From positions 770 through 64,769 of the forward strand of contig CALVIV010000002.1 in the NCBI GenBank assembly GCA_944331935.1: a DNA stretch of 64,000 nt, given 5' to 3'. The translations under genes and the position numbers were made by a program. The stretch is from an uncultured Bacilli bacterium. GTDB lineage: Bacteria > Bacillota_I > Bacilli_A > RF39 > UBA660. Shown piece by piece: positions 1 through 64,000 of the stretch. The notes beneath the pieces are model-generated. The model was given only the letters and a program-made list of their open reading frames with translations. It made no database searches and was not told where the DNA came from. The stretch's first letter is position 1. Each line of letters starts with the position of its first letter.

Positions 1-857
1 TTACTACTTTTAGGTATTCTTCCATATTTTAATGGTCTATCTGTTACTTCTATAATAGTTAAGTTATGTTTTATTGCAAATTTAATTGCTTCTTCTATTG
101 TATCAGTGGCTTTCTCTACAACATAATACAAAAATAAATATTCTGTTTCTTTTGGTTTTCTTACATATTTACTCCAAAAGCCCTCATTATGTAATAGAAC
201 TGGATCTAGTACTACAGTTGCTTTCTTATTAGAATTTTCTTCAATATATCTTTTTAAACTTTCTTCTCTTACCGAAATATAATCTATATCATTAATATAA
301 TTAAAGAATTCTTTCGTTTCTTCTTCAGTCTTTGCAAAATTAACTCCTCTACTTGCAGCATAAGATATTTTTAATTTATTTTCCATACAAGTACTTCCAA
401 GAAAGAAGCCTCTATCAAAACCTTCATGAGGTTCATTTTTCCATATAACATCTGTTACACAAATATAGCAGTCATAATCTAAAGACTCTACTTCTAAAGA
501 AGCAGAGTTATAACATTTTTCTGTTTTTATATAATTATTATCAATAAAGTCTTGAAATTTATTATATCTTATTTCTCTTTCTTTATATATTTTTTTAAAA
601 GCTTTTTTCTTTTGTTCATAATCCTTTATTTTATTTATTTTCAAAGGATTAGCTTTCTTTAAAGTTTTTAAACAGTTTTTATAATAAGTATAAGGGTGTT
701 TCATATCAAAGCCATTAAAATAAATAGGTTGGTAATTAATTACTGTATTATTATACCCTTTCTTTAATAAGAATTGTTGAAATGCAAAGGTGTGGAGAGG
801 GCAAGCAAAGTTTAAGTACTTTGAATACATATTAATAGAAATAATGCCAATTTTCAT
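1..857 (-). CDS. polysaccharide pyruvyl transferase-like protein (3' end runs off the window)
   Basis: Own translation from ATG at 857-855: MKIGIISINMYSKYLNFACPLHTFAFQQFLLKKGY... The frame stays open to position 1, so it is absent from the ORF track (no stop in window). The N-terminal pattern resembles pyruvyl transferases. Confidence 0.45.
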   Translation of the reverse strand, partial: MKIGIISINMYSKYLNFACPLHTFAFQQFLLKKGYNNTVINYQPIYFNGFDMKHPYTYYKNCLKTLKKANPLKINKIKDYEQKKKAFKKIYKEREIRYNKFQDFIDNNYIKTEKCYNSASLEVESLDYDCYICVTDVIWKNEPHEGFDRGFFLGSTCMENKLKISYAASRGVNFAKTEEETKEFFNYINDIDYISVREESLKRYIEENSNKKATVVLDPVLLHNEGFWSKYVRKPKETEYLFLYYVVEKATDTIEEAIKFAIKHNLTIIEVTDRPLKYGRIPKSS

Positions 858-873
858 AGTTTTTTCTTCTTTC

Positions 874-2076
874 TTATTTCAATATAAATGGATTAGATTC
901 ACTACCACTACCTGATTTAATCATAACATTGTTATTTAACATAATGGTTGGTCTTACCTTTTTATAACCAGCAGCATTAGTTTCATATAAATAGCCACTA
1001 CTTCTAACAGAATATACTTCATAACTATTTAGAGAACTTCCTGTTACTAGCCACCAATCTGTACCACTTAGTTTTAAATAATTATAATTTTGACAACTCT
1101 TATCTGTAGTCGCTTTACAATTAGCATCTAATGATGCATTTAGATAATCACTAGCAGTTAAAAGTCCAATCATTTGATTTTCTAAAACGTCAGTACATTC
1201 TATACTATTGTTATTAGTTGTATCAGCAGGATTTCTTTTACCAATACATAAATTAAATGTAGATAGTTTTTCTTTATCATTACTACTTAACAATCTATAA
1301 TCTTGTTTATTATTATATAAATCATCTAGATATTGATACATTCTACTAATTCTATAATCATTAAACCCACTATTAGATAATCTATCTTGATTATATCTAT
1401 CATCAAAGTAAGTAGACATATTAGATTCCATTTCATTTAATATTAAGAGAAGTTTATTATCAGAGGTTACTTTAACTATTCTAAATAAAGCATTATCTAA
1501 TTGTACATAGTTATTAACATTATCTCCTCTATATACTTTTTCTCCATTTAAATCATATAAACCATTACCACTTGTAACAATACCTTGTTCTAATACGGCT
1601 TTATATAACTCTTTAGTAGTATATTTATCACCACAGTCTAAGTATGGTGTATAGATTATATTATCTCCTACTTTAGTAACTTCTACTCTACCACTACAGC
1701 TTTCTCCTTTTCTTAATTCACTTAATGGTTTCATGAGTTCAGCATCTGCTAGTGTACTGGCTTTTACAGTAACAGTTTCTCCTTCTTCTTGTGGTAACAA
1801 TCCGCTTTGAACTTTATAATACTCTATAGCCGCATTTTTTAAATCTTCTTCAATCTCTTCATAAGTCTTATTACCACCAGTTACTAAAGAAAATATTAAA
1901 ATAATAATTAATAGTAAAACAAGAACTCCTACTACTATTAGCATCATTCTCATTAGTTTTTTCTTTATCTCTTTATTATCTTTAACTGGTTTAGGATTTT
2001 GTGGTTGATTATTATTAGTATTACTAATTACTTCTTTACCTTTATTTTCATTCATAGTAAACACACTCTCTTTCAA
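874..2076 (-). CDS. membrane-anchored hypothetical protein
   Basis: ORF track. Polar N-tail, one TM helix (MMLIVVGVLVLLLIIILIFSLV), then a large extracytoplasmic part. No family recognised with confidence. Confidence 0.6.
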   Translation of the reverse strand: MKESVFTMNENKGKEVISNTNNNQPQNPKPVKDNKEIKKKLMRMMLIVVGVLVLLLIIILIFSLVTGGNKTYEEIEEDLKNAAIEYYKVQSGLLPQEEGETVTVKASTLADAELMKPLSELRKGESCSGRVEVTKVGDNIIYTPYLDCGDKYTTKELYKAVLEQGIVTSGNGLYDLNGEKVYRGDNVNNYVQLDNALFRIVKVTSDNKLLLILNEMESNMSTYFDDRYNQDRLSNSGFNDYRISRMYQYLDDLYNNKQDYRLLSSNDKEKLSTFNLCIGKRNPADTTNNNSIECTDVLENQMIGLLTASDYLNASLDANCKATTDKSCQNYNYLKLSGTDWWLVTGSSLNSYEVYSVRSSGYLYETNAAGYKKVRPTIMLNNNVMIKSGSGSESNPFILK

Positions 2077-2110
2077 GTTAAGTAAATTGTAGCATTTTTT
2101 TAGAAATATT

Positions 2111-2680
2111 TCAATCAGTAGTATTTTCTTCTAAGAATTTTAAAGTATCATAGCCCATTTTATTTATAACTTTATTCTTTTCTTTTAAATGTTTTATTTG
2201 ATTATTTAGACACAAAATAATTGCTTTATCAATGTTTTGGTATGCTAGAAGTCTTTCTTCTTCTATACCAGGATAGTCTTTTCCTTTTTCTATTTTATCT
2301 GCTAAATAAACAATCTTAGCAAGTAAATCCATATTAGGATAACCTGTTGTATGATACTTAATCGCTAAGGTCATATCTTCTGTAAAGTTATATTTTTCTT
2401 TAACTAAAATAGAGGCGATAACCCCATGAATAATATTTTTATTTTCAGGATTTAATAACTCTTTAGAAAGATTATACTTCTTTATAAACTCTTCATTTTC
2501 CTTATCTCTTAACTCTTTACACATATCATGAGTTAGACCGCATAATTTACATTTTTCGACATTGCAATGATAATGTCGAGCTAACTTTTCAGCTTCTTCC
2601 ATAACTCTAAGAGAATGATTATATCTATAATCCGATAAATTACTTCTTACATCTTTTTTTATTTCTTCTATATTCCACAT
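2111..2680 (-). CDS. yqeK: HD-domain phosphohydrolase, YqeK type
   Basis: 189 aa with HSLRV...GLTHDMCKE...KYHTTG...YLADKIE, typical of YqeK-type HD proteins. Confidence 0.7.
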   Translation of the reverse strand: MWNIEEIKKDVRSNLSDYRYNHSLRVMEEAEKLARHYHCNVEKCKLCGLTHDMCKELRDKENEEFIKKYNLSKELLNPENKNIIHGVIASILVKEKYNFTEDMTLAIKYHTTGYPNMDLLAKIVYLADKIEKGKDYPGIEEERLLAYQNIDKAIILCLNNQIKHLKEKNKVINKMGYDTLKFLEENTTD

Positions 2681-2698
2681 ACTATCACTTCAATAATA

Positions 2699-3955
2699 TT
2701 ATGCCATATTTATCTCTTTAGGTAAAGTAACTATTACTCTTGTTCCTTCTCCTTTTACTGAATTATACACAATAGTCCCATTATGTTGTTCTATTATCTC
2801 TTTAGAGAGACTAACACCTAGGCCACTACCACGTCTTTTAGTTGTAAAAAACATCTCACTTACATTATTTAGAGTATCCTTATCCATCCCTACTCCATTA
2901 TCTTCAATTATTATTTTCATAAACTCATTATCACTTTCTAAACTTATTTTTATTATATTTTCTTTTTTACTACTATCTTTCGCTTCAATAGCATTTTTTA
3001 AAAGATTAATAAAGACTTGTTTTAATCTATTATAGTCTGCTTCTATATAGATATCTTCATCAGGAATATTAAATTCTGCTTTTATACCGTTCTTTTTAAA
3101 TAAATCTTCTAAATAGTCCTCTAAATCTTCAAGTAACATAATAAGGTCCATATCTTCTTTTTCTATTTTTATCTTAGTATAGTCTAAGAAGTCATCCATT
3201 AAGACTAAAGTTCTGGTTATTTCATCTTTAATAATAGGAATATACTTTCTTACCTTTTTCTTATCATTAATATCTATCATATCAAGATATCCTTTACATA
3301 CTGCGATAGGATTTTTTATTTCATGAGTTACTTTAAATAAAGAGCATCTTAAGTCCTTTTCTTTTTCTATATTTTGTAAATCATTATGTAACTCTACTAT
3401 TTTCTCTCCTTTTGCAAATATTGATATGATTATATTAGTTACAAAGTATAAAGTTATTATAATAGTAAAGATATAAAATAAATTAGATGAGTAACTTCGT
3501 TCTGGACTAATAAACCAGAAAACTTCTAAAGATAACATGAAACTCTTAATGATGATAAAATAGTTAACTACATTAATAGGCTTTAGTTTCTTTTTTGTAA
3601 ATAGAGAATATACTATTAAATAACTACTATATTCTAAAGCTAGGAATAAAGGATTGATACCTAGGAATAGTGTTTCATAAATAATTAGTATTAATGATAT
3701 AAAGACTGCTAAAGACATTTTTCTTTTGTAATAACAAATAAGTAATGGAATATCAAATAAAATAATAGGATAATCATTATAACAACAAGTTCCATATCTT
3801 AAGACAAAATATAGTGATGAGATGATTGCTATTTCAAAGCCTAAGTCCTTTTCATCACAAGATAGATTCTTTTTATAAATTGTATATAATAGATATAATG
3901 CTAATGGACAAGGTAGTAAAATAATACTTTCAATTATAACTTCAATATACGACAT
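2699..3955 (-). CDS. orphan sensor histidine kinase (sporulation-kinase-like)
   Basis: Multi-TM N-terminus. H-box THEIKNPIAVCKGYLDM, N-box LLKNAIEA, G-boxes DNGVGM and GSGLGVSL. No adjacent response regulator. Confidence 0.85.
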   Translation of the reverse strand: MSYIEVIIESIILLPCPLALYLLYTIYKKNLSCDEKDLGFEIAIISSLYFVLRYGTCCYNDYPIILFDIPLLICYYKRKMSLAVFISLILIIYETLFLGINPLFLALEYSSYLIVYSLFTKKKLKPINVVNYFIIIKSFMLSLEVFWFISPERSYSSNLFYIFTIIITLYFVTNIIISIFAKGEKIVELHNDLQNIEKEKDLRCSLFKVTHEIKNPIAVCKGYLDMIDINDKKKVRKYIPIIKDEITRTLVLMDDFLDYTKIKIEKEDMDLIMLLEDLEDYLEDLFKKNGIKAEFNIPDEDIYIEADYNRLKQVFINLLKNAIEAKDSSKKENIIKISLESDNEFMKIIIEDNGVGMDKDTLNNVSEMFFTTKRRGSGLGVSLSKEIIEQHNGTIVYNSVKGEGTRVIVTLPKEINMA

Positions 3956-4044
3956 ATTTCTCCCTCTTTCTAAAATAAGTATATGTTATAGTTTTGTAGA
4001 AATTTGTCGAAAAATGGAGTAAAAAAGAAAAAATAGAGAAAACT

Positions 4045-4374
4045 CTATTTTAGTTCATCAATATATTTTTTTAATTGTTTAGATTCAGGTCCTAAGATAA
4101 TCTTTAATTGATTATTAATCTCAACTATACCTTTAGCACCTAGCTTTTGAATCGATTCTTTATCAACTTTAGAAGTATCTTTCAAAGTTACAATAAATCT
4201 AGATAATTTAGATTCTGTACTGATAATATTATCTTTTCCACCAAGATATTCTACTAGTTTATTTAAATCAATATTAGCATCTTTCTTATTAGCTTTTAGA
4301 ACTGCTAGTAAAATAATTAATATTACTACAATAATTATAATATATTGTATATCTAATAAATTCATCTTTATCAC
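4045..4374 (-). CDS. membrane-anchored PTS EIIB-like domain protein
   Basis: N-terminal TM helix. LVEYLGGKDNIISTES..RFIVTLKD..LGAKGIV resembles the EIIB(Glc) fold, but the usual catalytic Cys is absent. Confidence 0.45.
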   Translation of the reverse strand: MIKMNLLDIQYIIIIVVILIILLAVLKANKKDANIDLNKLVEYLGGKDNIISTESKLSRFIVTLKDTSKVDKESIQKLGAKGIVEINNQLKIILGPESKQLKKYIDELK

Positions 4375-4430
4375 CTATAACAATTATACTCTATTAGTAA
4401 AAAAAATAAAAGTGTAAATTATAAGAGTAA

Positions 4431-4498
4431 GTCTCATAAACTAATAATAGAAGTTATAGGTTATTAACTACACAAAATAAAAATAGTCTCATAACCTA
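4431..4498 (+). promoter_or_regulatory. two tandem sigmaK-type -10-like boxes upstream of the coat-protein genes
   Basis: GTCTCATAAACTA (4431-4443) and GTCTCATAACCTA (4486-4498). Both contain CATAnnnTA. Confidence 0.3.
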
Positions 4499-4530
4499 TA
4501 TTAGATAATAGATAAGAGGTGGTGTAAACA

Positions 4531-4935
4531 GTGAATAATAAAGATACTTGTTGTTTAGGTAAGCTATTAAAGGTTATTGATATATTACAAAGAAATGCCG
4601 GAGGTAGTGATTGCTTTGATGAGTCTTGTACTAGACCTTATTTAGGAAGTAGTCCTAATATTATTTGTTTTAATACAAGACCAGTTACTTTCTATACTAG
4701 GAATGGTAATATCTTTAGTACTACTTATACATTAAATGGAACTACTAATACTTCATCTGTTTTTAGAGTGGAGTCAGTAGATGATTGCTGTGTTAAATGT
4801 CGTATCTTAAGACCTAATCCTGATACTACTGATATAAATAGAACATATCTTGCTACTAATGAGTTTATAACTATTAATTTAGATTGTATCTGTGTTGTTA
4901 GTTGTTTAGATGATATTATTATTGATAATTTATAA
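4531..4935 (+). CDS. Cys-rich spore coat protein, CotY/CotZ-like
   Basis: GTG start after SD AGAGGTGG. Cys pattern and FRVESVDDCCVKCRIL...ITINLDCICVVSCL resemble Bacillus CotZ/CotY. Confidence 0.6.
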   Translation: MNNKDTCCLGKLLKVIDILQRNAGGSDCFDESCTRPYLGSSPNIICFNTRPVTFYTRNGNIFSTTYTLNGTTNTSSVFRVESVDDCCVKCRILRPNPDTTDINRTYLATNEFITINLDCICVVSCLDDIIIDNL

Positions 4936-4949
4936 AAGGAGGATAATTT

Positions 4950-5348
4950 ATGTGTGATGATAAAAGTTGCTTAACATCCATATTAGAGACTATTCTTTGC
5001 TTACAAAATGCTAAAGATGACGACTGTGAAGTCCTAGGATGTGATAAGCCTTATTTAGGTCCTACTCCTAGTTTAGTGTGCTATAACACAAGACCAATAA
5101 ACTTATATAATTGTACAACTGGGGAACTATGGTCTTTTCCTTATACTCTTGGAACAGTTAATGGTACTTCTTCTATCTTTAGACTTGAAAACCTAGAAGG
5201 TAATTGTTGTACTTGTAGAGTTTTAGCACAGAATCCTGATACTAGTAGTAGTGAACCTTATGTTTTAACTAGTACATTCTTTACTATTAATCTAGATTGC
5301 GTCTCTGCTATTAGATGTTTACCTGATGTCTTTATAAGTGGTGTTTAA
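4950..5348 (+). CDS. Cys-rich spore coat protein, CotY/CotZ-like (paralogue)
   Basis: SD AAGGAGG. Colinear with the previous ORF (PYLG..C.NTRP..FR.E....CC.CR.L..NPDT...TINLDC...CL). Confidence 0.6.
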   Translation: MCDDKSCLTSILETILCLQNAKDDDCEVLGCDKPYLGPTPSLVCYNTRPINLYNCTTGELWSFPYTLGTVNGTSSIFRLENLEGNCCTCRVLAQNPDTSSSEPYVLTSTFFTINLDCVSAIRCLPDVFISGV

Positions 5349-5367
5349 TAAAAAAATAAGTCCATCT

Positions 5368-5694
5368 TTATTCTGATGGGCTTTTTATTTCTAGTGAAGT
5401 AATTGTCGATATAGGAATTACTTCATTATCTAATGTTATGATAGAATCATTTCTTTTTAAGGCTAGATAGGTATTAACGGTTTTATTAGAGAAAGTAATT
5501 TCGACAGGAATATTAAAAGCATAGCCTTTAGTCTTAAATATTTTATTTATTTTCTCTTCTATTGATAAGTTATTATCAATAGTTTTTTTAATTTCTTTAG
5601 GTTTTATTTTATTAGTTACTTTCTCATAATAATATTTTTGATTAGTATCTTTTATATTATTACTCACTTTAAAAATTGGTGGTAATTGTTTCAT
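5368..5694 (-). CDS. hypothetical protein
   Basis: ORF track; SD GGAGGG upstream of the ATG. Confidence 0.5.
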   Translation of the reverse strand: MKQLPPIFKVSNNIKDTNQKYYYEKVTNKIKPKEIKKTIDNNLSIEEKINKIFKTKGYAFNIPVEITFSNKTVNTYLALKRNDSIITLDNEVIPISTITSLEIKSPSE

Positions 5695-5767
5695 AGTTTT
5701 CCCTCCTGTTACATTTTATGTATTTTATATAATAAAATGTACTATTTTTTGATATAATAGTAATGAC

Positions 5768-6919
5768 TTGATAAGAAAGGACGTGATAGATTTGCGAAAA
5801 AGGCAGAAAATTGATTTAACTATTGTTATACCTATTGTCTTGTTTTTTATTATAAGTATTACTACTATATATAGTGCGATGACTTATCTTTCTCCTGATA
5901 ATGGGAACTTGGCTTTAAAACAAGCGATATGGTATTTAGTAGGAGTTGTTATAATTGTAATACTTTTTAAACTTAAAAATGATTATCTTTATAGGAATGC
6001 TTGGTTTTTCTATATTATAGGAAATATTTTACTAGTATCTCTATTACTCTTTGCACCGTCTATAAATAATAGTAAGTGTTGGTTTGTTATTCCTTATATT
6101 GGTAGTTTCCAGCCAAGTGAGTTTATGAAGATTTTTATTATGTTAGTCCTTGCTGTGATGATATCTAATTTTAGAGAGACAACAGACCATCCTAGTATTA
6201 AAGAAGAGTTTATCTTTATTATAAAGACTTTAATAGTTGTGTTAATTCCTAGTGTTTTAACATTCTTAGAGCCTGATACTGGTTCTGTTATGATTTATTT
6301 TATAATTTATTTCTGTATGATGTTTACATCAGGAATTAGGCTTAGATGGTTTGTTATTTTAGGAGTTATAATTGCTATTATGCTAAGTTTAGTGTTAGGA
6401 TGTTATTTCTTAAATGAAGATTTATTTGTAAGTATCTTTGGTACTGATTTATATTATAGATTTGATAGAATATTGGATTGGCAAAATGGTAGTGGATTAC
6501 AACTTGAAAATGCCCTAGCGGCGATTGGTTCTGCAGGAGTGTTTGGACATGGATTTAATCAGACACCAATATATTTTCCAGAGTCTGGTACTGACTTTAT
6601 CTTTGCTGTTTATGCTTCTAACTTTGGACTTTTAGGAGCGATAGTTTTAATTGCAATTATCATTTTCTTTGATACAAGATTAATTAATATGGCTACTAAA
6701 AAAATAGCTTCAATGGATAAATTTGTTCTAGCAGGTATTATTGGAATGCTTGTATTTCAACAAGTACAAAATATAGGAATGACAGTTGGACTTTTACCTA
6801 TTACAGGAATTACACTACCATTTATTAGTTATGGTGGTAGTAGTTTATTATCTTACTTAATATTGGTTGGTATTATTTTAAATATAGGTAATGAAAAAGA
6901 AAGAGAATATAATATTTAA
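5768..6919 (+). CDS. FtsW/RodA/SpoVE (SEDS) family protein
   Basis: About 10 TM segments and the conserved C-terminal LPITGITLPFISYGGSS motif. Confidence 0.9.
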   Translation: MIRKDVIDLRKRQKIDLTIVIPIVLFFIISITTIYSAMTYLSPDNGNLALKQAIWYLVGVVIIVILFKLKNDYLYRNAWFFYIIGNILLVSLLLFAPSINNSKCWFVIPYIGSFQPSEFMKIFIMLVLAVMISNFRETTDHPSIKEEFIFIIKTLIVVLIPSVLTFLEPDTGSVMIYFIIYFCMMFTSGIRLRWFVILGVIIAIMLSLVLGCYFLNEDLFVSIFGTDLYYRFDRILDWQNGSGLQLENALAAIGSAGVFGHGFNQTPIYFPESGTDFIFAVYASNFGLLGAIVLIAIIIFFDTRLINMATKKIASMDKFVLAGIIGMLVFQQVQNIGMTVGLLPITGITLPFISYGGSSLLSYLILVGIILNIGNEKEREYNI

Positions 6920-6979
6920 AAAGGAAGACCTATAGACTAGTCTTCTTTTTTTGGGTTCAAATATATTTTTGTCATTTAT

Positions 6980-7531
6980 CTATGATTTTAATTTTTTTAT
7001 CATTCTTTTATTAGTAGGTCTTGTAAAATCAACAATCTTATTACCATATGCTTCTTCTAAAGGAATCCATTTGACTCCCTTATTCTCATCTTCTTTAATT
7101 TTTAGTGGCTCTTTATCATTTCCTTCTAGGATGAAGACAACATCTAGATGAGTATGAGCGAAAACATATTTTCCTCTTTTTATATGACCAATAGTTGGAT
7201 AAGCTGCAATAGCATAAATAGAATTGTCTAGTACTTTTACTTTTAATCCTGTTTCTTCTAGAACTTCACGAACTGCTACTGATAGTAAATCTTCTTCTCC
7301 ATCAGCGTGGCCACCTGGATAAATCCAATTATCATATATATTATGATATACCACCAGCATTTTTGTTTTGTCTTCATTAACTACAAAAGCAGAAGCGGTA
7401 ATATGACCAAACTCATTATTTCTAGTTAAAACATCTTCAAAAGTATTAATCCATTTTAAGAAATACTCTTTATCTTTAGCTTCTATTTCATCATAAGGTA
7501 CATATTCTTCTATTTTACTTTTTAAATTCAT
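6980..7531 (-). CDS. NUDIX hydrolase
   Basis: Nudix box GGHADGEEDLLSVAVREVLEETG. Start moved to the ATG at 7531, preceded by GGAGG. Confidence 0.8.
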   Translation of the reverse strand: MNLKSKIEEYVPYDEIEAKDKEYFLKWINTFEDVLTRNNEFGHITASAFVVNEDKTKMLVVYHNIYDNWIYPGGHADGEEDLLSVAVREVLEETGLKVKVLDNSIYAIAAYPTIGHIKRGKYVFAHTHLDVVFILEGNDKEPLKIKEDENKGVKWIPLEEAYGNKIVDFTRPTNKRMIKKLKS

Positions 7532-7533
7532 TT

Positions 7534-7929
7534 TTAAACCTCCAATAATTTTATCCATCCAAGCTTTAACCATAAATTAATTTCTTCATAACTTTGTACA
7601 TTAACACTTGGCATTCTTAATATTAATATTTGAATATTTTTATTATAAACTAAATTTTGCATTAAAGCGAAAGTTAATTCAGCAAAAGTTTCCGCACCTA
7701 TATAACCATCTATTCCTTCTTTAGTTTCATTCATAACAAATAGCATATCTGCCCTTGTTATATTTTCAAAAAAATCTTTATGTATTTTAGGATATAGTTC
7801 CATAAATTTTTCTTTTTCTATTGGTCTAGGATAGTCTAATATATTAAAGCCTTTATTTTCAAAATATTTTATCCAATAGTTTATACTATCTTGAAGTTTA
7901 GCACTTCCAGAAATAACTACTTTTTTCAT
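7534..7929 (-). CDS. hypothetical protein (nucleoside 2-deoxyribosyltransferase-like impression)
   Basis: ORF track; tightly packed between the GT4 and Nudix genes. Family assignment is weak. Confidence 0.4.
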   Translation of the reverse strand: MKKVVISGSAKLQDSINYWIKYFENKGFNILDYPRPIEKEKFMELYPKIHKDFFENITRADMLFVMNETKEGIDGYIGAETFAELTFALMQNLVYNKNIQILILRMPSVNVQSYEEINLWLKLGWIKLLEV

Positions 7930-8954
7930 TTGTTTTTTCCTTTAAGTACTTCTTCATATACTTCTTTTAACTGTTTACCTACTGTCTTTATATCACAAGC
8001 TTCTGCTATCTTTCTAGCTCCTTTACTTACACTTTTTAACTCGCCATTTAAAAACATTTTTATTTTCTTTTCAAATTCCATAACATCTTTCGCTTTATAA
8101 ACATTAACTCCATCTGTTAGATAATTAAAGATTGGGATATCTCTTATTATTGTATTAGTTTCCATGGCACAGGCTTCAATAATAGGAATACCTTCAGTCT
8201 CTTCAAAAGTTGGGAATAAATATAAATCACAACCTCCTAGGGCTTCTCTTATCATTTCTTGTGGTACATGACCTGGAAACTTGATGTTAGGTAAGTCTTT
8301 GGCATCTTTTAAAGCTTTTTTAACATCACTAGTCGCGGCGGCGATAGGACTTGAACCAAACCAAATAAACTTATATTCAGGTAGACGTTTGGCAAGTTCT
8401 ACAAAGTCAACTATTCCTTTTCTTCTACTGTATATTCCTATACCTACTATTACCTTATCATCCTTTTTATAACCATATCTTTTACGAAAAGAGTTTTTAT
8501 AAGATTTATCAGGCTTAAAGAAGTCTAATTCTAAACCATTAGAGATAGCGACTATTTTCTTATCTTCTAGTCCTTTATAATGCTCTAAGATATTTTTAGA
8601 ATATTCTGTAGGTGTTACAATAATATCTCCATAGCGATAACATTTTATTATCCACCACTTAAATAATTTACTTGTTAGATGTCCAAAGATAAAACCATCA
8701 CGATAATCTTCTTCTGTTGAATGGGCATGATAAACTATTTTTATTCCTTTCTTTTTTAGTTTTCTGGCAAGAAAATATGATTTAAAAAAATATGTATTGA
8801 TATGAGCGATATCATAATTATCATTTATATCAGTAGTATAAGGAATATTCTCTAACTCTAAAGCTTTCATTTGATGCTGTATCGCTTTACCTAGACCACT
8901 TACTCCTATTACTTTTAATCCTTCTGCATATAATAAAACTTTCATCTGCTTCAC
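7926..8954 (-). CDS. GT4-family glycosyltransferase (glycolipid-synthase-like)
   Basis: N-terminal GVSGLGKA and C-terminal ETEGIPIIEACAMETNTIIRD (EX7E-type motif). Confidence 0.8.
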   Translation of the reverse strand: MKQMKVLLYAEGLKVIGVSGLGKAIQHQMKALELENIPYTTDINDNYDIAHINTYFFKSYFLARKLKKKGIKIVYHAHSTEEDYRDGFIFGHLTSKLFKWWIIKCYRYGDIIVTPTEYSKNILEHYKGLEDKKIVAISNGLELDFFKPDKSYKNSFRKRYGYKKDDKVIVGIGIYSRRKGIVDFVELAKRLPEYKFIWFGSSPIAAATSDVKKALKDAKDLPNIKFPGHVPQEMIREALGGCDLYLFPTFEETEGIPIIEACAMETNTIIRDIPIFNYLTDGVNVYKAKDVMEFEKKIKMFLNGELKSVSKGARKIAEACDIKTVGKQLKEVYEEVLKGKNK

Positions 8955-8997
8955 TCCTTGCTACAATAATAACATATATTTTTTTGCAAATAAACTA

Positions 8998-9027
8998 TTG
9001 ACAAGTGTTTTTTTACTATGATATAAT
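8998..9027 (+). promoter_or_regulatory. sigmaA-type promoter of tRNA-Ala
   Basis: TTGACA (8998-9003), 18-nt spacer, TATAAT (9022-9027), about 20 nt before the tRNA. Confidence 0.6.
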
Positions 9028-9046
9028 CGATTTGTTCTTAAGCGAT

Positions 9047-9122
9047 GGGGAATTAGCTCAGCTGGGAGAGCGTCACGTTTGCACCGTGAAGGTCAGGAGT
9101 TCGATCCTCCTATTCTCCACCA
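9047..9122 (+). tRNA. tRNA-Ala (UGC)
   Basis: Cloverleaf read by hand. Acceptor GGGGAAT/ATTCTCC with G3:U70, anticodon loop TTTGCAC, TPsiC GTTCGATCC, encoded CCA. Confidence 0.95.
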
Positions 9123-9134
9123 TATAGAATTTGT

Positions 9135-9165
9135 CCCTTGTATATCAAGGGTTTTATTATTTTTA
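9135..9165 (+). terminator. intrinsic terminator after tRNA-Ala
   Basis: CCCTTG-tatat-CAAGGG followed by a T-rich run. Confidence 0.7.
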
Positions 9166-9233
9166 GGTACGATTTAGGTACAAAAATACTGTAACAATAT
9201 TACTTGCTACAGTATTTTTATATATAAATTAAA

Positions 9234-9860
9234 TTAGGCCTTTTTACTTTGTTTCTTTTTTCTTATTACAAACCAGTAATACATTGCAACTACAAAGATT
9301 ATTACTAGTATTATTAAAATCACATTAGAGAAATTATCTAAGTAACCAACAATAGTTTCCCACTTATCTCCTACTATACTACCTACTACTATTAAAACTG
9401 TATTCCAGATTAGAGAACCTGTTATAGTATAAAGTAAAAACTTTTGCATAGGCATCTCACTCATACCAGCGGGAATAGAGATTAGACTTCTTACAATAGG
9501 GATAAATCTACAGAAGAAAACTGTTTTATTACCTTTAGTATCAAACCACTTATCAGCTTTTTCTATATCACTTGCTTTTAATCTTAATACTTTACCTATT
9601 TTACCACTTATTATTTTCTTTAATCTTTCCTTATTAAAGATTTTACCAATATAATAAAGTACTATCGCTCCAACTAGCGAACCTAATGTCGCTGCAAGTA
9701 TCATTATAGGTATATTTAAAGTGGTATAAGTAGTCATAAAACCACCAAATACTAGTATTACCTCAGATGGTATTGGTGGAAAAATATTTTCTATTGCAAT
9801 TAGAAGAAAAACTCCTAAATAACCAACTTGTTCCATTATATTAATTATTATCTGTTCCAT
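9234..9860 (-). CDS. DedA family membrane protein
   Basis: 208 aa, multi-TM, with ENIFPPIPSEVIL and FFCRFIPIVRSLISIPAG motifs. Confidence 0.85.
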   Translation of the reverse strand: MEQIIINIMEQVGYLGVFLLIAIENIFPPIPSEVILVFGGFMTTYTTLNIPIMILAATLGSLVGAIVLYYIGKIFNKERLKKIISGKIGKVLRLKASDIEKADKWFDTKGNKTVFFCRFIPIVRSLISIPAGMSEMPMQKFLLYTITGSLIWNTVLIVVGSIVGDKWETIVGYLDNFSNVILIILVIIFVVAMYYWFVIRKKKQSKKA

Positions 9861-9921
9861 ATATTTCTCCTTCTACTTTCTTTGTCTTTTTAATTATAAC
9901 ATCTATAGTAGTAATATGTCA

Positions 9922-10689
9922 CTATAATTTATCTTTATATTTTCTTAATAAGTACTCTTCTTCTAAAAAATATTTATCATTAATCTTAATTAGGTGATGA
10001 TAATCTCTTTTAAAGTCTTTAGTCCTCTTTACTATTTTACTTTTTTTAAACTTATATTTATGTAAGTATCTTTCTAAGATAAACTTTTCTAAATAATAAT
10101 TTATATTTCTTTTTTCAGTTATTAGTTTTACTACTAAAAGAACTATTATTAATAAGATATTTATAGTAGGATTATAGAAAAAGATAAGGGCAATAAGACT
10201 AAGAAAGATGAATGATATAAAATAAATTATTTTAAAGCTTAACTGGTAAGAGGTTAAATAACAGATAAGTATCTGCATTATTCTTCCTCCATCTAAAGGA
10301 TATATTGGTAAAAGATTAAAGGTGAGAATGCTATAATTAATAGTAGTTATTATTTCTTGATAGTTATAGAAATATGGTATTTTTAATAAAATGCTATAAC
10401 CTATTAATTGCATAACTGGTCCCATTAAGAGAACTATTAACTCTTCTTTTAAGGGGCAGTTCACTTCATGAGTAAATTTAGATACTCCTCCATAAGGATA
10501 GAAAACTATTTTATCTACTTCCCAATTAAAGATATAAGCGGTAAAAAAGTGCCCACTTTCATGGATTAAAAGAAGAAGAGTCGTTATAAATATTAAATTA
10601 AAATATCCAGATAGAAAAGATAAAACGATTAGAAAGTAGCAACTGGGATGAATGATTATTCTACTTAATATACTCTTTATAGTCGACAA
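9922..10689 (-). CDS. spoIVFB: M50 site-2 metalloprotease, SpoIVFB-like
   Basis: HESGH (HExxH) and NLLPIYPLDGGRI motifs. Follows an M23-like gene downstream of mreCD, as in Bacillus. Confidence 0.75.
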   Translation of the reverse strand: MSTIKSILSRIIIHPSCYFLIVLSFLSGYFNLIFITTLLLLIHESGHFFTAYIFNWEVDKIVFYPYGGVSKFTHEVNCPLKEELIVLLMGPVMQLIGYSILLKIPYFYNYQEIITTINYSILTFNLLPIYPLDGGRIMQILICYLTSYQLSFKIIYFISFIFLSLIALIFFYNPTINILLIIVLLVVKLITEKRNINYYLEKFILERYLHKYKFKKSKIVKRTKDFKRDYHHLIKINDKYFLEEEYLLRKYKDKL

Positions 10690-11242
10690 AGTTACCCTCT
10701 TTTTGGAATGCTAGATAGAGATTTGTATCAATTACTTCTCCTATTAGAGAACCTTTTTCTACATAATCATACATATTGACACTACTATTAACATTACCAT
10801 AAAAAACATCTACACCATTAACTTGTTGGACAATAACTGTTTTACCATACTTATCTTTATCTCCTATAAAAACAACTATTCCACTATCTATGGCTTTAAC
10901 TAAATAATTTGATTTAACTGTTAATTTAACGCCATCTTCATACATGCTTTTATCAGTATAAACTAAGTTTTCATTAAAGACTTCTTTAGTATCATTATCA
11001 TTATTTTTTGTACCTAAAAAATATTTATCATAAAGAGCTTTAAAGTCTGTAAATGGTAGAGAGGTGTTATAAACATACTTGTTAAAGTTACTTTTAAAAT
11101 CTAGATTAGTTTTAAAGCCTATTAAAAGAATAAGGGTTACTATTATTGTTAGTAATACTTTTGTTATAAAACTTCTTATATGTTTTTTTAAATTATTGTT
11201 AGTATGAGGTTCTTTTTTCTTATAAAACTTTGATTCTACCAT
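10661..11242 (-). CDS. SpoIVFA-like membrane protein with degenerate LytM/M23 domain
   Basis: One TM helix. C-terminal GIVVFIGDKDKYGKTVIVQQVNGVDVFYGNV. Overlaps the M50 protease gene. Confidence 0.55.
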   Translation of the reverse strand: MVESKFYKKKEPHTNNNLKKHIRSFITKVLLTIIVTLILLIGFKTNLDFKSNFNKYVYNTSLPFTDFKALYDKYFLGTKNNDNDTKEVFNENLVYTDKSMYEDGVKLTVKSNYLVKAIDSGIVVFIGDKDKYGKTVIVQQVNGVDVFYGNVNSSVNMYDYVEKGSLIGEVIDTNLYLAFQKEGNFVDYKEYIK

Positions 11243-11287
11243 TTATATCACCACTTAATTATATGTATTAAGTAAAAGAAAAAGACA

Positions 11288-11788
11288 TCAGTTTAAATGT
11301 CTTTTGTGTGGCATATATTTACAAATTAAATATAGTATTTCGCCATAGATAATATTTAGTATTAGGCTATGACTTATTAAATAAAGAGTACTTTTTATAT
11401 TAACAGGAACAACATTGAAGATAAATAAGCTTAGAGAGAAAATAGTTTGATATATTACTATAGCAAAAATAGTTAAAAATAAATTTGTTAGAAGATTAAG
11501 TTCCATTTTCTTATAGATAAAGCTTACTATTAGTCCTATTAATAAAAAGAAAATAGCATTGGTAAATAAGAGATTAGTATAGAATAAATCATAAAGGAAA
11601 CCTGTTATACCTACTAAAATATAATAATCTTTATCTTTTTTCTTAAAGAAGGGATAGATTATAACAATGCTTATTAGAGTAAAGTATGGAGTAAATAAAG
11701 ATAAGTCTCCCATCATAAAGGGAAGAAAATTACTTAGTATTCCATCTAAGAATAAAGAGATGATAACTATTACTACTTGAAATATCAC
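11288..11788 (-). CDS. mreD: rod shape-determining protein MreD
   Basis: 166 aa, very hydrophobic, directly downstream of mreC. GTG start with GGAAAGTGA upstream. Confidence 0.7.
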   Translation of the reverse strand: MIFQVVIVIISLFLDGILSNFLPFMMGDLSLFTPYFTLISIVIIYPFFKKKDKDYYILVGITGFLYDLFYTNLLFTNAIFFLLIGLIVSFIYKKMELNLLTNLFLTIFAIVIYQTIFSLSLFIFNVVPVNIKSTLYLISHSLILNIIYGEILYLICKYMPHKRHLN

Positions 11789-11817
11789 ATAATCACTTTC
11801 CTTTCATTTTATAATTA

Positions 11818-11877
11818 GAAAACCGGACTTTTTTTGGGGAAAACCGGACTTTTTTTCAAGAAAACCGGACTTTTTAT
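11818..11877. repeat. 3 x 21-bp tandem repeat in the mreC-mreD spacer
   Basis: GAAAACCGGACTTTTT occurs three times with the CCGG cores at 11823, 11844 and 11865 (period 21). Confidence 0.9.
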
Positions 11878-12671
11878 TGTTTTTCCTCCTTAAGAACAGT
11901 AACATAGTGAATATTATTAAAGTTTTGGGTAGTCTTTACTCCTAAAGTCTTACTTAGTCCATACTTATCATTAGTAACCTGTTCTACTTCTCCTATATAT
12001 ATACCTCTTGGAAACATTCCACCTAAACCACTAGTTGTTACTACATCACCTTTATTAATATCTACCCTGCTATCTACTCCACTGATTAATACTAAATTGT
12101 TCTCTTTATCATAACCACTAAGTATGGCAGTCGTTTCTCCTGTTGTCGTAGCGATAGAAACAGATACTTTGTTATTTACGTCATTAGCAGTTATTAGTTT
12201 TATCTCACTAGAATAATTAGTAACATTTTGAATTTTACCGATTAGTCCATCTTTAGTAATGGCAACCATATTCTTCTTTAAGCCATCTTTACTACCTTTA
12301 TCTATTGTTAGAGTCTGATACCAATAACTTCTATTTCTAGTAATAACTGTAGCATTTACTACATCATAACCTGTTAATGTTTGATTTAAATCTAAAGTAT
12401 CACGAAGTTGTTCTATTTCTTCTTCTAAATGAACATTTAAATTCTTCTGAATTACATAACTTTCTGTTAAGTCAGTATCTTTATCAGCATTAAGAGATGT
12501 AAAGGGTAACATTACTCCTTTCATAACAATAGTAGCAGCATCTTTAAAGAATGATTCTACTACTGTTAACTTTCTATTAGATGATAGAGAGTAAAATAAA
12601 ACAAAAAAGGCTATGATTATAACGACAATGATAATAATAATTTTTCTTCTTTTTTTACTTTTTCTATACAT
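11874..12671 (-). CDS. mreC: rod shape-determining protein MreC
   Basis: N-terminal TM helix, coiled-coil (LEEEIEQLRDTLD), C-terminal beta domains with GLGGMFPRGIYIGEV. ATG at 12671 preferred over the upstream TTG. Confidence 0.85.
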   Translation of the reverse strand: MYRKSKKRRKIIIIIVVIIIAFFVLFYSLSSNRKLTVVESFFKDAATIVMKGVMLPFTSLNADKDTDLTESYVIQKNLNVHLEEEIEQLRDTLDLNQTLTGYDVVNATVITRNRSYWYQTLTIDKGSKDGLKKNMVAITKDGLIGKIQNVTNYSSEIKLITANDVNNKVSVSIATTTGETTAILSGYDKENNLVLISGVDSRVDINKGDVVTTSGLGGMFPRGIYIGEVEQVTNDKYGLSKTLGVKTTQNFNNIHYVTVLKEEKQ

Positions 12672-12723
12672 AGTATCTATTCCTTTCAAAGTTTAGTATA
12701 CTAATAACTTTTTATTTTTGCAA

Positions 12724-13401
12724 TTAATCTAGCAAATTATTTTCTAAAAAACTAAAATATTTACTTTCACTAACTATTAAATGGTCATAGATTAAAACAC
12801 CATGGATTCTCCCTAATTCTATTAAATAATTAGTAAACTCTATATCTTTAGGACTAGGATTAACACTTCCTGATGGATGATTATGTAAGCATATTATATA
12901 ACTGGCATTAACTTTATAGGCTTCTTTAAATATCTCTCTTGGATGAACATTACTTTTAGTCATAGTACCTTTAAATAGTAATTTACTACTTAGTACACCT
13001 TTCTTACTATCAAGATAAATACAATAAAAACACTCTTGTTTTAGTCCATAAAAAAATGATTTAGAATAGTTATAAATATCTTTAGCATTTATTAACTTTA
13101 CATTATCCTTTTCCTCTGTTAAGAATATTCTTTTACCTAGTTCTACTGCAGCAAGGATTTTAGTCGCTTTTACAGGGCCAATGCCTTTGATTTTAGTAAG
13201 TTCTTGATAGTTTAGATTAACAAAGTTTTTTAAGCTTCTAACTTCCTTTAAAAGAACAAAAGCAAGTTCATTAGCATTAACATTCTTTACACCTTCTCCA
13301 AGGATAATGGCTAAGAGTTCACTACTAGAAAGACTGTCCGCTCCTCTTTTGATGAGTTTTTCCCTAGGCCTTTCACTTTTTGGTATTTCTTTTATCTTCA
13401 T
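12724..13401 (-). CDS. radC: RadC-family JAB-domain protein
   Basis: HhH region IKGIGPVKATKILAAVELGKR and JAMM motif HNHPSGS. Confidence 0.9.
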   Translation of the reverse strand: MKIKEIPKSERPREKLIKRGADSLSSSELLAIILGEGVKNVNANELAFVLLKEVRSLKNFVNLNYQELTKIKGIGPVKATKILAAVELGKRIFLTEEKDNVKLINAKDIYNYSKSFFYGLKQECFYCIYLDSKKGVLSSKLLFKGTMTKSNVHPREIFKEAYKVNASYIICLHNHPSGSVNPSPKDIEFTNYLIELGRIHGVLIYDHLIVSESKYFSFLENNLLD

Positions 13402-13444
13402 AAATATACCCCCTTCAATTATATTTTATACAGTTTTTTAAATT

Positions 13445-13897
13445 TTACTCTAAAACAAATTCTTGATAGTTAGCAAGTACGACTTCATTAATAGAATTAA
13501 CTTCATCATTAGTCTTGGCTTTATTAAGTAAGATATCCATTTGTTCAAGGGTTGCTAAAAACTCTTCGTTTTCTATACTCATTTTCTTAATAGAAGCATT
13601 AATACCTTTTTCTTTATACATCTTCTTAAGTTTTTCAAGATTATCATTAGATGATGTGATAGCAAGATAGACGATGTAATTAGCATCTTCTTTAACTATT
13701 AGATATGGCTCAATGTTAGTAACTGCTTTTTTTGCTTGTTCTTTAGTACTGTAAGAACCTTCCATTAAAAAATAAGTACTATTTACTTCTTTGATAACAC
13801 TTTCTGATTCTAGCTTGTATTGTTCAAATAAAAAATTACCAAGAACCGCTCCTATTAATATTGCCACTAACATTGTTATAAAAAAACTCTTTGTCAT
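13445..13897 (-). CDS. membrane-anchored SPOR-like domain protein
   Basis: Start moved to the ATG at 13897 (GGTGA upstream), since the longer form would overlap the divergent gene. TM helix followed by FLMEGSYSTKEQAKKAV. Confidence 0.45.
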   Translation of the reverse strand: MTKSFFITMLVAILIGAVLGNFLFEQYKLESESVIKEVNSTYFLMEGSYSTKEQAKKAVTNIEPYLIVKEDANYIVYLAITSSNDNLEKLKKMYKEKGINASIKKMSIENEEFLATLEQMDILLNKAKTNDEVNSINEVVLANYQEFVLE

Positions 13898-13999
13898 TAT
13901 TATCACCATCTTGATATTAACAAAAGATATTTCACTATTTTGTCGAAAGTTGTAGTAAAATTTTAATAAAAGTGATAAATTAATAGTAGGAGGAAAAAG

Positions 14000-14473
14000 A
14001 TGAAAAAGAAATTTAAAATTTGGCAAGTAGTTTTAGGAGTATTTATCTTACTACTAGTTACAGGTTGTGGTAATAGTAATAGTATGGAATCTATGACTTG
14101 TACAAGAACAATGAATCAGAATGGAATTAAGACTAGCTTAAAATATAATGTTAAGTATAAAGGAGATTATGTTTCTAGAATAAAAACAGTTGAGACTGTG
14201 GAGACTGATAGTTCTGATATACTTAATACTTATAAAGAACAGATAGAGTCATTATATAGTCCTTATAAGGATGTAGAATATTATGATTATAATGTTGATG
14301 TTACTGATAATAAGTTGACTTCTACTGTTGATATTAATTATGAGAAAGTTGATACTGATAAATTACTTGAAATTGATTCTGCTAATGGGCAATTGATTAA
14401 AGATGGTAAAATCAGTGTTGATGATATTAAGAGTGTCTATGAAAGCTTAGGTGCTACATGTAAAAACGACTAG
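14000..14473 (+). CDS. lipoprotein (DUF1307/YehR-like impression)
   Basis: Signal peptide with lipobox LLVTGCG; SD GGAGG upstream. Confidence 0.6.
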   Translation: MKKKFKIWQVVLGVFILLLVTGCGNSNSMESMTCTRTMNQNGIKTSLKYNVKYKGDYVSRIKTVETVETDSSDILNTYKEQIESLYSPYKDVEYYDYNVDVTDNKLTSTVDINYEKVDTDKLLEIDSANGQLIKDGKISVDDIKSVYESLGATCKND

Positions 14474-14478
14474 AAATT

Positions 14479-15327
14479 CTAGTCTTTTATTTTGAGAGTT
14501 AAAGTGTGGACTGTTTCATCTTTGGTGAAGTTGTAACCATCTATTACTAAACCATTAGTTGTAGAGAGTGTTGCAAAGCCTGGGGCATAATAACCTAGGG
14601 AGTAACTATTTGGTTGGATGTTACTACAACTTGCTACTCTAAAGATATTTCTATTTTCTTTGTATTTAAAGAAATGAGAGTGTCCTTTTAGTATTAAATC
14701 ATAATTATAGTGAGGCGGTACTAAAGTTGATGTTGGAACGTTATGTTCTAGAAATATTTTATAGTTAGAACATTTAAGATAGGCTCCACCTGTACCTAAG
14801 ATAATAAATCTATCTCTTGATAGTTCTTTATATAAGTCAATACCTAGTCTTTTAAACTTAGTATCATGATTACCTAAGATGGCATAAGTTGTAATATTAG
14901 TTGGCCAAATATCATGAAATCTTTCAATCTGCTTATAATGTAATTTTATTAACTCATCATGAGTCAAATCACATCTTTCATCATAACTATCTAAGATGTC
15001 GCCTGTATGAAAAACTTTATTTATACCTATTTGTACTAAAAGATTAGTACTTTTTTTAATATAGTGGGGACTATCTTTAATATTACCTATATGAGTATCA
15101 CTTATTATTCCATATTTTGAATCTTTTAAAACTAAAGAAAACTGATATTTATATTTAAGTTTATTTAATACCCATTTTTTATCTTCAGATATATCTTTAT
15201 TATGTAATCCATAATTTAATAGTCCTAACATAGCATTATGATTAAGGTTATATTCTTTTTTTAGAATATCAAAGTTTTCTAGAGTTAATCTTGTTATTAT
15301 TTCTTTATATTTTATATCTTTTCTCAT
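14479..15327 (-). CDS. calcineurin-like metallophosphoesterase
   Basis: Motifs ISDTHIG, GDILD, GNHD, GHSH. Confidence 0.75.
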   Translation of the reverse strand: MRKDIKYKEIITRLTLENFDILKKEYNLNHNAMLGLLNYGLHNKDISEDKKWVLNKLKYKYQFSLVLKDSKYGIISDTHIGNIKDSPHYIKKSTNLLVQIGINKVFHTGDILDSYDERCDLTHDELIKLHYKQIERFHDIWPTNITTYAILGNHDTKFKRLGIDLYKELSRDRFIILGTGGAYLKCSNYKIFLEHNVPTSTLVPPHYNYDLILKGHSHFFKYKENRNIFRVASCSNIQPNSYSLGYYAPGFATLSTTNGLVIDGYNFTKDETVHTLTLKIKD

Positions 15328-15336
15328 ATCATTGTC

Positions 15337-15822
15337 CTATATTTCTTTAATTATTTTATAAGTTCTTATAATGTAGCCCTTTTTAAGATAAAACTCTAAA
15401 CCAGTCTTATTAGTACCAAATACATCTATATCTATATATTTACAATCAATACTTTTTAAATAGTCTTTAGCTTTTTCTAATAAAGAACTGCCTATACTTT
15501 GTCCTCTTTCATTTTCTTTGATAATTAATTTTAATATTCTCCCCCTTTTAGGACAAGTACTAACGTAGTTGTGACCGAATGGTAATCCATCAACTAGACA
15601 AGCAGTAAGACCTACTACTTTAGAATCTTTTAGGGCAAGAAAGATTTTACCTTCATTTTCTTTAATCTCATTATATACTAAATTAAAGTACTCTTCTTTG
15701 TAGTTATCTACATCAGTCATTATCTTTTGTTCATCTATCTTGGCATGATAGTCTTGTAACTCTATTAATAAGTCTTTTACATCTTCTTGATATTCATCAT
15801 TATACTCTTTTATTTCTATCAT
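15337..15822 (-). CDS. GNAT family N-acetyltransferase
   Basis: Acetyl-CoA motif RGQSIGSSLLEKAKDYL; 161 aa. Confidence 0.85.
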   Translation of the reverse strand: MIEIKEYNDEYQEDVKDLLIELQDYHAKIDEQKIMTDVDNYKEEYFNLVYNEIKENEGKIFLALKDSKVVGLTACLVDGLPFGHNYVSTCPKRGRILKLIIKENERGQSIGSSLLEKAKDYLKSIDCKYIDIDVFGTNKTGLEFYLKKGYIIRTYKIIKEI

Positions 15823-15867
15823 TTTACTACACCACTTTCACCTTTATATTATCATAAAAACTATACT

Positions 15868-15909
15868 TGTGGACAGTTTTTTGAGGTTGTGGACAAAATT
15901 CTGTGGACA
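15868..15909. promoter_or_regulatory. three TGTGGACA boxes upstream of the GNAT gene
   Basis: TGTGGACA at 15868, 15888 and 15902. On the gene strand (TGTCCACA) they lie just upstream of TATGATAAT. Confidence 0.3.
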
Positions 15910-15943
15910 AAAAAATCAACTACTTCCTCTAGAAGTGTTGATT
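15908..15943 (-). terminator. original intrinsic terminator of the tRNA cluster, now separated from it by the prophage
   Basis: Minus-strand hairpin AATCAAC-ACTTC/GAAGT-GTTGATT followed by T7. It lies 15 nt beyond the attL remnant of the tRNA-Phe 3' end. Confidence 0.6.
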
Positions 15944-15957
15944 TTATTAGCTTTTAA

Positions 15958-15976
15958 TGGTGGCTCCAGCGGGAAT
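15958..15976. repeat. attL core (orphan copy of the tRNA-Phe 3' end)
   Basis: TGGTGGCTCCAGCGGGAAT is identical to 52709-52727. Of the next 3 nt, 2 also match. Confidence 0.85.
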
Positions 15977-16078
15977 TGATTTTCAATAATATTTAGTAAT
16001 ATATTAAAAGAAAAAGCTTTATTTTATAACAAATAGCAATATCTTAAAATATAGCAAAATATACATTAATATATTTTT

Positions 16079-16157
16079 AAGAGGTAAATAAGGGGTAAAA
16101 ATATATTGATATAATAAAAACTAGGCATTAACCTAGTTGCTTTTTTTAGGGGTGAGC
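16079..16157 (+). other. relic of an integrase 3' end plus terminator hairpin
   Basis: AAGAGGTAAATAAGGGGTAAA (16079-16099) matches 52640-52660, the end of int, at 20 of 21 positions. It is followed by the ATAATAAAA + hairpin + T-run architecture. Confidence 0.5.
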
Positions 16158-16357
16158 CACATCTATGTGACTCCTGTCAATAGTCCAATATAACATTGGA
16201 TAAATACAACTCGCTACACTACCATTTAATGACATAGAATTAAAAGAATAAATGTAGCACTGTATCACTTTAATCATCTGCTTATTGAGCAAATTTCTTA
16301 AAGTAATTAAAGTATATATTAATATTTAAAAAAAATCAACTTTTTTTCAAAAAACTA

Positions 16358-16387
16358 TTGACACTGGGTACCTAGTTGTAGTATACT
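16358..16387 (+). promoter_or_regulatory. sigmaA-type promoter of the plus-strand cargo operon
   Basis: TTGACA (16358-16363), 18-nt spacer, TATACT (16382-16387). Confidence 0.55.
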
Positions 16388-16393
16388 ATTATC

Positions 16394-16510
16394 ATGAAAG
16401 GAGGAAAGAAAGTGAAATTTTCTATAGTACTATGGAAAATAAAAATAACCTTAAGCTTCGAAATAAATCGAAAACATAAGATTACAAAAGTTTCTAGAAG
16501 ATGGAGCTAA
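16394..16510 (+). CDS. possible small ORF (38 aa from ATG 16394, or 32 aa from GTG 16412)
   Basis: The ATG sits about 7 nt after the -10 box (leaderless option). The GTG is preceded by AAAGGAGG. Stop at 16508-16510 inside the small hairpin GGAGC-TAAG-GCTCC. Confidence 0.3.
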   Translation: MKGGKKVKFSIVLWKIKITLSFEINRKHKITKVSRRWS

Positions 16511-16591
16511 GGCTCCTCTTCACTAAATAATATAACATAGAAAATTATCACTGTCAAATTTATGAAGAATTTAGAAAGTGAGGAAAGAAAG

Positions 16592-16870
16592 ATGAAAAGA
16601 GAATTTTATGTAGTAGAAAGAGAAGAATCTTTTAATGGGGGTAATGAATATAACAATTATGAAGATGCTTTATATGATTTAAGAAAAACTTTAGAAGATG
16701 AAAGTAGTTATATGTATAATGTTAATAAAAATCATATATATACTCTATCTAAAGTAACTATTGAAGATGAAGATAATTATAACTGGGATACTTTAAAGAG
16801 TATTAGTGTTAAAGATTTTAGAAATTTAGATTATGAAGAAAAAGAAAAGTTCTTTAAAAGTGAGGTGTAA
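16592..16870 (+). CDS. acidic hypothetical protein (92 aa)
   Basis: Start moved to the ATG at 16592, preceded by GAGGAAAG. No family recognised. Confidence 0.55.
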   Translation: MKREFYVVEREESFNGGNEYNNYEDALYDLRKTLEDESSYMYNVNKNHIYTLSKVTIEDEDNYNWDTLKSISVKDFRNLDYEEKEKFFKSEV

Positions 16871-16872
16871 AT

Positions 16873-17325
16873 ATGGCATTTAATAAAAGAGAATATGATA
16901 ATAATTATGAGAAAGAACACTATAGTCAATTTAAGGTGAAATTAAAAATTGAAGAAAAAGAAAATTTAGATAATCTTTTAGAAAAAGAAAATATAACAAA
17001 AACAGACTTTTTGAAACAAAGTATTTATGAATTTAAGAAAGGAAGAAATATTATGATGAATAAATTTGATATAATTAACTTTTTAAAAAGAAACGAAGTA
17101 ACAGAAAAAGGAAATTTTAGAGAAGACTTCTCTGCAGGTCACTACTCTACTCAGGACACTTTATTAGAAAAATGGTATGAGTTAGAAGACGGTAGCTTCA
17201 ATACTACAGTATTAGATGACCACACTTATGCTTACATATCCGTATTTGATGACAAAGATGAACAAATTGCTGATGGATATATTGCTTATAAAGATTATGA
17301 AGAATTAATTAGTAATTATAAATAA
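16873..17325 (+). CDS. ribbon-helix-helix (Arc/CopG-like) N-domain protein with unknown C-domain
   Basis: KREYDNNYEKEHYSQFKVKLKIEEKENLDNLLEKENITKTDFLKQSIYEF fits the beta-alpha-alpha RHH pattern. Only 2 nt separate it from the previous stop. Confidence 0.55.
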   Translation: MAFNKREYDNNYEKEHYSQFKVKLKIEEKENLDNLLEKENITKTDFLKQSIYEFKKGRNIMMNKFDIINFLKRNEVTEKGNFREDFSAGHYSTQDTLLEKWYELEDGSFNTTVLDDHTYAYISVFDDKDEQIADGYIAYKDYEELISNYK

Positions 17326-17362
17326 AAAAGACCTAGAGGTTATTATTCCTCTAGGCTTTATT
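17325..17362. terminator. bidirectional terminator between convergent cargo operons
   Basis: A-run, CCTAGAGG-ttattatt-CCTCTAGG, then a T-rich tail. Confidence 0.65.
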
Positions 17363-17386
17363 AATTATGTTAATAATATTGATACT

Positions 17387-17833
17387 TTATTTTCCATGTT
17401 TATATAAAGTGCCTTTCCAGTCAATATAAAATATATAAAATATTGTATTTTTAATCATTCCAATTATTCTAGGATTAGCAGTTCCTGGTGGAGAGCCAGC
17501 AGGATATAATCTAAAAATTGCATATTTTTCGTTAGTTTCAGCTGGGTGAATATCTCTAAACTCTCGAGGTATACCTCCTTTTAAATTTAATTTTTTTATA
17601 GGTATCTCCTCTATAAAATTCTTTTTGTCACCTTGATATTCTATAATCATTACTGCATACATTTTAGACGACAAAAATTGTAACCTTTCTAATAATTTAA
17701 TAGCATCTTTAGATGATGGATTTCCATTTTCTTTGGCAAACGTAAAATTAAATTTTAAAAATTTTTGTGGATTACAATAATTACATATTTTTACTTTTGG
17801 TGTTAATGATGGAATACTCTTTTTGCTAGACAC
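17387..17833 (-). CDS. unclassified partner of the Panacea-domain protein (candidate toxin)
   Basis: 148 aa. GTG start overlaps the upstream stop by 8 nt. The C-terminus FRLYPAG...RIIGMIKNTIFYIFYIDWKGTLYKH gives a RelE/ParE-like impression only. Confidence 0.55.
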   Translation of the reverse strand: MSSKKSIPSLTPKVKICNYCNPQKFLKFNFTFAKENGNPSSKDAIKLLERLQFLSSKMYAVMIIEYQGDKKNFIEEIPIKKLNLKGGIPREFRDIHPAETNEKYAIFRLYPAGSPPGTANPRIIGMIKNTIFYIFYIDWKGTLYKHGK

Positions 17834-18347
17834 TATTTACTACTTGATTCTGAAAGTACTCTCTAATAAGCGATACTGGAATTTCTTTATCCATTCCTTT
17901 AGTTCTAACTGTAGTCTCCCACGGACCTCCTGGAGTGTGTGTCATTTCTCTTAATTGCCATGCAGTATATATACCAAAAGTATCATATACTGAATTTAGT
18001 ACAGTAGAAGATTCAATATCAAGTTCTATTTCTTCTATTTTTTTCATATCCTCAGGGGTTAATTCTATATTTATTTCATCTCTTCCCCATTTCTTAAAAT
18101 CATTATACACTTTTTTTACTACTGGTCCATGTGTCCATGCATTAATTTTGTCATTAAAAAGTACTTTATTATTTACTACTAAATTTACACCTTGAGCAAA
18201 ATATAATAATTTCTGTAATTTAAGATGCGTTAATCCTTCATACACTTCGTATTTATCATCATATTCCGTTTCATTTTCCAATTGATTAACTTTGTTTTTC
18301 CATAAAAACCACTTTGCAACATCTAGTGCATCATACCTTTTCTTCAT
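17826..18347 (-). CDS. Panacea/DUF4065 (SocA/GepA/PanA-like) domain protein, candidate antitoxin
   Basis: LTHLKLQKLLYFAQGVNLVV...INAWTHGPVVKKVYNDFKKWG is the DUF4065 hallmark. Start placed at the ATG at 18347 (GAAGGTGG upstream), because a promoter and operator lie inside the longer ORF-track form. Confidence 0.75.
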   Translation of the reverse strand: MKKRYDALDVAKWFLWKNKVNQLENETEYDDKYEVYEGLTHLKLQKLLYFAQGVNLVVNNKVLFNDKINAWTHGPVVKKVYNDFKKWGRDEINIELTPEDMKKIEEIELDIESSTVLNSVYDTFGIYTAWQLREMTHTPGGPWETTVRTKGMDKEIPVSLIREYFQNQVVNSV

Positions 18348-18372
18348 TCTAACCACCTTCATAATCCCTATC

Positions 18373-18438
18373 CTATTCTTACTTATAGAATAGCATAGTT
18401 CGTGCAAATATTCTAGTATCTTTTTAGCCATATGTCAA
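18373..18438 (-). promoter_or_regulatory. promoter plus palindromic operator of the Panacea operon
   Basis: Minus strand carries TTGACA (18438-18433), 17 nt, TAGAAT (18415-18410). Downstream lies the palindrome CTATTCT-N7-AGAATAG (18373-18393). Confidence 0.55.
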
Positions 18439-18499
18439 GCACCTCCTATTATAATCATATTGCTATTAATATAAATTTTTTGTCATATTTTATGGGATT

Positions 18500-18531
18500 A
18501 AAAAACAGGTAGAGCCAATTAAGACTCTACC
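18500..18531 (-). terminator. terminator of the lysis cassette
   Basis: Minus strand GGTAGAG-N10-CTCTACC followed by a T-run, 6 nt after the endolysin stop. Confidence 0.65.
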
Positions 18532-18536
18532 TATTA

Positions 18537-19427
18537 TTAATTATTAGATACTTCATATAAAGGTCCACAATCACATCTAAACTGAACTCCATCAGCTTCG
18601 AGAATTGCTACACCATTTTTTAAATAGTTAGTTGGTAGCTCAACACCTTTTACAGTAAAGATATTATCACACTTCCAGTAATTGCCAACATTTAAAATTG
18701 CATTATAATCTGCATTGCTTCCATCAGAATTACATTTAGCAAGTGGTCCACTTGGAATATAATCATTTACTCCACATGGAGAGCCATAACAAGTATCATA
18801 GCATCCAATGGCACCATTTGGGTATTTGCTGTTTGGAAGTATTATTTCATTTACTTTAAATACACCATTAAATTTTACTTTTGAACCTACTTTTAATATT
18901 TGGTCTGCTGTAGAACTAGAACCTCCACCATTTAATTTCTCTTGAACTTTAGCAACAAACGTATTCCAGTCGTATGGATTGCCACGTCTTATATCATAAG
19001 GACAGTCTTTACCCGTCCAATGATTATGTTGAAATAAGTAACTACTAGCATTTGTAACACCATATCTTTTTAATATTTCTGCAGATAGTTCTACTGCATT
19101 ATCAGTAGCTTTTCTAATATCTCCATCAGAGTTATCACATATTTCAATAGAGATAGTCTTCATGTTTCCATCGCCTCTACCATCTCCTTGACACCAAGCT
19201 ACCTCGTTTTCTGGAACACATCTAACTGCTCTATCTTGGTCTACTACATAATTCCATGATGTAGTTACATTCTTCCAAGAACCTCTTAAAAGATTTGCAT
19301 GGGCTATCGCATTAGCACCTTTATTGTTATTTGATGTGTTATGAATAGTTATACCTTTAAATCCAGTTCTAGATATACCTGGTCTACAACTATAGCCAAG
19401 TGGAGCTAACATTTCGATAATTTCCAT
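18537..19427 (-). CDS. endolysin: N-acetylmuramoyl-L-alanine amidase (amidase_2/PGRP type) with Cys-rich C-terminal binding domain
   Basis: ITIHNT..NA.AHANLL...SWNYVVDQD..V.CVPENEVAWCQGDG...ISIEICDN. Positioned after the holin. Confidence 0.85.
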   Translation of the reverse strand: MEIIEMLAPLGYSCRPGISRTGFKGITIHNTSNNNKGANAIAHANLLRGSWKNVTTSWNYVVDQDRAVRCVPENEVAWCQGDGRGDGNMKTISIEICDNSDGDIRKATDNAVELSAEILKRYGVTNASSYLFQHNHWTGKDCPYDIRRGNPYDWNTFVAKVQEKLNGGGSSSTADQILKVGSKVKFNGVFKVNEIILPNSKYPNGAIGCYDTCYGSPCGVNDYIPSGPLAKCNSDGSNADYNAILNVGNYWKCDNIFTVKGVELPTNYLKNGVAILEADGVQFRCDCGPLYEVSNN

Positions 19428-19528
19428 TATTCATCACTCCCTTTACCGTCTTCTGCTATTCCATTTTTTACTTCTTCTAAACTAGCTTCTTCTTTTGGAA
19501 GAGTTTTATCTTCTTTTATTGTTGCCAT
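19427..19528 (-). CDS. small acidic ORF between holin and endolysin (33 aa)
   Basis: Own translation MATIKEDKTLPKEEASLEEVKNGIAEDGKGSDE. Strong SD GAGGAGG. The stop overlaps the endolysin ATG (TAATG). Confidence 0.4.
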   Translation of the reverse strand: MATIKEDKTLPKEEASLEEVKNGIAEDGKGSDE

Positions 19529-19586
19529 ATATTATTCCTCCTCTATTTATTTTATTTTCTTTATATTATTTTGAATTTACTATTAA

Positions 19587-19787
19587 CTACTCTTCAACTT
19601 CTGGTAACCCAGCAATGCTAGTTAAAATACTTAATAGTCCAGCTAAAAGACTAGCACTAACAATCATAGTCCAGTTAACTTCACTAAATACTGTAGCTGT
19701 ACCTATAGTTGCAACTGCAGTTTGTGCAATTGTCTTAACTGCTCTTACTAAAGCAGCCTTAATCCAATTCTTTGTTTTTGCACTCAT
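19587..19787 (-). CDS. holin
   Basis: 66 aa with two hydrophobic helices (TIAQTAVATIGTATVF and IVSASLLAGLLSILTSIAG) and an acidic tail, upstream of the endolysin. Confidence 0.75.
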   Translation of the reverse strand: MSAKTKNWIKAALVRAVKTIAQTAVATIGTATVFSEVNWTMIVSASLLAGLLSILTSIAGLPEVEE

Positions 19788-19804
19788 TTTATCTACTTCC
19801 TTTC

Positions 19805-20413
19805 TTATTTTGAATTTATTAAGTGTTCTTCAACATACCACACCAGTTGGTTTATAGTGTCTCTATCTATTTTCATATTTTCTTTATTAATCCAATGAAT
19901 AGCAATAAACCCTATGATGTTGCCTTCTTTGTTGTGTATTGCTATATCGTAAAATGCTCCTACATCTATACTCTTCTTAAAATTATAAGTACTAGGCATA
20001 GATGTTTTAAGTTCTTCTAAATCTTTACAGATAAACTTACCATCTTCAGTAATTCGATGAACGAATTGTGGCATACAGTTTGTAGGCAAATTTATACACT
20101 TCTGTTGAACAGGCTGATTTCCTGCTTTAAAAACTTCATATGTACAAGAGAACTTATAGGCAGATCTATAATCAGAATAATGTTCTCCATTATGAAACTC
20201 ATAAACGTGGATTCTATCGGCATTTAAAATTTCTTTGACATATTCTAATTTGTTTAAAACCTCTAAATCCAACTTATTCTGCCTAGGCAACATCTTACCT
20301 ACATTAGTTTTTTTAAAATATTGATTTAGATATTGTTTACAAAAGAATAAGCTTACTATGATAAAAGCTATAAACTGCCCTATCTCTTTTGCTAAATTAA
20401 TTATTTCATTCAT
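19805..20413 (-). CDS. membrane-anchored phage protein of unknown function
   Basis: N-terminal TM helix (FIAFIIVSLFF) and an approximately 160-aa globular domain. Lies between the tail-tip genes and the holin. Confidence 0.5.
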   Translation of the reverse strand: MNEIINLAKEIGQFIAFIIVSLFFCKQYLNQYFKKTNVGKMLPRQNKLDLEVLNKLEYVKEILNADRIHVYEFHNGEHYSDYRSAYKFSCTYEVFKAGNQPVQQKCINLPTNCMPQFVHRITEDGKFICKDLEELKTSMPSTYNFKKSIDVGAFYDIAIHNKEGNIIGFIAIHWINKENMKIDRDTINQLVWYVEEHLINSK

Positions 20414-20425
20414 TGTTCCTCCTTT

Positions 20426-20836
20426 TTAATCTGTCGTTTTATGATAATAAATTGTACATTTTCCTTTAGTTGTTCTATCAGCCCAAGCTACTTCTCCTAA
20501 TCCTTCAATGACTAAATTTGTTGAATCAACTGAGAGTTTGCACATAATAGAGGAGCTATCTATTCTTACCCCGCTAAACCATTTGGCGTCAGTAGTATCG
20601 TACCAACTGTAAAAATAGCATATTATGTCATCTAAATCTGATATATTATGATTTACTGTTCTTTGGCCATTGCTCGGAAATGCACCAAATTCAACAACTT
20701 TTTTATAATATGGTCTGTCAAGATAAAAACCAACAAGTTGCTCTTCCTCTGAATAATTTTTAAGATTTTCGTATCGTGGAATTTTAGGATTTAAAATATT
20801 TCCTAATTTATCTTTTAAAACATTATTTACTGCCAT
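20426..20836 (-). CDS. tail-tip / receptor-binding candidate, paralogue 3
   Basis: N-terminus VLKDKLGNILNPKIPRYE is shared with two upstream ORFs; the C-domain is divergent. No SD upstream. Confidence 0.55.
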   Translation of the reverse strand: MAVNNVLKDKLGNILNPKIPRYENLKNYSEEEQLVGFYLDRPYYKKVVEFGAFPSNGQRTVNHNISDLDDIICYFYSWYDTTDAKWFSGVRIDSSSIMCKLSVDSTNLVIEGLGEVAWADRTTKGKCTIYYHKTTD

Positions 20837-20859
20837 ATAAACGGCTATTTAATTCTCTC

Positions 20860-21252
20860 TCATAAATTTATGCCATAAACTTCAGTAATTGCAGGATTAC
20901 CCCAACCACTAACGTTTCTATCAAGTATTTTTATTTGTGTTTTGCTAGGAAATACAAAATTAATAGCAAAGTGTCCTGCTGTTGTATAATTAGATAACAT
21001 ATAAGAGTGATTATTATTTGTTTTGTTATATACTATATCACTAACTTTAATAAGTATCGAAGTTTTAAAATAGCTTGAATCAGCACCGCCAATAACATAT
21101 AGATAATCATACTTTTCAATGTCATCATTCAATGTATATGTTTGAGATAATGTTAGTGAAGATGTATTTAATTTTGTAGACCCTCTTTTCTCATATCTCG
21201 GAATTTTAGGATTTAGTATTTTATCATCTTTATCTTTTAATACTTCATTCAC
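20860..21252 (-). CDS. tail-tip / receptor-binding candidate, paralogue 2
   Basis: GTG start. N-terminus VLKDKDDKILNPKIPRYE; the C-domain is unrelated. No SD upstream. Confidence 0.5.
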   Translation of the reverse strand: MNEVLKDKDDKILNPKIPRYEKRGSTKLNTSSLTLSQTYTLNDDIEKYDYLYVIGGADSSYFKTSILIKVSDIVYNKTNNNHSYMLSNYTTAGHFAINFVFPSKTQIKILDRNVSGWGNPAITEVYGINL

Positions 21253-21274
21253 ATATTTTGCTTTTTTAGCTTAA

Positions 21275-21679
21275 CTATGAGTTATAGGTAAAATAGACAT
21301 AAAAATATCCAGTCCATGAAGAAGCATTATAATTTGTAGAAACGAATAGTCCTTCACTATTAATATAAAATCTTATAATACCACTATTTGAATTGTCTGG
21401 AATATTTGTAACTTGGTTATTCAAGTCTTTTCTGTAACCTGCTATTTGTCTAGTTATTGATATACTATTAAAATCTAAATCGCAATCTACTTTTTTCGCA
21501 CTATTATTTGGCAAGTTACCACAACTAATAAATACAACATATTCATCTTTGCCATTTACTTTCTGCCCAGTTTTTACTGGGTTTCCATTTGTTACTAAAT
21601 TGCATTTTAATAATTCATACCTAGGTATTTTAGGATTTAAAATGTTTTCATCTTTATCTTTAAGTACACTATTACTCAT
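21275..21679 (-). CDS. tail-tip / receptor-binding candidate, paralogue 1
   Basis: N-terminus VLKDKDENILNPKIPRYE. Good SD GAGGTGG. Confidence 0.6.
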   Translation of the reverse strand: MSNSVLKDKDENILNPKIPRYELLKCNLVTNGNPVKTGQKVNGKDEYVVFISCGNLPNNSAKKVDCDLDFNSISITRQIAGYRKDLNNQVTNIPDNSNSGIIRFYINSEGLFVSTNYNASSWTGYFYVYFTYNS

Positions 21680-21757
21680 AGTCCACCTCTTTTTGAGAGA
21701 GAGAATTAATTACTAGCCTCTCCCTCCTTTCAATAGAGGAGTTAAGCCAAATAAGCT

Positions 21758-21768
21758 CCCCCCCCCCC
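21758..21768. repeat. C11/G11 homopolymer tract
   Basis: Eleven consecutive C on the plus strand, in the 136-bp spacer upstream of paralogue 1. Confidence 0.95.
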
Positions 21769-21815
21769 ATGTAACATATTGTAAACTTATATTCATTATT
21801 ATCACTTTCCTTTCT

Positions 21816-22073
21816 TTAATCGCTTTCTGCTATCGCAGCTTCAAGTTCTTCATCTGTACAAGTACCTTGATAGACACCTATTGCATTCATTTCGTTAACT
21901 CTTTGATTTGTTGCATTTATATCATTTGAACCAAAGTCATCTCCTTCTATCTCATAATCTGTTACATCTTCAAGAGATACAGTTCCATCAGGATTGTTAA
22001 TCAAATTGAATTTTTTATTGCCCACATAGGTATAATCTTGATAATCAGTTTTTAGATTTTGTTGTTCGTCCAT
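21816..22073 (-). CDS. small acidic phage tail-region protein
   Basis: ORF track; strong SD GGGAGGAGG. Confidence 0.55.
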   Translation of the reverse strand: MDEQQNLKTDYQDYTYVGNKKFNLINNPDGTVSLEDVTDYEIEGDDFGSNDINATNQRVNEMNAIGVYQGTCTDEELEAAIAESD

Positions 22074-22221
22074 CTTTAATTCCTCCTCCCAATTTACTAG
22101 ATAATTTAAATGCTAATTTATTTAAAACTTTTTCATCTTTTGATACTTTTACTTGTATAGAAAATGTATTGCCTTGATAAACTTTCTGTGGATTTAACCT
22201 TACTTCGTCTATTCTTATCAA
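22045..22221 (-). CDS. possible 58-aa ORF (TTG start overlapping the upstream stop as TTGA)
   Basis: Own translation MIRIDEVRLNPQKVYQGNTFSIQVKVSKDEKVLNKLAFKLSSKLGGGIKDGRTTKSKN. Below the ORF-track size cut-off. Confidence 0.3.
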   Translation of the reverse strand: MIRIDEVRLNPQKVYQGNTFSIQVKVSKDEKVLNKLAFKLSSKLGGGIKDGRTTKSKN

Positions 22222-22961
22222 CTATCATCACCTTCTATAATTTCATATTGACCTTTAGATATCTTTTCTACATTATTTTCAGTTACTATATAAACCTCTG
22301 CATCTTTAAATGTTGATCCATTAATAGAAACCATAGTGAAAGTGCCTGCTATTGTTTTAAAAGATATAGTATTACTATTACCCCATATCTGATTACTAGC
22401 TTTCTTTCCACGAATTTGATATGTATAGTCTGTATCATCAGTTAAATTAGATAAAGTAATAGGATTAGACATAGATATATTTTGCCAACTACCATTATTT
22501 AATCTACCTTGTAAACTGTCTAAAGTACTATTTGTTGAGTAATTAAAGGTTGCAGATTCTTCTAGAATAGTTTTACTAGAAAGACTAATTGATGGTGCAT
22601 TTCTATCAATTTGTGGTAAAGTAATTGTTCCACCACAACTACCACTCATAACAAAAGTAGTATTAATTGAACCTCCAACATATATAGAAGCATTTCCATT
22701 AGAGTCATGATATACTGTTATATCTTGTGTATTAACAACTGTTTCACCACGATAATAGGTATTGGATAAGCCAAATGAAGTATTATAAAGTGAAGCAGAG
22801 CCACTAGACCAACTAATATTATTAGCACCTACATAAATACTAGCTTGAACTCTAATTGTTGACCTATTGTTTATTTGGTCTTGACTAAGTAATTGCCATC
22901 TTAAAATGTAAGCATAATAAAAAGAGCCATAATTAAATCCGACTCTTGCAAACTCATTCAT
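22218..22961 (-). CDS. tail fibre/baseplate-associated protein with FN3-like C-terminus (DUF859-like impression)
   Basis: Ser/Asn/Gly-rich beta-type sequence. C-terminal TDDTDYTYQIRGK is FN3-like. Position in the tail module. Confidence 0.5.
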   Translation of the reverse strand: MNEFARVGFNYGSFYYAYILRWQLLSQDQINNRSTIRVQASIYVGANNISWSSGSASLYNTSFGLSNTYYRGETVVNTQDITVYHDSNGNASIYVGGSINTTFVMSGSCGGTITLPQIDRNAPSISLSSKTILEESATFNYSTNSTLDSLQGRLNNGSWQNISMSNPITLSNLTDDTDYTYQIRGKKASNQIWGNSNTISFKTIAGTFTMVSINGSTFKDAEVYIVTENNVEKISKGQYEIIEGDDS

Positions 22962-22967
22962 ATATCA

Positions 22968-23615
22968 CTACTCCTTTGGCTTTATCCAGACTATCGTTTT
23001 ATTTTCAACTGGTGTAGGTTGAGTATTGGAAACAACTAAAATAGGATTACTATCAAGTTCTTCTACTGTTTCTTTAACTGGATTAAATTCGTTTTTAGTA
23101 ACATATAGACCATTATCTTCTATCAGCTCTATTTGGCTTTCTATATATTCAAAAATTGAATTATAATCTAAGAAAGTTCTGTTATCCACAAAGTCTGTTA
23201 TTCCAGTTGATAATGCTCTAAATCTTGCAAATTCATATTGATAAATACCTGCATTTTCTGTTAACTTTTGTTGTGTTAAAGCTGGATATGAACTTTGACC
23301 AGTTAAAACTCTAAACTGTCCTTGAGTAAAACTCGTATCAGTGTTATCTTTTGACATATCTAATTCATATACTAAAACACAATAAGAACCATCTAAAATC
23401 ACTGATAATGTTTCTGAATTAACAACTTCAGTAAGTCCTCCTTGTACAATAAAAAATCCATTACTAACAGTAACAGTATTATTTGTGTAAGATAAAGCAC
23501 ATCCAGCACCCTCATTTTCAAATATTCCATTTGAACCATTTAAAAACGTATTATTAATTATTCTATCAGCAACTGAATAATATATTTGTTTATCATAAGA
23601 ATGTCCTTTTAACAT
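22968..23615 (-). CDS. baseplate/tail-tip protein
   Basis: Start moved to the ATG at 23615 (AAAGGAG upstream), directly after the previous stop. Confidence 0.5.
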   Translation of the reverse strand: MLKGHSYDKQIYYSVADRIINNTFLNGSNGIFENEGAGCALSYTNNTVTVSNGFFIVQGGLTEVVNSETLSVILDGSYCVLVYELDMSKDNTDTSFTQGQFRVLTGQSSYPALTQQKLTENAGIYQYEFARFRALSTGITDFVDNRTFLDYNSIFEYIESQIELIEDNGLYVTKNEFNPVKETVEELDSNPILVVSNTQPTPVENKTIVWIKPKE

Positions 23616-23616
23616 C

Positions 23617-24873
23617 TTAATTTCTCCTTTCTTGTAAAACTTTGTCAATATAATCAATTCTTATATTTCCACAACTTAATGTTAAATAATTGTGATTATT
23701 ATCCACAATTTTAGAAATATAAGTATCTTGAATAATATTGTTTTGAGTTTTTATTAAAATAGGTGTTCCTAAATTAATTTTTGAAACATCATACAATTTA
23801 GATTTTTTTAGAATTTCAAATGTTATATTATGCTCATATGAATTTCCTTTAAACACATCAATAGAAGCTTGTTCTGCATCTTCTTCATTTTCTACAGTTA
23901 TCTTTTGTGTTTTTCCACTTATTCTATTAGGGTCATCTTTATTAGTTGTCGTTTTTCTATCATTTAAAAGATATCTATAATATTTTGTTTTAGTAGTATT
24001 AATGTAGCATTCTACTTTTGCAGTATAATTTAACGAAAAAACCTCAGTATAATTTGAAATATCTGAGGTAGTAGCATCAATTAACATTTTGTCTTCTGTT
24101 TTAGAAGCAATTTGAAGTTTAATTGTATCTTTATTTAAGATAAAACTAAAATCAAGATCATAGTTTTTTATAGCATTGTTAATAAAAGTTAATAAATTAT
24201 ACATATTATTAGAGACTGTTACAATACTACTTATACTAATATTCTTCTTGCTATGTGTTAAAGCTTCTACTGAAAGAAATTCTCTATTAACAAATGTATC
24301 TGTATTATTTATAAACTCGCTTTCTATTGTCTGTTTAATAAAGTCTTCTATTCCTGTAGATGATATTAATTCTTCATTTTCTACAAACATAGAAATATCA
24401 AATAACGATAAAATATCTTTACAGGTTATTGTATATAAAACACTATCTGAGGACTTTTCTTGACTTACTACAATACCAAGAAAGTTAGTTTTATCATTTT
24501 TCTTTAAATATATAAAGTCTCCTTCTTCAATATTTAACTTTTTAATGCTTGTAAATAAAGAATTACCATTTGTTTCTAAATCTCTATTTATCTCTTCAAT
24601 ACTTAATTGAACAACTTCTAATATTTCAAGAGTCATTTTATCAAGGAAATAAGCGATAGTTTCTTCTGAAGGTATTTCTTTCTCTTCTAATTTTAAAACT
24701 ATCAAGTCAATATCATCTATAGCAGTATCATCGCCTGATGTATAAGATACTTCTATGTTATGGACTCCAGTTTCAAGTGGAGCTTCTAAAGATAACTCAT
24801 ACAAGTCTGTCTGTTCATTATAAACTAATTCATACTCTTCATTGTCTAATATTATTTTTACATTATCTTCCAT
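23617..24873 (-). CDS. tail-associated (Tal-like) baseplate hub protein
   Basis: 418 aa; follows Dit in the canonical TMP-Dit-Tal order. Confidence 0.55.
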   Translation of the reverse strand: MEDNVKIILDNEEYELVYNEQTDLYELSLEAPLETGVHNIEVSYTSGDDTAIDDIDLIVLKLEEKEIPSEETIAYFLDKMTLEILEVVQLSIEEINRDLETNGNSLFTSIKKLNIEEGDFIYLKKNDKTNFLGIVVSQEKSSDSVLYTITCKDILSLFDISMFVENEELISSTGIEDFIKQTIESEFINNTDTFVNREFLSVEALTHSKKNISISSIVTVSNNMYNLLTFINNAIKNYDLDFSFILNKDTIKLQIASKTEDKMLIDATTSDISNYTEVFSLNYTAKVECYINTTKTKYYRYLLNDRKTTTNKDDPNRISGKTQKITVENEEDAEQASIDVFKGNSYEHNITFEILKKSKLYDVSKINLGTPILIKTQNNIIQDTYISKIVDNNHNYLTLSCGNIRIDYIDKVLQERRN

Positions 24874-24882
24874 AAACCACCT

Positions 24883-25749
24883 CTAAATTGATTTATAATA
24901 TGGATAAATATTTAACTTAGCAGATACTATTTCATTATCAGCTTGTATTATAATATTAGATGTTCCTAATGGTAGCTTGAAAATATTATTATTCGCTATG
25001 TCTATATATGCTTGTTTGAAAAGATTTTCATAAGTACCATCTACATTTTGTTTAAGTATCTTTATATCTCCATCTACAGAACTATATATAAATTTTTCAT
25101 ATTGAGCTATAGTGATATTGATTAGTAAATTAAATAATGTTGTTCCATTAGAATCAGTAACAATTATTTCAGGATTAGTTACAGCACCATCTATTTCTAG
25201 ATAAATAGGTGCTAATGTATGACCAGTATTATTAAATTCCAACTTTCTTGAGTTATAATTAGCAAATCTACTACCCCATCTAAAATCCCAACGAACCTCA
25301 TTATCTCCTGCAGACATATCATAAGTATATTCTTTCTGTTCATACCAAAGAGATGTCATATCAAAAGAAATAGGGCAACTTAATATTCCATTTTCTTCTT
25401 TTTCTGTTTTTCCTAAAGATTGTATTTCAATGTTTTTAAAATATTCTATTTGTGAACCATCTTTCAAAGGAATTTTATAACTTAATCTAAGGCTTTCTGA
25501 ACTTTCAATAAAATTGACAAGATTAGTATAGTTTTCATAATATAAAAAGTTACATATACCAGTTATTTGTACTTGCTCTTGTTCTTTTATATTATTAATG
25601 AAAACTTCTCCTACTTTTGTATAAGATGTTGAATATGAGTATCCTAATCCATCAGGTTCAGTTAATAAAGCATAGTTTTCTATATCCATCAATGAATAGG
25701 TTTGCCCCTTTTCGTTTATAAGTTTAAATTCTCTTACCTTATTTGCCAT
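24883..25749 (-). CDS. distal tail protein (Dit)
   Basis: Start at the ATG at 25749 (GAGGTGG upstream); immediately after the tape measure gene. Begins MANKVREFKLINEKGQTYSL. Confidence 0.6.
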   Translation of the reverse strand: MANKVREFKLINEKGQTYSLMDIENYALLTEPDGLGYSYSTSYTKVGEVFINNIKEQEQVQITGICNFLYYENYTNLVNFIESSESLRLSYKIPLKDGSQIEYFKNIEIQSLGKTEKEENGILSCPISFDMTSLWYEQKEYTYDMSAGDNEVRWDFRWGSRFANYNSRKLEFNNTGHTLAPIYLEIDGAVTNPEIIVTDSNGTTLFNLLINITIAQYEKFIYSSVDGDIKILKQNVDGTYENLFKQAYIDIANNNIFKLPLGTSNIIIQADNEIVSAKLNIYPYYKSI

Positions 25750-25759
25750 ATAACCACCT

Positions 25760-28700
25760 CTAATACTGACTTCCAAACTTTTTATTAATATAGTTGAAAG
25801 CTAAATCTAAATTTTCCTTATTTAAAGTCTGAACATTAAATTGAATATTAGGAGTTGTAAAAATAGTTTTTGTAGCATCTGTTATTTGTCGATTAATGTT
25901 AGCATCCATAGAACCAGTAGCAAATTTATTTGTGTTGTCTAACTCATTTAGAACTTTATTACCCAAATCTTTTGCTGCCTTAATGGCATTTTTTTCTTCG
26001 TCTAAAATACCTAAAGTAAGACCTTCAGTAAAGAAGTTACCAAATTTTCTAGTTTTTCTTGAAGGACTATGTTCATCTAAAATTTTTTGTAATGTTCCTA
26101 AAGCGGTTCCTGCTACAACAGATGCAGAATTTCTTAATTCTTTCATAACTTCTTCGCTATTTATTCCTTTTGCAAAACCTCTAGTTAGGTTAACACCTGC
26201 TACTTCTGCTTCACCTTGACGATTTAATTCATTAATAACATTATCTGCTAAAGTTCTTGCTTCATCTGTAACCTCACCACCATTTTCATTAATAATAGAT
26301 ACTAAATTTAAAATTTGCTCTTGCATATCAGGACTTAACATAGAGATATTATTCTTAAATTCTTGTTCTGACGTAATAGCCATATTAGCCCAGGCAAGAG
26401 CAACTGCTTCTGTTTCGTTATAAGCTACTCCAGTCATATTTACAACTGCATTTCTTACGTCTTCTGGTAGTGTTGCTAAAGTTGCTTGATATTGCCCTAT
26501 AGATGATTCTGCTAAAGTCTTCCAAGCTTGCTCTACTGCAGGAGAGTTTTCATTTATAGCAGATGTTTGTGATACTAAAGTTGTTATTGTATCGTTTAAA
26601 GTTTGTTGATACATTCTACGATTTGATTCTAAAACTTGTTTCTCATAATCATCTGCATTTTTTATTCTTTTACTATATTCTTCATTAATTGATTTTGTTT
26701 GTCTTATTTGACTTTCCAATTCGTCAGAAAACACTTCTTTTTTTATTTTTCCATTTTCATCAAGAACCCTTGTATTAGTAGAAATTATCTTATTAAGCTC
26801 ATTAATATCATTTGTCTGCATTCTTAATGAATTAGTTTCATATGTGGTTATTGCTCCCATAGCAGAATCGTAATTAGATTGAGCATCTTTTAAACTTTTA
26901 TTAGCTTCATCTAACTCCTTCCGTAATCCTTCAACTTGTCCCTCTAACTTAGCATTATTAGGAGCTACATTTTCTTGATATTCTTTAAGTTCTTCGACGG
27001 CATTATTATATTCTTTTTGTGCATTTTCTTGAGCTTTTTCTGCTTCCGTTAAGCTTTTAGTATATTCATCTATGTTTTCTTTAGCATCTTTATAATCTTG
27101 TTCTTGTGAACCTAAAATAACTTCTGCTCTTTTCTTAGCAAGAACCAATTCTAAAGTATCATTTAACTCATTATACTTTTGAATTACACCATCTACTAAA
27201 GAATATTCAGTTCCCATTGCAGAATTAAATTCATTTAAAATAAAGTTTACTCTTTCTTCATAACCATCTTTCACTTTGCCATTAGAATCGACTAACATGT
27301 TAAGTTCATTAATAAGGTTTTCAACATTATCTATTTCTCTTAAAGATGATTCTACTTCTTTTTGTCTTTCGTTGTATAATTCTTTTCTAGCAGATGTTTG
27401 CTCCTTAATTTTGTTATTCAAAGCTTCAATTCTTTTTTCTTCTTCTGTTTGTCTTGTAGAAAGAACTAAAGTCGTAGCTGCTAGTCCAGCTAATGCTATT
27501 GACAATATTCCTACTGGGCTTGTTGCTGCGCTTAATACTTTTGCTAGATTTGCAGCAGAACCTTTAGCATCTCCTATACCATTATGCATTAACACTATAG
27601 CTTGAGTAAATGTTCCTACTCCTTTAGTCGCAGTTCCTAATACTTTACCTAAGTTACCAACTATTTTTATAGTCGGACCTATACCTGCAACTAATGCAGC
27701 AGTTTTTAATATTGTCTGTTGTTCTTCATCCGTCATATCGGCAAAGCTTTCTGCTAAATCACCTAAGAAGTCTAATAAATCGTTAATATGAGGTAATAAT
27801 TCATCACCCATAGTAATCGCTAAGGCTTTAGCTTTATTTTGAGCCATATTTAATTGTGATTCTGATGTTTTATATCTTTCATTAGCTTCCTTAGTTAAAG
27901 CCGTGTTTTCTTGCCAAGCTTTAGCACCTATTTCTAATGACTCATTAAATAAATTCGCAGCTCCACTAGCACGTAATAATGTATCTCTAACTCTTATTTC
28001 ACTTAAGCCCATTTCATCAAGCACACCAATCGCAGACTTACCAGTTCCATCTAGGTTAGATAACCCATTTATAAATGCTATAATAGCACCTGCTGCATCT
28101 TCTTTAAATGCGGTCTTAAACTGCTCTGCAGACATACCTGAGACTTGAGCAAATTGTTCTAATTGGTCATTGCCCTTTTCTACAGCCAATTGCATCTGAA
28201 CCATAACTCTAGAAAATGCAGAACCTCCAGCCTCGGCTTCAATTCCTACTGATGATAAAGCACCTGCAAATGATAAAATTTGGTCTTCTGTCATTCCTAC
28301 TTGAGCACCAGCACCTGCTAGTCTTAATCCCATTTCTACTATTTCAGATTCAGTAGAAGCTAATTTATTACCTAAATCAGTAACAACAGCACCTAAATTA
28401 GAAAATTGACTTTGATCCATCTGAGTAATATTTGCAAATCTCGCTAAAGCTGTAGCAGCTTCATCAGAAGTCATATTTGAAGCTTCACCTAAATCTATCA
28501 TAGTACGTGTAAAACTAAGAATAGAGCTTTTTTGAATACCTAATTGTCCTGCCGCTTCCGCTACTGCTGCAATTTCTTCTGCACTTGCAGGAAGAACCTT
28601 AGACATTTCAAGAATACCTTCTCTAAATTCACTATACTCTTCTTCTGTTGCATCAACTGTTTTTCTTACACCTGCAAAAGCACTTTCAAAATCCATTGAA

Positions 28701-29197
28701 GATTTGACTGAATAAGCTCCCAAAGCAACTATAGGTAACGTTAGACCAGTTGTTACCTTATTTCCTACATTATCAACTGTATTACCCAAATTATAAATTG
28801 TTGTACCTACTTTTTCTATCTCTTTACCTGCTTTAGTGAAGTTACTTGTTTCATTTTTTAAGTTAGTGATTTTTTGAGTAGTAGATTCTATCTCCCTTTG
28901 TAAATCTCTATATTCTGCACTATGTTTATTAACCCCTGCATCATCCAATTTCTGTTGAGCTTGTTGTAAAGCATTTAACCTATTTTCTGTTTCTTTTAAT
29001 GTTTCTGATAAGACCTCTGTCTTTTGATTTAATAATGTTGTATTAGATGGGTCAAATTTTAGTAAAGTATTAATACCTCTTAATTCTTTGCTAAGACTAT
29101 TAGTAGTTTTATCTACATCTTTTAAAGCAGTTTGAAGTTTAGTAGTATCTCCTCCAATTTCAACCAATAAACCTCTTACTTTTTTACTACTTGCCAT
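25760..29197 (-). CDS. tail tape measure protein
   Basis: 1145 aa, the largest ORF. Helical, Ala/Gly-rich and coiled-coil segments. Lies after the chaperone pair. Confidence 0.9.
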   Translation of the reverse strand: MASSKKVRGLLVEIGGDTTKLQTALKDVDKTTNSLSKELRGINTLLKFDPSNTTLLNQKTEVLSETLKETENRLNALQQAQQKLDDAGVNKHSAEYRDLQREIESTTQKITNLKNETSNFTKAGKEIEKVGTTIYNLGNTVDNVGNKVTTGLTLPIVALGAYSVKSSMDFESAFAGVRKTVDATEEEYSEFREGILEMSKVLPASAEEIAAVAEAAGQLGIQKSSILSFTRTMIDLGEASNMTSDEAATALARFANITQMDQSQFSNLGAVVTDLGNKLASTESEIVEMGLRLAGAGAQVGMTEDQILSFAGALSSVGIEAEAGGSAFSRVMVQMQLAVEKGNDQLEQFAQVSGMSAEQFKTAFKEDAAGAIIAFINGLSNLDGTGKSAIGVLDEMGLSEIRVRDTLLRASGAANLFNESLEIGAKAWQENTALTKEANERYKTSESQLNMAQNKAKALAITMGDELLPHINDLLDFLGDLAESFADMTDEEQQTILKTAALVAGIGPTIKIVGNLGKVLGTATKGVGTFTQAIVLMHNGIGDAKGSAANLAKVLSAATSPVGILSIALAGLAATTLVLSTRQTEEEKRIEALNNKIKEQTSARKELYNERQKEVESSLREIDNVENLINELNMLVDSNGKVKDGYEERVNFILNEFNSAMGTEYSLVDGVIQKYNELNDTLELVLAKKRAEVILGSQEQDYKDAKENIDEYTKSLTEAEKAQENAQKEYNNAVEELKEYQENVAPNNAKLEGQVEGLRKELDEANKSLKDAQSNYDSAMGAITTYETNSLRMQTNDINELNKIISTNTRVLDENGKIKKEVFSDELESQIRQTKSINEEYSKRIKNADDYEKQVLESNRRMYQQTLNDTITTLVSQTSAINENSPAVEQAWKTLAESSIGQYQATLATLPEDVRNAVVNMTGVAYNETEAVALAWANMAITSEQEFKNNISMLSPDMQEQILNLVSIINENGGEVTDEARTLADNVINELNRQGEAEVAGVNLTRGFAKGINSEEVMKELRNSASVVAGTALGTLQKILDEHSPSRKTRKFGNFFTEGLTLGILDEEKNAIKAAKDLGNKVLNELDNTNKFATGSMDANINRQITDATKTIFTTPNIQFNVQTLNKENLDLAFNYINKKFGSQY

Positions 29198-29208
29198 TTA
29201 TAACCCTC

Positions 29209-29463
29209 CTAACTCATAAATTTATCAATATCTTTTTGAGTTGCCATCTTTGTTTCCTCTTTTTTATTAGATTTTAAAAAAGAGAAGAGAACTTTCATGA
29301 TTGAAACATAAGTCCTCTTCTCTAAATCACTTAATGATATTCCGGCTCTTAAGCATGAAGCTTCAAATGTATGAGCAGGAAAATATACAGGTTCATTTGA
29401 ACCATTACCTTCAATTGTTTTTAATGCTTCTATTAATTTCTTGTCAACGAAAGCAATTGGCAC
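29209..29463 (-). CDS. tail assembly chaperone, downstream (T-like) reading frame
   Basis: Overlaps the end of the G-like ORF by 20 nt, in the +1 frame relative to it. Confidence 0.5.
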   Translation of the reverse strand: MPIAFVDKKLIEALKTIEGNGSNEPVYFPAHTFEASCLRAGISLSDLEKRTYVSIMKVLFSFLKSNKKEETKMATQKDIDKFMS

Positions 29464-29836
29464 AAAGTGCCATTACCTCCATAATCCAGTCATCTAATAA
29501 AGATAATCTTTCTAATGAGCTATACCACTCTTCATAGCAAGAGATATCTTTATTATTATCATAAATGCATATCCAACACATTCTAGTTATACAGTCAATG
29601 AAATCATTCAAATCATCTACAGTATCTTTAAAAATCATTTCTTGAATTTCTTCATTTGAAGCATTAGGCATATCTTCTTTATGCTTTTCTAAAGACTTTA
29701 TTTCTTTTCTTAAGAAATTTTGTGTAGTATTTAAATCTTTCATGATATTTCTATCAAAAATATCTGCATAATCTCTATATGTAGATGCATGACAAGAAAT
29801 ATTAAACTCTTGTGAACCTATTTTAATTGTCTTCAT
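29444..29836 (-). CDS. tail assembly chaperone (gpG-like)
   Basis: 130 aa, between the major tail protein and the tape measure. Confidence 0.65.
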   Translation of the reverse strand: MKTIKIGSQEFNISCHASTYRDYADIFDRNIMKDLNTTQNFLRKEIKSLEKHKEDMPNASNEEIQEMIFKDTVDDLNDFIDCITRMCWICIYDNNKDISCYEEWYSSLERLSLLDDWIMEVMALCANCFR

Positions 29837-29843
29837 TTAAAAC

Positions 29844-30416
29844 CTATACTGATGGAATAGTAGATGGCTCATAAACATCTGAAAAGAAACTGTTAAATGC
29901 TGTTGTATTAGTATCAGATAAAGTCATTACTGCTTTAACATTCTTGTTGTCTTCTCTTGGTGTTGCTGTAATACTTAATGTATCAGTTTGTGGTGTTCTA
30001 GTATCTTCTGTTGTAGCAGCTTCTGTAGATGGTCTTGTTACCATACAATTGTAAAGTACAGACCTTCTAGGTTTCTCATCTCCTGTTACTTCAAACAATA
30101 ATGCAAATGGTTTAATTGTAGCATCTGCATTTTCAATTAAAGCTCCATTGCTATCAACAGTATAACCTAATACATCCTTTTGAAATGATTCAGGAATATC
30201 TGCTATTTCTAAATCTCCACTATAACCATTATTATTACTTGCAGAGTAATAAACAATATTATCTGCATAAAATGGTGTTATTTCTCCCTCTTGATCTAAT
30301 GAAAGATTAACAGCACCTGGAATTCTTACAGGTGTTGCATAAGATACTTCTCCACCTTCTGATGTTGTTTTAACAGCATAATATACATTACTTAATCCAA
30401 ATTTTACTTTATTCAT
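29844..30416 (-). CDS. major tail protein
   Basis: 190 aa, begins MNKVKFGLSNVYYAV. Position upstream of the chaperones. Confidence 0.75.
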   Translation of the reverse strand: MNKVKFGLSNVYYAVKTTSEGGEVSYATPVRIPGAVNLSLDQEGEITPFYADNIVYYSASNNNGYSGDLEIADIPESFQKDVLGYTVDSNGALIENADATIKPFALLFEVTGDEKPRRSVLYNCMVTRPSTEAATTEDTRTPQTDTLSITATPREDNKNVKAVMTLSDTNTTAFNSFFSDVYEPSTIPSV

Positions 30417-30419
30417 TTT

Positions 30420-30737
30420 TTATTCCTCCTCTATATTAAAAAAATAAGAGATGTTATAAACACCCTCATCTTCTATTTGATTTTCAGTTTTATCCCAATA
30501 AACGTCTTTAAGCAATTTATTTTCAACTTTACTTTCAAGACTTAAATCCTTTTTTATGGTTGTAAGCTCTAATCTAAAATTACAATTCTTATACCAGACC
30601 TTATTATCAGCACCGAAATTATCTGTATCTATAACAGTTCCTATTAAGTGTGGTGGACTTATAGGTTCTGTAAACTTTCCATAAGCATAAGGAATATTAA
30701 TCTTTTTGCATAAATCATCTAATTCACTTAACTTCAT
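30420..30737 (-). CDS. tail completion/terminator-like protein
   Basis: Position between the gp10-like gene and the major tail gene. Confidence 0.45.
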   Translation of the reverse strand: MKLSELDDLCKKINIPYAYGKFTEPISPPHLIGTVIDTDNFGADNKVWYKNCNFRLELTTIKKDLSLESKVENKLLKDVYWDKTENQIEDEGVYNISYFFNIEEE

Positions 30738-31135
30738 CTTTTCGCTCTCCTTTCAAACTCATCAACAAATTTCTCTTTATATTTTTGTTCTGTAGGTCGT
30801 ATATGAGGTTGAGCAGTAGTATGGCCACCATTTTTAGTAGCATGACCAAATTCTAGTAAGTGAGTTAATCTATAATGCTTTTTATTCCATACTGCTTTTG
30901 AAAAAAAACTTATACCTTTTTGCTTTACTGTTATAGTCCAGCCATCTCTATACTCTCCAGTTTCTCCAACTGGACTTATAGTTTTTAACTCATTCTTCGC
31001 TTCTTTAGTTACCTCATCAGTTATCTCTACAACTAAATCATCAACGTCATCTTTATATTCAGTAAGAATATCTGTTATTTCATTAGCGAGACTATTGACT
31101 GTTACTTTCTTTGACGTTGCCAACTCTATGTTCAC
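30734..31135 (-). CDS. HK97 gp10-family head-tail joining protein
   Basis: YRDGW...WNKKHYRLTHLLEFGH motif. Confidence 0.65.
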   Translation of the reverse strand: MNIELATSKKVTVNSLANEITDILTEYKDDVDDLVVEITDEVTKEAKNELKTISPVGETGEYRDGWTITVKQKGISFFSKAVWNKKHYRLTHLLEFGHATKNGGHTTAQPHIRPTEQKYKEKFVDEFERRAKR

Positions 31136-31415
31136 AAATTAAAGAAACTTCATCAGGATTATTAGATGTAGCTCTTACAATTTTGTACCTTTCTCCCATG
31201 TATTCTAGTTCTTGTTCGCTATTGTAGTTTAATGATGAAATAACAAATCTAACTTCTGGTCTAATACCTTGTTCATTAGCTTCATAGAACTCCTCAAGCA
31301 TAATAGAAGTTTGTTTTATTATTGGAACAACTTTTCTATTTTCTTTTTTTATCTCTTGCCCTATTTCATCTTTTGAAATAGAAAAAGAAAGAAGAGTTAA
31401 TTCTACAGCTATCAT
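31092..31415 (-). CDS. head closure protein
   Basis: 107 aa; position and the YMGERYKIVRA pattern. Confidence 0.55.
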   Translation of the reverse strand: MIAVELTLLSFSISKDEIGQEIKKENRKVVPIIKQTSIMLEEFYEANEQGIRPEVRFVISSLNYNSEQELEYMGERYKIVRATSNNPDEVSLICEHRVGNVKESNSQ

Positions 31416-31729
31416 AGATTATCACTCTTCTTTCTATATCCACCTGATAAAGATAGACTTTGTTCTAAAGTGTTAAAAGTTCTTAAAGCATATTCTTTTT
31501 CTTTAATATCTACATTCCCAAATGTTGATTTAATATAAAACATAATAGCAGTAGTAATTAAATCATCGTATTTCTTCTCATCAGTGGAATAATTATATTT
31601 AGTATCAATACCACTTCGTTCAAGTTCTAAAATACCTGAACGTATTAGAAGTTTTATCTCTTCATCTTTTAATGTAGATGTTTCTACTATACTCAAGAAC
31701 TGTTTCGCTTGTTTTAACAAATTATCCAT
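31412..31729 (-). CDS. gp6-like head-tail connector protein
   Basis: 105 aa, first gene after the capsid gene. Begins LKQAKQFLSI. Confidence 0.55.
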   Translation of the reverse strand: MDNLLKQAKQFLSIVETSTLKDEEIKLLIRSGILELERSGIDTKYNYSTDEKKYDDLITTAIMFYIKSTFGNVDIKEKEYALRTFNTLEQSLSLSGGYRKKSDNL

Positions 31730-31750
31730 AGCTTACCTCCTTCTAACTTA

Positions 31751-32953
31751 CTATACTGATGGAATTGAACTTACCTTACCTTTAGCGAAAGCATTTGGTC
31801 TTGGCTTGCCATCATAAATAGCATAAGTTGAGTAAATACTTCTTCTTTCTGTAGATCTAACATCTCTGTTAACACTAATTCCTTCTACTGTATTTAAAAT
31901 ATAGTTTTTAGGATTACCAACCATAAGATCTTCTGCTTTTAGATATGGATCTTCTTCAATAGAAATAACATCAGTTGATTTTAAACCTTGTAAAAATGGA
32001 TAATTACCATTTGCATCTTTATAACCAACTAAATCAATAGCATAAGAACTTGAAATATATGCTTTTGCACCTATTCTAAAGTCCTCTCCTAAAGACTCAT
32101 ATGTATTTAATACAGTATCAATAACATTATCTCCTTCAATAGCACTTAAACCATTTAAAGCTCCTGTAGGTTGGTCTTCTCCAGTACCATATAATACTGC
32201 TGTTGCTAAAGCTCTACCCATTTTATTAGCAAGTTCATCAGTAATAAAACTAATAAAATCATCTACTGCCATTCTCTCTAACTTCCAAGTAATTTCAACT
32301 TGTTTAGCAAGTTCATGACCAGTTAGTTTTAAAGCTTTATACTCTTGACCTTCATTTTTAGTATTAGTAAGTTCTGCATACCAATTAGCATCGTCAGATG
32401 CATTTAAATATGGAAAATCAACATTTCCAGCGACAGCAATTTTCTTAACATCTCTTAAAAATGGAGAAGTTTTATTTATAGTTTCTAACATATCTAGCCT
32501 AACTTGTGTTGGAATAAACAAACCTCCATTGTTAATACCTTGAGTAGATGAACCACTTTCTACAAATGTAGTAGATGTAGTAGTAATAGCATCTCCTAAA
32601 GCTCTCTCTTCCTCTTCAGTAAAATCAGTTCTATTCATTAACTTTTTAGCCCAAGCTGAACGATATTCTTCTGATTTTAACACTTCTTTAAGACTTCTTT
32701 TTTCTTCTTTCATTTCATCTTTTCCTTTCTTTTTTACTTTTACAAATTTTCTTTCTTCTTTCTCATTTGAGTCTGTTTCTCTAATAAGTTTTCTTTCTTC
32801 TTCTTTAGAAATAGAACTATCATCAGATAACTCTTTTTCTAACTCTTCTTTCTTTTTTTCAACTTCTAAAGCTTCTACTTGTGAACGAAGTTCTTCTACT
32901 TCTTTCATTGTTTTAGCTTCTTTAATTTTTTTCATTAATTCTTCCTTGTTCAT
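31751..32953 (-). CDS. major capsid protein, HK97 fold
   Basis: 400 aa. N-terminal Glu/Lys coiled-coil delta-like region. Follows the prohead protease. Confidence 0.8.
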   Translation of the reverse strand: MNKEELMKKIKEAKTMKEVEELRSQVEALEVEKKKEELEKELSDDSSISKEEERKLIRETDSNEKEERKFVKVKKKGKDEMKEEKRSLKEVLKSEEYRSAWAKKLMNRTDFTEEEERALGDAITTTSTTFVESGSSTQGINNGGLFIPTQVRLDMLETINKTSPFLRDVKKIAVAGNVDFPYLNASDDANWYAELTNTKNEGQEYKALKLTGHELAKQVEITWKLERMAVDDFISFITDELANKMGRALATAVLYGTGEDQPTGALNGLSAIEGDNVIDTVLNTYESLGEDFRIGAKAYISSSYAIDLVGYKDANGNYPFLQGLKSTDVISIEEDPYLKAEDLMVGNPKNYILNTVEGISVNRDVRSTERRSIYSTYAIYDGKPRPNAFAKGKVSSIPSV

Positions 32954-32991
32954 TATTTTTTCCTCCTAATTTTTTATTTGATTTATACTGC

Positions 32992-33053
32992 CTCTCGCAG
33001 TTCTATAACTAGCCCTATTTTTCTCTCACAGAAAAAAAGACACTCTCTCGCAG
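32992..33053. repeat. three CTCTCRCAG boxes between the protease and capsid genes
   Basis: CTCTCGCAG at 32992, CTCTCACAG at 33023, CTCTCGCAG at 33045. Confidence 0.8.
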
Positions 33054-33070
33054 AAATGTCCTTGTCAGGA

Positions 33071-33655
33071 TTATATACATTTAAGTATTGTAGATAACTT
33101 TTCTTTTTCAAGCTTTAGCTCATCATACTTCTTCTTACCTTCTAAAAATCTAGATTCACTTTTTTCTAAATTTCTAGCGAATACTTCAGTACTATCATAA
33201 AATGGTACATCTACAATAGAAACATCAAAAATCTTATCAAACTGTAATATTCTTCTCGTATCAGTTTCATAATCATTTTCTTCTGCTTCTACTGTAAAAG
33301 CAAAACTCATTTTATCTAAGAGTTTAGCTTGAATTGATTTATAAATATCTCTATTACTTGTTGTGTCAATTAATTCAGCATGAATAAATAACCCTTTATC
33401 ATCTATTGTTAACTGTAAAGAATTATTACGTGTCCTTGCTAATAACAGATGACTATCATCATGGTTGTACCTTAAAATAACATCTTTCATATCTGCTCCA
33501 TTAAAAGCATTTTTATCTATTATCTCTGTAAAACCATAATGAGTAGCTGGACTTTCAAAAACTACTGCATAGCCTTCAACTATCATCCTATCATCTATAC
33601 TCCTACATTCTAAATTAGTATTAAATAATCTAACTTCTTTTTCTTTCTTAATCAT
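33071..33655 (-). CDS. HK97-family prohead protease
   Basis: About 195 aa between portal and capsid. Contains VEGYAVVFESP. Confidence 0.7.
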   Translation of the reverse strand: MIKKEKEVRLFNTNLECRSIDDRMIVEGYAVVFESPATHYGFTEIIDKNAFNGADMKDVILRYNHDDSHLLLARTRNNSLQLTIDDKGLFIHAELIDTTSNRDIYKSIQAKLLDKMSFAFTVEAEENDYETDTRRILQFDKIFDVSIVDVPFYDSTEVFARNLEKSESRFLEGKKKYDELKLEKEKLSTILKCI

Positions 33656-34877
33656 CACTTCCATCTCCTTCCTTTAATTTTTGACCTAACTGATATACAT
33701 CTGCAATTTCTGCATTAATATAGTTAAGAGATTGCATTCTTTTCTTTCCTTCTTCGCCTCCAATAGGTGCTAAATCTAAAATCATTAATGCTTGATCTAC
33801 TGTTAATAGTCCCATTGCTCCGACTTCTTTAACTAGTTTTACTTTTTCATCTAAAGAAGCATATTGAACTCTATTAACTGAGAAAGAAATACTATTTCCC
33901 TCTTTAATAGCTTTCCTAGAAAATATTTTCATTTTAAAAGACTGTTCCAAATAAATAGCCAAAGGCTCTAAAACAGTCTCATAAAATGCATTCCATTGTT
34001 GTGGAGTAAAGTCTCCAGAAATTATAGATTTATTTAAATTAAAATAATTAAGAACTCGTTGGTCAACGTGTTCTGATTGGTCTTTATCTAAGGTTATTGG
34101 TTTTATATTTAATTCATTAAATTCTGTTTTATTATCTATTGCTGCAATACCATCATTATCTGTTGCATTAATAAATGAATCAACAAACTCTTTTTTATTT
34201 TTTTCTATATCTTCTTTCTTTAAATTTTGCGTAAATTTTAATACACCTCTTAAAGAATTAGAAACCTTTATAGCATTGCTAATACCTTCCTCTGCTGTTA
34301 CTTGATTTTGTAAAGCAGGCATTAAAGCTCTATTACTACTTCCTATTAAATCATCATCATTATAAAATCTTCTTAGATGTATCAAATCGCCATAAGGTAA
34401 TATATAGCATTTGCCATTAGATAGCCAAAATTTTAAGTATAAATTATTACTAGAATCTTTTAACCATTCTGCTGTACTATAATTAATTGGATAAAATCCT
34501 GTAATAAAACCTTTATCGTCCTTGTCTATATATACAAAAACATTATTGTGCAAATATAGCAGGGAAATAGTTCTATAAATAAAATCATATGTAGTCATAA
34601 TAGGATTAGGTTGATTTGCTAATAAGTAATTTATATCTCCATTAACATAAACTCTTTGACCATTAACTATTTTATAATGTCTAGGTTCAAACTTAGCACA
34701 GTGTTTAGCAATAGTGTCAACACATATTACAACTGAATCATTTAATGTTAAATTTTTATTTACTGTACTAAAACTTGCATTAAAACCACTAACTAATTTT
34801 AAAAGTGTTTTCTGTACCAATGTATTATCTTTGCCATTTAAAAGTTTATCAAAAAAACTTCTTTTTTCTTTTGCCAT
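33648..34877 (-). CDS. portal protein
   Basis: 409 aa, 1 nt after the terminase large subunit stop. Confidence 0.8.
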   Translation of the reverse strand: MAKEKRSFFDKLLNGKDNTLVQKTLLKLVSGFNASFSTVNKNLTLNDSVVICVDTIAKHCAKFEPRHYKIVNGQRVYVNGDINYLLANQPNPIMTTYDFIYRTISLLYLHNNVFVYIDKDDKGFITGFYPINYSTAEWLKDSSNNLYLKFWLSNGKCYILPYGDLIHLRRFYNDDDLIGSSNRALMPALQNQVTAEEGISNAIKVSNSLRGVLKFTQNLKKEDIEKNKKEFVDSFINATDNDGIAAIDNKTEFNELNIKPITLDKDQSEHVDQRVLNYFNLNKSIISGDFTPQQWNAFYETVLEPLAIYLEQSFKMKIFSRKAIKEGNSISFSVNRVQYASLDEKVKLVKEVGAMGLLTVDQALMILDLAPIGGEEGKKRMQSLNYINAEIADVYQLGQKLKEGDGSDD

Positions 34878-34878
34878 A

Positions 34879-36579
34879 CTATCCCTCCACTATTGCCATA
34901 TAATCATTGTATTTTTCATACATTACACAGTAAGCAATTATTAAACTAACTGCTCCATCAATTCTTGCTCTTTGCTTCTGACCTTTTACTGGTCTAATGT
35001 TATCATTATCATCTCTTTTTACTGATGTATTTAATAAGCACCACTCAAGAATAGGATTGTTATTATAATTAACTATTTTATCCATTAAATCTGCTTCAAG
35101 TTGTTTCATTGGATTACTCATAGTTTTAGCACCTTGTCTTACCTCATACATTTCGAATCCATAGTTTTTCATTTCTTCTACCCAGTATTGAGTATTCCAA
35201 GGATCATATCCTACCCATAAAGTATTTATTTTTAAATCATCTTGCATTTTTAAAAACCACTGTGTTACATCACAGTAGTCTATTTTCGCACCTTCACATA
35301 GAGTAACTAATCCTCTTTTTTCCCATTTATCATAAGGAATTTTATCATCATTGATTTTATACTCTAATTTTTGTGTAGGAATAAAATATTGTTGTTTTAC
35401 ATACCTTATTCCATTTTTTACAACTATTAATGTTGCACAAGTTAGATCAGTAGTACTTGATAAATCTACTCCACCTATTGCATAAGTGTCATAGATTTCA
35501 TCATCACTAAATAGTTCATTATTATGTATAACTTCATAAGTTAACCATTTATCTTGATCATTTTGTCTTATATTAAAATCTTTACATAGTAAGTTAGGTA
35601 ATTCACTAGGATTATTACTAGCAGTTTTTACCTTATCTCTTAATATATTGACGTTTTTTATTGTTCCTAATCCGGGGTTAGCTTTATACCAACATTCTTC
35701 TTTTTCTAGTTCTTTAGGGCTATCTAGTTCATAGATAATAACTAATATTCTCTCATCTTTCATTATTCCAGTTTTTTCAAATGTTTCTATTAAGTCTGAG
35801 CCATACTCATACTCATTATCAAAAACATTTTCTCTAACTGTGCCCATTGTAGAAAACTCTGAAAATATTGGTTCTTCTCTACCACTCATAGAGTCATACA
35901 TAACATCCATCAAGTTTTTATCTTTCCATGCATGTATCTCATCAGCAATTACAAAAAATGAATTAAGTCCATCTAATGAATTACTATCGCTAGCTAAGGC
36001 TTTAAAAAAACTTTCTGTATTATCATAAAAAAGTCCATTAATAAGAGTACGTATTCTCTTAAATAATGCAGGGGACTTCTTAACCATACGTCTAGCTTCT
36101 TCCCAAACTATTTTAGCTTGCTCTTTTTTAGTAGCAACAGAATAAACTTCTGCTCCACCCTCTCCAGCACTTGTTAGCATATATAAACCTAGCCCCGCTG
36201 CAAGAGTTGATTTACCATTTTTTCTTGCAACGAAGAGTGTTGACTTTTGATACTTTCTTAATCCAGTTTCATTATCAACAAAGCCGTATAATGCCTGAAT
36301 AAAAGCCTTTTGCCATAATTCTAAGATTACAGGTTTCCCAGCCCATTTACCTTTAGAGTGTTTGCAAAATTTTTCAATAAACTCTATTGGTCTATTGGCT
36401 TTCTTTTCATCAAAGATATAAGTATGAGTTTCTTCCTCCTCTGTTAATTCATTAAAAAATGATATTGTTTTAGGATTTACAATATCATCTACAAGCTTGT
36501 TATATATTATTTTAATTTTCTTGTTAACTTTATTAGGATTAGCTTTTATCCAATTATTATATTCTTCAATATATGTCAT
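34879..36579 (-). CDS. terminase large subunit
   Basis: 566 aa. Walker A-like ARKNGKST and a DE motif (VIADEIH). Position. Confidence 0.85.
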   Translation of the reverse strand: MTYIEEYNNWIKANPNKVNKKIKIIYNKLVDDIVNPKTISFFNELTEEEETHTYIFDEKKANRPIEFIEKFCKHSKGKWAGKPVILELWQKAFIQALYGFVDNETGLRKYQKSTLFVARKNGKSTLAAGLGLYMLTSAGEGGAEVYSVATKKEQAKIVWEEARRMVKKSPALFKRIRTLINGLFYDNTESFFKALASDSNSLDGLNSFFVIADEIHAWKDKNLMDVMYDSMSGREEPIFSEFSTMGTVRENVFDNEYEYGSDLIETFEKTGIMKDERILVIIYELDSPKELEKEECWYKANPGLGTIKNVNILRDKVKTASNNPSELPNLLCKDFNIRQNDQDKWLTYEVIHNNELFSDDEIYDTYAIGGVDLSSTTDLTCATLIVVKNGIRYVKQQYFIPTQKLEYKINDDKIPYDKWEKRGLVTLCEGAKIDYCDVTQWFLKMQDDLKINTLWVGYDPWNTQYWVEEMKNYGFEMYEVRQGAKTMSNPMKQLEADLMDKIVNYNNNPILEWCLLNTSVKRDDNDNIRPVKGQKQRARIDGAVSLIIAYCVMYEKYNDYMAIVEG

Positions 36580-36986
36580 GATAAATTATTAAATTGGTCA
36601 AACTCATCTTCAGGATTAATCTTTTTATTTTTAGGCAATTCCTCATTTAATTGTTTTATTACAGCGATATAGTTCTTAATCATCGCATTGTAAGTTTTAG
36701 CTTCCACTGAATCTTTATAACCATATTGGTTATTACCATTTACATACTTTTCTTTAACACCATTTTTATTAATAAAATCCTTTAGGTGCTTTAGAGTTAC
36801 AAACATAAAGCTTGCTTCATCTATTAAATTTGATAGAAGTGTATTATCAGCTTTTTTAAAATCTGCAGTTGGAAATAATTTTCTTAGTTTATTTCTTTGT
36901 TTAGTTACTTCCTTAGTTCTTTTTTTAGAAATTTCTTCTCTTAATTCCTCTTCTTTTTGTTCGTTCATTAAATCCTCATCTTGCAC
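36576..36986 (-). CDS. terminase small subunit (P27-like)
   Basis: Start moved to the GTG at 36986, preceded by AGGAGG. Overlaps the terL ATG by 4 nt. Confidence 0.6.
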   Translation of the reverse strand: MQDEDLMNEQKEEELREEISKKRTKEVTKQRNKLRKLFPTADFKKADNTLLSNLIDEASFMFVTLKHLKDFINKNGVKEKYVNGNNQYGYKDSVEAKTYNAMIKNYIAVIKQLNEELPKNKKINPEDEFDQFNNLS

Positions 36987-37244
36987 TATTACACCTCCTA
37001 TCTCTACACCCCTCGCACGAAATGACCCATGCAATTTTTGAAGGCCCAGCACCCGTTGTTCCTATACAAGGGTTTTAAGGCTAATATGGGGGGGGACTAT
37101 TTTAATTGATTATGATTAAAAAATGATGTTTTTTGATAGTTTTTTTATCATTTTAAGCCTCTTTTTTAATAAAAAATGCAATAAAGCAATATAAAAAGCT
37201 AATGCTTATCTAAATAAATTCATATCTTATTGTATCTTGTAGTA

Positions 37245-37535
37245 TCATACTTTTAAAACCACATTACCTTCTTCATCAAAATAATATTCATCTTCTTGTT
37301 TGAAATGTTCTTTGTTATGACAATCAATACATAAAGCCTCTAAGTTATCCCAGTTTAAAGTAATATCGGGGTTATCTATGTTATCTATAGTTATATATTC
37401 TTTATGATGACAAATAGTTGCTGAGTTATCACATCTTTCGCATATATAAAATTTACTAGTCATATAGGCTTTACTTGTATCTTTCCAAGCCTTACTATGA
37501 TAGAACTTATCAACTTTAGGATTACTTCTTTGCAT
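37245..37535 (-). CDS. HNH endonuclease (packaging-associated)
   Basis: CERC...ICHHK...N...CIDCHNKEH. Lies upstream of the terminase genes. Confidence 0.85.
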   Translation of the reverse strand: MQRSNPKVDKFYHSKAWKDTSKAYMTSKFYICERCDNSATICHHKEYITIDNIDNPDITLNWDNLEALCIDCHNKEHFKQEDEYYFDEEGNVVLKV

Positions 37536-37731
37536 TTCTTTTATCTCTAGCTGATTTAATAGTAGACTTTTCTACATTGTTATCTAACGTGGCAGTTTCT
37601 ACTACTTCTTTTACATAATTCTTTTCAAGAAGAACTTTAGCTCTTTCTTTAGAAACATTAAACACATCATTTATTTCTCTAATCTTATTAGACTCTAAGT
37701 CGTTAAACTTTATTGTAGCTATAACTTTCAT
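37522..37731 (-). CDS. small phage protein
   Basis: ORF track; SD AGGAGGG upstream. Confidence 0.5.
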   Translation of the reverse strand: MKVIATIKFNDLESNKIREINDVFNVSKERAKVLLEKNYVKEVVETATLDNNVEKSTIKSARDKRNAKK

Positions 37732-37763
37732 ATTGATTCCCTCCTAGTTTTAAAACTATTATT

Positions 37764-37795
37764 ACAAAAATAAAAGAATATATTTCTATATTCTT
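37764..37795 (-). terminator. intrinsic terminator between the ArpU-like gene and the late operon
   Basis: Minus-strand stem AAGAATATA/TATATTCTT (9 bp) with loop GAAA, followed by TTATTTTT. Confidence 0.65.
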
Positions 37796-37852
37796 TGTGT
37801 GCAATTAATTAGTTTTTTAGCTAATCATCCAACTGCACTATAACACATTTTA

Positions 37853-37872
37853 CTGGACATTGTCTGGACATT
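37853..37872. repeat. direct repeat CTGGACATT x2
   Basis: 37853-37861 and 37864-37872, immediately after the ArpU-like stop codon. Confidence 0.8.
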
Positions 37873-38316
37873 TTAAATATTTTCTTTAATTTCTTCTTCT
37901 ACTGATTTGTCTTCATTAATATCTTTTATTATTCTTTGTATTGTTTTTTCTGAACAGTCAAGTTTAGCAGCAATATCAGCATGAGATAAACCATATATAT
38001 ATTTTGCTTTAAAGACTTTCTTTTCTGTTTCGTCCATTTCCTCTATACTTCTATCTATTTCATTAAAGTAATCATTTATCATATCTAATTCTTTCTTTAC
38101 TAGAGTTCTTTCTTTATCAAGTTCTTCTAATTCTGCAAAAGTTGCTGTAAACCTATCAGGATTCTTTTGGTTTTGTACTTTAACCTCATCAAATGTAAAT
38201 CCATGTAATCCTAACTTTTCATCTATTTTTTGTTGTATTCTTTCGTTTAGAAGTTTATAAGTCTTTTCATATAATGTACGATCATTTTTTAATTTTCTTA
38301 TAACACTATATTTCAT
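37873..38316 (-). CDS. ArpU/RinA-like late transcriptional regulator (sigma region-4-like HTH)
   Basis: C-terminal KAKYIYGLSHADIAAKLDCSEKTIQRIIKDI. Position just upstream of the packaging genes. Confidence 0.65.
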   Translation of the reverse strand: MKYSVIRKLKNDRTLYEKTYKLLNERIQQKIDEKLGLHGFTFDEVKVQNQKNPDRFTATFAELEELDKERTLVKKELDMINDYFNEIDRSIEEMDETEKKVFKAKYIYGLSHADIAAKLDCSEKTIQRIIKDINEDKSVEEEIKENI

Positions 38317-39455
38317 TTACCCTCCTTAATCTTTTCCACCTTTACATATCCTGTATTTAACAATTCTTTAGCTCTATCTTGGTCATATAAATAATAAACA
38401 TTATTTTTTCTTATTATAGCATTTCCTGCACCATTATGTTCAAATACATCATCAATTATAAGTTCTGGCCTTTTATCTATATAATCTTTTAAAGCTATAA
38501 CTTTATATTTTATTTTAGGTATATATACTCTCTTATTGAATAACTTAGTCCAATCAATAGTATTACCTTTTTCAATATAATTAAATTTATTAGGAATATT
38601 ATTTACAATTTTTTCTATATCTAAATTAGATAAATCCATATCTAATAAATAGCCGTTAACACCATCTTCAATAGATTCATAACTGCTCGGATAATTAGTA
38701 GAAATAACAGGTGTGCCATACTGTAAACACTCGTTAACAAAGTAACAGTAACCTTCTGTGTCTGATAATTGCACCCCATAATCTGCTTCAACTATATAAT
38801 CAAATATATCATGTGATGGATTCATGTATACTATCTCTTCCATATCAAAAGGTTTTTGTTGATATAGTTTTAAATCAGTAAAGATAATCCACCTAAATTT
38901 TATATTATGTTCTTTTAAAGCTTGAGCTAATTTTAGCATTCTATTATAACCTTTTTCTTTTGAGACTCTAGTCGCTGATATTAGTTTTAATATGTGATGT
39001 GTTTCTTGCCTATCATCTAATATATTATGAATAGTTGTTACCTTTTCTTTAGGATAAAGTTTTTTAAAAACCGATGTAACGTGTTTTCCTACTGCTACGT
39101 ATTCAGTTGTTTTATGCCATTTTTCATAAACAAAGCCTGTTTCTTTAGCTCTTATATAATCAGCATGAATCATCTGTATATATCTTCCAGTTCTTGCTAG
39201 AACGGTTTCAGGATAACCTCCCCAAGCACTTGCTAAAAGACAAATATCACATATATACTTCTTGCATTCTTTGTATTTCTCTACAGAGATATTTAATTTT
39301 TTTAGCCTATTTATAGTATCTTGATTACCTTCTTTATAAAGGAACAATATTTCATATTGATTTTGTAACTTCTTACAAAAGTTATAGTCAAACGTATCAA
39401 CACCGCCAAACTTCAAAGGATTAGTGTGATATAGAATTATTTTCTTTTTCTTCAT
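38313..39455 (-). CDS. prophage-encoded GT4-family glycosyltransferase
   Basis: GGVDTF near the N-terminus and TEGYCYFVNECLQYGTPVISTNYPSSYESIEDGVNGYL (EX7E). About 70-aa extra C-terminal tail. Confidence 0.7.
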   Translation of the reverse strand: MKKKKIILYHTNPLKFGGVDTFDYNFCKKLQNQYEILFLYKEGNQDTINRLKKLNISVEKYKECKKYICDICLLASAWGGYPETVLARTGRYIQMIHADYIRAKETGFVYEKWHKTTEYVAVGKHVTSVFKKLYPKEKVTTIHNILDDRQETHHILKLISATRVSKEKGYNRMLKLAQALKEHNIKFRWIIFTDLKLYQQKPFDMEEIVYMNPSHDIFDYIVEADYGVQLSDTEGYCYFVNECLQYGTPVISTNYPSSYESIEDGVNGYLLDMDLSNLDIEKIVNNIPNKFNYIEKGNTIDWTKLFNKRVYIPKIKYKVIALKDYIDKRPELIIDDVFEHNGAGNAIIRKNNVYYLYDQDRAKELLNTGYVKVEKIKEGK

Positions 39456-39495
39456 AGTACCTCCTTGAGTATTTCTCCAGTTATTATGACTACTA

Positions 39496-39879
39496 TCAAC
39501 CTTTATTCTGTGTATCTAGTAAATAGTTAACTGCATATATTAATTCATTTATTGCTTTTTGGTGTTGCTCAAAATTACAATTAACTGAATTTATTGTTTC
39601 TTCATCTCTAAAATAACTAGGAAGCCGACTATATTGAAATACACCAGTAATTTTATTAGGTACTTCTTTACTCTCTACTATTTCAAATAAATAATCATTA
39701 TCCCATAACATTGAGCTTCTAAATGTTCCCGGAGACCAAAATAAATCGTTATTGTTATATTTAAGTTTTGCGACTACATCAAAACAACAACTTTCCTCAT
39801 TAACTCTTAAGACATCAATCTCTGTTCCTTCTTCTACTTCATTATTTTTAATCATTTGTAATAGTTCTATTCCTGTCAT
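39496..39879 (-). CDS. hypothetical early phage protein
   Basis: ORF track; ATGA overlap with the neighbouring gene. Confidence 0.5.
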   Translation of the reverse strand: MTGIELLQMIKNNEVEEGTEIDVLRVNEESCCFDVVAKLKYNNNDLFWSPGTFRSSMLWDNDYLFEIVESKEVPNKITGVFQYSRLPSYFRDEETINSVNCNFEQHQKAINELIYAVNYLLDTQNKG

Positions 39880-40151
39880 TCTTCTACCTCCAAATCAATT
39901 AGCCAATTATATAAATTTTGCCAAATATCATAGTCACATTTATCATCGGTTACAAACCCTTCATTTCTTCTTTTTAAATATTGTTGTAAATCTGATAACA
40001 TTACTTGTTGCATACGTTTATCTATAATAGTTCTATTTTCTACAATAAGCTCTGATGTTTCAGCTGTTATATAAGTTCTTCTACCTAGTGCATATCTTAA
40101 TGCTGATATAATCATATCTCTTAATACATAGTCTAATTTAAGTTCTATCAT
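39876..40151 (-). CDS. hypothetical early phage protein (ALRYALGRRTY motif)
   Basis: ORF track; tight packing. Confidence 0.5.
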   Translation of the reverse strand: MIELKLDYVLRDMIISALRYALGRRTYITAETSELIVENRTIIDKRMQQVMLSDLQQYLKRRNEGFVTDDKCDYDIWQNLYNWLIDLEVEE

Positions 40152-40153
40152 AA

Positions 40154-40423
40154 CTATCTCCTCTTCCTAAATTGTTTAGTAATTCTTACTTCATCTTGAT
40201 TATTTAAATATCTCTTAAAATCTTCATAATCTGCTAAATTGCCTAAATATAAAAATGCAGGAAATTCTATATTATCTTCTTCATTGACTTCTATAGCCAT
40301 TACTTTTTCTTTAGTCTTTTGCTCTAATAAGAGCCAGTCTAAGCAGAATATTGTTTCATCTGGCTCGTAAGTACCTAAATTGGTATAACCTCCAGTTCCA
40401 AATACACAAATTCTATATTTCAT
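40154..40423 (-). CDS. hypothetical early phage protein
   Basis: ORF track. Confidence 0.5.
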   Translation of the reverse strand: MKYRICVFGTGGYTNLGTYEPDETIFCLDWLLLEQKTKEKVMAIEVNEEDNIEFPAFLYLGNLADYEDFKRYLNNQDEVRITKQFRKRR

Positions 40424-40426
40424 TTA

Positions 40427-40747
40427 TTATTTCTCCAACCATTCTACAAATTCATCATAATTTAGAAAACTTTCCCATAAATTATTCTCGATAATAAAAT
40501 GTTTCATAATATCATGTTCTTCTTTAAACTCTTTTAAATTTTCTATTTCTGATTTTAATCTATGATTTTCTTTTAATAATTTTGGCAAATAATTTTTAAC
40601 ATCATAAGCTAGAGATGCATAAATAGATGGTTCATAACCTCTATCTATGATAGATTGATACCTATCTACTATCATTTCTGACGTTGTTATCATATCTTTA
40701 CATTTAGCACTTATATCAAAATTAGGATTAACTTTTTCTTTATCCAT
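40427..40747 (-). CDS. hypothetical early phage protein
   Basis: ORF track. Confidence 0.5.
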   Translation of the reverse strand: MDKEKVNPNFDISAKCKDMITTSEMIVDRYQSIIDRGYEPSIYASLAYDVKNYLPKLLKENHRLKSEIENLKEFKEEHDIMKHFIIENNLWESFLNYDEFVEWLEK

Positions 40748-41093
40748 TATTTCACCTCATACTTTACAGAATTGAACTGCTCTTTTGTTACTATTGATTC
40801 AATTTGATAATTTTTACACAAATATCTTCCCTCATCAAATTCTATATATCTACTACCATCTTTGAACTCTGATATATTCAAGACTTCTTTACCATTAACA
40901 TAATCTCCGACTTCTATTAAGTCGATAAAATTATACTTGCTTTAATAACATCATTTCGCAATATAACTTGCCAATTGTCAATCCTTACTAATTCATTATC
41001 TGAACAGTCTACTATTTTAGCAATTCTTGGGGGTACATATCCATTAATTGCACCTCTTGTATATCTAACATACATACCTTTTTTTAATTCCAC
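40747..41093 (-). pseudogene. frameshift-split small ORF (58-aa and about 57-aa halves)
   Basis: GTG at 41093 after AGGGGGTG gives VELKKGMYVRYTRGAING...RNDVIKASIILST*. The +1 frame continues SKYNFIDLIEVGDYVNGKEV...VKYEVK*, whose stop overlaps the next ATG. Confidence 0.35.
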
Positions 41094-41374
41094 TACTTAC
41101 ACCCCCTATCTTTATCTTTTTTTATTTCTATTAATTCGCTTGTAACACAATTGACTTTTTCTATTATTTCATAAGTTCTAATTGCTATGTCATTAGCACT
41201 ACATCTATAATCTCCGTACCAATTGGCATTATTTTTCAACCTTTTAACAAGCCAATTAGCTACAGCATCAACTTCAGTTAAATTTTCCATACTTTGATTA
41301 TCATGGTTAGTTTCACAAGCAACTGACGTATCTCCTACAATCTTATCTAAAATATCGCCTATATAATATTCCAT
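41093..41374 (-). CDS. hypothetical early phage protein
   Basis: ORF track. Confidence 0.5.
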   Translation of the reverse strand: MEYYIGDILDKIVGDTSVACETNHDNQSMENLTEVDAVANWLVKRLKNNANWYGDYRCSANDIAIRTYEIIEKVNCVTSELIEIKKDKDRGCK

Positions 41375-41637
41375 TACTTATCCTCTACTTTCTCTACTAA
41401 ATCGGCTTTTATTAAGTCGTATAATAGGTTTAGTAAACTTAAAACTATTTCAAGTTCGCAATAGTCATCATCGTTAAAACTGATGACAATTTCTAGGTTA
41501 TCTCCTATAAATATACCAATGTTATCGAAATAATAATGATAACCTTCTCCTATTGAATACCTAAATCCAAACTTTTCTAACTCTTTTAAATCTACATTAT
41601 CTTTAATCTTTAACATTTTCTGCCTCGCTTTCATCAA
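41374..41637 (-). CDS. hypothetical early phage protein
   Basis: ORF track; the true start may be an internal Met. Confidence 0.45.
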   Translation of the reverse strand: MMKARQKMLKIKDNVDLKELEKFGFRYSIGEGYHYYFDNIGIFIGDNLEIVISFNDDDYCELEIVLSLLNLLYDLIKADLVEKVEDK

Positions 41638-41809
41638 TACTTGGTAATAATATATCTAAATAGAAATCAACATTTCCTTTTAACTCTTCATCTGTCAACT
41701 TTTTATCAACTTCTGCATGAAATACCATTTCGCCATCCTTACATACCATTACATGATTATTACTAGCTTGTGATACTATACAATCTCTATACTTTATTTC
41801 TCTATTCAT
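41603..41809 (-). CDS. hypothetical early phage protein
   Basis: ORF track. Confidence 0.45.
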   Translation of the reverse strand: MNREIKYRDCIVSQASNNHVMVCKDGEMVFHAEVDKKLTDEELKGNVDFYLDILLPSIDESEAENVKD

Positions 41810-42131
41810 CTTTAACTCCTATTATTTCTTTATATTTTTCTAATATTTCTAGGCATATTCTTTGATGATAGCCGGCATCCCTTATTAATTCCTTACTTTC
41901 ACTTTCTAAGTAATTTATAAACTCTTTTTGTTGATTAATTAATTTTGTATTTTCTTCATATAATAATTCTCCAGTCAAAGTACCAACTTTTTCGTATTTT
42001 TTTTCAAGTTGCATCTTTAACTCTCTATTTTCTCTTTCTTTTTCCATTAGCAAATTAATAAATTGAACTCTGCCACAATCTTTAGTCTTTTCGTAAAGTT
42101 CATCAAATAGTAATTCATTATCGTCTAACAT
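41802..42131 (-). CDS. hypothetical early phage protein (coiled-coil)
   Basis: ORF track. Confidence 0.5.
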   Translation of the reverse strand: MLDDNELLFDELYEKTKDCGRVQFINLLMEKERENRELKMQLEKKYEKVGTLTGELLYEENTKLINQQKEFINYLESESKELIRDAGYHQRICLEILEKYKEIIGVKDE

Positions 42132-42434
42132 TTATTCCACCTCTTTTAATATATTTAAAACTCTCTCTTCTCTTGCTATTGAAACGTTACAAATATCGAA
42201 TATTCCTTGACTATCATTTTTGCAAAAAGTTATTCCTTTTTCTAGAATTTTTATTGCTTTATCAATTGCTTCTTTTTGTTCTTCAACTTCATTTAACAAA
42301 CACTCTATATCTTTGCAATGTTCTATACAAAATTTATCAAAATCACTCATATCACACTTGCCGTTTTTATATTCGGTGTATATATCATCATTTTCTACAT
42401 ATTCTCTTAACCTTTCTTTAGCATCATTATTCAT
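42132..42434 (-). CDS. hypothetical early phage protein
   Basis: ORF track. Confidence 0.5.
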   Translation of the reverse strand: MNNDAKERLREYVENDDIYTEYKNGKCDMSDFDKFCIEHCKDIECLLNEVEEQKEAIDKAIKILEKGITFCKNDSQGIFDICNVSIAREERVLNILKEVE

Positions 42435-42436
42435 AT

Positions 42437-42877
42437 CTACTTCTCCCTCTTGTTATATTTCCATTTATTAACACCTACTCCATAAATCTCACAAGCTTTC
42501 AAGAACATTTCTTTTTCTTTGTCATCTTTAAAGCCAACTAAAAAGTGTGGAGGTGTAGGTAAATACTCTTCTGTAGGTTTCCATATGTGCAAACAATGTT
42601 GATGCATATTTACATAATCTTCTTCTTTAGGATGATATTCAACACAAGCTTCGTCTTTATTCCAAAATATATCTTTCATACGACACATTTGGTCCCAACT
42701 AGGTGTTTTGCTAGGCATACTTACTGATAAGTGTTCCCAACCCATTTGATAGCTGAAAATAAAATTTAAATTCTTACCACTAATAACATCATAGTAATAG
42801 CCACCCATTCCAGCATTATCTGTTTCAGCTTCTATAAATAAATTCCTAGTTTTTCTAATTTCATCAATTGTTTTCAT
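42437..42877 (-). CDS. hypothetical early phage protein
   Basis: ORF track; contains WEHLSVSMPSKTPSWDQMCRMKDIFW. Confidence 0.5.
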   Translation of the reverse strand: MKTIDEIRKTRNLFIEAETDNAGMGGYYYDVISGKNLNFIFSYQMGWEHLSVSMPSKTPSWDQMCRMKDIFWNKDEACVEYHPKEEDYVNMHQHCLHIWKPTEEYLPTPPHFLVGFKDDKEKEMFLKACEIYGVGVNKWKYNKREK

Positions 42878-42891
42878 TACAAACCTCCAAA

Positions 42892-43158
42892 TTAAATCTT
42901 TTCTTTTTTAAAACCAAAAGTTTCCAAACAATTAATTAACTCAACTTGATATTTTTTCAAGCACTCATCACATAAACACAAGGTTACACTATACCACTCA
43001 TCTAAAATGTTTAATTCTATTTCTTCATATGGTTCACTATAATAGCCATCATAAATATCTTCTCTACTTTCAAATATTCTTTTATTACATTTATCACAGA
43101 AAAAAATATGAGTGTTAACTGTATTAGTTATTTCTTTTGGCTTTATTATTTCACCCAT
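42892..43158 (-). CDS. small Zn-ribbon-like protein
   Basis: Two CxxC pairs (CDKC and CDEC). Start moved to the ATG at 43158 after GGAG. Confidence 0.45.
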   Translation of the reverse strand: MGEIIKPKEITNTVNTHIFFCDKCNKRIFESREDIYDGYYSEPYEEIELNILDEWYSVTLCLCDECLKKYQVELINCLETFGFKKEKI

Positions 43159-43336
43159 TGCAAATCTCCAAATCTCTAGCTTCACTTAAAGGAATACTAC
43201 TACAATAATCATCTATTAAGTCTTCTTTAATAACCTCTATAACCCCTGACTGTATAAAAATATTAATTAGTACTATTATTAATATCACTGCTACAGTAAT
43301 AGCAGAACTAAGTATTGCTACTCTCCAATTCTCCAT
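43151..43336 (-). CDS. small single-TM protein
   Basis: Start at the ATG at 43336 after AAGGAGG. TM helix VAILSSAITVAVILIIVLINIFI. Confidence 0.45.
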   Translation of the reverse strand: MENWRVAILSSAITVAVILIIVLINIFIQSGVIEVIKEDLIDDYCSSIPLSEARDLEICNG

Positions 43337-43425
43337 TTTTAACCTCCTTATTCTGTGCAATATAACCTATTATTATATTGCATAAATCTAATTGCTATTT
43401 TTCCTTTATTCTATAAGTCTTAAAT

Positions 43426-43656
43426 CTACATTTTCTTCTTAAAATACTTTTGATATTTTTTTAATGATTTTTTCATAGTCCTTACAAAGTTATAAGAAGC
43501 TATTCTTAATTCGTAAAAAGCATAATCATATGTACTTTTATATCTTTCTAAAATATCATTTATTTCATTAGAATCTAAGCCTATAAGCTCTAACTCTTCT
43601 TTTAATAGAATTAATGGATTATCTAGTTTCTTTAAATGATTATGTCTATATTTCAT
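43426..43656 (-). CDS. hypothetical early phage protein
   Basis: ORF track. Confidence 0.45.
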   Translation of the reverse strand: MKYRHNHLKKLDNPLILLKEELELIGLDSNEINDILERYKSTYDYAFYELRIASYNFVRTMKKSLKKYQKYFKKKM

Positions 43657-44086
43657 CTATACACTCTTTATTTAAGACCAGTATTGAGTCACAGTCCCAA
43701 CCATATAAATCATGATATAACCTATGATCTTCGCTCATTAGAACTTCAATGGCATCATATTTCTTCTTTATTTTTTCAAAATCAATACATAAGAATTTAT
43801 TACAAAACTCTTTAGGAACATCAGACTCAATAGGTAATGAATATAAATCATTATGAGATTTTATCGTAATCAATTTGCTATTAGCTTTTAATTTAAAGCG
43901 AAAACTATTTTCTTCTTTACACTCACAATAATCTTCATCCTTACACCAATTCTTCCAACCATATTTTGCATTAATATCAGATGCCCAAAGCCCTCCAATT
44001 GGTTTATTCCAACATACATTTTCAATTTCAACAAAAATATCAGGATCAAAGTATTTATGTCCATAATGTATATATATTTTACTCAT
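43646..44086 (-). CDS. hypothetical early phage protein
   Basis: Start moved to the ATG at 44086, which overlaps the upstream stop. Motifs KPIGGLWAS and YGWDCDSILVLN. Confidence 0.5.
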   Translation of the reverse strand: MSKIYIHYGHKYFDPDIFVEIENVCWNKPIGGLWASDINAKYGWKNWCKDEDYCECKEENSFRFKLKANSKLITIKSHNDLYSLPIESDVPKEFCNKFLCIDFEKIKKKYDAIEVLMSEDHRLYHDLYGWDCDSILVLNKECIDEI

Positions 44087-44270
44087 CAACCCATGCATCC
44101 CCTGCATAAGAATTAAATATGTATGTTTCTATGAATAAACATATTTCTAGAACAATAGATATAATAATATCTAAAACATCTCCAAAAAATAAATAGTAAA
44201 TTACCATACAAGTATTAGCCATTAAAATTGCTAATGCTATATACTTCATAATACTTAAAAAATATTTCAT
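44079..44270 (-). CDS. small two-TM membrane protein
   Basis: ORF track; hydrophobic. Confidence 0.45.
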   Translation of the reverse strand: MKYFLSIMKYIALAILMANTCMVIYYLFFGDVLDIIISIVLEICLFIETYIFNSYAGDAWVDE

Positions 44271-44271
44271 A

Positions 44272-44586
44272 CTACTTATCCTCCTTTACTAATTTTGCTA
44301 ATTCTTCTAGATCAACTACTCCACTTTTAAATAATTGCTCTATTCTTTGTAACTTATTTTCTCGTTTAGTTAAAAACTCATTTAATTTTTCTATCGAAGG
44401 GCTGTCTTCTAAAATCATCACTTCCGCATCAATTGCATCTGATATAATTGTTGCTATATCATAAGATAATCTCATAGCATATTTCTTTGACATTGATATT
44501 CTAGTCACCTCTGATTTTTTGCCTTCTTCTTCTGCTAATTCATATCCAGTCACAAATAAACTTCCTATTTTTAAAATACAAGTCAT
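44272..44586 (-). CDS. hypothetical early phage protein
   Basis: ORF track. Confidence 0.5.
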   Translation of the reverse strand: MTCILKIGSLFVTGYELAEEEGKKSEVTRISMSKKYAMRLSYDIATIISDAIDAEVMILEDSPSIEKLNEFLTKRENKLQRIEQLFKSGVVDLEELAKLVKEDK

Positions 44587-44600
44587 TTTTCTTCCTCCTT

Positions 44601-45428
44601 CTAAAACTTAATATTTCTTATTTTTAGTTCTTTTTCTTTATTAGTTAACTTTGTATATATTCTTGTTGTTTCTAATGAATTATGCCCTAATATGTCTGCT
44701 AGTCCAGCTATATCATTTGGATAAGTCTCTAAGTAACACTTTGCAAAATAATGTCTAAAAGCATGTGGATGCACTGCATTTTTGCTTATTCTTGCTCTTC
44801 CTGCCATTTTCTTTAATCTTCTCCAAATAGTGGAATTAGCATAAGCTTTACCAGTCTTAGGATTAAATATAATTAATCCCTTTTTAATTTTTCTATCTCT
44901 ACAATATTTTCTTATTTCTCTTAATAAATCTAATTTTACAGGTATTTCTCTTACTTTACCTTTCTTTTTTATTTTCATAGTTTTATCTAAATCTTCTATT
45001 TTAAAAAAAACTAACTCTGAGATACGAATACCTGTTTCTGCTAATATTCTTAAAATAATGTAATTATCATATTCTTCATACTTTCTAGCTGTTCTTAGTA
45101 GTCTATGATAATCTGTTTTACTCAAAGAATATTCAACTGAAAATTTAGTTTGTTGTTTTATTATTTTTACACATAAATTTTCATTGCCAATAAATTTAAA
45201 AAATTTATTAAGGACAACTAAATAGTTGTTAGTTGTATTAGGCATATATTCATCAACAACATCTAGTTTATTTTTAAATTCAATTACTGTTTCTTTATTT
45301 AATTCTTTATCTTTAGAAAATTCTATAAAAGCTCTTATGTTAGTTTTATATTTTTTTATTGTTTTATCAGCTTTCTCATCTTCTTTTAAACTTATAATAA
45401 ACTCTTCTAATTTAGTTTCTAAATTCAT
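44601..45428 (-). CDS. second tyrosine recombinase (XerC/XerD-like)
   Basis: Start at the ATG at 45428 after AAAGGAG. Catalytic region RISEL...HPHAFRHYFA...LGHNSLETTRIYTK. Confidence 0.8.
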   Translation of the reverse strand: MNLETKLEEFIISLKEDEKADKTIKKYKTNIRAFIEFSKDKELNKETVIEFKNKLDVVDEYMPNTTNNYLVVLNKFFKFIGNENLCVKIIKQQTKFSVEYSLSKTDYHRLLRTARKYEEYDNYIILRILAETGIRISELVFFKIEDLDKTMKIKKKGKVREIPVKLDLLREIRKYCRDRKIKKGLIIFNPKTGKAYANSTIWRRLKKMAGRARISKNAVHPHAFRHYFAKCYLETYPNDIAGLADILGHNSLETTRIYTKLTNKEKELKIRNIKF

Positions 45429-45576
45429 TATTATTCTCCTTTCAGTATAGCAATGCCAAACCCAGTAAGAACAAACTCGCATTACTATTACTACTAGCAA
45501 TAAAAGTTTTAAGGAGTTTTATGAAAGATAAATAACAGAAAGGGATGGTACTGTAGTCTTACTTTTTACGTATATT

Positions 45577-45825
45577 CTAATTGTTATATTTATCTAAAAT
45601 TGCTTTTTCAATAGCTTTTCTTAATTCAGATACTATCGGATGCACATAATCGTGATAAGCTTCATTCTTATCTTTATAACTTGGAAAAGCAATAAATAGT
45701 CTTTCTTTCCCTTCAATTAATCTAATATTATGAATTGCTAAACTATCATCCAAAATAATAGTTGCATATGCTTTAACAGCTCCGTTTTCTTCTACTTTCT
45801 TTAAATTTACATTTGTTACTTTCAT
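45577..45825 (-). CDS. SpoVG-family protein encoded by the prophage
   Basis: MKVTNVNLKKVEENGAVKAYATIILDDSLAIHNIRLIEGKERLFIAFPS...HPI aligns by eye along the length of B. subtilis SpoVG. Confidence 0.75.
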   Translation of the reverse strand: MKVTNVNLKKVEENGAVKAYATIILDDSLAIHNIRLIEGKERLFIAFPSYKDKNEAYHDYVHPIVSELRKAIEKAILDKYNN

Positions 45826-46337
45826 TATTTATTCTTCCTTTCTTCTCTTCTTAAATAATCTTTAACTTTCTTTTTACTTGATAATACTTTAGTTTTTTCA
45901 TTAAGCTGAATCACTGATGCTTGTAATTTGCTTTTCTCTTGATTAATTTTTTCTAAATCTTGTTTTAATTTAATGTTTTCATCAATTGAGTTTTTACAAT
46001 TTTTAACTAATTTATCTTTAGTTTCAGTTAATAATTTATTTTCATTTTCTAAAGCTTTTATTTTATTTTTTAACTTTTCGTTCTCTTTTGTTAAGCCTCC
46101 AACAGAACCGTTTGCTTTTCTTAAATTATCTTTAAGTTGTTTTACTTTATTTAATAATTTTAATTTTTCATTAGAAATAGTTTCAGATGCCTCTTGCATT
46201 GTTTCTTTTACTCTTCTTTCATTCATCAGCTCTTGTTGTTTTTTATCTAATCTTTTGCTTAAATCAAAGACTCTACGTTCATATGTCTCCAATTCATCCA
46301 TAATTGCTTCATACCTTTTTCTACTCAATAACTTCAT
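45825..46337 (-). CDS. coiled-coil phage protein
   Basis: Lys/Glu/Leu heptad-rich, 170 aa. Confidence 0.5.
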   Translation of the reverse strand: MKLLSRKRYEAIMDELETYERRVFDLSKRLDKKQQELMNERRVKETMQEASETISNEKLKLLNKVKQLKDNLRKANGSVGGLTKENEKLKNKIKALENENKLLTETKDKLVKNCKNSIDENIKLKQDLEKINQEKSKLQASVIQLNEKTKVLSSKKKVKDYLRREERKNK

Positions 46338-46600
46338 ATAATTTCAACCTCCTTATTATTTAGTTTTAAGAGCAAATTAGTTGCTAGTTCTTCCAATTGT
46401 TTATTCTTAAGTTTTTCTTTTTTTAATTCTTCATGTAATTTTATATTTTCTAAAGCAGTATCCGTATTTGAAAATACTAATTTAACTAATTCTATAGGTA
46501 ATCTTACAGAATTTTTAGTCATATAAACGTTATAAGTATTACCTGTTATTTCTTCTAACCTACTAACCCTTTTTTCTAATTCTTTCAATTCTTTTTCCAC
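46334..46600 (-). CDS. hypothetical phage protein
   Basis: ORF track. Confidence 0.5.
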   Translation of the reverse strand: MEKELKELEKRVSRLEEITGNTYNVYMTKNSVRLPIELVKLVFSNTDTALENIKLHEELKKEKLKNKQLEELATNLLLKLNNKEVEII

Positions 46601-46603
46601 TTC

Positions 46604-47866
46604 TTATTCCTTTCTCCAATTATTTGGTTCATTATAAATTTTATTGGTTCCTTTAACATCAAATCTTTGAGTTTGTTGATTATACTCAAGAGTTAGAATC
46701 CCAGTTTGACCATTTCTATTTTTACCAATTATTACCTCTATTTCTTCTACTTTCATTTCAATTCCTTTGTAATAATTTTCATTATGTAGCATTAAAACTG
46801 TTGTAGCAGATTGCTCTAATTCTCCAGTTTCTTTAAGATCACTAATTTTAGGTCTCTTATCTTTTGTGTTTTCAGAATTTCTATTAATCTGAGCGACTAG
46901 AAAGATAGTACAGTCATAATCTAATGATATTTGTCTTAATTCTTTAACAATAGCAGTTGTCTTCTCATATAGAGATTTAGTCTTATCGTTACTTCCTATT
47001 AATCCTACATAGTCAATAAAAGCCAATGTATGCCCTTGTTTACTTTCTTCAATAATTCTCTTTCTAATGCTAGAAATAGTTTGACTTCTACTAATGACCT
47101 TGATATTTTTATTAGCAATGGCTTTACTACCTTTAATCAACTGTTCTCTCTGATACTCAGTTGCAGGATTACCATGATAACTGATACGAATTTTGGTATT
47201 TATTCCTACTAATCGTTGATATACTTGCTTATCGCTCATTTCCATGTTGAATAAAATACAATTATATCTATCTGCTAAATCTTCCATTAAGTTCAAAACA
47301 AAACCTGTCTTACCTATACCCGGTCTAGCTGCAACCACAACTAGATCATGCTCTTGTATATTTGCATATTTAGATAACTTTTCAAATCTAAAATTAATCC
47401 CTTTATTTTTAGAATTTATTATCTTAAATACTTCTTCTCCAGTTAATTTATTAGCAGACGTTTTAATACTTAAAGCTTCATACTTATGAATAGATGTTAA
47501 TAGCTCTTCTTGTGATATTTGATTATTTTTAAACTTATCAATAGCACTTAAAATTAAATCGTTTACATATCTTTCAAATAGTAATTCCTGATAGTAATCA
47601 AACCTATTACCAAATGAATTTGTCATAATATTAACCATTTTTGTAATTATTACTTCTTGATTAAATCGTTGATCAAATAAATGCTTATATTTCTCTCCTA
47701 AAGCGATTAAATCTATGTTTCTGATATCTTGATATTGCTGTTTTAGAAGTTTAACTATAAAACGATTATCTTGGTTTTTAAAACAGTCATCTGGAATAAC
47801 TAATTTACCAATATTTTCAGGATGCAATATTAAGCAACCTATTACTTCATCTTCTAAATCTAGCAT
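46604..47866 (-). CDS. DnaB-like replicative helicase
   Basis: Walker A ARPGIGKTGF, Walker B AFIDYVGLI, and QINRNSE. Confidence 0.85.
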   Translation of the reverse strand: MLDLEDEVIGCLILHPENIGKLVIPDDCFKNQDNRFIVKLLKQQYQDIRNIDLIALGEKYKHLFDQRFNQEVIITKMVNIMTNSFGNRFDYYQELLFERYVNDLILSAIDKFKNNQISQEELLTSIHKYEALSIKTSANKLTGEEVFKIINSKNKGINFRFEKLSKYANIQEHDLVVVAARPGIGKTGFVLNLMEDLADRYNCILFNMEMSDKQVYQRLVGINTKIRISYHGNPATEYQREQLIKGSKAIANKNIKVISRSQTISSIRKRIIEESKQGHTLAFIDYVGLIGSNDKTKSLYEKTTAIVKELRQISLDYDCTIFLVAQINRNSENTKDKRPKISDLKETGELEQSATTVLMLHNENYYKGIEMKVEEIEVIIGKNRNGQTGILTLEYNQQTQRFDVKGTNKIYNEPNNWRKE

Positions 47867-48546
47867 TATTCTAGCCTCCGATAATGATATCCTTTATTAT
47901 CTTCACTTTGTTGTTCTTTACGTTTCTTTAAGTGCTTTTTAATAGAATTAACATCTTTTAAATTAGCTTTCTCCCACTCATAAAGAATTTTATCAGTATA
48001 TTTAACATTATAAACTTGATTAAGAACTGTTTCTTTAATAGCCAGTTTTATGATTTCAGGATTATATTCCCATGAATTAATAAATTCAACTTCAGATGAA
48101 GATAATGTTCTTCCAAATTCTTTTTCTGCAAATTCTAATACATTAACATTAACATTAACATTAGCATTTACATTTACATTATCATTTACATTTACATTAG
48201 GTTTTTTATTTTTTAACCTATGGTTTTTATTTTCAAAACCACTGGTTTTTTTATAGTTTTCTTCTTCTGAAACTATAGTTTCTTCATAGTTATTAGATAC
48301 GTTTTCATCATCCTTTTTAGATGGTCTTCCACCCTTTTTACCATCCTTTTTTCTCTTAGTATTAGCATCTAATTGAGGCTTAACTAGCTTGAACATTCTT
48401 GTTAATTCTTTAGATAATTCATTAGGTGGTTTACCATCTAATGAATAGTTAATAATCGCCTCATAGAAAGCTAATCTATCTTTATCATCCATATCTTCAA
48501 CCGAATCCCTGAAACTGTCATAAAAAACAAAACTATTTTGTACCAT
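47866..48546 (-). CDS. DnaD-like replisome organiser / replication initiator
   Basis: N-terminal FVFYDSFRDSVEDMD...AIINYSLDG. C-terminal DnaD-like LSSSEVEFINSW...YTDKILYEW. Internal (NV)n tract. Confidence 0.65.
   Translation of the reverse strand: MVQNSFVFYDSFRDSVEDMDDKDRLAFYEAIINYSLDGKPPNELSKELTRMFKLVKPQLDANTKRKKDGKKGGRPSKKDDENVSNNYEETIVSEEENYKKTSGFENKNHRLKNKKPNVNVNDNVNVNANVNVNVNVLEFAEKEFGRTLSSSEVEFINSWEYNPEIIKLAIKETVLNQVYNVKYTDKILYEWEKANLKDVNSIKKHLKKRKEQQSEDNKGYHYRRLE
48141..48200. repeat. ten tandem CATTWN hexamers inside the DnaD-like gene
   Basis: CATTAA x3, CATTAG, CATTTA x2, CATTAT, CATTTA x2, CATTAG. Encodes NVNVNDNVNVNANVNVNVNV. Confidence 0.9.
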
Positions 48547-48563
48547 AAGTCCTCCCTGCTCGA

Positions 48564-48821
48564 TTAATTTGCATTTATCTTACTTATCTTTTTTAAATAA
48601 GAAATATTTATACGATAGTAATCAACTACCCTTTCCATTGGAACTAAGTTACTAGGTAGTTCAAAACCTTCTTCTTTTATTTGCTTCCTCAGTTCATTAA
48701 AATCATTCCTTGCATATTCCATACATTTACCACTAATCTTTTGCATATCACTTCTTGTAGCCCATTGTTTATTTATTACTTCTAAAAGTTCAGAGGCATT
48801 AAGTTGTTTAAATTTAGACAT
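48564..48821 (-). CDS. small DNA-binding-like early protein
   Basis: Start at the ATG at 48821 after GAGGTGG. Confidence 0.5.
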   Translation of the reverse strand: MSKFKQLNASELLEVINKQWATRSDMQKISGKCMEYARNDFNELRKQIKEEGFELPSNLVPMERVVDYYRINISYLKKISKINAN

Positions 48822-48822
48822 A

Positions 48823-49023
48823 CTACTTACCACCTCTTAGCATATAGTTTCTAACTTCATAATAACTACAGATAGAACCTTTATCTTGATCACACATATT
48901 TGCATACTTAATAAAGTCATCACTTTTATTAAATAATAAATGAGTTAAAATAAAGACAATAGAAATTAAAACAATTACTACTATCAAAATCTTAACCCAC
49001 TTTCTTAATCTTAATTTTTTCAT
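48823..49023 (-). CDS. small single-TM protein
   Basis: Start moved to the internal ATG at 49023 (MKKLRLRKWVKILIVVIV...). The longer form has no SD and would cover a promoter and a repeat motif. Confidence 0.4.
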   Translation of the reverse strand: MKKLRLRKWVKILIVVIVLISIVFILTHLLFNKSDDFIKYANMCDQDKGSICSYYEVRNYMLRGGK

Positions 49024-49045
49024 AATATCAAATCCCTTCTTAGTC

Positions 49046-49074
49046 TTGACCGACTCTTTATATTTTTTTATATT
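49046..49074 (+). promoter_or_regulatory. plus-strand (anti-early) sigmaA-type promoter
   Basis: TTGACC (49046-49051), 17 nt, TATATT (49069-49074). Confidence 0.45.
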
Positions 49075-49080
49075 TGATTT

Positions 49081-49157
49081 CCTAATCATTTACTGATATA
49101 CTTTAGTTGCCCTTATGGGCGGAAAAAGAGGTGTTTCTAATGTTAGAAACATTTTTG
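49081..49157 (+). ncRNA. candidate ~75-nt antisense sRNA
   Basis: Predicted start about 7 nt after the -10 box. Hairpin GCCC-TTAT-GGGC, then GTTTCTAA/TTAGAAAC followed by T5. Confidence 0.3.
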
Positions 49158-49438
49158 TCCTTGCCCTGCCTAGATGCCTAACTATTAAGGATTACCATGT
49201 CCAATAATAGTTATAAGGGCTACCATACCTGTAGGTCTTAACAGCTATGGGGCAAGTTAAGTTCTAATAGAGAAAGATAACTCGTAAATGTTAAGTAATA
49301 GCAACTAGATGCTGGTAATGTCTGGGGTATCTATCAGAAGTGTGAGACCAATGATAAATACTGCTATTAATCTAGTATTAAACTCTTGAATAGCTAAGTA
49401 TTACCAGTGCTTTTCTATTCTCGTATTGCTTGAAATCA
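49158..49438. ncRNA. ORF-free, helix-rich region (candidate structured RNA or cis-regulatory leader; strand unresolved)
   Basis: Nested 7-8-bp long-range pairings: 49160-49167/49249-49256, 49180-49187/49205-49212, 49312-49319/49400-49407, 49363-49368/49389-49394. No ORF with an SD. Confidence 0.45.
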
Positions 49439-49648
49439 TTATTGCTGGCTGGCGATTTTGATTTCTTTTAATTTGTTTAAATCCAAATCAAATACTATTG
49501 CTATTTTTACTAATTCATCTGCTGTTAATTTTCTCTTATTGTTTAGAACTAAGCTTATCTTACTCTGACTTATACCTGTTTTTTTCTCTATCTCATACTG
49601 AGATATACTTTTATTTTCAAAATATTTTTTTAAATAATTAGTTATCAT
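49439..49648 (-). CDS. XRE-family HTH protein (early)
   Basis: ISQYEIEKKTGISQSKISLVLNNKRKLT. Confidence 0.75.
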   Translation of the reverse strand: MITNYLKKYFENKSISQYEIEKKTGISQSKISLVLNNKRKLTADELVKIAIVFDLDLNKLKEIKIASQQ

Positions 49649-49656
49649 TTGAACTC

Positions 49657-49776
49657 CTATTTATTCTCTTTTTCATATTCAAGAATAATTTTTAGTAACT
49701 CTACTTTATCTTTTCCAGTTAATACTTTCATCTTATCAATTAAATCTTTAATCAATACTTCTTTTAATTCTTCCAT
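49657..49776 (-). CDS. small 39-aa early ORF
   Basis: Own translation MEELKEVLIKDLIDKMKVLTGKDKVELLKIILEYEKENK. Strong SD AGGAGGAG. Confidence 0.45.
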   Translation of the reverse strand: MEELKEVLIKDLIDKMKVLTGKDKVELLKIILEYEKENK

Positions 49777-49812
49777 TTATAACTCCTCCTTTCTTCTCCT
49801 TGACCGACTTTT

Positions 49813-50046
49813 TTACTCCTTTATATGAGTATTCTCATATATTGATTTAAAAAAAATATATAAATCTGTATTATACGCATCTTTTAAGATTTTCTCTAAT
49901 GTACATACTTTAATTTTTATTTTATTGTTTTCGTATTCTGATAAGGTTTGAGCATATATACCAGTTTTTTCTTCAACTTCTTTCAAGCTCAAATTATTTC
50001 TACTTCTAATAGCTCTTAATTCATTACCTATGAAATTTGAATACAT
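49813..50046 (-). CDS. Cro-like XRE HTH protein
   Basis: Start at the ATG at 50046 after TAGGAGGG. Contains LSLKEVEEKTGIYAQTLSEYENN. Divergent from the cI-like gene. Confidence 0.75.
   Translation of the reverse strand: MYSNFIGNELRAIRSRNNLSLKEVEEKTGIYAQTLSEYENNKIKIKVCTLEKILKDAYNTDLYIFFKSIYENTHIKE
49822..49841. promoter_or_regulatory. distal operator copy
   Basis: TATATGAGTATTCTCATATA, a near-perfect palindrome with the same core as the two boxes at 50076-50122. Confidence 0.55.
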
Positions 50047-50071
50047 ATATTTTTCCCTCCTATCTAATTTC

Positions 50072-50158
50072 ATTTTATATGAGTATTCTCATAATGTCAA
50101 TAGCAAATATGAGTATTTTCATTTTTTTATTGTATTTTACATTAGTTTGGGTTATACT
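50072..50158. promoter_or_regulatory. lysis/lysogeny switch: divergent promoters with two operator boxes
   Basis: Leftward promoter TTGACA (50100-50095), 17 nt, TAAAAT (50077-50072), with operator TATATGAGTATTCTCATA (50076-50093) in the spacer. Second box ATATGAGTATTTTCAT (50107-50122). Rightward promoter TTGTAT (50130), 17 nt, TATACT (50153). Confidence 0.6.
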
Positions 50159-50181
50159 TTAATTAAGAAAAGGAGAAAAAT

Positions 50182-50823
50182 ATGAGTTATTTTAATAGTA
50201 ATCTTCCCTTCATAAGAAAGAAAAAAGGGATTTCTCAAACCGAGTTAGCTGAAAAAATAGGTGTAGATCAATCAACTATTTCTCTTTGGGAAAAAGGAAT
50301 GGATACTACAGTAGATAATGCAATTAAGGTTGCCGAAGTACTAAATGTATCTATACCAGAATTTTTAGGTAAAGATTTAAGATTTGACAATGCCAATATA
50401 ATAGACGTGAATTCTGACATAGTCAAAATACCTGTATATGGCACTATTAAAGCTGGAATACCTATAGAAAGCCAAACTGATATTATTGATTATGTAGATA
50501 TACCTAAAAGTTGGACTAAAGGTGATAAAAAGTTTTATGGTCTTAAAATTAGTGGAGATTCTATGTTTCCTAAGTATCAAGATAAAGATATAGTTATTTT
50601 TGAAAAAACTGATGATACTACATTATATAATGGCAAAGATTGTGCCGTTATGATAAATGGAACTGAATCAACATTTAAAAAAGTTTTAATTAACGACCAA
50701 GGAATTGTATTACAAGCCTATAATATGGCTTATGGAATTAAAATGTTTTCTAAAGAAGACGTTATAAATAAGCCTATTAAAATTGTAGGTATTGCTCGTG
50801 AAAAGAGGACTAAAATTGATTAG
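50182..50823 (+). CDS. cI/LexA-like repressor (HTH + S24 peptidase)
   Basis: GISQTELAEKIGVDQSTISLWEKG plus GDSMFP and a C-terminal beta domain. Confidence 0.85.
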   Translation: MSYFNSNLPFIRKKKGISQTELAEKIGVDQSTISLWEKGMDTTVDNAIKVAEVLNVSIPEFLGKDLRFDNANIIDVNSDIVKIPVYGTIKAGIPIESQTDIIDYVDIPKSWTKGDKKFYGLKISGDSMFPKYQDKDIVIFEKTDDTTLYNGKDCAVMINGTESTFKKVLINDQGIVLQAYNMAYGIKMFSKEDVINKPIKIVGIAREKRTKID

Positions 50824-50831
50824 GAGGAATT

Positions 50832-51338
50832 ATGAAAAATGATAATGTTGTTATTAATAAGAAGAAATTTATTATAATAGTTGCTATAAGTATAATTATA
50901 TTAGCATCTGTAATTACTACTTGTATTGTTTTACTTAACAATTCCAATAGTAAGATAGATAATTCAAGTTTGACAGATGAAGAAGTAATAGAATATCTAG
51001 AATCATTAGGATATAAATACGATAAAACAATGTATTCTACTCTTTTTAGAACAACTTATGTTTCAATAACAAGTGAAAGCCCAGATATTAGAATACAAAA
51101 AATAGAAGATAATTATACAGGAACTAGATATACATTTAAAAATGAGGCTTACAACGACTCACATGCTGATATTTTAAATATTGATGAGAATGATAGTGAA
51201 GAACAAATACAATATTCAGCTTATAAGAAATGGTTAAATGAAGTAAATTTAAGTGATGAACAAATTATTTCTTCAATTAAATTCTATGATGAAAATAATG
51301 AAGCTAATTTTATAGATACAAGCCAATATTTAGAATAA
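50832..51338 (+). CDS. membrane-anchored lysogeny-module protein (possible exclusion factor)
   Basis: N-terminal TM helix; co-oriented with the repressor and integrase. Confidence 0.5.
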   Translation: MKNDNVVINKKKFIIIVAISIIILASVITTCIVLLNNSNSKIDNSSLTDEEVIEYLESLGYKYDKTMYSTLFRTTYVSITSESPDIRIQKIEDNYTGTRYTFKNEAYNDSHADILNIDENDSEEQIQYSAYKKWLNEVNLSDEQIISSIKFYDENNEANFIDTSQYLE

Positions 51339-51341
51339 AAT

Positions 51342-51367
51342 AAAAAAGCCTCGTGCGGGAACACGAG
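51342..51367 (-). terminator. minus-strand intrinsic terminator
   Basis: Minus strand CTCGTG-TTCCCG-CACGAG followed by T6. Confidence 0.5.
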
Positions 51368-51500
51368 ACAGTGAAAAATCACAAAAAAGTCGGTCAAGAC
51401 TAAGAAACAAAATACCAATAGAATTGATATAATGCTTTTGGATTTTTCTATTACATTATATCAATTCTGATATTAAAAATCAATAGAAAGAGATGATATA

Positions 51501-52652
51501 ATGCCAGTTTATAGAGAAAAAAATAAAAAGAAATGGACTAAAGATGGAAGATCATATTACTTTAGATGCTACTATACAGATATGTATGGTAATAGAAAAC
51601 AAAAAGAAAGTAAATTATATAAATTAAGTAGTGAAGCGAAAGAAGCTGAAAGAGAATTTTTAAATAATGTTGAAAAGAAAGATATAACAGATACTAATAT
51701 ATCATTTGAGTCAGTTTTTTATGAGTGGCTATCTATAAAAGAAAGAGCCGTTAAATGTACTACTTATTATCGTTTAAAACAAAATTTAACAAAACATATA
51801 TTAAATTTTTTCAGTAAATATAAATTACACTCAATAAAAATGGATACAATTAATAGTTGGTACTCATATTTAGAAAATGCTAATATCGGTGAAAAGTATC
51901 AGAACTCATTAATTGGCTATTTAAAAGAAGTTTTGACATATGCTAAGGACAATTATGACTTTGATATAAAAATCGTTTCTAGAATACAAAAAAAGCGTAT
52001 TTCAAAGGATGTTACAAAAGTTAATGATGCTCTATGGAATTTTTGGACAGATAAAGAATTTGATATATTCATAAAGTGTGTTGATGACCCTTTCTATTAC
52101 ATAATTTTTAATTTTCTTTATTATACAGGTCTTAGAATGGGAGAGCTAATTGCTTTAACTTGGAATAACGTAAATTTAGAAAGAAAAGAAATATATATAA
52201 AAGACAATTTTACAAACAAAGTAGAAGGACAGGTGTTTGCAATAGTGGATCCTAAATCCGATAATTCAATTCGTATTGTTGATTTAGACGATGACACTGT
52301 TGCAATGTTATCTAAACATTATGAACACGAAAAAAAATTATATAATTTTTCAAATGAGTGGTTTGTTTTTGGTAATGTTAAATATGTAGCACCTACCACA
52401 TTTGCAAACCATCTTGATAAATATATTGAACAGGCAAAAAAAGAACATACTAATTTTAAACGAATAACACCTCATGGTTTTAGACATTCGCATGCATCGC
52501 TATTAATTAATTTAGGATGTGATAGTCGTGAAGTTGCTGCGAGATTAGGAGATACTGTTGAAGTTATAGAAAGTACATATTATCATATGTTTCCTGATAA
52601 GAAAAAACATACCATAGATGTATTAAATAACTTTAAAAAAAGAGGTAAATGA
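51501..52652 (+). CDS. int: tyrosine integrase
   Basis: 383 aa. Contains LRMGELIAL...HGFRHSHASLL...Y. The stop lies 56 nt from the att core. Confidence 0.9.
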   Translation: MPVYREKNKKKWTKDGRSYYFRCYYTDMYGNRKQKESKLYKLSSEAKEAEREFLNNVEKKDITDTNISFESVFYEWLSIKERAVKCTTYYRLKQNLTKHILNFFSKYKLHSIKMDTINSWYSYLENANIGEKYQNSLIGYLKEVLTYAKDNYDFDIKIVSRIQKKRISKDVTKVNDALWNFWTDKEFDIFIKCVDDPFYYIIFNFLYYTGLRMGELIALTWNNVNLERKEIYIKDNFTNKVEGQVFAIVDPKSDNSIRIVDLDDDTVAMLSKHYEHEKKLYNFSNEWFVFGNVKYVAPTTFANHLDKYIEQAKKEHTNFKRITPHGFRHSHASLLINLGCDSREVAARLGDTVEVIESTYYHMFPDKKKHTIDVLNNFKKRGK

Positions 52653-52678
52653 GGGGTAAATAAAAAATATAATAATAA

Positions 52679-52699
52679 AACCCTTATAAAATAAGGGTT
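52679..52699 (-). terminator. phage-borne terminator now serving the tRNA cluster
   Basis: Minus strand AACCCTTAT-TTT-ATAAGGGTT followed by a T-rich run, 10 nt after the tRNA-Phe 3' end. Confidence 0.55.
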
Positions 52700-52708
52700 A
52701 AAATCTAA

Positions 52709-52727
52709 CTGGTGGCTCCAGCGGGAA
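52709..52727. repeat. attR core (3' end of the intact tRNA-Phe)
   Basis: Identical to 15958-15976. Confidence 0.85.
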
Positions 52728-52784
52728 TCGAACCAGCGACACAAGGATTTTCAGTCCTTTGCTCTACCGACTGAGCTATGAAGC
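52709..52784 (-). tRNA. tRNA-Phe (GAA)
   Basis: Reverse complement GGCTTCATAGCTCAGTCGGTAGAGC...CTGAAAA...GGTTCGATTCC...CCA. Confidence 0.95.
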
Positions 52785-52796
52785 CAAAAATAAAAA

Positions 52797-52873
52797 ATGG
52801 CGGTTCCGACGGGGCTCGAACCCGCGATCTTCTGCGTGACAGGCAGACGTGTTAACCAGCTGCACCACGGAAC
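52797..52873 (-). tRNA. tRNA-Asp (GUC)
   Basis: Acceptor GGTTCCG/CGGAACC, anticodon loop CTGTCAC, encoded CCA. Confidence 0.95.
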
Positions 52874-52874
52874 C

Positions 52875-52950
<76 letters not shown>

Positions 52951-52965
52951 GATATAAAATTCTAA

Positions 52966-53058
52966 ATGGCGGAGGAAAAGGGATTCGAACCCCTGCGCCG
53001 CTTGCGCGACCTCCCGGTTTTCAAGACCGGTCCCTTCAACCAGACTTGGGTATTCCTC
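52966..53058 (-). tRNA. tRNA-Ser (UGA)
   Basis: Long variable arm, anticodon loop CTTGAAA, encoded CCA. Confidence 0.95.
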
Positions 53059-53066
53059 CAAAATAG

Positions 53067-53155
53067 ATGGTGCCTAAGGTCGGACTTGAACCGACACGAG
53101 GGGTGAACCTCCCAGGATTTTAAGTCCTGTGCGTCTACCAATTTCGCCACTCAGG
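53067..53155 (-). tRNA. tRNA-Leu (UAA)
   Basis: Begins GCCTGAGTGGCGAAATTGG. Long variable arm, anticodon loop CTTAAAA. Confidence 0.9.
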
Positions 53156-53164
53156 CACATATAA

Positions 53165-53240
53165 ATGGTGACCCGCATGAGATTCGAACTCATGACCCTT
53201 TGATTAAAAGTCAAATGCTCTACCGACTGAGCTAGCGGAT
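53165..53240 (-). tRNA. tRNA-Lys (UUU)
   Basis: Anticodon loop CTTTTAA, TPsiC GTTCGAATC, encoded CCA. Confidence 0.95.
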
Positions 53241-53255
53241 CATACTACTAATTAG

Positions 53256-53330
53256 ATGGTTGCCTCGGTTAGATTCGAACTAACGCATGTCAGAGTCAAA
53301 GTCTGATGCCTTACCACTTGGCTACGAGGC
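53256..53330 (-). tRNA. tRNA-Gln (UUG)
   Basis: U1-A72 start TGCCTCG, anticodon loop CTTTGAC. Confidence 0.9.
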
Positions 53331-53351
53331 AATAACAAATGAGTATAAACT

Positions 53352-53435
53352 ATGGTGGAGAGAGATGGATTCGAACCATCGAACCCGAAGGAACAGATTT
53401 ACAGTCTGTCGCGTTTAGCCACTTCGCTATCTCTC
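53352..53435 (-). tRNA. tRNA-Tyr (GUA)
   Basis: Variable arm present, anticodon loop CTGTAAA. Confidence 0.95.
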
Positions 53436-53447
53436 CGACATAATAAA

Positions 53448-53523
53448 ATGGTGCCGAAAACAGGAATCGAACCCGTAACCTACTGATTACAAATCAGTTG
53501 CTCTACCAATTGAGCTATTTCGG
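53448..53523 (-). tRNA. tRNA-Thr (UGU)
   Basis: Acceptor GCCGAAA/TTTCGGC, anticodon loop TTTGTAA. Confidence 0.95.
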
Positions 53524-53536
53524 CAACATATAATAA

Positions 53537-53613
53537 ATGGTGGGCGATATAGGACTCGAACCTATGACCCCTTGCTTGTAAGGCAAGTGCTCTAACCAAC
53601 TGAGCTAATCGCC
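53537..53613 (-). tRNA. tRNA-Val (UAC)
   Basis: Acceptor GGGCGAT/ATCGCCC, anticodon loop CTTACAA. Confidence 0.95.
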
Positions 53614-53634
53614 CAAAAACCGTTTGACATGATT

Positions 53635-53664
53635 AAATATACCAGTTAATTATGAGATTGTCAA
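53635..53664 (-). promoter_or_regulatory. promoter of the 10-tRNA cluster
   Basis: Minus strand TTGACA (53664-53659), 17-18 nt, TATATT, about 20 nt upstream of tRNA-Val. Confidence 0.55.
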
Positions 53665-53682
53665 TAATTTTTGCAGATTTTT

Positions 53683-54036
53683 TCATTTTTTTAAACTTTC
53701 TAGTTCTTTTCTTACCCAATAGTCAAGATGTAAGGCCAAATTTTTAAAACCACTTTCTGTTTCTTTTATTCTGCTGCCATGCTTTTTAGTTATTCTATAA
53801 TCAACATTTTTAATGCTTAACTTATACATATTATCACTACTCTTACTGACGATTCTTACTCTTATCAGTTCATTAGCAGTAGCATATTTATTTAAATCTT
53901 CTATATAGTGATTACCAATTTCTGATATATGAATAAGTCCACTGTTATTATTATCTAATTTTACAAAAATACCATAATCTTTTATACCTGTAACAGTTCC
54001 AACAACTATGGAACCTTCTTTATATTCTTTTACCAT
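53683..54036 (-). CDS. S1 RNA-binding domain protein (YabR/GSP13-like)
   Basis: GSIVVGTVTGIKDYGIFVKLDNNNSGLIHISEI is an S1 OB-fold. Confidence 0.8.
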   Translation of the reverse strand: MVKEYKEGSIVVGTVTGIKDYGIFVKLDNNNSGLIHISEIGNHYIEDLNKYATANELIRVRIVSKSSDNMYKLSIKNVDYRITKKHGSRIKETESGFKNLALHLDYWVRKELESLKK

Positions 54037-54144
54037 ACACTTAACCTCTAGGTGTATTATAGCAAAAAAAGGCTTTCGTTACAACCTTTACAATATTTAT
54101 AAAAATGTCTATAATTATGATATTGAAAGGAACAAGTGATTTAA

Positions 54145-54375
54145 ATGGAAAATGTAGAAGATAAAATTAAGAGTATTATTGATGAATTAAAGCCTTTTTT
54201 AATTAGTGATGGTGGGGCTTTAGAATATATTAAATTTGAAGATGGTATTGTCTATGTTAAATTAGGTGGAGCCTGTCAAGATTGTGCTTTCTTAGACGTT
54301 ACTTTAAAAGATGGTATTGAACAGATGATTATGAATGAAGTACCTGAAGTTAAAGAAGTAAGAAATGTTAATTAG
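54145..54375 (+). CDS. NifU-like Fe-S domain protein (YutI-like)
   Basis: LISDGGALEYI...GACQDC. Confidence 0.8.
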   Translation: MENVEDKIKSIIDELKPFLISDGGALEYIKFEDGIVYVKLGGACQDCAFLDVTLKDGIEQMIMNEVPEVKEVRNVN

Positions 54376-55273
54376 CTTCTAACCAGTCTATTTTTAGAAT
54401 AGGCTTTTTTTTATTTATAAAATTATAAATATATCTTAAAAACTTTTCATATTCATCTGTTCTCTTTAATACATTGATAATCTCTTTTTCTTTTAGAGTC
54501 TCATTTATTATCTTCTCATAGATATCAAAGTATTGACTTGGAAAAAGAAGTCTTGCTATTAATAAGCCATATTGATAAGTACTATAATTTAGATTAGTTA
54601 AAAACTCATCTAGAAAATCATATGTATAATCATCTGTTATAAAGAGATATTTAAGATATTCGGCACTATCTCTTGCTTTATTATCTATAACGATGTTTAA
54701 AGGGTTATAGAAGCTTAAATTAGAGAGATTTACTCTTCTTCTTGATAAGACTAAAGTGTCATTAAATTCTTTGGTTAGATAGCTGTTAGTAGCATTAAAA
54801 TAGCTTATAGCATTTTCTCCTAGACCTATAAAATAATCTAGAGTCTGATAGAGGATTTTATATTTTATTTTTATATAGTCTTTTTGATATTCAAAATAAT
54901 CTATCTTACTACTCCAAAGATTATTCCAACTACTATGATTTAATAGTTTTAGATTAGATGCCTCTTTTGGACAATATGTTGGATTATAGATGTCATTAAT
55001 ATTAAATCTGTTATTTTTAGGTGCTCTTAAAAGAATATAATAGTGATTATTTATTATACTTAAAGCTTCTTTATTTACATTAAAGATAATCATCATAAAA
55101 CTATTATTATAAACATTTCTAAGAAGTATGATTAATTCATTTATATATTCTAATGGCCTATTTACTTTATATAGATAATAGATGTAATTATCAAGATAAA
55201 AGTAATAATAATTATCTTTTTTAATTATTTTTTCTGGGGTAAGTCCATAGTAATAAAAAAGAGTATTCTTCAT
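54368..55273 (-). CDS. CotS/YutH-like spore coat kinase-fold protein
   Basis: Start moved to the ATG at 55273 after GAGG. About 300 aa, Tyr/Asn-rich. Neighbourhood with a yutI-like gene as in Bacillus. Family call is tentative. Confidence 0.45.
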   Translation of the reverse strand: MKNTLFYYYGLTPEKIIKKDNYYYFYLDNYIYYLYKVNRPLEYINELIILLRNVYNNSFMMIIFNVNKEALSIINNHYYILLRAPKNNRFNINDIYNPTYCPKEASNLKLLNHSSWNNLWSSKIDYFEYQKDYIKIKYKILYQTLDYFIGLGENAISYFNATNSYLTKEFNDTLVLSRRRVNLSNLSFYNPLNIVIDNKARDSAEYLKYLFITDDYTYDFLDEFLTNLNYSTYQYGLLIARLLFPSQYFDIYEKIINETLKEKEIINVLKRTDEYEKFLRYIYNFINKKKPILKIDWLEAN

Positions 55274-55322
55274 ATCTAAAACCTCAGTAAAGTATATGAA
55301 AAAAAACAAAAAAAAGAACGTA

Positions 55323-56759
55323 TTACATTCTACGTCCTCCAGCACCACCATATTGACCATCATCATCAGGAGTTTTGCCTTTTATATATTTGTTAATTTC
55401 TTCTTGCATTGCTCTATATTTTTCTAGATTTGCAGCATTTTGTTTTTCAATTTCATCTATTTTTTCATCATATCCACTAATTTCACTATTTAGTTCTGAT
55501 TTTCTATCATTAAGTGTAGTTTCTTCTGAACTTAATTTAGCTTCTTCTTCATCAAGACGTTTTAATTCTTCTAACTGTTTAGCCATACTTGCCATATCTG
55601 CAGCATCTTGTTCACTTTTTCTAGTTGCTTCAGCTAATCTTTCTTTCTTATCTTTAGCAGTTTGCTCTAATGTACCTACTTCAGTTCTTAGATTACTAAC
55701 TTTTCTACTTCTTTCATTTAGTCCTTCTTGACGGCTAGTTAAAATTTGTTTGAAAGAAGTATCACCACCAAAATCTACACCTTGGTTATTATGTACTTTT
55801 CCTAAAGTTGTATATTTTCTTTCTGTTTCACTATCATTTTGATTTTGAGTAAGATTTGGTATATTATATTCTGATGTTGTTGGTTGGTCTTGACCAAAGA
55901 TAGATTCATTGTTTTCAGCTGGTGTTCTAACTTCTTCATCTTTATCATCAGTAGTTGGTTGAGTAGTCCACTCACCCATTTCCCCACTAATAGGTGGAAC
56001 ATCAAAATCGATTGTAGGACTAATAGATGGATTATCTTTTCTTGATTCAACTGGTTTTTCAACGTCTGGTATTAATATTTTCTGTTCTTCGTTATTTAAA
56101 AGGTCTAGTGCATCATCTACACCAATACGGTTAGTAATCACGTTATCAACTTTTTCTTTAGTTTCTTTTGCAATATTATTAATTTTACTATCAATATTTT
56201 CAACGTTGATATCATTAGTATCTTCTCTTTCCATCATCGCACGATTTACTTCTTCTTTAATAGCTTCACTATCTACATTTGTAAACACATTATCGGTATC
56301 TTGAGCATCCATTAATACATTTTGAGCCTTTTCAAATTCTTTATCAATATCTATTTTTTCTCCTTCTATTTTTATAGAACCATTTTCTGCTAATTGTTTT
56401 AAGTTTTCTTCTGGTAATTTTAAAGCTTTCTTTGCTATTTCCATGAATCTTGTTCGTGAATCTGAAAACTGTTCAAATACATCCTTAAGATTATTTATTT
56501 GCTTACTAAGTTCAACTAATTTCTTCTTTGTTTCTATTTTTTCTTTAAAGCTTAAATTATTATTTTCTAGTTTTTGTTCTAATTTGGCTTGTTTATCTTC
56601 TTGAGCTTTTATCTCTTCTTGCATAAAAGCTTCTTGTACTTCCAGGATAACAGCATAAGAAGTTATTTTTAATTTAATCTTATTAGAATCACCACTTAAA
56701 ACATTACCGTCAACTCGTTTAATATCAAATTCTTCATTATGTAGTTTTTCTTCACTCAT
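55323..56759 (-). CDS. acidic coiled-coil / low-complexity protein
   Basis: Start at the ATG at 56759 after GGAGG. Long Glu/Lys coiled-coils and a Gly-rich tail YGGAGGRRM. Confidence 0.55.
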   Translation of the reverse strand: MSEEKLHNEEFDIKRVDGNVLSGDSNKIKLKITSYAVILEVQEAFMQEEIKAQEDKQAKLEQKLENNNLSFKEKIETKKKLVELSKQINNLKDVFEQFSDSRTRFMEIAKKALKLPEENLKQLAENGSIKIEGEKIDIDKEFEKAQNVLMDAQDTDNVFTNVDSEAIKEEVNRAMMEREDTNDINVENIDSKINNIAKETKEKVDNVITNRIGVDDALDLLNNEEQKILIPDVEKPVESRKDNPSISPTIDFDVPPISGEMGEWTTQPTTDDKDEEVRTPAENNESIFGQDQPTTSEYNIPNLTQNQNDSETERKYTTLGKVHNNQGVDFGGDTSFKQILTSRQEGLNERSRKVSNLRTEVGTLEQTAKDKKERLAEATRKSEQDAADMASMAKQLEELKRLDEEEAKLSSEETTLNDRKSELNSEISGYDEKIDEIEKQNAANLEKYRAMQEEINKYIKGKTPDDDGQYGGAGGRRM

Positions 56760-56791
56760 GTCATTCGCCTCCAACTAATTATTACTATCTA

Positions 56792-57061
56792 TTAGTCTTT
56801 TTTTGATAGTTTTCTTAATACGTCTTTTACTCTATTCCATTCATCCTCATCATCAATACCATATAATTTAGGAGTATCTCCACTTCTATCTACTTGAGAT
56901 ACATAAACTGTTACATTACCATTTTCATCTTTTTCATTTTTTGTATAAACAACATATTCTTTCTTTGTATCTTTGAATTCAAAGGCAATAACAACTTCTA
57001 CTTCATCGATAGAACCGTCTTCACCTATGATTGATAAGGTCATTTTCTTCTTTTCGTTCAT
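56792..57061 (-). CDS. DUF1292-family protein
   Basis: DEVEVVIAFEFKDTKKEYVVYT...VYVSQV pattern. Confidence 0.65.
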   Translation of the reverse strand: MNEKKKMTLSIIGEDGSIDEVEVVIAFEFKDTKKEYVVYTKNEKDENGNVTVYVSQVDRSGDTPKLYGIDDEDEWNRVKDVLRKLSKKD

Positions 57062-57131
57062 CCTTTTTTCCTCCCTTTTCTATTCTATAAACCATTTTAA
57101 CATAAAAAAAAAGAAATAAAAAGCCCCTTTT

Positions 57132-57425
57132 TTACATATTTTTACTATTTTTAGGATTTTTTTCTTTTTTTAAGAGAAAAGTTTTCGCTCCAGGGGAACA
57201 ATATTCTTTGATGTAATCCTCTAAATATTTAATGTCATTTAGCTTTTTTGCCTTTTTATTACTACTATCATAGAAGCCTTTAAGTCTTATTTTTCCATAA
57301 GAATAGTCTCCTAAAACATAATCATAATCTTGAAAATAATCTGTAAAAAGAGAATTTACTTCTTCATAATCAAAGTTTTCTTTTCCTTTTGTTACTTTAT
57401 AATTATTAGATAATAATTTATACAT
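57132..57425 (-). CDS. yutD: YutD-like (DUF1027) protein
   Basis: YDYVLGDYSYGKIRLKGFY motif. Start at the ATG at 57425 after AGGTGG. Confidence 0.65.
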   Translation of the reverse strand: MYKLLSNNYKVTKGKENFDYEEVNSLFTDYFQDYDYVLGDYSYGKIRLKGFYDSSNKKAKKLNDIKYLEDYIKEYCSPGAKTFLLKKEKNPKNSKNM

Positions 57426-57452
57426 TCCTACCACCTATATAATTGTAACACA

Positions 57453-58172
57453 TTATTTAATTTTGGTGGCAAAAACTTGGGATGATGCAGAAAATGCTCC
57501 ATTGTAGTAGTTAGGGACACTTCCTTGAATTAGTTGGGTTGTAAGATTTACTTTGGTAGTAATAGGTATACTTTCTGTAGAATGAGGCATGGTTATTTTT
57601 TCTTTGATAGTTACTTCTATTCCTACTTCGATTAAAGCATTATTAAAGCCATACTCTTTAACATCAGTTACAATGTTACTTGATACGGTTCCAATAAATG
57701 AAAATCTAATAGGAATACTGGTTGTTAGATTAACAATTAAGCCATTATGAAATAAGGAACCTATTGGAATATCACAAACTACACCATCATCTAGAAAAGT
57801 TAGTCTTGTTCCTTTTAAGGAGTCTGATAATTCTATATCAGTCGTATCTCCTTTTTCAATAGCACTTAATCGTTTCATGGCTTTATCATTAATATCTTTT
57901 AACAAGCGATTAGTTACTTTTGTATCAAAGTTAATTAGTTCAATATTACCATCGTTATCTCTACTTATTTCAAATAAGTCTTCATTAAAATAATCATCAT
58001 CAATATTAACAACATCATTTAATATTACATTAGCGATTCTTTCTGTTTCACTAGTAGCATATTTAACAATAACTTGTTCTAAACCTTTGCCTGCAAGGGA
58101 TGTAAGATATAAAGCGGTAAAAAAAGATAGTATTAAGAGACTAATAAAGATATATATTTTCTTTTTGTTCAT
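57453..58172 (-). CDS. yunB: sporulation protein YunB
   Basis: N-terminal TM helix. Contains IPIGSLFHNGLIVNLTTSIPIRFSFIGTV...GFNNALIEVGIEV. Confidence 0.7.
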   Translation of the reverse strand: MNKKKIYIFISLLILSFFTALYLTSLAGKGLEQVIVKYATSETERIANVILNDVVNIDDDYFNEDLFEISRDNDGNIELINFDTKVTNRLLKDINDKAMKRLSAIEKGDTTDIELSDSLKGTRLTFLDDGVVCDIPIGSLFHNGLIVNLTTSIPIRFSFIGTVSSNIVTDVKEYGFNNALIEVGIEVTIKEKITMPHSTESIPITTKVNLTTQLIQGSVPNYYNGAFSASSQVFATKIK

Positions 58173-58174
58173 AG

Positions 58175-58405
58175 TTAATTACCTAATCTTACTAGTATTA
58201 CATCTTCACCAATTCTCTCAATACTTTGCCACTTAATCTCAGTATCTTCACCTTTACCAAAAGAGATAAATTTACCTTTAGGTTCTACTATTAAACTAAT
58301 AATAGCACCATTTCTCTCATCTACTTTAACATCTATAATATTACCTATGTTTCTTCCATCTATAACATTAACAATATCTTTACTTTGTAAATCAGAAAGT
58401 CTCAT
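58175..58405 (-). CDS. YlmC/YmxH-family PRC-barrel sporulation protein
   Basis: MRLSDLQSKDIVNVIDGRNIGNIIDVKVD. Confidence 0.8.
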   Translation of the reverse strand: MRLSDLQSKDIVNVIDGRNIGNIIDVKVDERNGAIISLIVEPKGKFISFGKGEDTEIKWQSIERIGEDVILVRLGN

Positions 58406-58455
58406 AATATCACTGCCCTACTACTTAAAAATATGTCTTTTTTTACTAATTATTC

Positions 58456-59232
58456 TTATCTTAGAGTTTTCTTTAACTGCTTTATAGCATTTTTTTCTAG
58501 TCTTGATACTTGAGCTTGGCTAATATCCATATCTCTTGCTATTTCCATTTGAGTTTTACCTATTATATAACGTTCATTTAATATTATCTGTTCTCTATCG
58601 CTTAGTGATGAGACGGCATCGCTTGTGGCTAGTTTTTCTTCAATAACAGAGCCAGTTTTCTTTTTATCTTCTATTTGGTCATAGACATAAATAGTGTCAC
58701 CGCCATCATTATAGATAGGTTCAAACATCGATACTGGGTCTTTTAGGGACTCTAGAGCAAAGACAATATCATAGATAGTTGTGTTTAAAGATGAAGCTAG
58801 GTCTTCTATAGATATTTCTTCGCCTTTTTCCATAAAATATTCTTCTTTTAGTTTTAAGGCTTTGTAAGCTAAATCTCTTGTTGAACGGCTTACTCTGATA
58901 CTATTGTTATCTCTTAAGTATCTTTTTACTTCGCCTAGAATCATAGGTACAGCATAAGTTGAAAACTTTACTTCATGAGCTAGGTCAAAGTTATCTATCG
59001 CTTTAACAAGACCAATACATCCTACTTGAAATAAATCATCTAAATTTTCATTTCGGGTGTTTACTTTCCTTAAAATACTTAAAACTAGTTTTAAATTGCC
59101 ACTAATAAGGTCATTTCTAGCGAATTTATCACCTTCATGCATTTTTTTAAATAGTTCTGTCATCTCTTCTGTTGTTAATACTTTTAATTCCGAAGTTTTT
59201 ACTCCACTTATTACGACTTTATTATTTGCCAT
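58456..59232 (-). CDS. sigG: sporulation sigma factor SigG
   Basis: NKVVISGV.TS.L.VL...DDLFQVGCIGLVKAIDNFDL.H.VKFSTYAVPMI.GE.RYLRDNN.IRVSRS closely parallels B. subtilis SigG. Confidence 0.8.
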   Translation of the reverse strand: MANNKVVISGVKTSELKVLTTEEMTELFKKMHEGDKFARNDLISGNLKLVLSILRKVNTRNENLDDLFQVGCIGLVKAIDNFDLAHEVKFSTYAVPMILGEVKRYLRDNNSIRVSRSTRDLAYKALKLKEEYFMEKGEEISIEDLASSLNTTIYDIVFALESLKDPVSMFEPIYNDGGDTIYVYDQIEDKKKTGSVIEEKLATSDAVSSLSDREQIILNERYIIGKTQMEIARDMDISQAQVSRLEKNAIKQLKKTLR

Positions 59233-59249
59233 TTAATCATCTCCTAAAT

Positions 59250-59280
59250 TAGTAATGATTAAATGTTTAATTTTTTATGC
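59250..59280 (-). promoter_or_regulatory. possible forespore (sigmaF/G-type) promoter of sigG
   Basis: Minus strand GCATA, 18 nt, CATTACTA. An imperfect match to GHATR-N17/18-CATnnTA. Confidence 0.25.
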
Positions 59281-59357
59281 AATATTTTTTTGTAGACCTA
59301 AGAGGTTGTTTAGTATGAAAAAGAAAAAAAGTATCATATTAAGTGTAGATGTGGGTG

Positions 59358-59624
59358 ATGATATTGATAGAACTTAAGAAAACTTTTGGTAAAAATGTTA
59401 GGTATTATAGGTTTAAGAAAAAATATACACAGGCAAAGTTAGCTGAACTTTTGGATGTTTCTACTAATTATGTCAGTAGAATGGAACGAGGGCAGCATTC
59501 GGCTAGTTTTGATGTTATTGAAGAGTTATCTAAAATATTAGATGTTGAACCATATAAGTTTTTCTTAAAATCTAAAGATACAGAGTTGCCTCTACGTGTT
59601 GATATGAAGAAAAAAGGCAATTAG
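59358..59624 (+). CDS. XRE-family transcriptional regulator
   Basis: YTQAKLAELLDVSTNYVSRMERGQ. Start placed at an internal ATG. Confidence 0.75.
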   Translation: MILIELKKTFGKNVRYYRFKKKYTQAKLAELLDVSTNYVSRMERGQHSASFDVIEELSKILDVEPYKFFLKSKDTELPLRVDMKKKGN

Positions 59625-59652
59625 AGTTAATCTAATCGCCTAAAGGTTACTT

Positions 59653-59681
59653 GAGCTTACTTACCCTAAGCTCTTTTTTTT
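59653..59681 (+). terminator. intrinsic terminator
   Basis: GAGCTTA-cttaccc-TAAGCTC followed by T8. Overlaps the 3' end of the convergent gene. Confidence 0.55.
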
Positions 59682-60502
59682 AATGCTTTTATACCAAAGC
59701 CTACTAGTGTTAGTGATGTTACTAACATACCAACAGTTAAAATAATACTATCAGAAGTTTCTGGATTTTGTTCTTCTACAGTATTTTCACTATCAGGTGT
59801 TGTAACTTCTTCACTAGGTTCAGTTGGTTCTACTGGCTCTACAGGAATTTCTTCAGATGGCTTTTCTGGTAGAGTTGTATAAACATTTATACCATTTGCA
59901 GCAGTTATACTACAAAACCACATATAACCTGCACTTACAGCAGTTGTTTCTCCCATATCAATTTTTGTAGTTGAAGCGATTACTTCATCCCATTTTAATA
60001 TAGAAAATTGAAGATAAGTTTTACCATCTTCTAAAGTAGCAGTATATCTGTAAGTATATACTCCATCTTCTGAGATAGTATAACTAAAATCAGGGTCTAG
60101 ACCAACAGTTACAAGATAACCATCATTAACCTTTTGAGTGTCTACAAGTAATTCTGTAACATAACTATCACTTGCATCATTTAATGACATAGTTAAGCCA
60201 AATAATTCTCCATTAGCCATACTATCTTTATTTAACTCGATATATACATCTTCTGTAATACCATCTGCTAATTTAGCTTCACTTTTCATACTATATGGTC
60301 CTAAAAACATACCTTCTGTTGCAGTATCACTACCCTTTATATTAGTAATATTATCATCAACTGCAGTTACACTACCATAATCACCATTTTCTGTTTCCCA
60401 ATCTTTTAAAGTCCACTCTGTTTGAGCAGAAACATTTAAAAATGGAACGAAAGCAAATAGTCCAACCATAGCCATTCCTAATACTTTTTTAACACTTCTC
60501 AC
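59666..60502 (-). CDS. secreted, C-terminally anchored surface protein
   Basis: Signal peptide, Pro/Glu linker PEKPSEEIPVEPVEPTEPSEE, C-terminal TM helix plus KKRA. Confidence 0.6.
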   Translation of the reverse strand: MRSVKKVLGMAMVGLFAFVPFLNVSAQTEWTLKDWETENGDYGSVTAVDDNITNIKGSDTATEGMFLGPYSMKSEAKLADGITEDVYIELNKDSMANGELFGLTMSLNDASDSYVTELLVDTQKVNDGYLVTVGLDPDFSYTISEDGVYTYRYTATLEDGKTYLQFSILKWDEVIASTTKIDMGETTAVSAGYMWFCSITAANGINVYTTLPEKPSEEIPVEPVEPTEPSEEVTTPDSENTVEEQNPETSDSIILTVGMLVTSLTLVGFGIKALKKRA

Positions 60503-60639
60503 CTCTTATCCCTCCTTTCCTCAAGATAAGCCCTAATTTTAAACAAGCCTACCCTTCATATAAAATATACTTGATAATAATGATAAAGTCAATATTTTTC
60601 TAAACTTTTTAGGTTTATAAAATGTGTAAAGAAAAAGAC

Positions 60640-61455
60640 CTAGTAACGGTCTAAAAAGGAAGTAACTTTACCATCATCTTGATAACTTATAAGGGTTTCT
60701 AGATTAACTTTCTCAGTGCTTTTGAAGATATTATTATCAATAACATCACTTTTTTCTCTAAGCTCCTTAAGTAGTTTTTTAATTTCTAGACGTTTTGAAT
60801 TACTTTCAGCGCCTTTATTTTCTGTAAATTTACAAGCACAGTTTATAAAGGTGTACTCATTATATTGCCAGAATTTCTTAATAGATTCTTCTCTTACTAG
60901 ATAAAGAGGTCTAATAAGTTCCATACCAGGAAAGTTGGTGCTATGTAATTTAGGTAACATAGTTTTAAATTCTCCTCCATAAAACATTGATAGAAGAATA
61001 GTTTCAATTACATCGTCAAAATGATGTCCTAAGGCAATTTTATTACATCCTAAGTCTTTAGCAGTCTTATAAAGAAAACCTCTTCGCATTCTTGCACACA
61101 TATAACAAGGATGGTCTTTATCTAGCTTGTTAGCAACTTCAAAGATATCAGAGTTAAATATTTTATAGTCAATTTCTAAGGCTTCTAAATTATCTTTTAT
61201 TACTTTTAAAGTTTCTTCTTTGTATCCGGGGTTCATAACGATATATGATAGTTTAAAGTTAGTCTTGCCATGCTTCTGTAACTCTTCTAGACATTTGGCA
61301 AGTAAGACGGAGTCTTTCCCTCCAGAGATACAAACAGCGATATGGTCATTTTCATTTACAAGAGAATAATCTCTAATCGCTTTCATAAACTTACGCCAGA
61401 TATCTTTACGATATTTCGTTATAAGACTATGTTCTACTTGGTCTTTACTTTTCAT
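60640..61455 (-). CDS. PP-loop ATPase, TtcA-like tRNA thiolation enzyme
   Basis: SGGKDS PP-loop, Cys motifs CxxC, LGHHFDD. Start at the ATG at 61455. Confidence 0.7.
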   Translation of the reverse strand: MKSKDQVEHSLITKYRKDIWRKFMKAIRDYSLVNENDHIAVCISGGKDSVLLAKCLEELQKHGKTNFKLSYIVMNPGYKEETLKVIKDNLEALEIDYKIFNSDIFEVANKLDKDHPCYMCARMRRGFLYKTAKDLGCNKIALGHHFDDVIETILLSMFYGGEFKTMLPKLHSTNFPGMELIRPLYLVREESIKKFWQYNEYTFINCACKFTENKGAESNSKRLEIKKLLKELREKSDVIDNNIFKSTEKVNLETLISYQDDGKVTSFLDRY

Positions 61456-62296
61456 TTTTAAACACCTTCTTAAATGATGTAGGGACACTACTTTCAAAAG
61501 TATAAGTTTTATTATTAAGAGGATTAGTTATAATTAATTTACTAGCATGTAAATATAGTCTATTAGATTTATTGCCGCCATACTTTTTATCTCCTACTAT
61601 AGGACTTCCTAAATGATTTAAGACTACTCTTATCTGATTACGTCTTCCTGTTTTGATATTAACTTTAACAAGAGAATCTTTATTGTTCTTATTAATTGTC
61701 TTGATGGAAGTAATAGCAAGCTTACCTTCTTTTTTGTTAGTAACAATAACTTTGTCTGGTCCTACTTCTTTTAGATAACAAGTATAGTCATCTATATCTT
61801 TTACATTACCTGTTACTAAAGCGATATATTCCCTTGTTTTTACATATTTATCCCAATTATTTTGTAGAAGATTTTTTAAAGTATTATCTTTTACAAAGAC
61901 TAATACTCCTGATGTATCTTTATCAAGACGATGTAAGACAAAGATTTTATCAGACTTCTTTCTATTTTTAATAAATTCTCTAACATAGTGATAGGCGGTC
62001 TTTTCTTTTTCTTTAGTAGTACTTATTGATAAAAGTCCGGCAGGTTTATTTATTACAAAGAAATATTCATCTTCATAAATGATATCAAGATTACTTTTCT
62101 TATGAGTTTTATTAGTCTTACTAAGTTCAATAACATCATTTTTCTTAACAATTGTATTATACTTGGTTACAACTTTACCATTAACTAGAACTCCCCCATC
62201 TTTTAGATAATTCTTTATCTTTTTCTTACTTAAGTCCTTAAATAAAATAAATAATGTATCTAATAGTTCTCCTTTTTCTTTAACAGTGCCTTTCAT
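61445..62296 (-). CDS. RluA-family pseudouridine synthase
   Basis: S4-like N-domain, catalytic HRLDKDTSGVLVF, and RNQIRV. Confidence 0.85.
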   Translation of the reverse strand: MKGTVKEKGELLDTLFILFKDLSKKKIKNYLKDGGVLVNGKVVTKYNTIVKKNDVIELSKTNKTHKKSNLDIIYEDEYFFVINKPAGLLSISTTKEKEKTAYHYVREFIKNRKKSDKIFVLHRLDKDTSGVLVFVKDNTLKNLLQNNWDKYVKTREYIALVTGNVKDIDDYTCYLKEVGPDKVIVTNKKEGKLAITSIKTINKNNKDSLVKVNIKTGRRNQIRVVLNHLGSPIVGDKKYGGNKSNRLYLHASKLIITNPLNNKTYTFESSVPTSFKKVFKNEK

Positions 62297-62367
62297 TAAT
62301 ACCACACTTCCCTTCAAAATACGGTTTTATTTTATCAGATAAAAAGAAAAAAGTCTATCACTAGACT

Positions 62368-64000
62368 TTAATCAAATAAGTTATTGAATTTATATTTAAA
62401 GACACGATAAGCATATTTCTTAGAGTTGTAATTAAACTGTCTTATTAAATTGCCATCATTATCATATTCACCAAATGAGTTATCTTTACCACTACCTACA
62501 ACGATATTACCATCATCATCTAATATTTCAACATCACTTACTATGCTTGAGTAAGGTATTTCAAAACTCTTAACTAATTCATAAGTCTTATCATTTTCAT
62601 TAACTTTATATTGATAGAAGTATGATGTTTCTCCTTCATTATAAGTACCAGTACCAGGATAATTAGACCAATCAAAGTTAGGTCTTGTTCTAGCACCTTG
62701 GTAATTGTTGTTAAACATATATAAGTAATATTCTCCATCTTCTAAGTCGTCATCTGTATAGTAAGTAATACTATGTTGTCCTGCTTGAGAAACAAAGTCA
62801 CCTACTTTTTCATATAATAAATCACCATACGAAGTATCTTCTGTAACAGATTCATCTGTTAATAAGTATTTAACACTAGGGTCAGTATAAGCATTACTAA
62901 TATAGATTATAGTACTTAACTCTCTTGAACTTAAGACAATATCATTATCACCTATTAAAGATAAACTATTCATATGAATCCAGTCTAACTCATAGCCACC
63001 ATAAGTATTTTTACCTTCTGGTTTAACTGCATTTAAGTAAAACTCTGGTAATAAGTCTTTCATATCAAGTATCTTCTTAACTTTACCTGTATCAAGGTCA
63101 AGGGTAATAACGATATCTTCAATAGTATCAGTACCATCTTCATTAACTAATATTACAAAACGGTTATTATCTTCATCATAAACCATATCATGATGCATTG
63201 TATAGTTACCTAAGTCATAGAATTTTTCTATTTTACCTAAGTCATTTACTTTAACTATACCTTTCTTATTATAAGCATAATACATATAGTCATCATTAAA
63301 GATAATACGGTCTGCTCTATAACTATCTAAAACAAACTCTTCTCTTAGTACTCCTTCATTATCATATAGATAAATATTAGAGTTATAGTTTTTATCATGA
63401 CCTAAGACTGCATATAGACCATCTGTTAATTCTTCTTCACTATCTCCATCTACTATTTCTAGTTGATTATCTATTTCAGCGATAGATTTTGGTGTTGTAA
63501 TAGTAAATTCATGTTCCTCGTCACCACTTTTTAATGTTAAAGTATTGACTTCTCCTGGGACAAAACCAATTAATTGATATTCATTACTATCTTTATGAGA
63601 TATTTTCTTTTCAAAATCACTATATCCTTCTGTTTCAATTTTATAGTCAAGAGTCTTATCACTATCAGTATAATATAAATAGTAAGATAGTGAGCCAGTA
63701 CCGTATGGATTATGAATTAGTAAGGGATTTTCTAAAGTATAATCTGCAGAGTCCTTTAAAGCATCAATTTTCTCTTCGATTATATTTTGATAATCTTCAC
63801 TAAAAATAGAAATATCTTCATCTTTCTTTACTTCATACACTCCTTCATCATTTTTTACTAACTCCACATTTTCTCTTATCCAAGCTGGGTCTGTTAATAG
63901 ATTTTTTTGATATCTATCATAGACTCTAAAACTTAGATAAATAATTCCTGCTATTATGGCTATAATAATGATAGCTAGTAAAAACTTCTTCCAATGTTTC
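62368..64000 (-). CDS. arylsulfotransferase (ASST)-like beta-propeller protein, membrane anchored (5' end beyond the window)
   Basis: The frame stays open upstream of the ORF-track start to the window edge and encodes a TM helix (FLLAIIIIAIIAGIIYL). Motifs MHHD and DWIHMNS. Confidence 0.6.
   Translation of the reverse strand, partial: KHWKKFLLAIIIIAIIAGIIYLSFRVYDRYQKNLLTDPAWIRENVELVKNDEGVYEVKKDEDISIFSEDYQNIIEEKIDALKDSADYTLENPLLIHNPYGTGSLSYYLYYTDSDKTLDYKIETEGYSDFEKKISHKDSNEYQLIGFVPGEVNTLTLKSGDEEHEFTITTPKSIAEIDNQLEIVDGDSEEELTDGLYAVLGHDKNYNSNIYLYDNEGVLREEFVLDSYRADRIIFNDDYMYYAYNKKGIVKVNDLGKIEKFYDLGNYTMHHDMVYDEDNNRFVILVNEDGTDTIEDIVITLDLDTGKVKKILDMKDLLPEFYLNAVKPEGKNTYGGYELDWIHMNSLSLIGDNDIVLSSRELSTIIYISNAYTDPSVKYLLTDESVTEDTSYGDLLYEKVGDFVSQAGQHSITYYTDDDLEDGEYYLYMFNNNYQGARTRPNFDWSNYPGTGTYNEGETSYFYQYKVNENDKTYELVKSFEIPYSSIVSDVEILDDDGNIVVGSGKDNSFGEYDNDGNLIRQFNYNSKKYAYRVFKYKFNNLFD

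Follow-up and report, generated by a model that had tools for sequence, protein, structure and literature searches.

A probable PanA-PanT module of the T1 type in a tRNA-Phe prophage of an uncultured Bacilli bacterium

Does a small two-gene locus in a prophage of an uncultured Bacilli bacterium encode a toxin-antitoxin module, and is its second product a toxin of a family that had not been recognised before? Both proposals came from an earlier reading of the DNA letters without database searches (the sequence-only reading). The locus lies in a stretch of 64,000 nucleotides, here called the window, and consists of a Panacea (DUF4065) gene, panA, followed by an ORF of 148 codons. The analysis reported here places the module among the known, predicted PanAT pairs of the T1 kind; it is a further example of these and not an unrecognised toxin family.

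Gene order and prophage setting

All of the features listed in the sequence-only reading are present: the Panacea gene, the 8-nt overlap, the 148-aa ORF with its GTG start, the TTGACA-17-TAGAAT hexamers, the palindrome and the flanking terminators (Table 1). The prophage is ~36.8 kb long and is integrated in tRNA-Phe, and the module is located ~1.4 kb inside the integrase-distal att site. The earlier placement between the endolysin terminator and attL holds for the terminator and the presence of an att site, but two plus-strand ORFs (16562-17325) intervene and the att site is the one distal to the integrase. These ORFs were considered as a third component of the module and rejected; none of the fetched loci contains a relative of orf150, and relatives of orf102 occur in L005-L008 only. 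The terminator at 18535-18504 shields the module from late transcription. The pair is an insulated cassette that follows the lysis genes of a tRNA-Phe-integrated prophage.

Table 1. Positions of the module and of the surrounding prophage features in the window. The gene pair and the promoter-like hexamers are read on the minus strand.
Feature	Position	Strand	Remarks
Prophage att core, 19 bp, integrase-distal	15958..15976		exact repeat TGGTGGCTCCAGCGGGAAT
Convergent ORFs	16562-16870 and 16873-17325	+	between the PanA-T1 module and the nearby att site
Bidirectional intrinsic terminator	17331..17356		called on both strands; between the panT-like gene and the convergent ORF 16873..17325
panT-like gene, 148 aa, GTG start	17387..17833	-	PanT cluster T1
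panA, standalone Panacea/DUF4065	17826..18431	-	PF13274 match; 201 or 173 aa
Conserved inverted repeat, leader	18368..18398		CTATGCTATTCT N7 AGAATAGGATAG; arms 92% complementary
Sigma-70-like hexamers TTGACA-17-TAGAAT	18410..18438	-	11/12 positions match
Intrinsic terminator ending lysis cassette	18504..18535	-	13-pair stem, then T run
Amidase endolysin gene	18537..19427	-	Amidase_2 match; 5' of the module
CI-like repressor	50182-50823		far end of prophage
Tyrosine integrase	51501-52652		far end of prophage
att twin TGGTGGCTCCAGCGGGAAT	52710-52728		3' end of tRNA-Phe (tRNA-Phe 52710-52785)

The stop codon of panA and the GTG of the 148-aa ORF overlap by 8 nt (17826-17833), and through this overlap the second gene is translationally linked to the first. 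In the FlaGs analysis of Kurata et al., a two-gene locus was defined by an intergenic distance of at most 100 nt; the overlapping genes of this locus, whose arrangement is conserved, fall well within that distance. The identity of the first gene was borne out by a match of its product to the Pfam model SocA_Panacea (PF13274) with 79.6 bits (cut-off 25.7, E 4.5e-22). The same product scored 89.8 bits with the NCBIfam SocA equivalog model NF047745 for the type VI antitoxin, which is below the cut-off of 190. Two start codons can be proposed for PanA. The first, ATG 18431, is preceded by the Shine-Dalgarno sequence AGGAGG (18447-18442) and gives a protein of 201 aa, and the second, ATG 18347, is preceded by AAGGTGG (18359-18353) and gives 173 aa. 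PanA may be made in the 173-aa form, in the 201-aa form, or in both.

The leader of panA

The sequence-only reading had taken the leader to be the promoter and operator of an autorepressed operon. TTGACA (18438-18433) and TAGAAT (18415-18410) are separated by 17 nt and match at 11 of 12 positions, a score that two further sites in the 2.8 kb scanned equal and none exceeds. This region contains 30 promoter-like sites, compared with 19 +/- 4.4 in shuffles. The hexamer position is conserved in most of the related Bacilli-type loci; L014 lacks both hexamers, yet it keeps the peptide that the block can encode. ATG 18431, which is in frame with panA and has AGGAGG before it, sits between the two hexamers, and the hexamers overlap this codon and the first codons after it.

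The palindrome CTATTCT-N7-AGAATAG, which had been noted between the hexamers and the ribosome-binding site, is the perfect core of an inverted repeat with 12-nt arms (18368-18398; 92% complementary). Arms of 7 nt are by themselves not unusual, being reached in 19 of 200 shuffles. In related loci the inverted repeat recurs, equally far from the start codon, as CTATTCTA-N4-TAGAATAG in L015, L027 and L009 and as CTATCATA-N4-TATGATAG in L016. Explicit pair counting over 12 loci found 80% of the cells of the repeat paired, versus 31-50% in slid registers, and three pairs changed on both sides. The covariation score for the 12 loci was 0.242, compared with 0.135 in shuffles, and none of 500 shuffles reached it. 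RNAalifold returned no consensus structure for the leader. Because pairing and covariation are conserved across the 12 loci, the inverted repeat is likely functional, as a candidate operator or as a 5'-leader hairpin. Related loci keep the palindrome in this position, with changes in one arm compensated in the other. A Pfam search recognised no DNA-binding domain in the panA product, and for this reason the proposed autorepression of the operon through the repeat is unsupported.

A different view of the same block, which is possible if somewhat doubtful, is that most of the presumed promoter and operator is coding sequence and that PanA starts at ATG 18431 as the 201-aa form. The hexamers and the left arm of the palindrome would then be conserved because they encode M-x-K-K-I-L-E-Y...C-Y-x-I, and transcription of the module would come from further upstream or by read-through. 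All 14 loci examined have an open frame of no fewer than 21 codons ahead of the short start, and in 13 of these it extends to 27 codons or more; most of the 14 also have, at the equivalent place, a start codon with AGGAGG before it. The peptide M-x-K-K-[IV]-L-E-Y...C-Y-x-I is conserved in most related loci examined, with synonymous differences (TTA/TTG, TCA/TCG, TGC/TGT, CTA/CTG and AAA/AAG), and its retention in L014 without either hexamer also favours a coding role. Furthermore, gene callers picked the long form in relatives (199 and 194 aa). Several observations point the other way. Differences within the block have no third-position bias (458/343/430, versus 142/120/315 in the PanA body), and L016 has perfect hexamers but no start codon for the extension. 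The G-rich element resembling a Shine-Dalgarno sequence before the short start is conserved in all loci, and Clostridia-type loci have the short form only, behind a TTGACA promoter. The compensatory changes in the inverted repeat likewise argue against a purely coding block.

The 148-aa partner and PanT cluster T1

The 148-aa protein has relatives, all of them unnamed and about 130-165 aa long, among 1.84 billion proteins: 49 when clustered at 90%, and 113 representatives at 50%. In a set anchored on these relatives (24 species-representative genomes and one annotated phage), a Panacea gene identified by HMM is located immediately upstream in 23 of the 23 testable loci, which are those with room upstream; with the window's own pair included, 24 of 24 upstream neighbours pass the Panacea HMM. 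Among these is the neighbour in Latilactobacillus phage TMW 1.706 P2, which was considered as a different antitoxin since it is annotated as a 'Cro/CI family regulator' and was rejected as such. Members of three divergent branches have the Panacea gene directly upstream and the pair after a phage lysin; this shared position in other prophages was counted towards the reading of the locus as a PanA-T1 module.

The converse search, anchored on PanA, found a relative of the 148-aa ORF immediately downstream in 65 of the 80 closest PanA loci, and in the gut Bacilli/Clostridia group in all but one (L072) of 44 testable loci. PanA and its partner have also diverged together (r = 0.88 for pairwise identities in 58 loci, Mantel p about 0.001). 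Conserved co-occurrence, on which the earlier proposal depended, is thus evident from both directions. The PanA-anchored search also placed the partner family beside PanA in Proteobacteria, Actinobacteria, Bacteroidota, Melainabacteria and other phyla, and the pair has been inherited as a unit across many phyla. More distant PanA relatives have other genes in the same downstream slot, encoding coiled-coil plus transmembrane proteins and one RelE-like protein. This is partner swapping as described for Panacea, and it fits the idea of a toxin slot. Within this subfamily, a search for another antitoxin beside a relative of the 148-aa protein found none.

Searches of Pfam, NCBIfam, PADLOC and PDB sequences with the 148-aa protein and two family profiles gave no significant match, and neither PanA nor the 148-aa protein matched a PADLOC-DB v2 model (E up to 1). 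The 148-aa protein did match phrog_38762 (E 8.5e-8), a phrog without known function. The SsdA deaminase (E 0.18, not significant) was considered and rejected; the protein has no HxE...CxxC arrangement, and the CxxC motif is not conserved in the wider family. The statement that the protein cannot be placed in any family is therefore correct for these databases but not for the literature, in which the family appears as cluster T1 (PMC8832971). The family profile matches orf161 of Salmonella phage vB_SemP_Emek (YP_006560566.1) with 70 bits (E 1e-23) and the Clostridium cuniculi partner WP_133014904.1 with E 4e-6. Dataset S1 lists C. cuniculi strain 1 with PanA WP_133014905.1 and PanT WP_133014904.1 in the order A-T, with a gap of -8, in cluster T1, and lists YP_006560565/6 of phage Emek as T1 with a gap of -62 (PMC8832971). 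The records agree with these entries. On the C. cuniculi contig (L093) the PanA is 156 aa long and the ORF downstream of it 150 aa, with an 8-nt overlap between the two, and the phage Emek record has orf149 and orf161, which overlap by 62 nt and are located between the injection genes and mnt. Because the family profile matches these two T1-listed proteins, sequence comparison assigns the 148-aa protein to the partner family clustered as T1 by Kurata et al. 2022, and the suggestion of an unrecognised toxin or a new PanT family is contradicted. With 217 rows labelled pT1, T1 shares first place in size with the MqsR cluster T2, and it accounts for about a sixth of the predicted Panacea toxin-antitoxin loci (217 of 1,268 rows; PMC8832971). 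RefSeq still names T1 proteins 'hypothetical protein'. No T1 accession was found in the NetFlax supplements, and a literature search found no later paper on T1.

Non-toxicity in E. coli is common among heterologous toxins. Three T1 members were tested in E. coli by Kurata et al. 2022, under the Table S1 label 'mRNase' (PMC8832971). The member from C. cadaveris was toxic and was not neutralised by its PanA, and those from an E. coli MOD1 prophage and from phage Emek were not toxic; overall, 8 of the 25 PanTs tested were not toxic (PMC8832971). No basis for the 'mRNase' label, and no HHpred annotation for T1, was found in the supplement of PMC8832971. For the claim that the 148-aa protein is a toxin, the published tests on its relatives are divided; one of three T1 members is toxic, but two are not, and the toxic one is not neutralised.

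An AlphaFold2 model of the 148-aa protein was obtained from 48 sequences, with pLDDT 85.8 and pTM 0.77. In the model, residues 1-24 are disordered and lysine-rich, strands span residues 27-29, 34-36, 75-78, 103-108, 122-128 and 131-138, and helices span residues 41-54, 59-65 and 90-95. Foldseek against PDB and BFVD found no match with E below 0.6. The only toxin-like proteins among the weak matches were an archaeal RelE and two HigB structures (1wmi_A, 4mcx_B, 4px8), with E of 3-9 and target-normalised TM-scores of 0.40-0.46. RelE/ParE family HMMs (ParE_toxin, HigB-like, YoeB, YafQ, BrnT, MqsR and others) did not match at E up to 1, and no RelE-clan match was found among 84 plus 8 family members. 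Alignment by hhalign with P. vulgaris HigB (sequence verified against 4mct_B), E. coli RelE and YoeB, and a HigB profile gave probabilities of 0.1-0.2%; the HigB profile, built from 113 sequences from a database search, is shallow (Neff 2.5) and makes this a weak test. The register of the hhalign alignments pairs F-R-L...R-I-I-G...F-Y-I with W-S-I...R-I-T-F...A-Y-I of HigB and with W-S-R-R...R-L-V-Y of YoeB. This is the register that had been sensed in the sequence-only reading, where the C-terminus was said to recall RelE/ParE strands. The resemblance was confirmed neither by sequence (HMM; hhalign at most 0.2%) nor by structure (Foldseek E above 3 for RelE and HigB).

Conservation among 143 diverse members highlights F28, S55, K70, E75, R108, R122, G125, F132/Y133, D138, Y144 and H146. 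E75 is conserved in 99% of these members, R108 in 98%, R122 in 93%, Y144 in 92% and H146 in 77%. A CxxC motif in the N-terminal tail is conserved in the close subfamily only. YoeB, barnase and RNase Sa have such residues in the order Glu...Arg...His. Because the order Glu...Arg...His/Tyr on a small alpha/beta scaffold resembles these enzymes, the most likely activity is RNA cleavage that blocks translation, an assignment by analogy that is put forward tentatively.

Function of the module and known systems

The locus is probably a T1-type PanA-PanT module carried by the prophage. In such a module the 148-aa protein would be the effector or toxin, a small alpha/beta enzyme with a predicted beta-alpha-alpha-beta-(alpha)-beta-beta-beta topology and a disordered, lysine-rich N-terminal tail. 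E75, R108/R122 and Y144/H146 may form an acid-base site with which the protein would cleave RNA and arrest translation. PanA would bind the 148-aa protein directly through its Panacea fold and hold it inactive. Direct binding is proposed by analogy with validated standalone PanAs, which can neutralise a toxin directly in what was termed 'conformational neutralisation' in the NetFlax study (PMC10440598). The module would be expressed in the lysogen, and the conserved inverted repeat of the leader may take part in its control. Its role may be abortive infection or superinfection exclusion, or that of an addiction element. The 'mRNase' label, the toxicity of the C. cadaveris T1 and the membrane-type or RelE-like toxins in the same slot were counted for the toxin and RNase reading, as were the near-invariant residues, the order of strands and helices in the model and the weak RelE and HigB matches. 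Counted against the best explanation were the two of three T1 members that are non-toxic, the failure of the C. cadaveris PanA to neutralise its partner, the lack of a significant sequence or structure link to an RNase or toxin fold, and the lack of a PADLOC model for the pair.

The module may be conserved as described without T1 being a constitutively active toxin, an alternative that seems unlikely but accounts for some of the results. T1 may instead be an effector that requires a phage-derived trigger, or a nucleic-acid-binding accessory protein or co-regulator whose lysine-rich tail binds, for example, the inverted repeat, with PanA acting as a sensor instead of a simple neutraliser, in line with the NetFlax proposal for Panacea. 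Such a role agrees with the E. coli results, in which two of three T1 members were non-toxic and the remaining one was toxic even with its PanA, and with the sensory role of Panacea favoured by the NetFlax authors (PMC10440598). It is also consistent with the absence of a detectable toxin fold and with a basic disordered N-terminal tail whose CxxC is confined to the close subfamily. Moreover, something would have to bind the conserved inverted repeat, and PanA lacks a known DNA-binding domain. However, the C. cadaveris T1 is toxic, related PanAs adjoin known toxin types in the same slot, and the near-invariant polar residues E75, R108, R122, Y144 and H146 suggest catalysis rather than a structural role alone. 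Heterologous toxins also often fail to show toxicity in E. coli, as did 8 of the 25 PanTs.

A bolder proposal, which we consider rather improbable, is that T1 is a new effector fold with a Glu-Arg-Arg-Tyr-His site and not a RelE variant, and that the cassette is a trigger-dependent anti-phage system under control of the leader repeat. A trigger-dependent system would explain why T1 proteins seem non-toxic or impossible to neutralise in simple E. coli assays. Finally, it is highly improbable that the 148-aa protein founds a new PanT family, as the lack of Pfam, NCBIfam, PADLOC or PDB matches and the RefSeq name 'hypothetical protein' might suggest, since the profile matches to Emek and C. cuniculi are to proteins listed as T1 and this family is also found beside PanA in Proteobacteria, Actinobacteria, Bacteroidota and other phyla.

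The picture of Panacea systems is unchanged by a probable PanA-PanT module of the T1 type at this locus. The prophages that carry PanA-T1 pairs range from Salmonella P22-like phages to those of gut Bacilli, and T1, though among the two largest families of Panacea partners, has neither a Pfam model nor a solved relative. To this family the locus adds a well-populated subfamily of gut prophages, a confident model without a significant structural neighbour, E75, R108, R122, Y144 and H146 as candidate catalytic residues, and a conserved inverted repeat in the leader as a possible control element. The locus is therefore a tractable example for settling the function of T1.

The SocA-SocB pair of Caulobacter crescentus is a type VI toxin-antitoxin system and the source of the Pfam name SocA_Panacea. 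In that system SocB is a toxin that binds DnaN, and SocA serves as its adaptor to ClpXP. The module described here resembles SocA-SocB in having a Panacea domain in the antitoxin-side protein. It differs in that PanA is below the cut-off of the NF047745 equivalog (89.8 versus 190 bits) and in that the 148-aa partner has no relationship to SocB (cluster T10; PMC8832971).

The closest known systems are the T1 PanAT pairs of phage Emek, C. cuniculi and C. cadaveris (WP_074844973/0). As in the window, a standalone Panacea gene comes first and a 'hypothetical' partner of ~140-160 aa second, the partners are homologous, the overlap is small (-8 both here and in C. cuniculi), and the pairs are often carried by prophages. 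Unlike these pairs, the present subfamily resides in gut Bacilli and Clostridia prophages, in genomes that are mostly metagenome-assembled and are later than, or absent from, the Kurata et al. 2022 data set. The CxxC of its N-terminal tail is not found in the wider T1 family, and its conserved leader inverted repeat is not described in PMC8832971.

RelE, YoeB and HigB are ribosome-dependent mRNA endonucleases of the RelE/ParE superfamily. In the predicted model the 148-aa protein is, as these toxins are, small and of alpha/beta type, its N-terminal strand being followed by two helices and, at the C-terminus, an antiparallel sheet, and it has a conserved Glu, Arg and C-terminal Tyr/His. Furthermore, RelE-like toxins do pair with other PanAs. 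In contrast, no HMM, profile-profile or Foldseek match to these toxins is significant, and the 148-aa protein exceeds them in length by about 50 residues, having one more strand, one more helix and a basic tail of ~24 residues.

Sequence features of the PanAT proteins

The 148-aa partner of PanA carries a CxxC motif with 90% or higher conservation across the close subfamily; the wider T1 family, the partner (PanT) cluster of Kurata et al. 2022 to which the protein belongs, lacks it. Having just two cysteines, the motif cannot make up a complete zinc site without a contribution from H146 or acidic residues. PanA, in turn, has an in-frame N-terminal extension preceded by its own AGGAGG. The extension encodes a conserved peptide, M-x-KK-[IV]-LEY...CY-x-I, and overlaps both the putative panA promoter (TTGACA-17-TAGAAT) and the left arm of the leader palindrome. 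It is possible that PanA occurs in two isoforms.

Coordinates of the features discussed (window positions unless a fetched locus, L, is named)
Feature	Location	Strand	Remarks
CxxC motif	residues 17-20 of the 148-aa protein (gene 17390-17833)		in disordered basic tail
PanA N-terminal extension	18348-18431	-	28 codons
Second small cassette	16358-17325	+	between PanAT module and att site
Promoter-like site	16358-16387	+	TTGACA-18-TATACT; ahead of orf102 and orf150
orf102	16562-16870	+	102 aa; 2 nt from orf150
orf150	16873-17325	+	150 aa; 2 nt from orf102
Three tandem paralogous ORFs	20426-21679	-	136, 130 and 134 aa
Ten-tRNA-gene array	52710-53614	-	Phe, Asp, Met, Ser, Leu, Lys, Gln, Tyr, Thr, Val
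WCZ54921.1	L013 3494-3955		Latilactobacillus phage TMW 1.706 P2
ORF downstream of a more distant PanA relative	L109 2390-2674		
ORFs downstream of more distant PanA relatives	L095, L096, L100, L102, L112		
T1 fragment	L022 4896-5192		
Emek PanA-T1 pair	L118 14764-15637		between injection-protein genes and mnt

Other prophage and host features

Neither product of the second small cassette has a Pfam match. Residues 13-56 of orf150 weakly match phrog_876, a 'transcriptional repressor', and look ribbon-helix-helix-like. A relative of orf102 (44% identity) adjoins the PanAT pair in loci L005-L008. The prophage is integrated at the 3' end of tRNA-Phe, the first gene of the tRNA array, and the 19-bp att repeat makes this end whole again.

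The three tandem paralogues, which adjoin the tail genes and precede those for holin and lysin, share the N-terminal motif VLKDK..ILNPKIPRYE and diverge after it. Related prophages carry Gp10_C-domain genes at this position. The paralogues could serve as exchangeable modules for receptor binding or for the tail-fibre tip.

Relatives of the module in other genomes

The slot downstream of the more distant PanA relatives lacks T1 and is occupied instead by a RelE/ParE-like protein of 94 aa or by coiled-coil plus transmembrane proteins of 123-173 aa; these genes are examples of toxin-partner swapping. Two loci look decayed: L022 retains a truncated T1 fragment and is missing the upstream PanA ORF, and L072 retains PanA with no T1 relative downstream of position 3498. 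WCZ54921.1, named a 'Cro/CI family transcriptional regulator' in the public record, is a Panacea-domain protein whose partner is a T1 relative, and the name looks like a mis-annotation.

A PanA-T1 pair is also present in Salmonella phage vB_SemP_Emek, and 48 of 5,426 complete E. coli genomes contain this pair at 95-100% identity. The Emek region, from the injection genes to mnt, is where P22 has the superinfection-exclusion gene sieA.

Follow-up and report, generated by a model that had tools for sequence, protein, structure and literature searches.

Sequence evidence for a family of structured noncoding RNAs in the lysis/lysogeny region of Bacillota prophages

Locus and gene neighbourhood

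The window analysed, a stretch of 64,000 nucleotides from an uncultured Bacilli bacterium, carries a prophage whose integrase abuts a 10-tRNA array. In the early region, adjoining DnaD-like and DnaB replication genes, the ORF list of the window leaves a gene-free stretch between the stop codon of a helix-turn-helix gene (49439) and the next early gene. The former (49439..49648, minus strand, hereafter HTH69) encodes a 69-aa XRE-type HTH protein (Pfam HTH_3, E = 6e-10); the latter, also on the minus strand (48823..49023), encodes 66 aa, the Met at 49023 being the start chosen by gene callers. A longer 88-aa frame of the same gene begins at 49089, inside the promoter described below; for this 88-aa neighbour neither relatives in IMG/VR nor a Pfam or PHROG family were found. 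An earlier note on this DNA had claimed that no gene lies in between, and the claim holds. The interval hosts just two ORFs on the plus strand, of 30 and 26 aa, neither of them conserved, and the same 415-nt gap has been left by gene callers on six independent contigs. Among the related loci described below, reading frames of at least 22 aa vary in position, frame and start codon, and the conserved small ORF that the earlier note had envisaged as an alternative source of conservation is not found across members.

As also stated in that note, the stretch is richer in G and C than its surroundings, and contains many helices. The G+C content of 49109-49470 is 0.362 versus 0.282 in the window (z ~2.0, top 3% of windows), GC skew turns positive across the same interval, and the folding MFE has z-scores of -3.5 on the plus and -4.0 on the minus strand, none of 100 shuffled sequences being equally stable. 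Here we place a predicted RNA gene of ~360 nt (49109-49470, plus strand), the start and end of which have been read from the sequence. RNA gene and HTH69 are arranged tail-to-tail.

Wherever these neighbours were detected in a family member, the RNA reads in the direction of cI and int, whereas HTH69, cro and the DnaD-like gene face the other way. All type (i) members have the RNA flanked by HTH69 homologues (62-86% identity). In the window the RNA gene sits head-on between regulator and replication genes, ~700 nt of antisense genes separate it from cI, and the next early gene (48823..49023) can be reached solely by antisense read-through of the RNA gene. In the second arrangement (L042 type) a leftward cro is followed by the promoter, the RNA and its terminator, and then by a promoter-like site serving cI and int; the RNA thus resides between divergent cro and co-directional cI, and is antisense to no gene. 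The surroundings may also persist when the RNA does not. One locus (L191) keeps the promoter, the terminator and the cI promoter of the L042 type, and misses the RNA body; two others (L012 and L018) keep HTH69 and the promoter, and host different cargo behind. Since close relatives can lack the RNA and still carry its promoter and terminator, the RNA is an accessory cargo, or cassette.

Promoter and ends of the predicted RNA

Judged from sequence, a sigma-70-type promoter with extended -10 and a terminator-like hairpin belong to the RNA gene itself. The putative promoter (49074..49102, plus strand) includes a -35 TTGATT (49074-79), a 17-nt spacer and an extended -10 TGaTATACT (TGATATACT; 49094-49102), and would set the transcription start at ~49109. 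It is kept in 26 of the 29 family members, with a spacer of 17 nt every time; TTGATT is found in 20 members, the TG extension in 17. Conservation begins sharply at the -35, and the flanks upstream are unrelated between members. In a generic promoter scan the promoter-like sites found here were no better than chance, and the promoter call therefore rests on conservation. The promoter scan detected no minus-strand promoter-like site in 49000-49520. If HTH69 had its operator in the conserved promoter/spacer motif, the motif might recur elsewhere, but a search of the window for another copy gave nothing above chance.

The earlier note had called a different plus-strand promoter, TTGACC-17-TATATT (49046-49074). 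That site is found only in the window and in a 95% identical relative (L081); the conserved promoter is instead the adjacent TTGATT-17-(TG)aTATACT. From the former the note had drawn an antisense RNA of ~75 nt, ending at a terminator hairpin at 49133-49150. This hairpin is real, and corresponds to the core of P2 (49127..49156, plus strand), in which a G.U-rich lower stem pairs into a UUUUU run. A hairpin is found at the same position in all 26 folded leaders, with variable sequence and length. Its role as a conserved terminator does not stand, since it is unflagged by terminator scans and shrinks to a 4-bp stem in short-type members. Given that the conserved promoter is the one at 49074-49102, and that P2 is not a conserved terminator, the transcript would be ~360 nt long, not ~75 nt.

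At the opposite end a terminator-like hairpin (49432-49465) followed by a U-run (49432..49469 overall, plus strand) overlaps the 3' end of the convergent HTH69 gene. All 26 members close with a hairpin (-6 to -19 kcal/mol) and then a U-run, and family conservation stops at this point. A strict terminator consensus scan did not flag the 49432-49469 hairpin.

Family and covarying fold

Twenty-nine distinct relatives, 336-489 nt long and 48-95% identical to the window copy, have been identified in prophages of gut and rumen Bacillota, all of them metagenome or MAG sequences. Among 50,697 deposited phage records, none was matched by 49024-49438 in a BLASTN search ('distant' mode). The core of the RNA is formed by P4, the GAGAAAGAUAACUC hairpin and P5. 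A covariance model of this core, from which the window and the relative nearest to it had been left out, matches 49234-49328 on the plus strand with 84.4 bits (E = 6e-15), the second-best match in the 64 kb scoring 16.8 bits. A pattern scan of metagenomes returned at least 120 stretches, mostly by chance, and among the matches listed the core model added none beyond those obtained with nhmmer.

Run on whole-domain MAFFT alignments, RNAalifold found few helices because of indels and pseudoknots, and was replaced by a column-pair covariation scan; P8, P7 and the kissing loop described below are the output of this unbiased scan. Over 59 pairs and 26 sequences, 89.6% of the cells pair, versus 72.0% in shuffled alignments (0/500 as high) and 35-47% with slid partners; these counts are inflated by phylogenetic non-independence, and were made on the same MAFFT alignment from which the structure was derived, a circularity that the slide and shuffle controls lessen but do not remove. 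The covariation score is 0.517, against 0.204 for shuffles and at most 0.143 for slid partners. Covariation among homologues, indicated as a check in the earlier note, was found, 45 of the 59 pairs being altered on both sides. MAFFT places P2 and some portions of P5 and P9 1 nt out of register, so that the pairing counted for them (68-78%) is too low, and folds of the single sequences were used in its place.

Covariation supports a fold made of helices P4, P5, P6 and P9, long-range helices P7 and P8, pseudoknot P3, and a kiss between the P5 and P9 loops (all coordinates refer to the plus strand). The predicted architecture is compact, as P5, P6 and P7 would meet in a three-way junction, the 3' strands of P7 and P8 are contiguous, and the P4 internal loop would be clamped by P3. 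The 5'-terminal hairpin P1 (49107..49122) pairs UUGCCC with GGGCGG around a UUAU loop; 84% of its cells are paired in 26 members, and both-side changes occur in 3/5 pairs. P1 is present also in L012 and L018, where other cargo follows the same promoter. The 5' strand of P3 (49163..49168, GCCCUG) forms the pseudoknot with UGGGGC (49248-49253), located inside the P4 loop. This pairing had been noticed in the earlier note as CTTGCCCT/GGGGCAAG and is real; the inner 5-6 bp are paired in 100% of the 26 sequences, with GC<->UA (17/9) and CG<->UA (15/11) swaps, and the U.G and G.U pairs are invariant. The 5' strand of P8 (49170..49175, CUAGAU) pairs with AUCUAG at 49370-49375 (97% paired, both-side changes in 5/6 pairs). 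Next to it lies a variable region of one or more insertion hairpins (49176..49236), missing from short-type members and differing in sequence and length among long-type ones. It contains the complementarity AACTATTA/TAATAGTT, also listed in the earlier note, which among the 26 homologues lies in an insertion hairpin found in some long-type members only.

P4 (49237..49295) pairs CUUAACA (49237-43) with UGUUAAG (49289-95), and encloses both the 3' strand of P3 (49248-53) and a near-invariant hairpin, GAG-AAAGAUAA-CUC (49270-83); both-side changes involve 7/7 pairs, and the helix has been recovered independently by RNAalifold. P7 follows immediately, its 5' strand UAAUAGC (49296..49302) pairing with GCUAUUA at 49363-49369 (98% paired, both-side changes in 6/7 pairs). 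P5 (49305..49325) exposes a 7-nt loop, CUGGUAA (49312-18; consensus CUnnnAA), on a stem in which 6/7 pairs have changed on both sides. In P6 (49326..49362) GGUAUCUAUCA pairs with UGAUAAAUACU, closing a variable domain to which other members add 0-200 nt; pairing reaches 96% in the first 3 pairs, each of them altered on both sides, and the extension of the helix has been taken from the window sequence. P9 (49388..49420) carries the loop UACCAG (49402-07), which would kiss CUGGUA (49312-17) in the P5 loop by 6-7 bp. The two loops are complementary in 26/26 members, 98.7% of the cells being paired, with both-side changes in 5/6 pairs and at least 9 different loop pairs. The kiss accounts for a further complementarity of the earlier note, CTGGTAAT/ATTACCAG, found here to join two hairpin loops and to be 96-100% paired. 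The last one, GCTATT/AATAGC, is not supported, being paired in 62% of the 26 homologues without compensation; its arms pair elsewhere, in P7 and P9.

Relation to known RNAs and plausible roles

The earlier note could not assign the region to any motif, and no catalogued family matches it at threshold. At gathering thresholds, an Rfam scan of the window returned tRNAs only, and 19 loci scanned likewise yielded nothing besides an unrelated DUF3800-VII RNA. ROOL, GOLLD, OLE, raiA and other catalogued large RNAs gave no match at E <= 10 on 48800-49700, and none at gathering threshold in the window and the 19 loci. The idnO motif matched the minus strand weakly, with 21.5 bits where the threshold is 100 (E = 0.92), and this hit was put down to chance. 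Literature searches retrieved no description of the present RNA.

Below threshold, the core matches the Rfam PGK RNA motif (RF03040; 92 nt; annotated Cis-reg), with 42.8 bits in the window versus a gathering score of 50.8 (E = 8.7e-4 on 901 nt). Full-length matches (model positions 1-92) occur at the homologous place in five members, scoring 44.8, 43.5, 42.8 (window), 38.4 and 31.3 bits, whereas short-type members give none. The two RNAs share an outer stem (P4, equivalent to stem 1 in the Rfam PGK alignment), the hairpin GAGAAAGaAAACUC in nearly the same form, and a 3' hairpin whose loop of 7 nt reads CUGAUAA in PGK and CUGGUAA here (consensus of the present family CUnnnAA); all three helices are aligned to the model. 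The differences are marked. The RNA described here is 4-5 times larger, and two elements that the PGK model leaves unpaired have partners in it, CUAUGGGG by way of pseudoknot P3 and the P5 loop by way of the kiss. The PGK motif is described as residing upstream of phosphoglycerate kinase genes in metagenomes, whereas here we have a probably terminated, free-standing prophage gene, and in the window a cis-regulatory position of the PGK type is lacking, as a terminator-like hairpin and the convergent HTH gene, and no co-directional gene, lie downstream. The text of the source paper (Weinberg 2017) and the supplements examined make no mention of PGK. The pattern GAGAAAGNAAACTC...CTGATAA, tried on viral contigs as a source of true PGK RNAs, hit 5 loci, which were rejected as chance because they match no Rfam family at E <= 0.1.

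Phages are known to encode structured RNAs of different kinds. ROOL and GOLLD are large pseudoknotted phage or prophage RNAs, often found near tRNA islands, to which no function has been assigned and for which we know of no protein partner. The RNA family described here resembles them in being large, pseudoknotted and prophage-borne, and the prophage of the window has its integrase by a tRNA array. It differs because sequence and fold are unrelated, with no Rfam match to either, because size is 336-489 nt rather than roughly 580 nt or over 800 nt, and because it resides in the lysis/lysogeny control region and not in a tRNA island. Lambda OOP, P22 sar, P1/P7 c4 and P4 CI RNA are simple stem-loops of ~70-100 nt, which base-pair to a defined target. 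Similarly, the window RNA originates in the lysis-versus-lysogeny region, runs against lytic early genes, and overlaps a convergent early gene at the 3' end; unlike them, it is ~360 nt long, has a covarying tertiary architecture, and in one arrangement has no antisense target. Phi29 pRNA is a phage-encoded structured RNA which also has two complementary, covarying loops; in pRNA they join one molecule to the next, and a ring results. In the case described here no Rfam pRNA match was obtained at the thresholds used, the phage is temperate, and the gene resides in the immunity/early region rather than at a genome end by the packaging genes.

We regard it as probable that 49109-49470 (plus strand) is a free-standing gene for a ~360-nt highly structured noncoding RNA, representative of an uncatalogued prophage family. 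A free-standing ncRNA was among the options of the earlier note, and is the one favored by the presence of its own promoter and terminator-like hairpin, the lack of a conserved ORF, and the covariation-backed fold. As to the role, our best guess is that of a trans-acting folded RNA expressed on the lysogeny side. The RNA may work through its three-dimensional fold, either by binding a protein or by self-assembly, and could represent a 'moron-like' cargo serving, for example, lysogen fitness, immunity or defence. In the window arrangement, head-on transcription and full complementarity to the early transcript might dampen read-through from regulator to replication genes, and the co-conserved 69-aa HTH protein may control the RNA promoter.

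Other scenarios have to be weighed. The RNA could be purely a cis-antisense or transcriptional-interference lock of the OOP/sar type, in which the strong convergent promoter and the duplex matter and the fold is incidental. The head-on location between regulator and replication genes in the window, the overlap of the 3' ends of RNA and HTH69, and the lack of a minus-strand promoter-like site ahead of the next early gene are all in line with it; in addition, the convergent promoter may on its own be what functions, as the cargo following it in L012 and L018 is a different one. Yet such a lock needs no conserved fold, while a pseudoknot, two long-range helices and a kiss have been kept by compensation down to 48% identity, and L042-type RNAs are antisense to no gene, which makes this explanation unlikely, although the RNA may have such a role in the window arrangement. 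The last observation also weighs against the short antisense immunity RNA suggested in the earlier note. That note had further proposed a put-like or riboswitch-like leader, the structure residing on the minus-strand early transcript and controlling how far the replication genes are read. In its favor are the location within the early operon, and a minus strand that folds well too (z = -4.0). However, conserved promoter and terminator are on the plus strand, the same pairs are 89.6% canonical on the plus versus 80.5% on the minus strand, where P3 would carry C.A and A.C mismatches in place of its invariant U.G and G.U pairs, and the L042-type element is outside the early operon; we deem a minus-strand leader very improbable.

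An RNA on the plus strand may alternatively be the cis-acting 5' leader of a lysogeny-direction transcript, similar to that from lambda PRE, controlling terminator read-through into cI and int. Both genes are downstream in the same orientation in either arrangement, the related PGK motif is annotated as cis-regulatory, and the 5' leader displays mutually exclusive pairings (P1 vs P2', and, in long-type members, P2' vs P3). A hairpin and a U-run, however, end every member, no conserved alternative pairing able to disrupt the terminator was found, the L042-type cI has its own promoter-like site past the terminator, and L191 retains promoter, terminator and cI promoter without the RNA. In the window, ~700 nt of antisense genes intervene before cI, and any transcript passing the terminator would be antisense to HTH69 and cro. 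All in all, we consider such a leader rather improbable. Least credible of all is the hypothesis that conservation reflects a DNA-level element, such as an origin of replication or sites bound by proteins, or else a gene for a small protein. The vicinity of DnaD-like and DnaB genes and the two short ORFs of the window copy (30 and 26 aa) may evoke it, but compensatory changes including G.U pairs point to RNA, no iterons were found, and the ORFs are unconserved in position, frame and start codon.

To our knowledge, few large and intricately folded RNAs have been described in bacteria and phages, most of them without an assigned function. ROOL, GOLLD and OLE proved to be RNA-only assemblies, and every new class of large RNAs has so far been informative for RNA structural biology. 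In ROOL and GOLLD, covariation gave the first sight of the kissing loops, which subsequently turned out to bridge separate molecules (PMC12286853). By analogy, one may speculate, with low confidence, that the P5/P9 kiss is intermolecular too, that the RNA forms homo-oligomers and serves as a lysogeny-side, RNA-only accessory factor, and that the Rfam PGK motif is a mis-annotated fragment of such an RNA. The PGK motif would deserve re-examination, since it may belong to a larger phage RNA and not be a metabolic cis-regulator. The family is compact (336-489 nt), combines a clear pseudoknot with a kissing loop for which nature offers many compensatory variants, and is found at a defined regulatory location in temperate phages, oriented every time as cI and int are; loci that lack the RNA but not its promoter and terminator serve as natural 'knock-outs'. 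These features make a role in lysogeny, immunity or defence directly testable.

A family of probable RNA genes in the lysis/lysogeny control region of prophages

The interval 49109-49470 (+ strand) is, with little doubt, a gene for a structured non-coding RNA. The overlapping stretch 49024-49438 had been described in an earlier note as ORF-free, GC-richer and helix-rich, and all three features are real. The gap holds just two + strand ORFs (30 and 26 aa), neither of them conserved, and the same 415 nt are left empty by gene callers in six independent metagenome contigs encoding an identical HTH protein. G+C content is 0.362 at 49109-49470 and averages 0.282 over the window (z ~2.0, within the top 3% of windows); GC skew becomes positive over the same interval, and folding stability against shuffles gives z = -3.5 on the + and z = -4.0 on the - strand.

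No match to the ORF-free region was found in deposited phage genomes. Relatives were sought in IMG/VR and GTDB genomes by using as query the flanking protein HTH69, a 69-aa XRE-type HTH regulator encoded convergently with the RNA. The search retrieved loci with a 225-500 nt ORF-free gap after the HTH homologue, and in most of them the gap aligns with that of the window. The DNA pattern CTATGRGG...GARAGNNAACTYNTA, derived from two conserved blocks, identified further copies in viral and metagenome contigs, and true members were told from chance matches by an nhmmer profile. Once duplicates were removed, 29 distinct members remained, sharing 48-95% identity with the window copy. Their sources are gut samples of rabbit, chicken, mouse and human, rumen-type samples, and MAGs labelled Bacilli, Bacillota or Clostridia. 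For the core (helix P4, the GAG hairpin and helix P5), a covariance model built on 24 members, leaving out the window and its 95% identical relative L081, matches 49234-49328 (+) with 84.4 bits (E = 6e-15); the runner-up match within the window scores 16.8 bits. At L014:2250-2714, nhmmer matches the 5' part of the RNA on both strands around one point, a pattern suggestive of a palindromic misassembly at the contig end.

Similarity sets in sharply with the -35 hexamer; among members, the preceding 60 nt are unrelated. The promoter, TTGATT-17-TATACT with a TG extension (49074-49102, +), was located by scan and conservation. Its -35 and -10, exactly 17 nt apart, are found in 26 of the 29 members; TTGATT occurs in 20, TATACT in 15, TATAAT in 11, the TG extension in 17. 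All 26 full-length members end with a hairpin followed by a U-run, in the window a putative terminator (hairpin 49432-49465 plus UUUU, +) that extends over the final codons of the convergent HTH gene. Since the generic promoter scan gave no enrichment of promoter-like sites, and the strict terminator scan did not flag the family's terminal hairpins, both assignments rest on conservation. Together these signals would delimit a + strand transcript of roughly 360 nt, from ~49109 to ~49470; relatives span 336-489 nt. Judged by its sequence, the unit appears to be a discrete promoter-to-terminator cassette for a non-coding RNA. Of the possibilities previously raised, a free-standing ncRNA is the one supported, by the conserved promoter, the terminal hairpin/U-run and a covarying fold; the feature is real, and larger than the short antisense RNA of the earlier note, being a probable structured ncRNA gene of ~360 nt. 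The hairpin at 49133-49150, proposed to end that antisense RNA, exists and is conserved in position (P2), but is not a conserved terminator, as it is 4 bp alone in short-type members, which lack a variable insertion hairpin. P2 is a leader hairpin, its 3' arm pairing into a UUUUU run of the leader. HTH69 and the promoter spacer TTCTAAYTATT are conserved together, hence the speculation that HTH69 regulates the RNA promoter; no second copy of the promoter/spacer site was found in the window.

Fold of the RNA

All column pairs of alignment A3 (26 sequences) were scanned for stacks staying paired while changing, and the resulting structure was counted over 59 pairs in 11 helices. Paired cells are 89.6%, against 72.0% in shuffles (0/500 as high) and 35-47% with partners slid by 1-3 columns. 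Both-sided change is found in 45 of the 59 pairs, and the covariation score reaches 0.517, while shuffles give 0.204 and slid partners at most 0.143. Selection maintains this elaborate fold with its pseudoknot, long-range helices and kissing loop.

On the + strand, P1 joins 49107-11 to 49118-22, P4 (CUUAACA/UGUUAAG) joins 49237-43 to 49289-95, and a near-invariant hairpin, GAG-AAAGAUAA-CUC, resides at 49270-83. P4 was recovered independently by RNAalifold. P3 (GCCCUG/UGGGGC, 49163-68 with 49248-53) is a pseudoknot, because it joins a segment outside P8 (CUAGAU/AUCUAG, 49170-75 with 49370-75) to a segment within the P4 loop. RNAalifold offers in its place a local UAUGRG/CUCNUA pairing, in which change is one-sided only. 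P5 (49305-11 with 49319-25, loop CUGGUAA), P6 (49326-36 with 49352-62) and P7 (UAAUAGC/GCUAUUA, 49296-302 with 49363-69) form a three-way junction; P7 and P8 have 3' strands that directly adjoin, and the two helices may thus stack coaxially. The P5 loop (49312-17) pairs with the UACCAG loop (49402-07) of P9 (49388-400 with 49408-20). This kissing-loop interaction is 98.7% conserved, and at least nine distinct loop pairs occur, as CUUUCAA/UUGAAAG, CUAGUAA/UUACUAG, CUAUCAA/UUGAUAG and CUAACAC/GUGUUAG. Of four complementarities listed in the earlier note, the first (49160-49167/49249-49256) corresponds to P3 and the third (49312-49319/49400-49407) to the kissing loop. The second falls within hairpin 49176-49236, a variable insertion missing from short-type members, and the fourth, GCTATT/AATAGC, is unsupported, its arms belonging to P7 and P9. 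Read on the minus strand, the same pairs are 80.5% canonical. P3 includes U.G and G.U pairs showing little or no variation among members. These two findings assign the fold to the + strand RNA.

In the 5' leader, P1 (UUGCC/GGCAA) would compete with P2' (GGCAAG/CUUGCC; GGCAGAU/AUCUGCC in L001), an alternative pairing that overlaps P3 in long-type members. UAAGnnnUACCA is found in three copies, at 49186-49197, 49214-49225 and 49395-49406. The last of these makes up the P9 arm and kissing loop; the other two sit in the variable hairpin, could be alternative partners for the P5 loop, and are not retained in L081. In long-type members, as L005:3178-3604 (-), L008, L011, L024 and L054, P6 encloses an extra domain of 100-200 nt that opens with a conserved GGGAUGCCAAAAUCCAAAACCAAG and holds several hairpins; in the window its place is taken by an 11-bp hairpin alone.

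The sole catalogued resemblance is to the Rfam PGK motif (RF03040), of 92 nt. Full-length matches at the homologous position score 42.8 bits in the window and 31.3-44.8 bits in four relatives, none of which reaches the gathering score of 50.8; in short-type members there is no match. The layout agrees; the GAGAAAGaAAACUC hairpin and a CUnnUAA loop are shared. Yet, the RNA is four to five times larger, engages in tertiary pairings the parts 'unpaired' in the motif, and would be independently terminated. PGK motifs sit upstream of phosphoglycerate kinase genes, whereas no co-directional gene lies directly downstream of the RNA, the next gene in the window being convergent. For these reasons the RNA has not been filed as a PGK member. 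It may be described as a structured phage ncRNA with a core distantly related to the PGK motif, which is probably a fragmentary relative. In kind, the RNA resembles ROOL and GOLLD, large pseudoknotted prophage RNAs without assigned function, but no sequence or model similarity to them emerged from Rfam scans of the window. Covarying kissing loops of ROOL and GOLLD are intermolecular bridges in cryo-EM structures (PMC12286853).

Genomic arrangements and plausible roles

The window, low in GC (28%), is part of the chromosome of a spore-forming Bacillota (YunB, sigma factor) and bears a prophage. The lysogeny module (+) includes an S24/HTH CI-type repressor (50182-50823), a 168-aa ORF and a tyrosine integrase (51501-52652) abutting a tRNA array. 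Early lytic genes (-) include a Cro-like HTH (49813-50073), a 39-aa ORF, HTH69 (49439-49648) and, beyond the gap, small ORFs, a DnaD-like protein (47866-48546) and DnaB helicase (46604-47866). The RNA lies in the lysis/lysogeny control region, and always in the lysogeny direction: wherever neighbours are detectable, it is co-oriented with the downstream CI-type repressor and integrase, and opposite to HTH69, Cro-like and DnaD-like genes. In type (i), as in the window, the rightward promoter, RNA and terminator are placed between leftward replication/early genes and leftward HTH69 and cro, followed by rightward cI and int. In type (ii) (L042, L051, L054, L114, L116, L164) leftward early genes and cro precede the promoter, RNA and terminator; the promoter differs in sequence (TTGTCT-17-TATAAT), and a separate promoter-like site lies ahead of cI and int.

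By tally, the RNA is present in about 15 of 20 distinct HTH69 relatives having enough flanking sequence. At L191:1850-2520, the CI is 73% identical to that of L190, and promoter, terminator and cI promoter are the same, but ~110 nt of unrelated sequence replace the RNA. L012 (= L006) and L018 keep the HTH69 gene, promoter and 5' hairpin with other cargo, in L018:76-391 (-) a Shine-Dalgarno sequence and a 46-aa basic ORF (MAKHSCRTTSSRVASKASDIMRDDRYGSKAKSVAGSALSQRATKRK). L002 hosts an HTH69 relative and a TTGATA promoter variant without RNA; in L009 and L017, which also lack the RNA, no promoter was found. Since relatives lacking the RNA still have promoter and terminator, and L012, L006 and L018 also the HTH gene, the RNA is dispensable cargo, and the slot acts as a cargo site. 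L009:138-237 (+), on a related MAG contig in which the HTH69 homologue has no adjacent family RNA, carries a DUF3800-VII RNA (RF02967; 58.6 bits, above threshold).

That the RNA acts in trans as accessory cargo is a tentative reading, given slightly less than an even chance. Action would most likely be exerted through structure, by protein binding or self-assembly, as suggested by the conserved fold and by type (ii), where the RNA is antisense to nothing. 'Moron-like' behaviour is suggested by relatives that fill the same slot with small ORFs or leave it empty; a plausible benefit of the cargo to the lysogen would lie in immunity, exclusion, defence or the tuning of the switch. A lock of purely cis-antisense or interference type accounts for type (i), but leaves the conserved fold and type (ii) unexplained. 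In the window, transcription of the RNA runs head-on into the early operon, between regulator and replication genes, and no minus-strand promoter-like site was detected by scan ahead of the next early gene; in this arrangement, RNA transcription may also oppose early read-through.

Both the orientation of the RNA and the PGK motif's 'cis-reg' label would suit a PRE-like leader that acts in cis to control read-through into cI and int, but the putative terminator is universal in the family, cI has a separate promoter-like site, and L191 keeps promoter, terminator and cI promoter without the RNA. The minus-strand leader or riboswitch suggested earlier is contradicted by the strand evidence, and a DNA element by the RNA-type covariation. 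As to a small protein gene, ORFs of at least 22 aa vary in position, frame and start codon among members, and no frame is conserved. The family is an uncatalogued one; its members are large prophage RNAs of intricate fold, occupy a defined place in the genetic switch region, and have natural presence/absence variants.

Repeats and tRNA genes in the prophage region

The palindrome TATGAGTATTCTCATA is found in three copies, two between cro and cI (50077-50093, 50107-50123) and one within the 3' end of cro (49824-49841), which are probably CI/Cro operators. A 27-nt direct repeat (TCCyTTCTT..TTGACCGACT) at 49033-49059 and 49787-49813 adjoins the ribosome-binding sites of two minus-strand early genes, and each copy reads on the + strand as -35 TTGACC, 17 nt, TATAT(T/G). 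The first is the promoter (TTGACC-17-TATATT, 49046-49074) formerly assigned to the short antisense RNA; it exists as sequence, but is kept only in the window and L081. The second may be a PRE-like antisense promoter, as its -10 overlaps the third operator candidate. The DnaD-like protein contains a low-complexity run of (Asn-Val)n, NVNVNDNVNVNANVNVNVNV. Ten tRNA genes arrayed directly beside the integrase (52710-53614, -) are the likely attachment region of the prophage; a lone tRNA-Ala gene resides at 9047-9122 (+).
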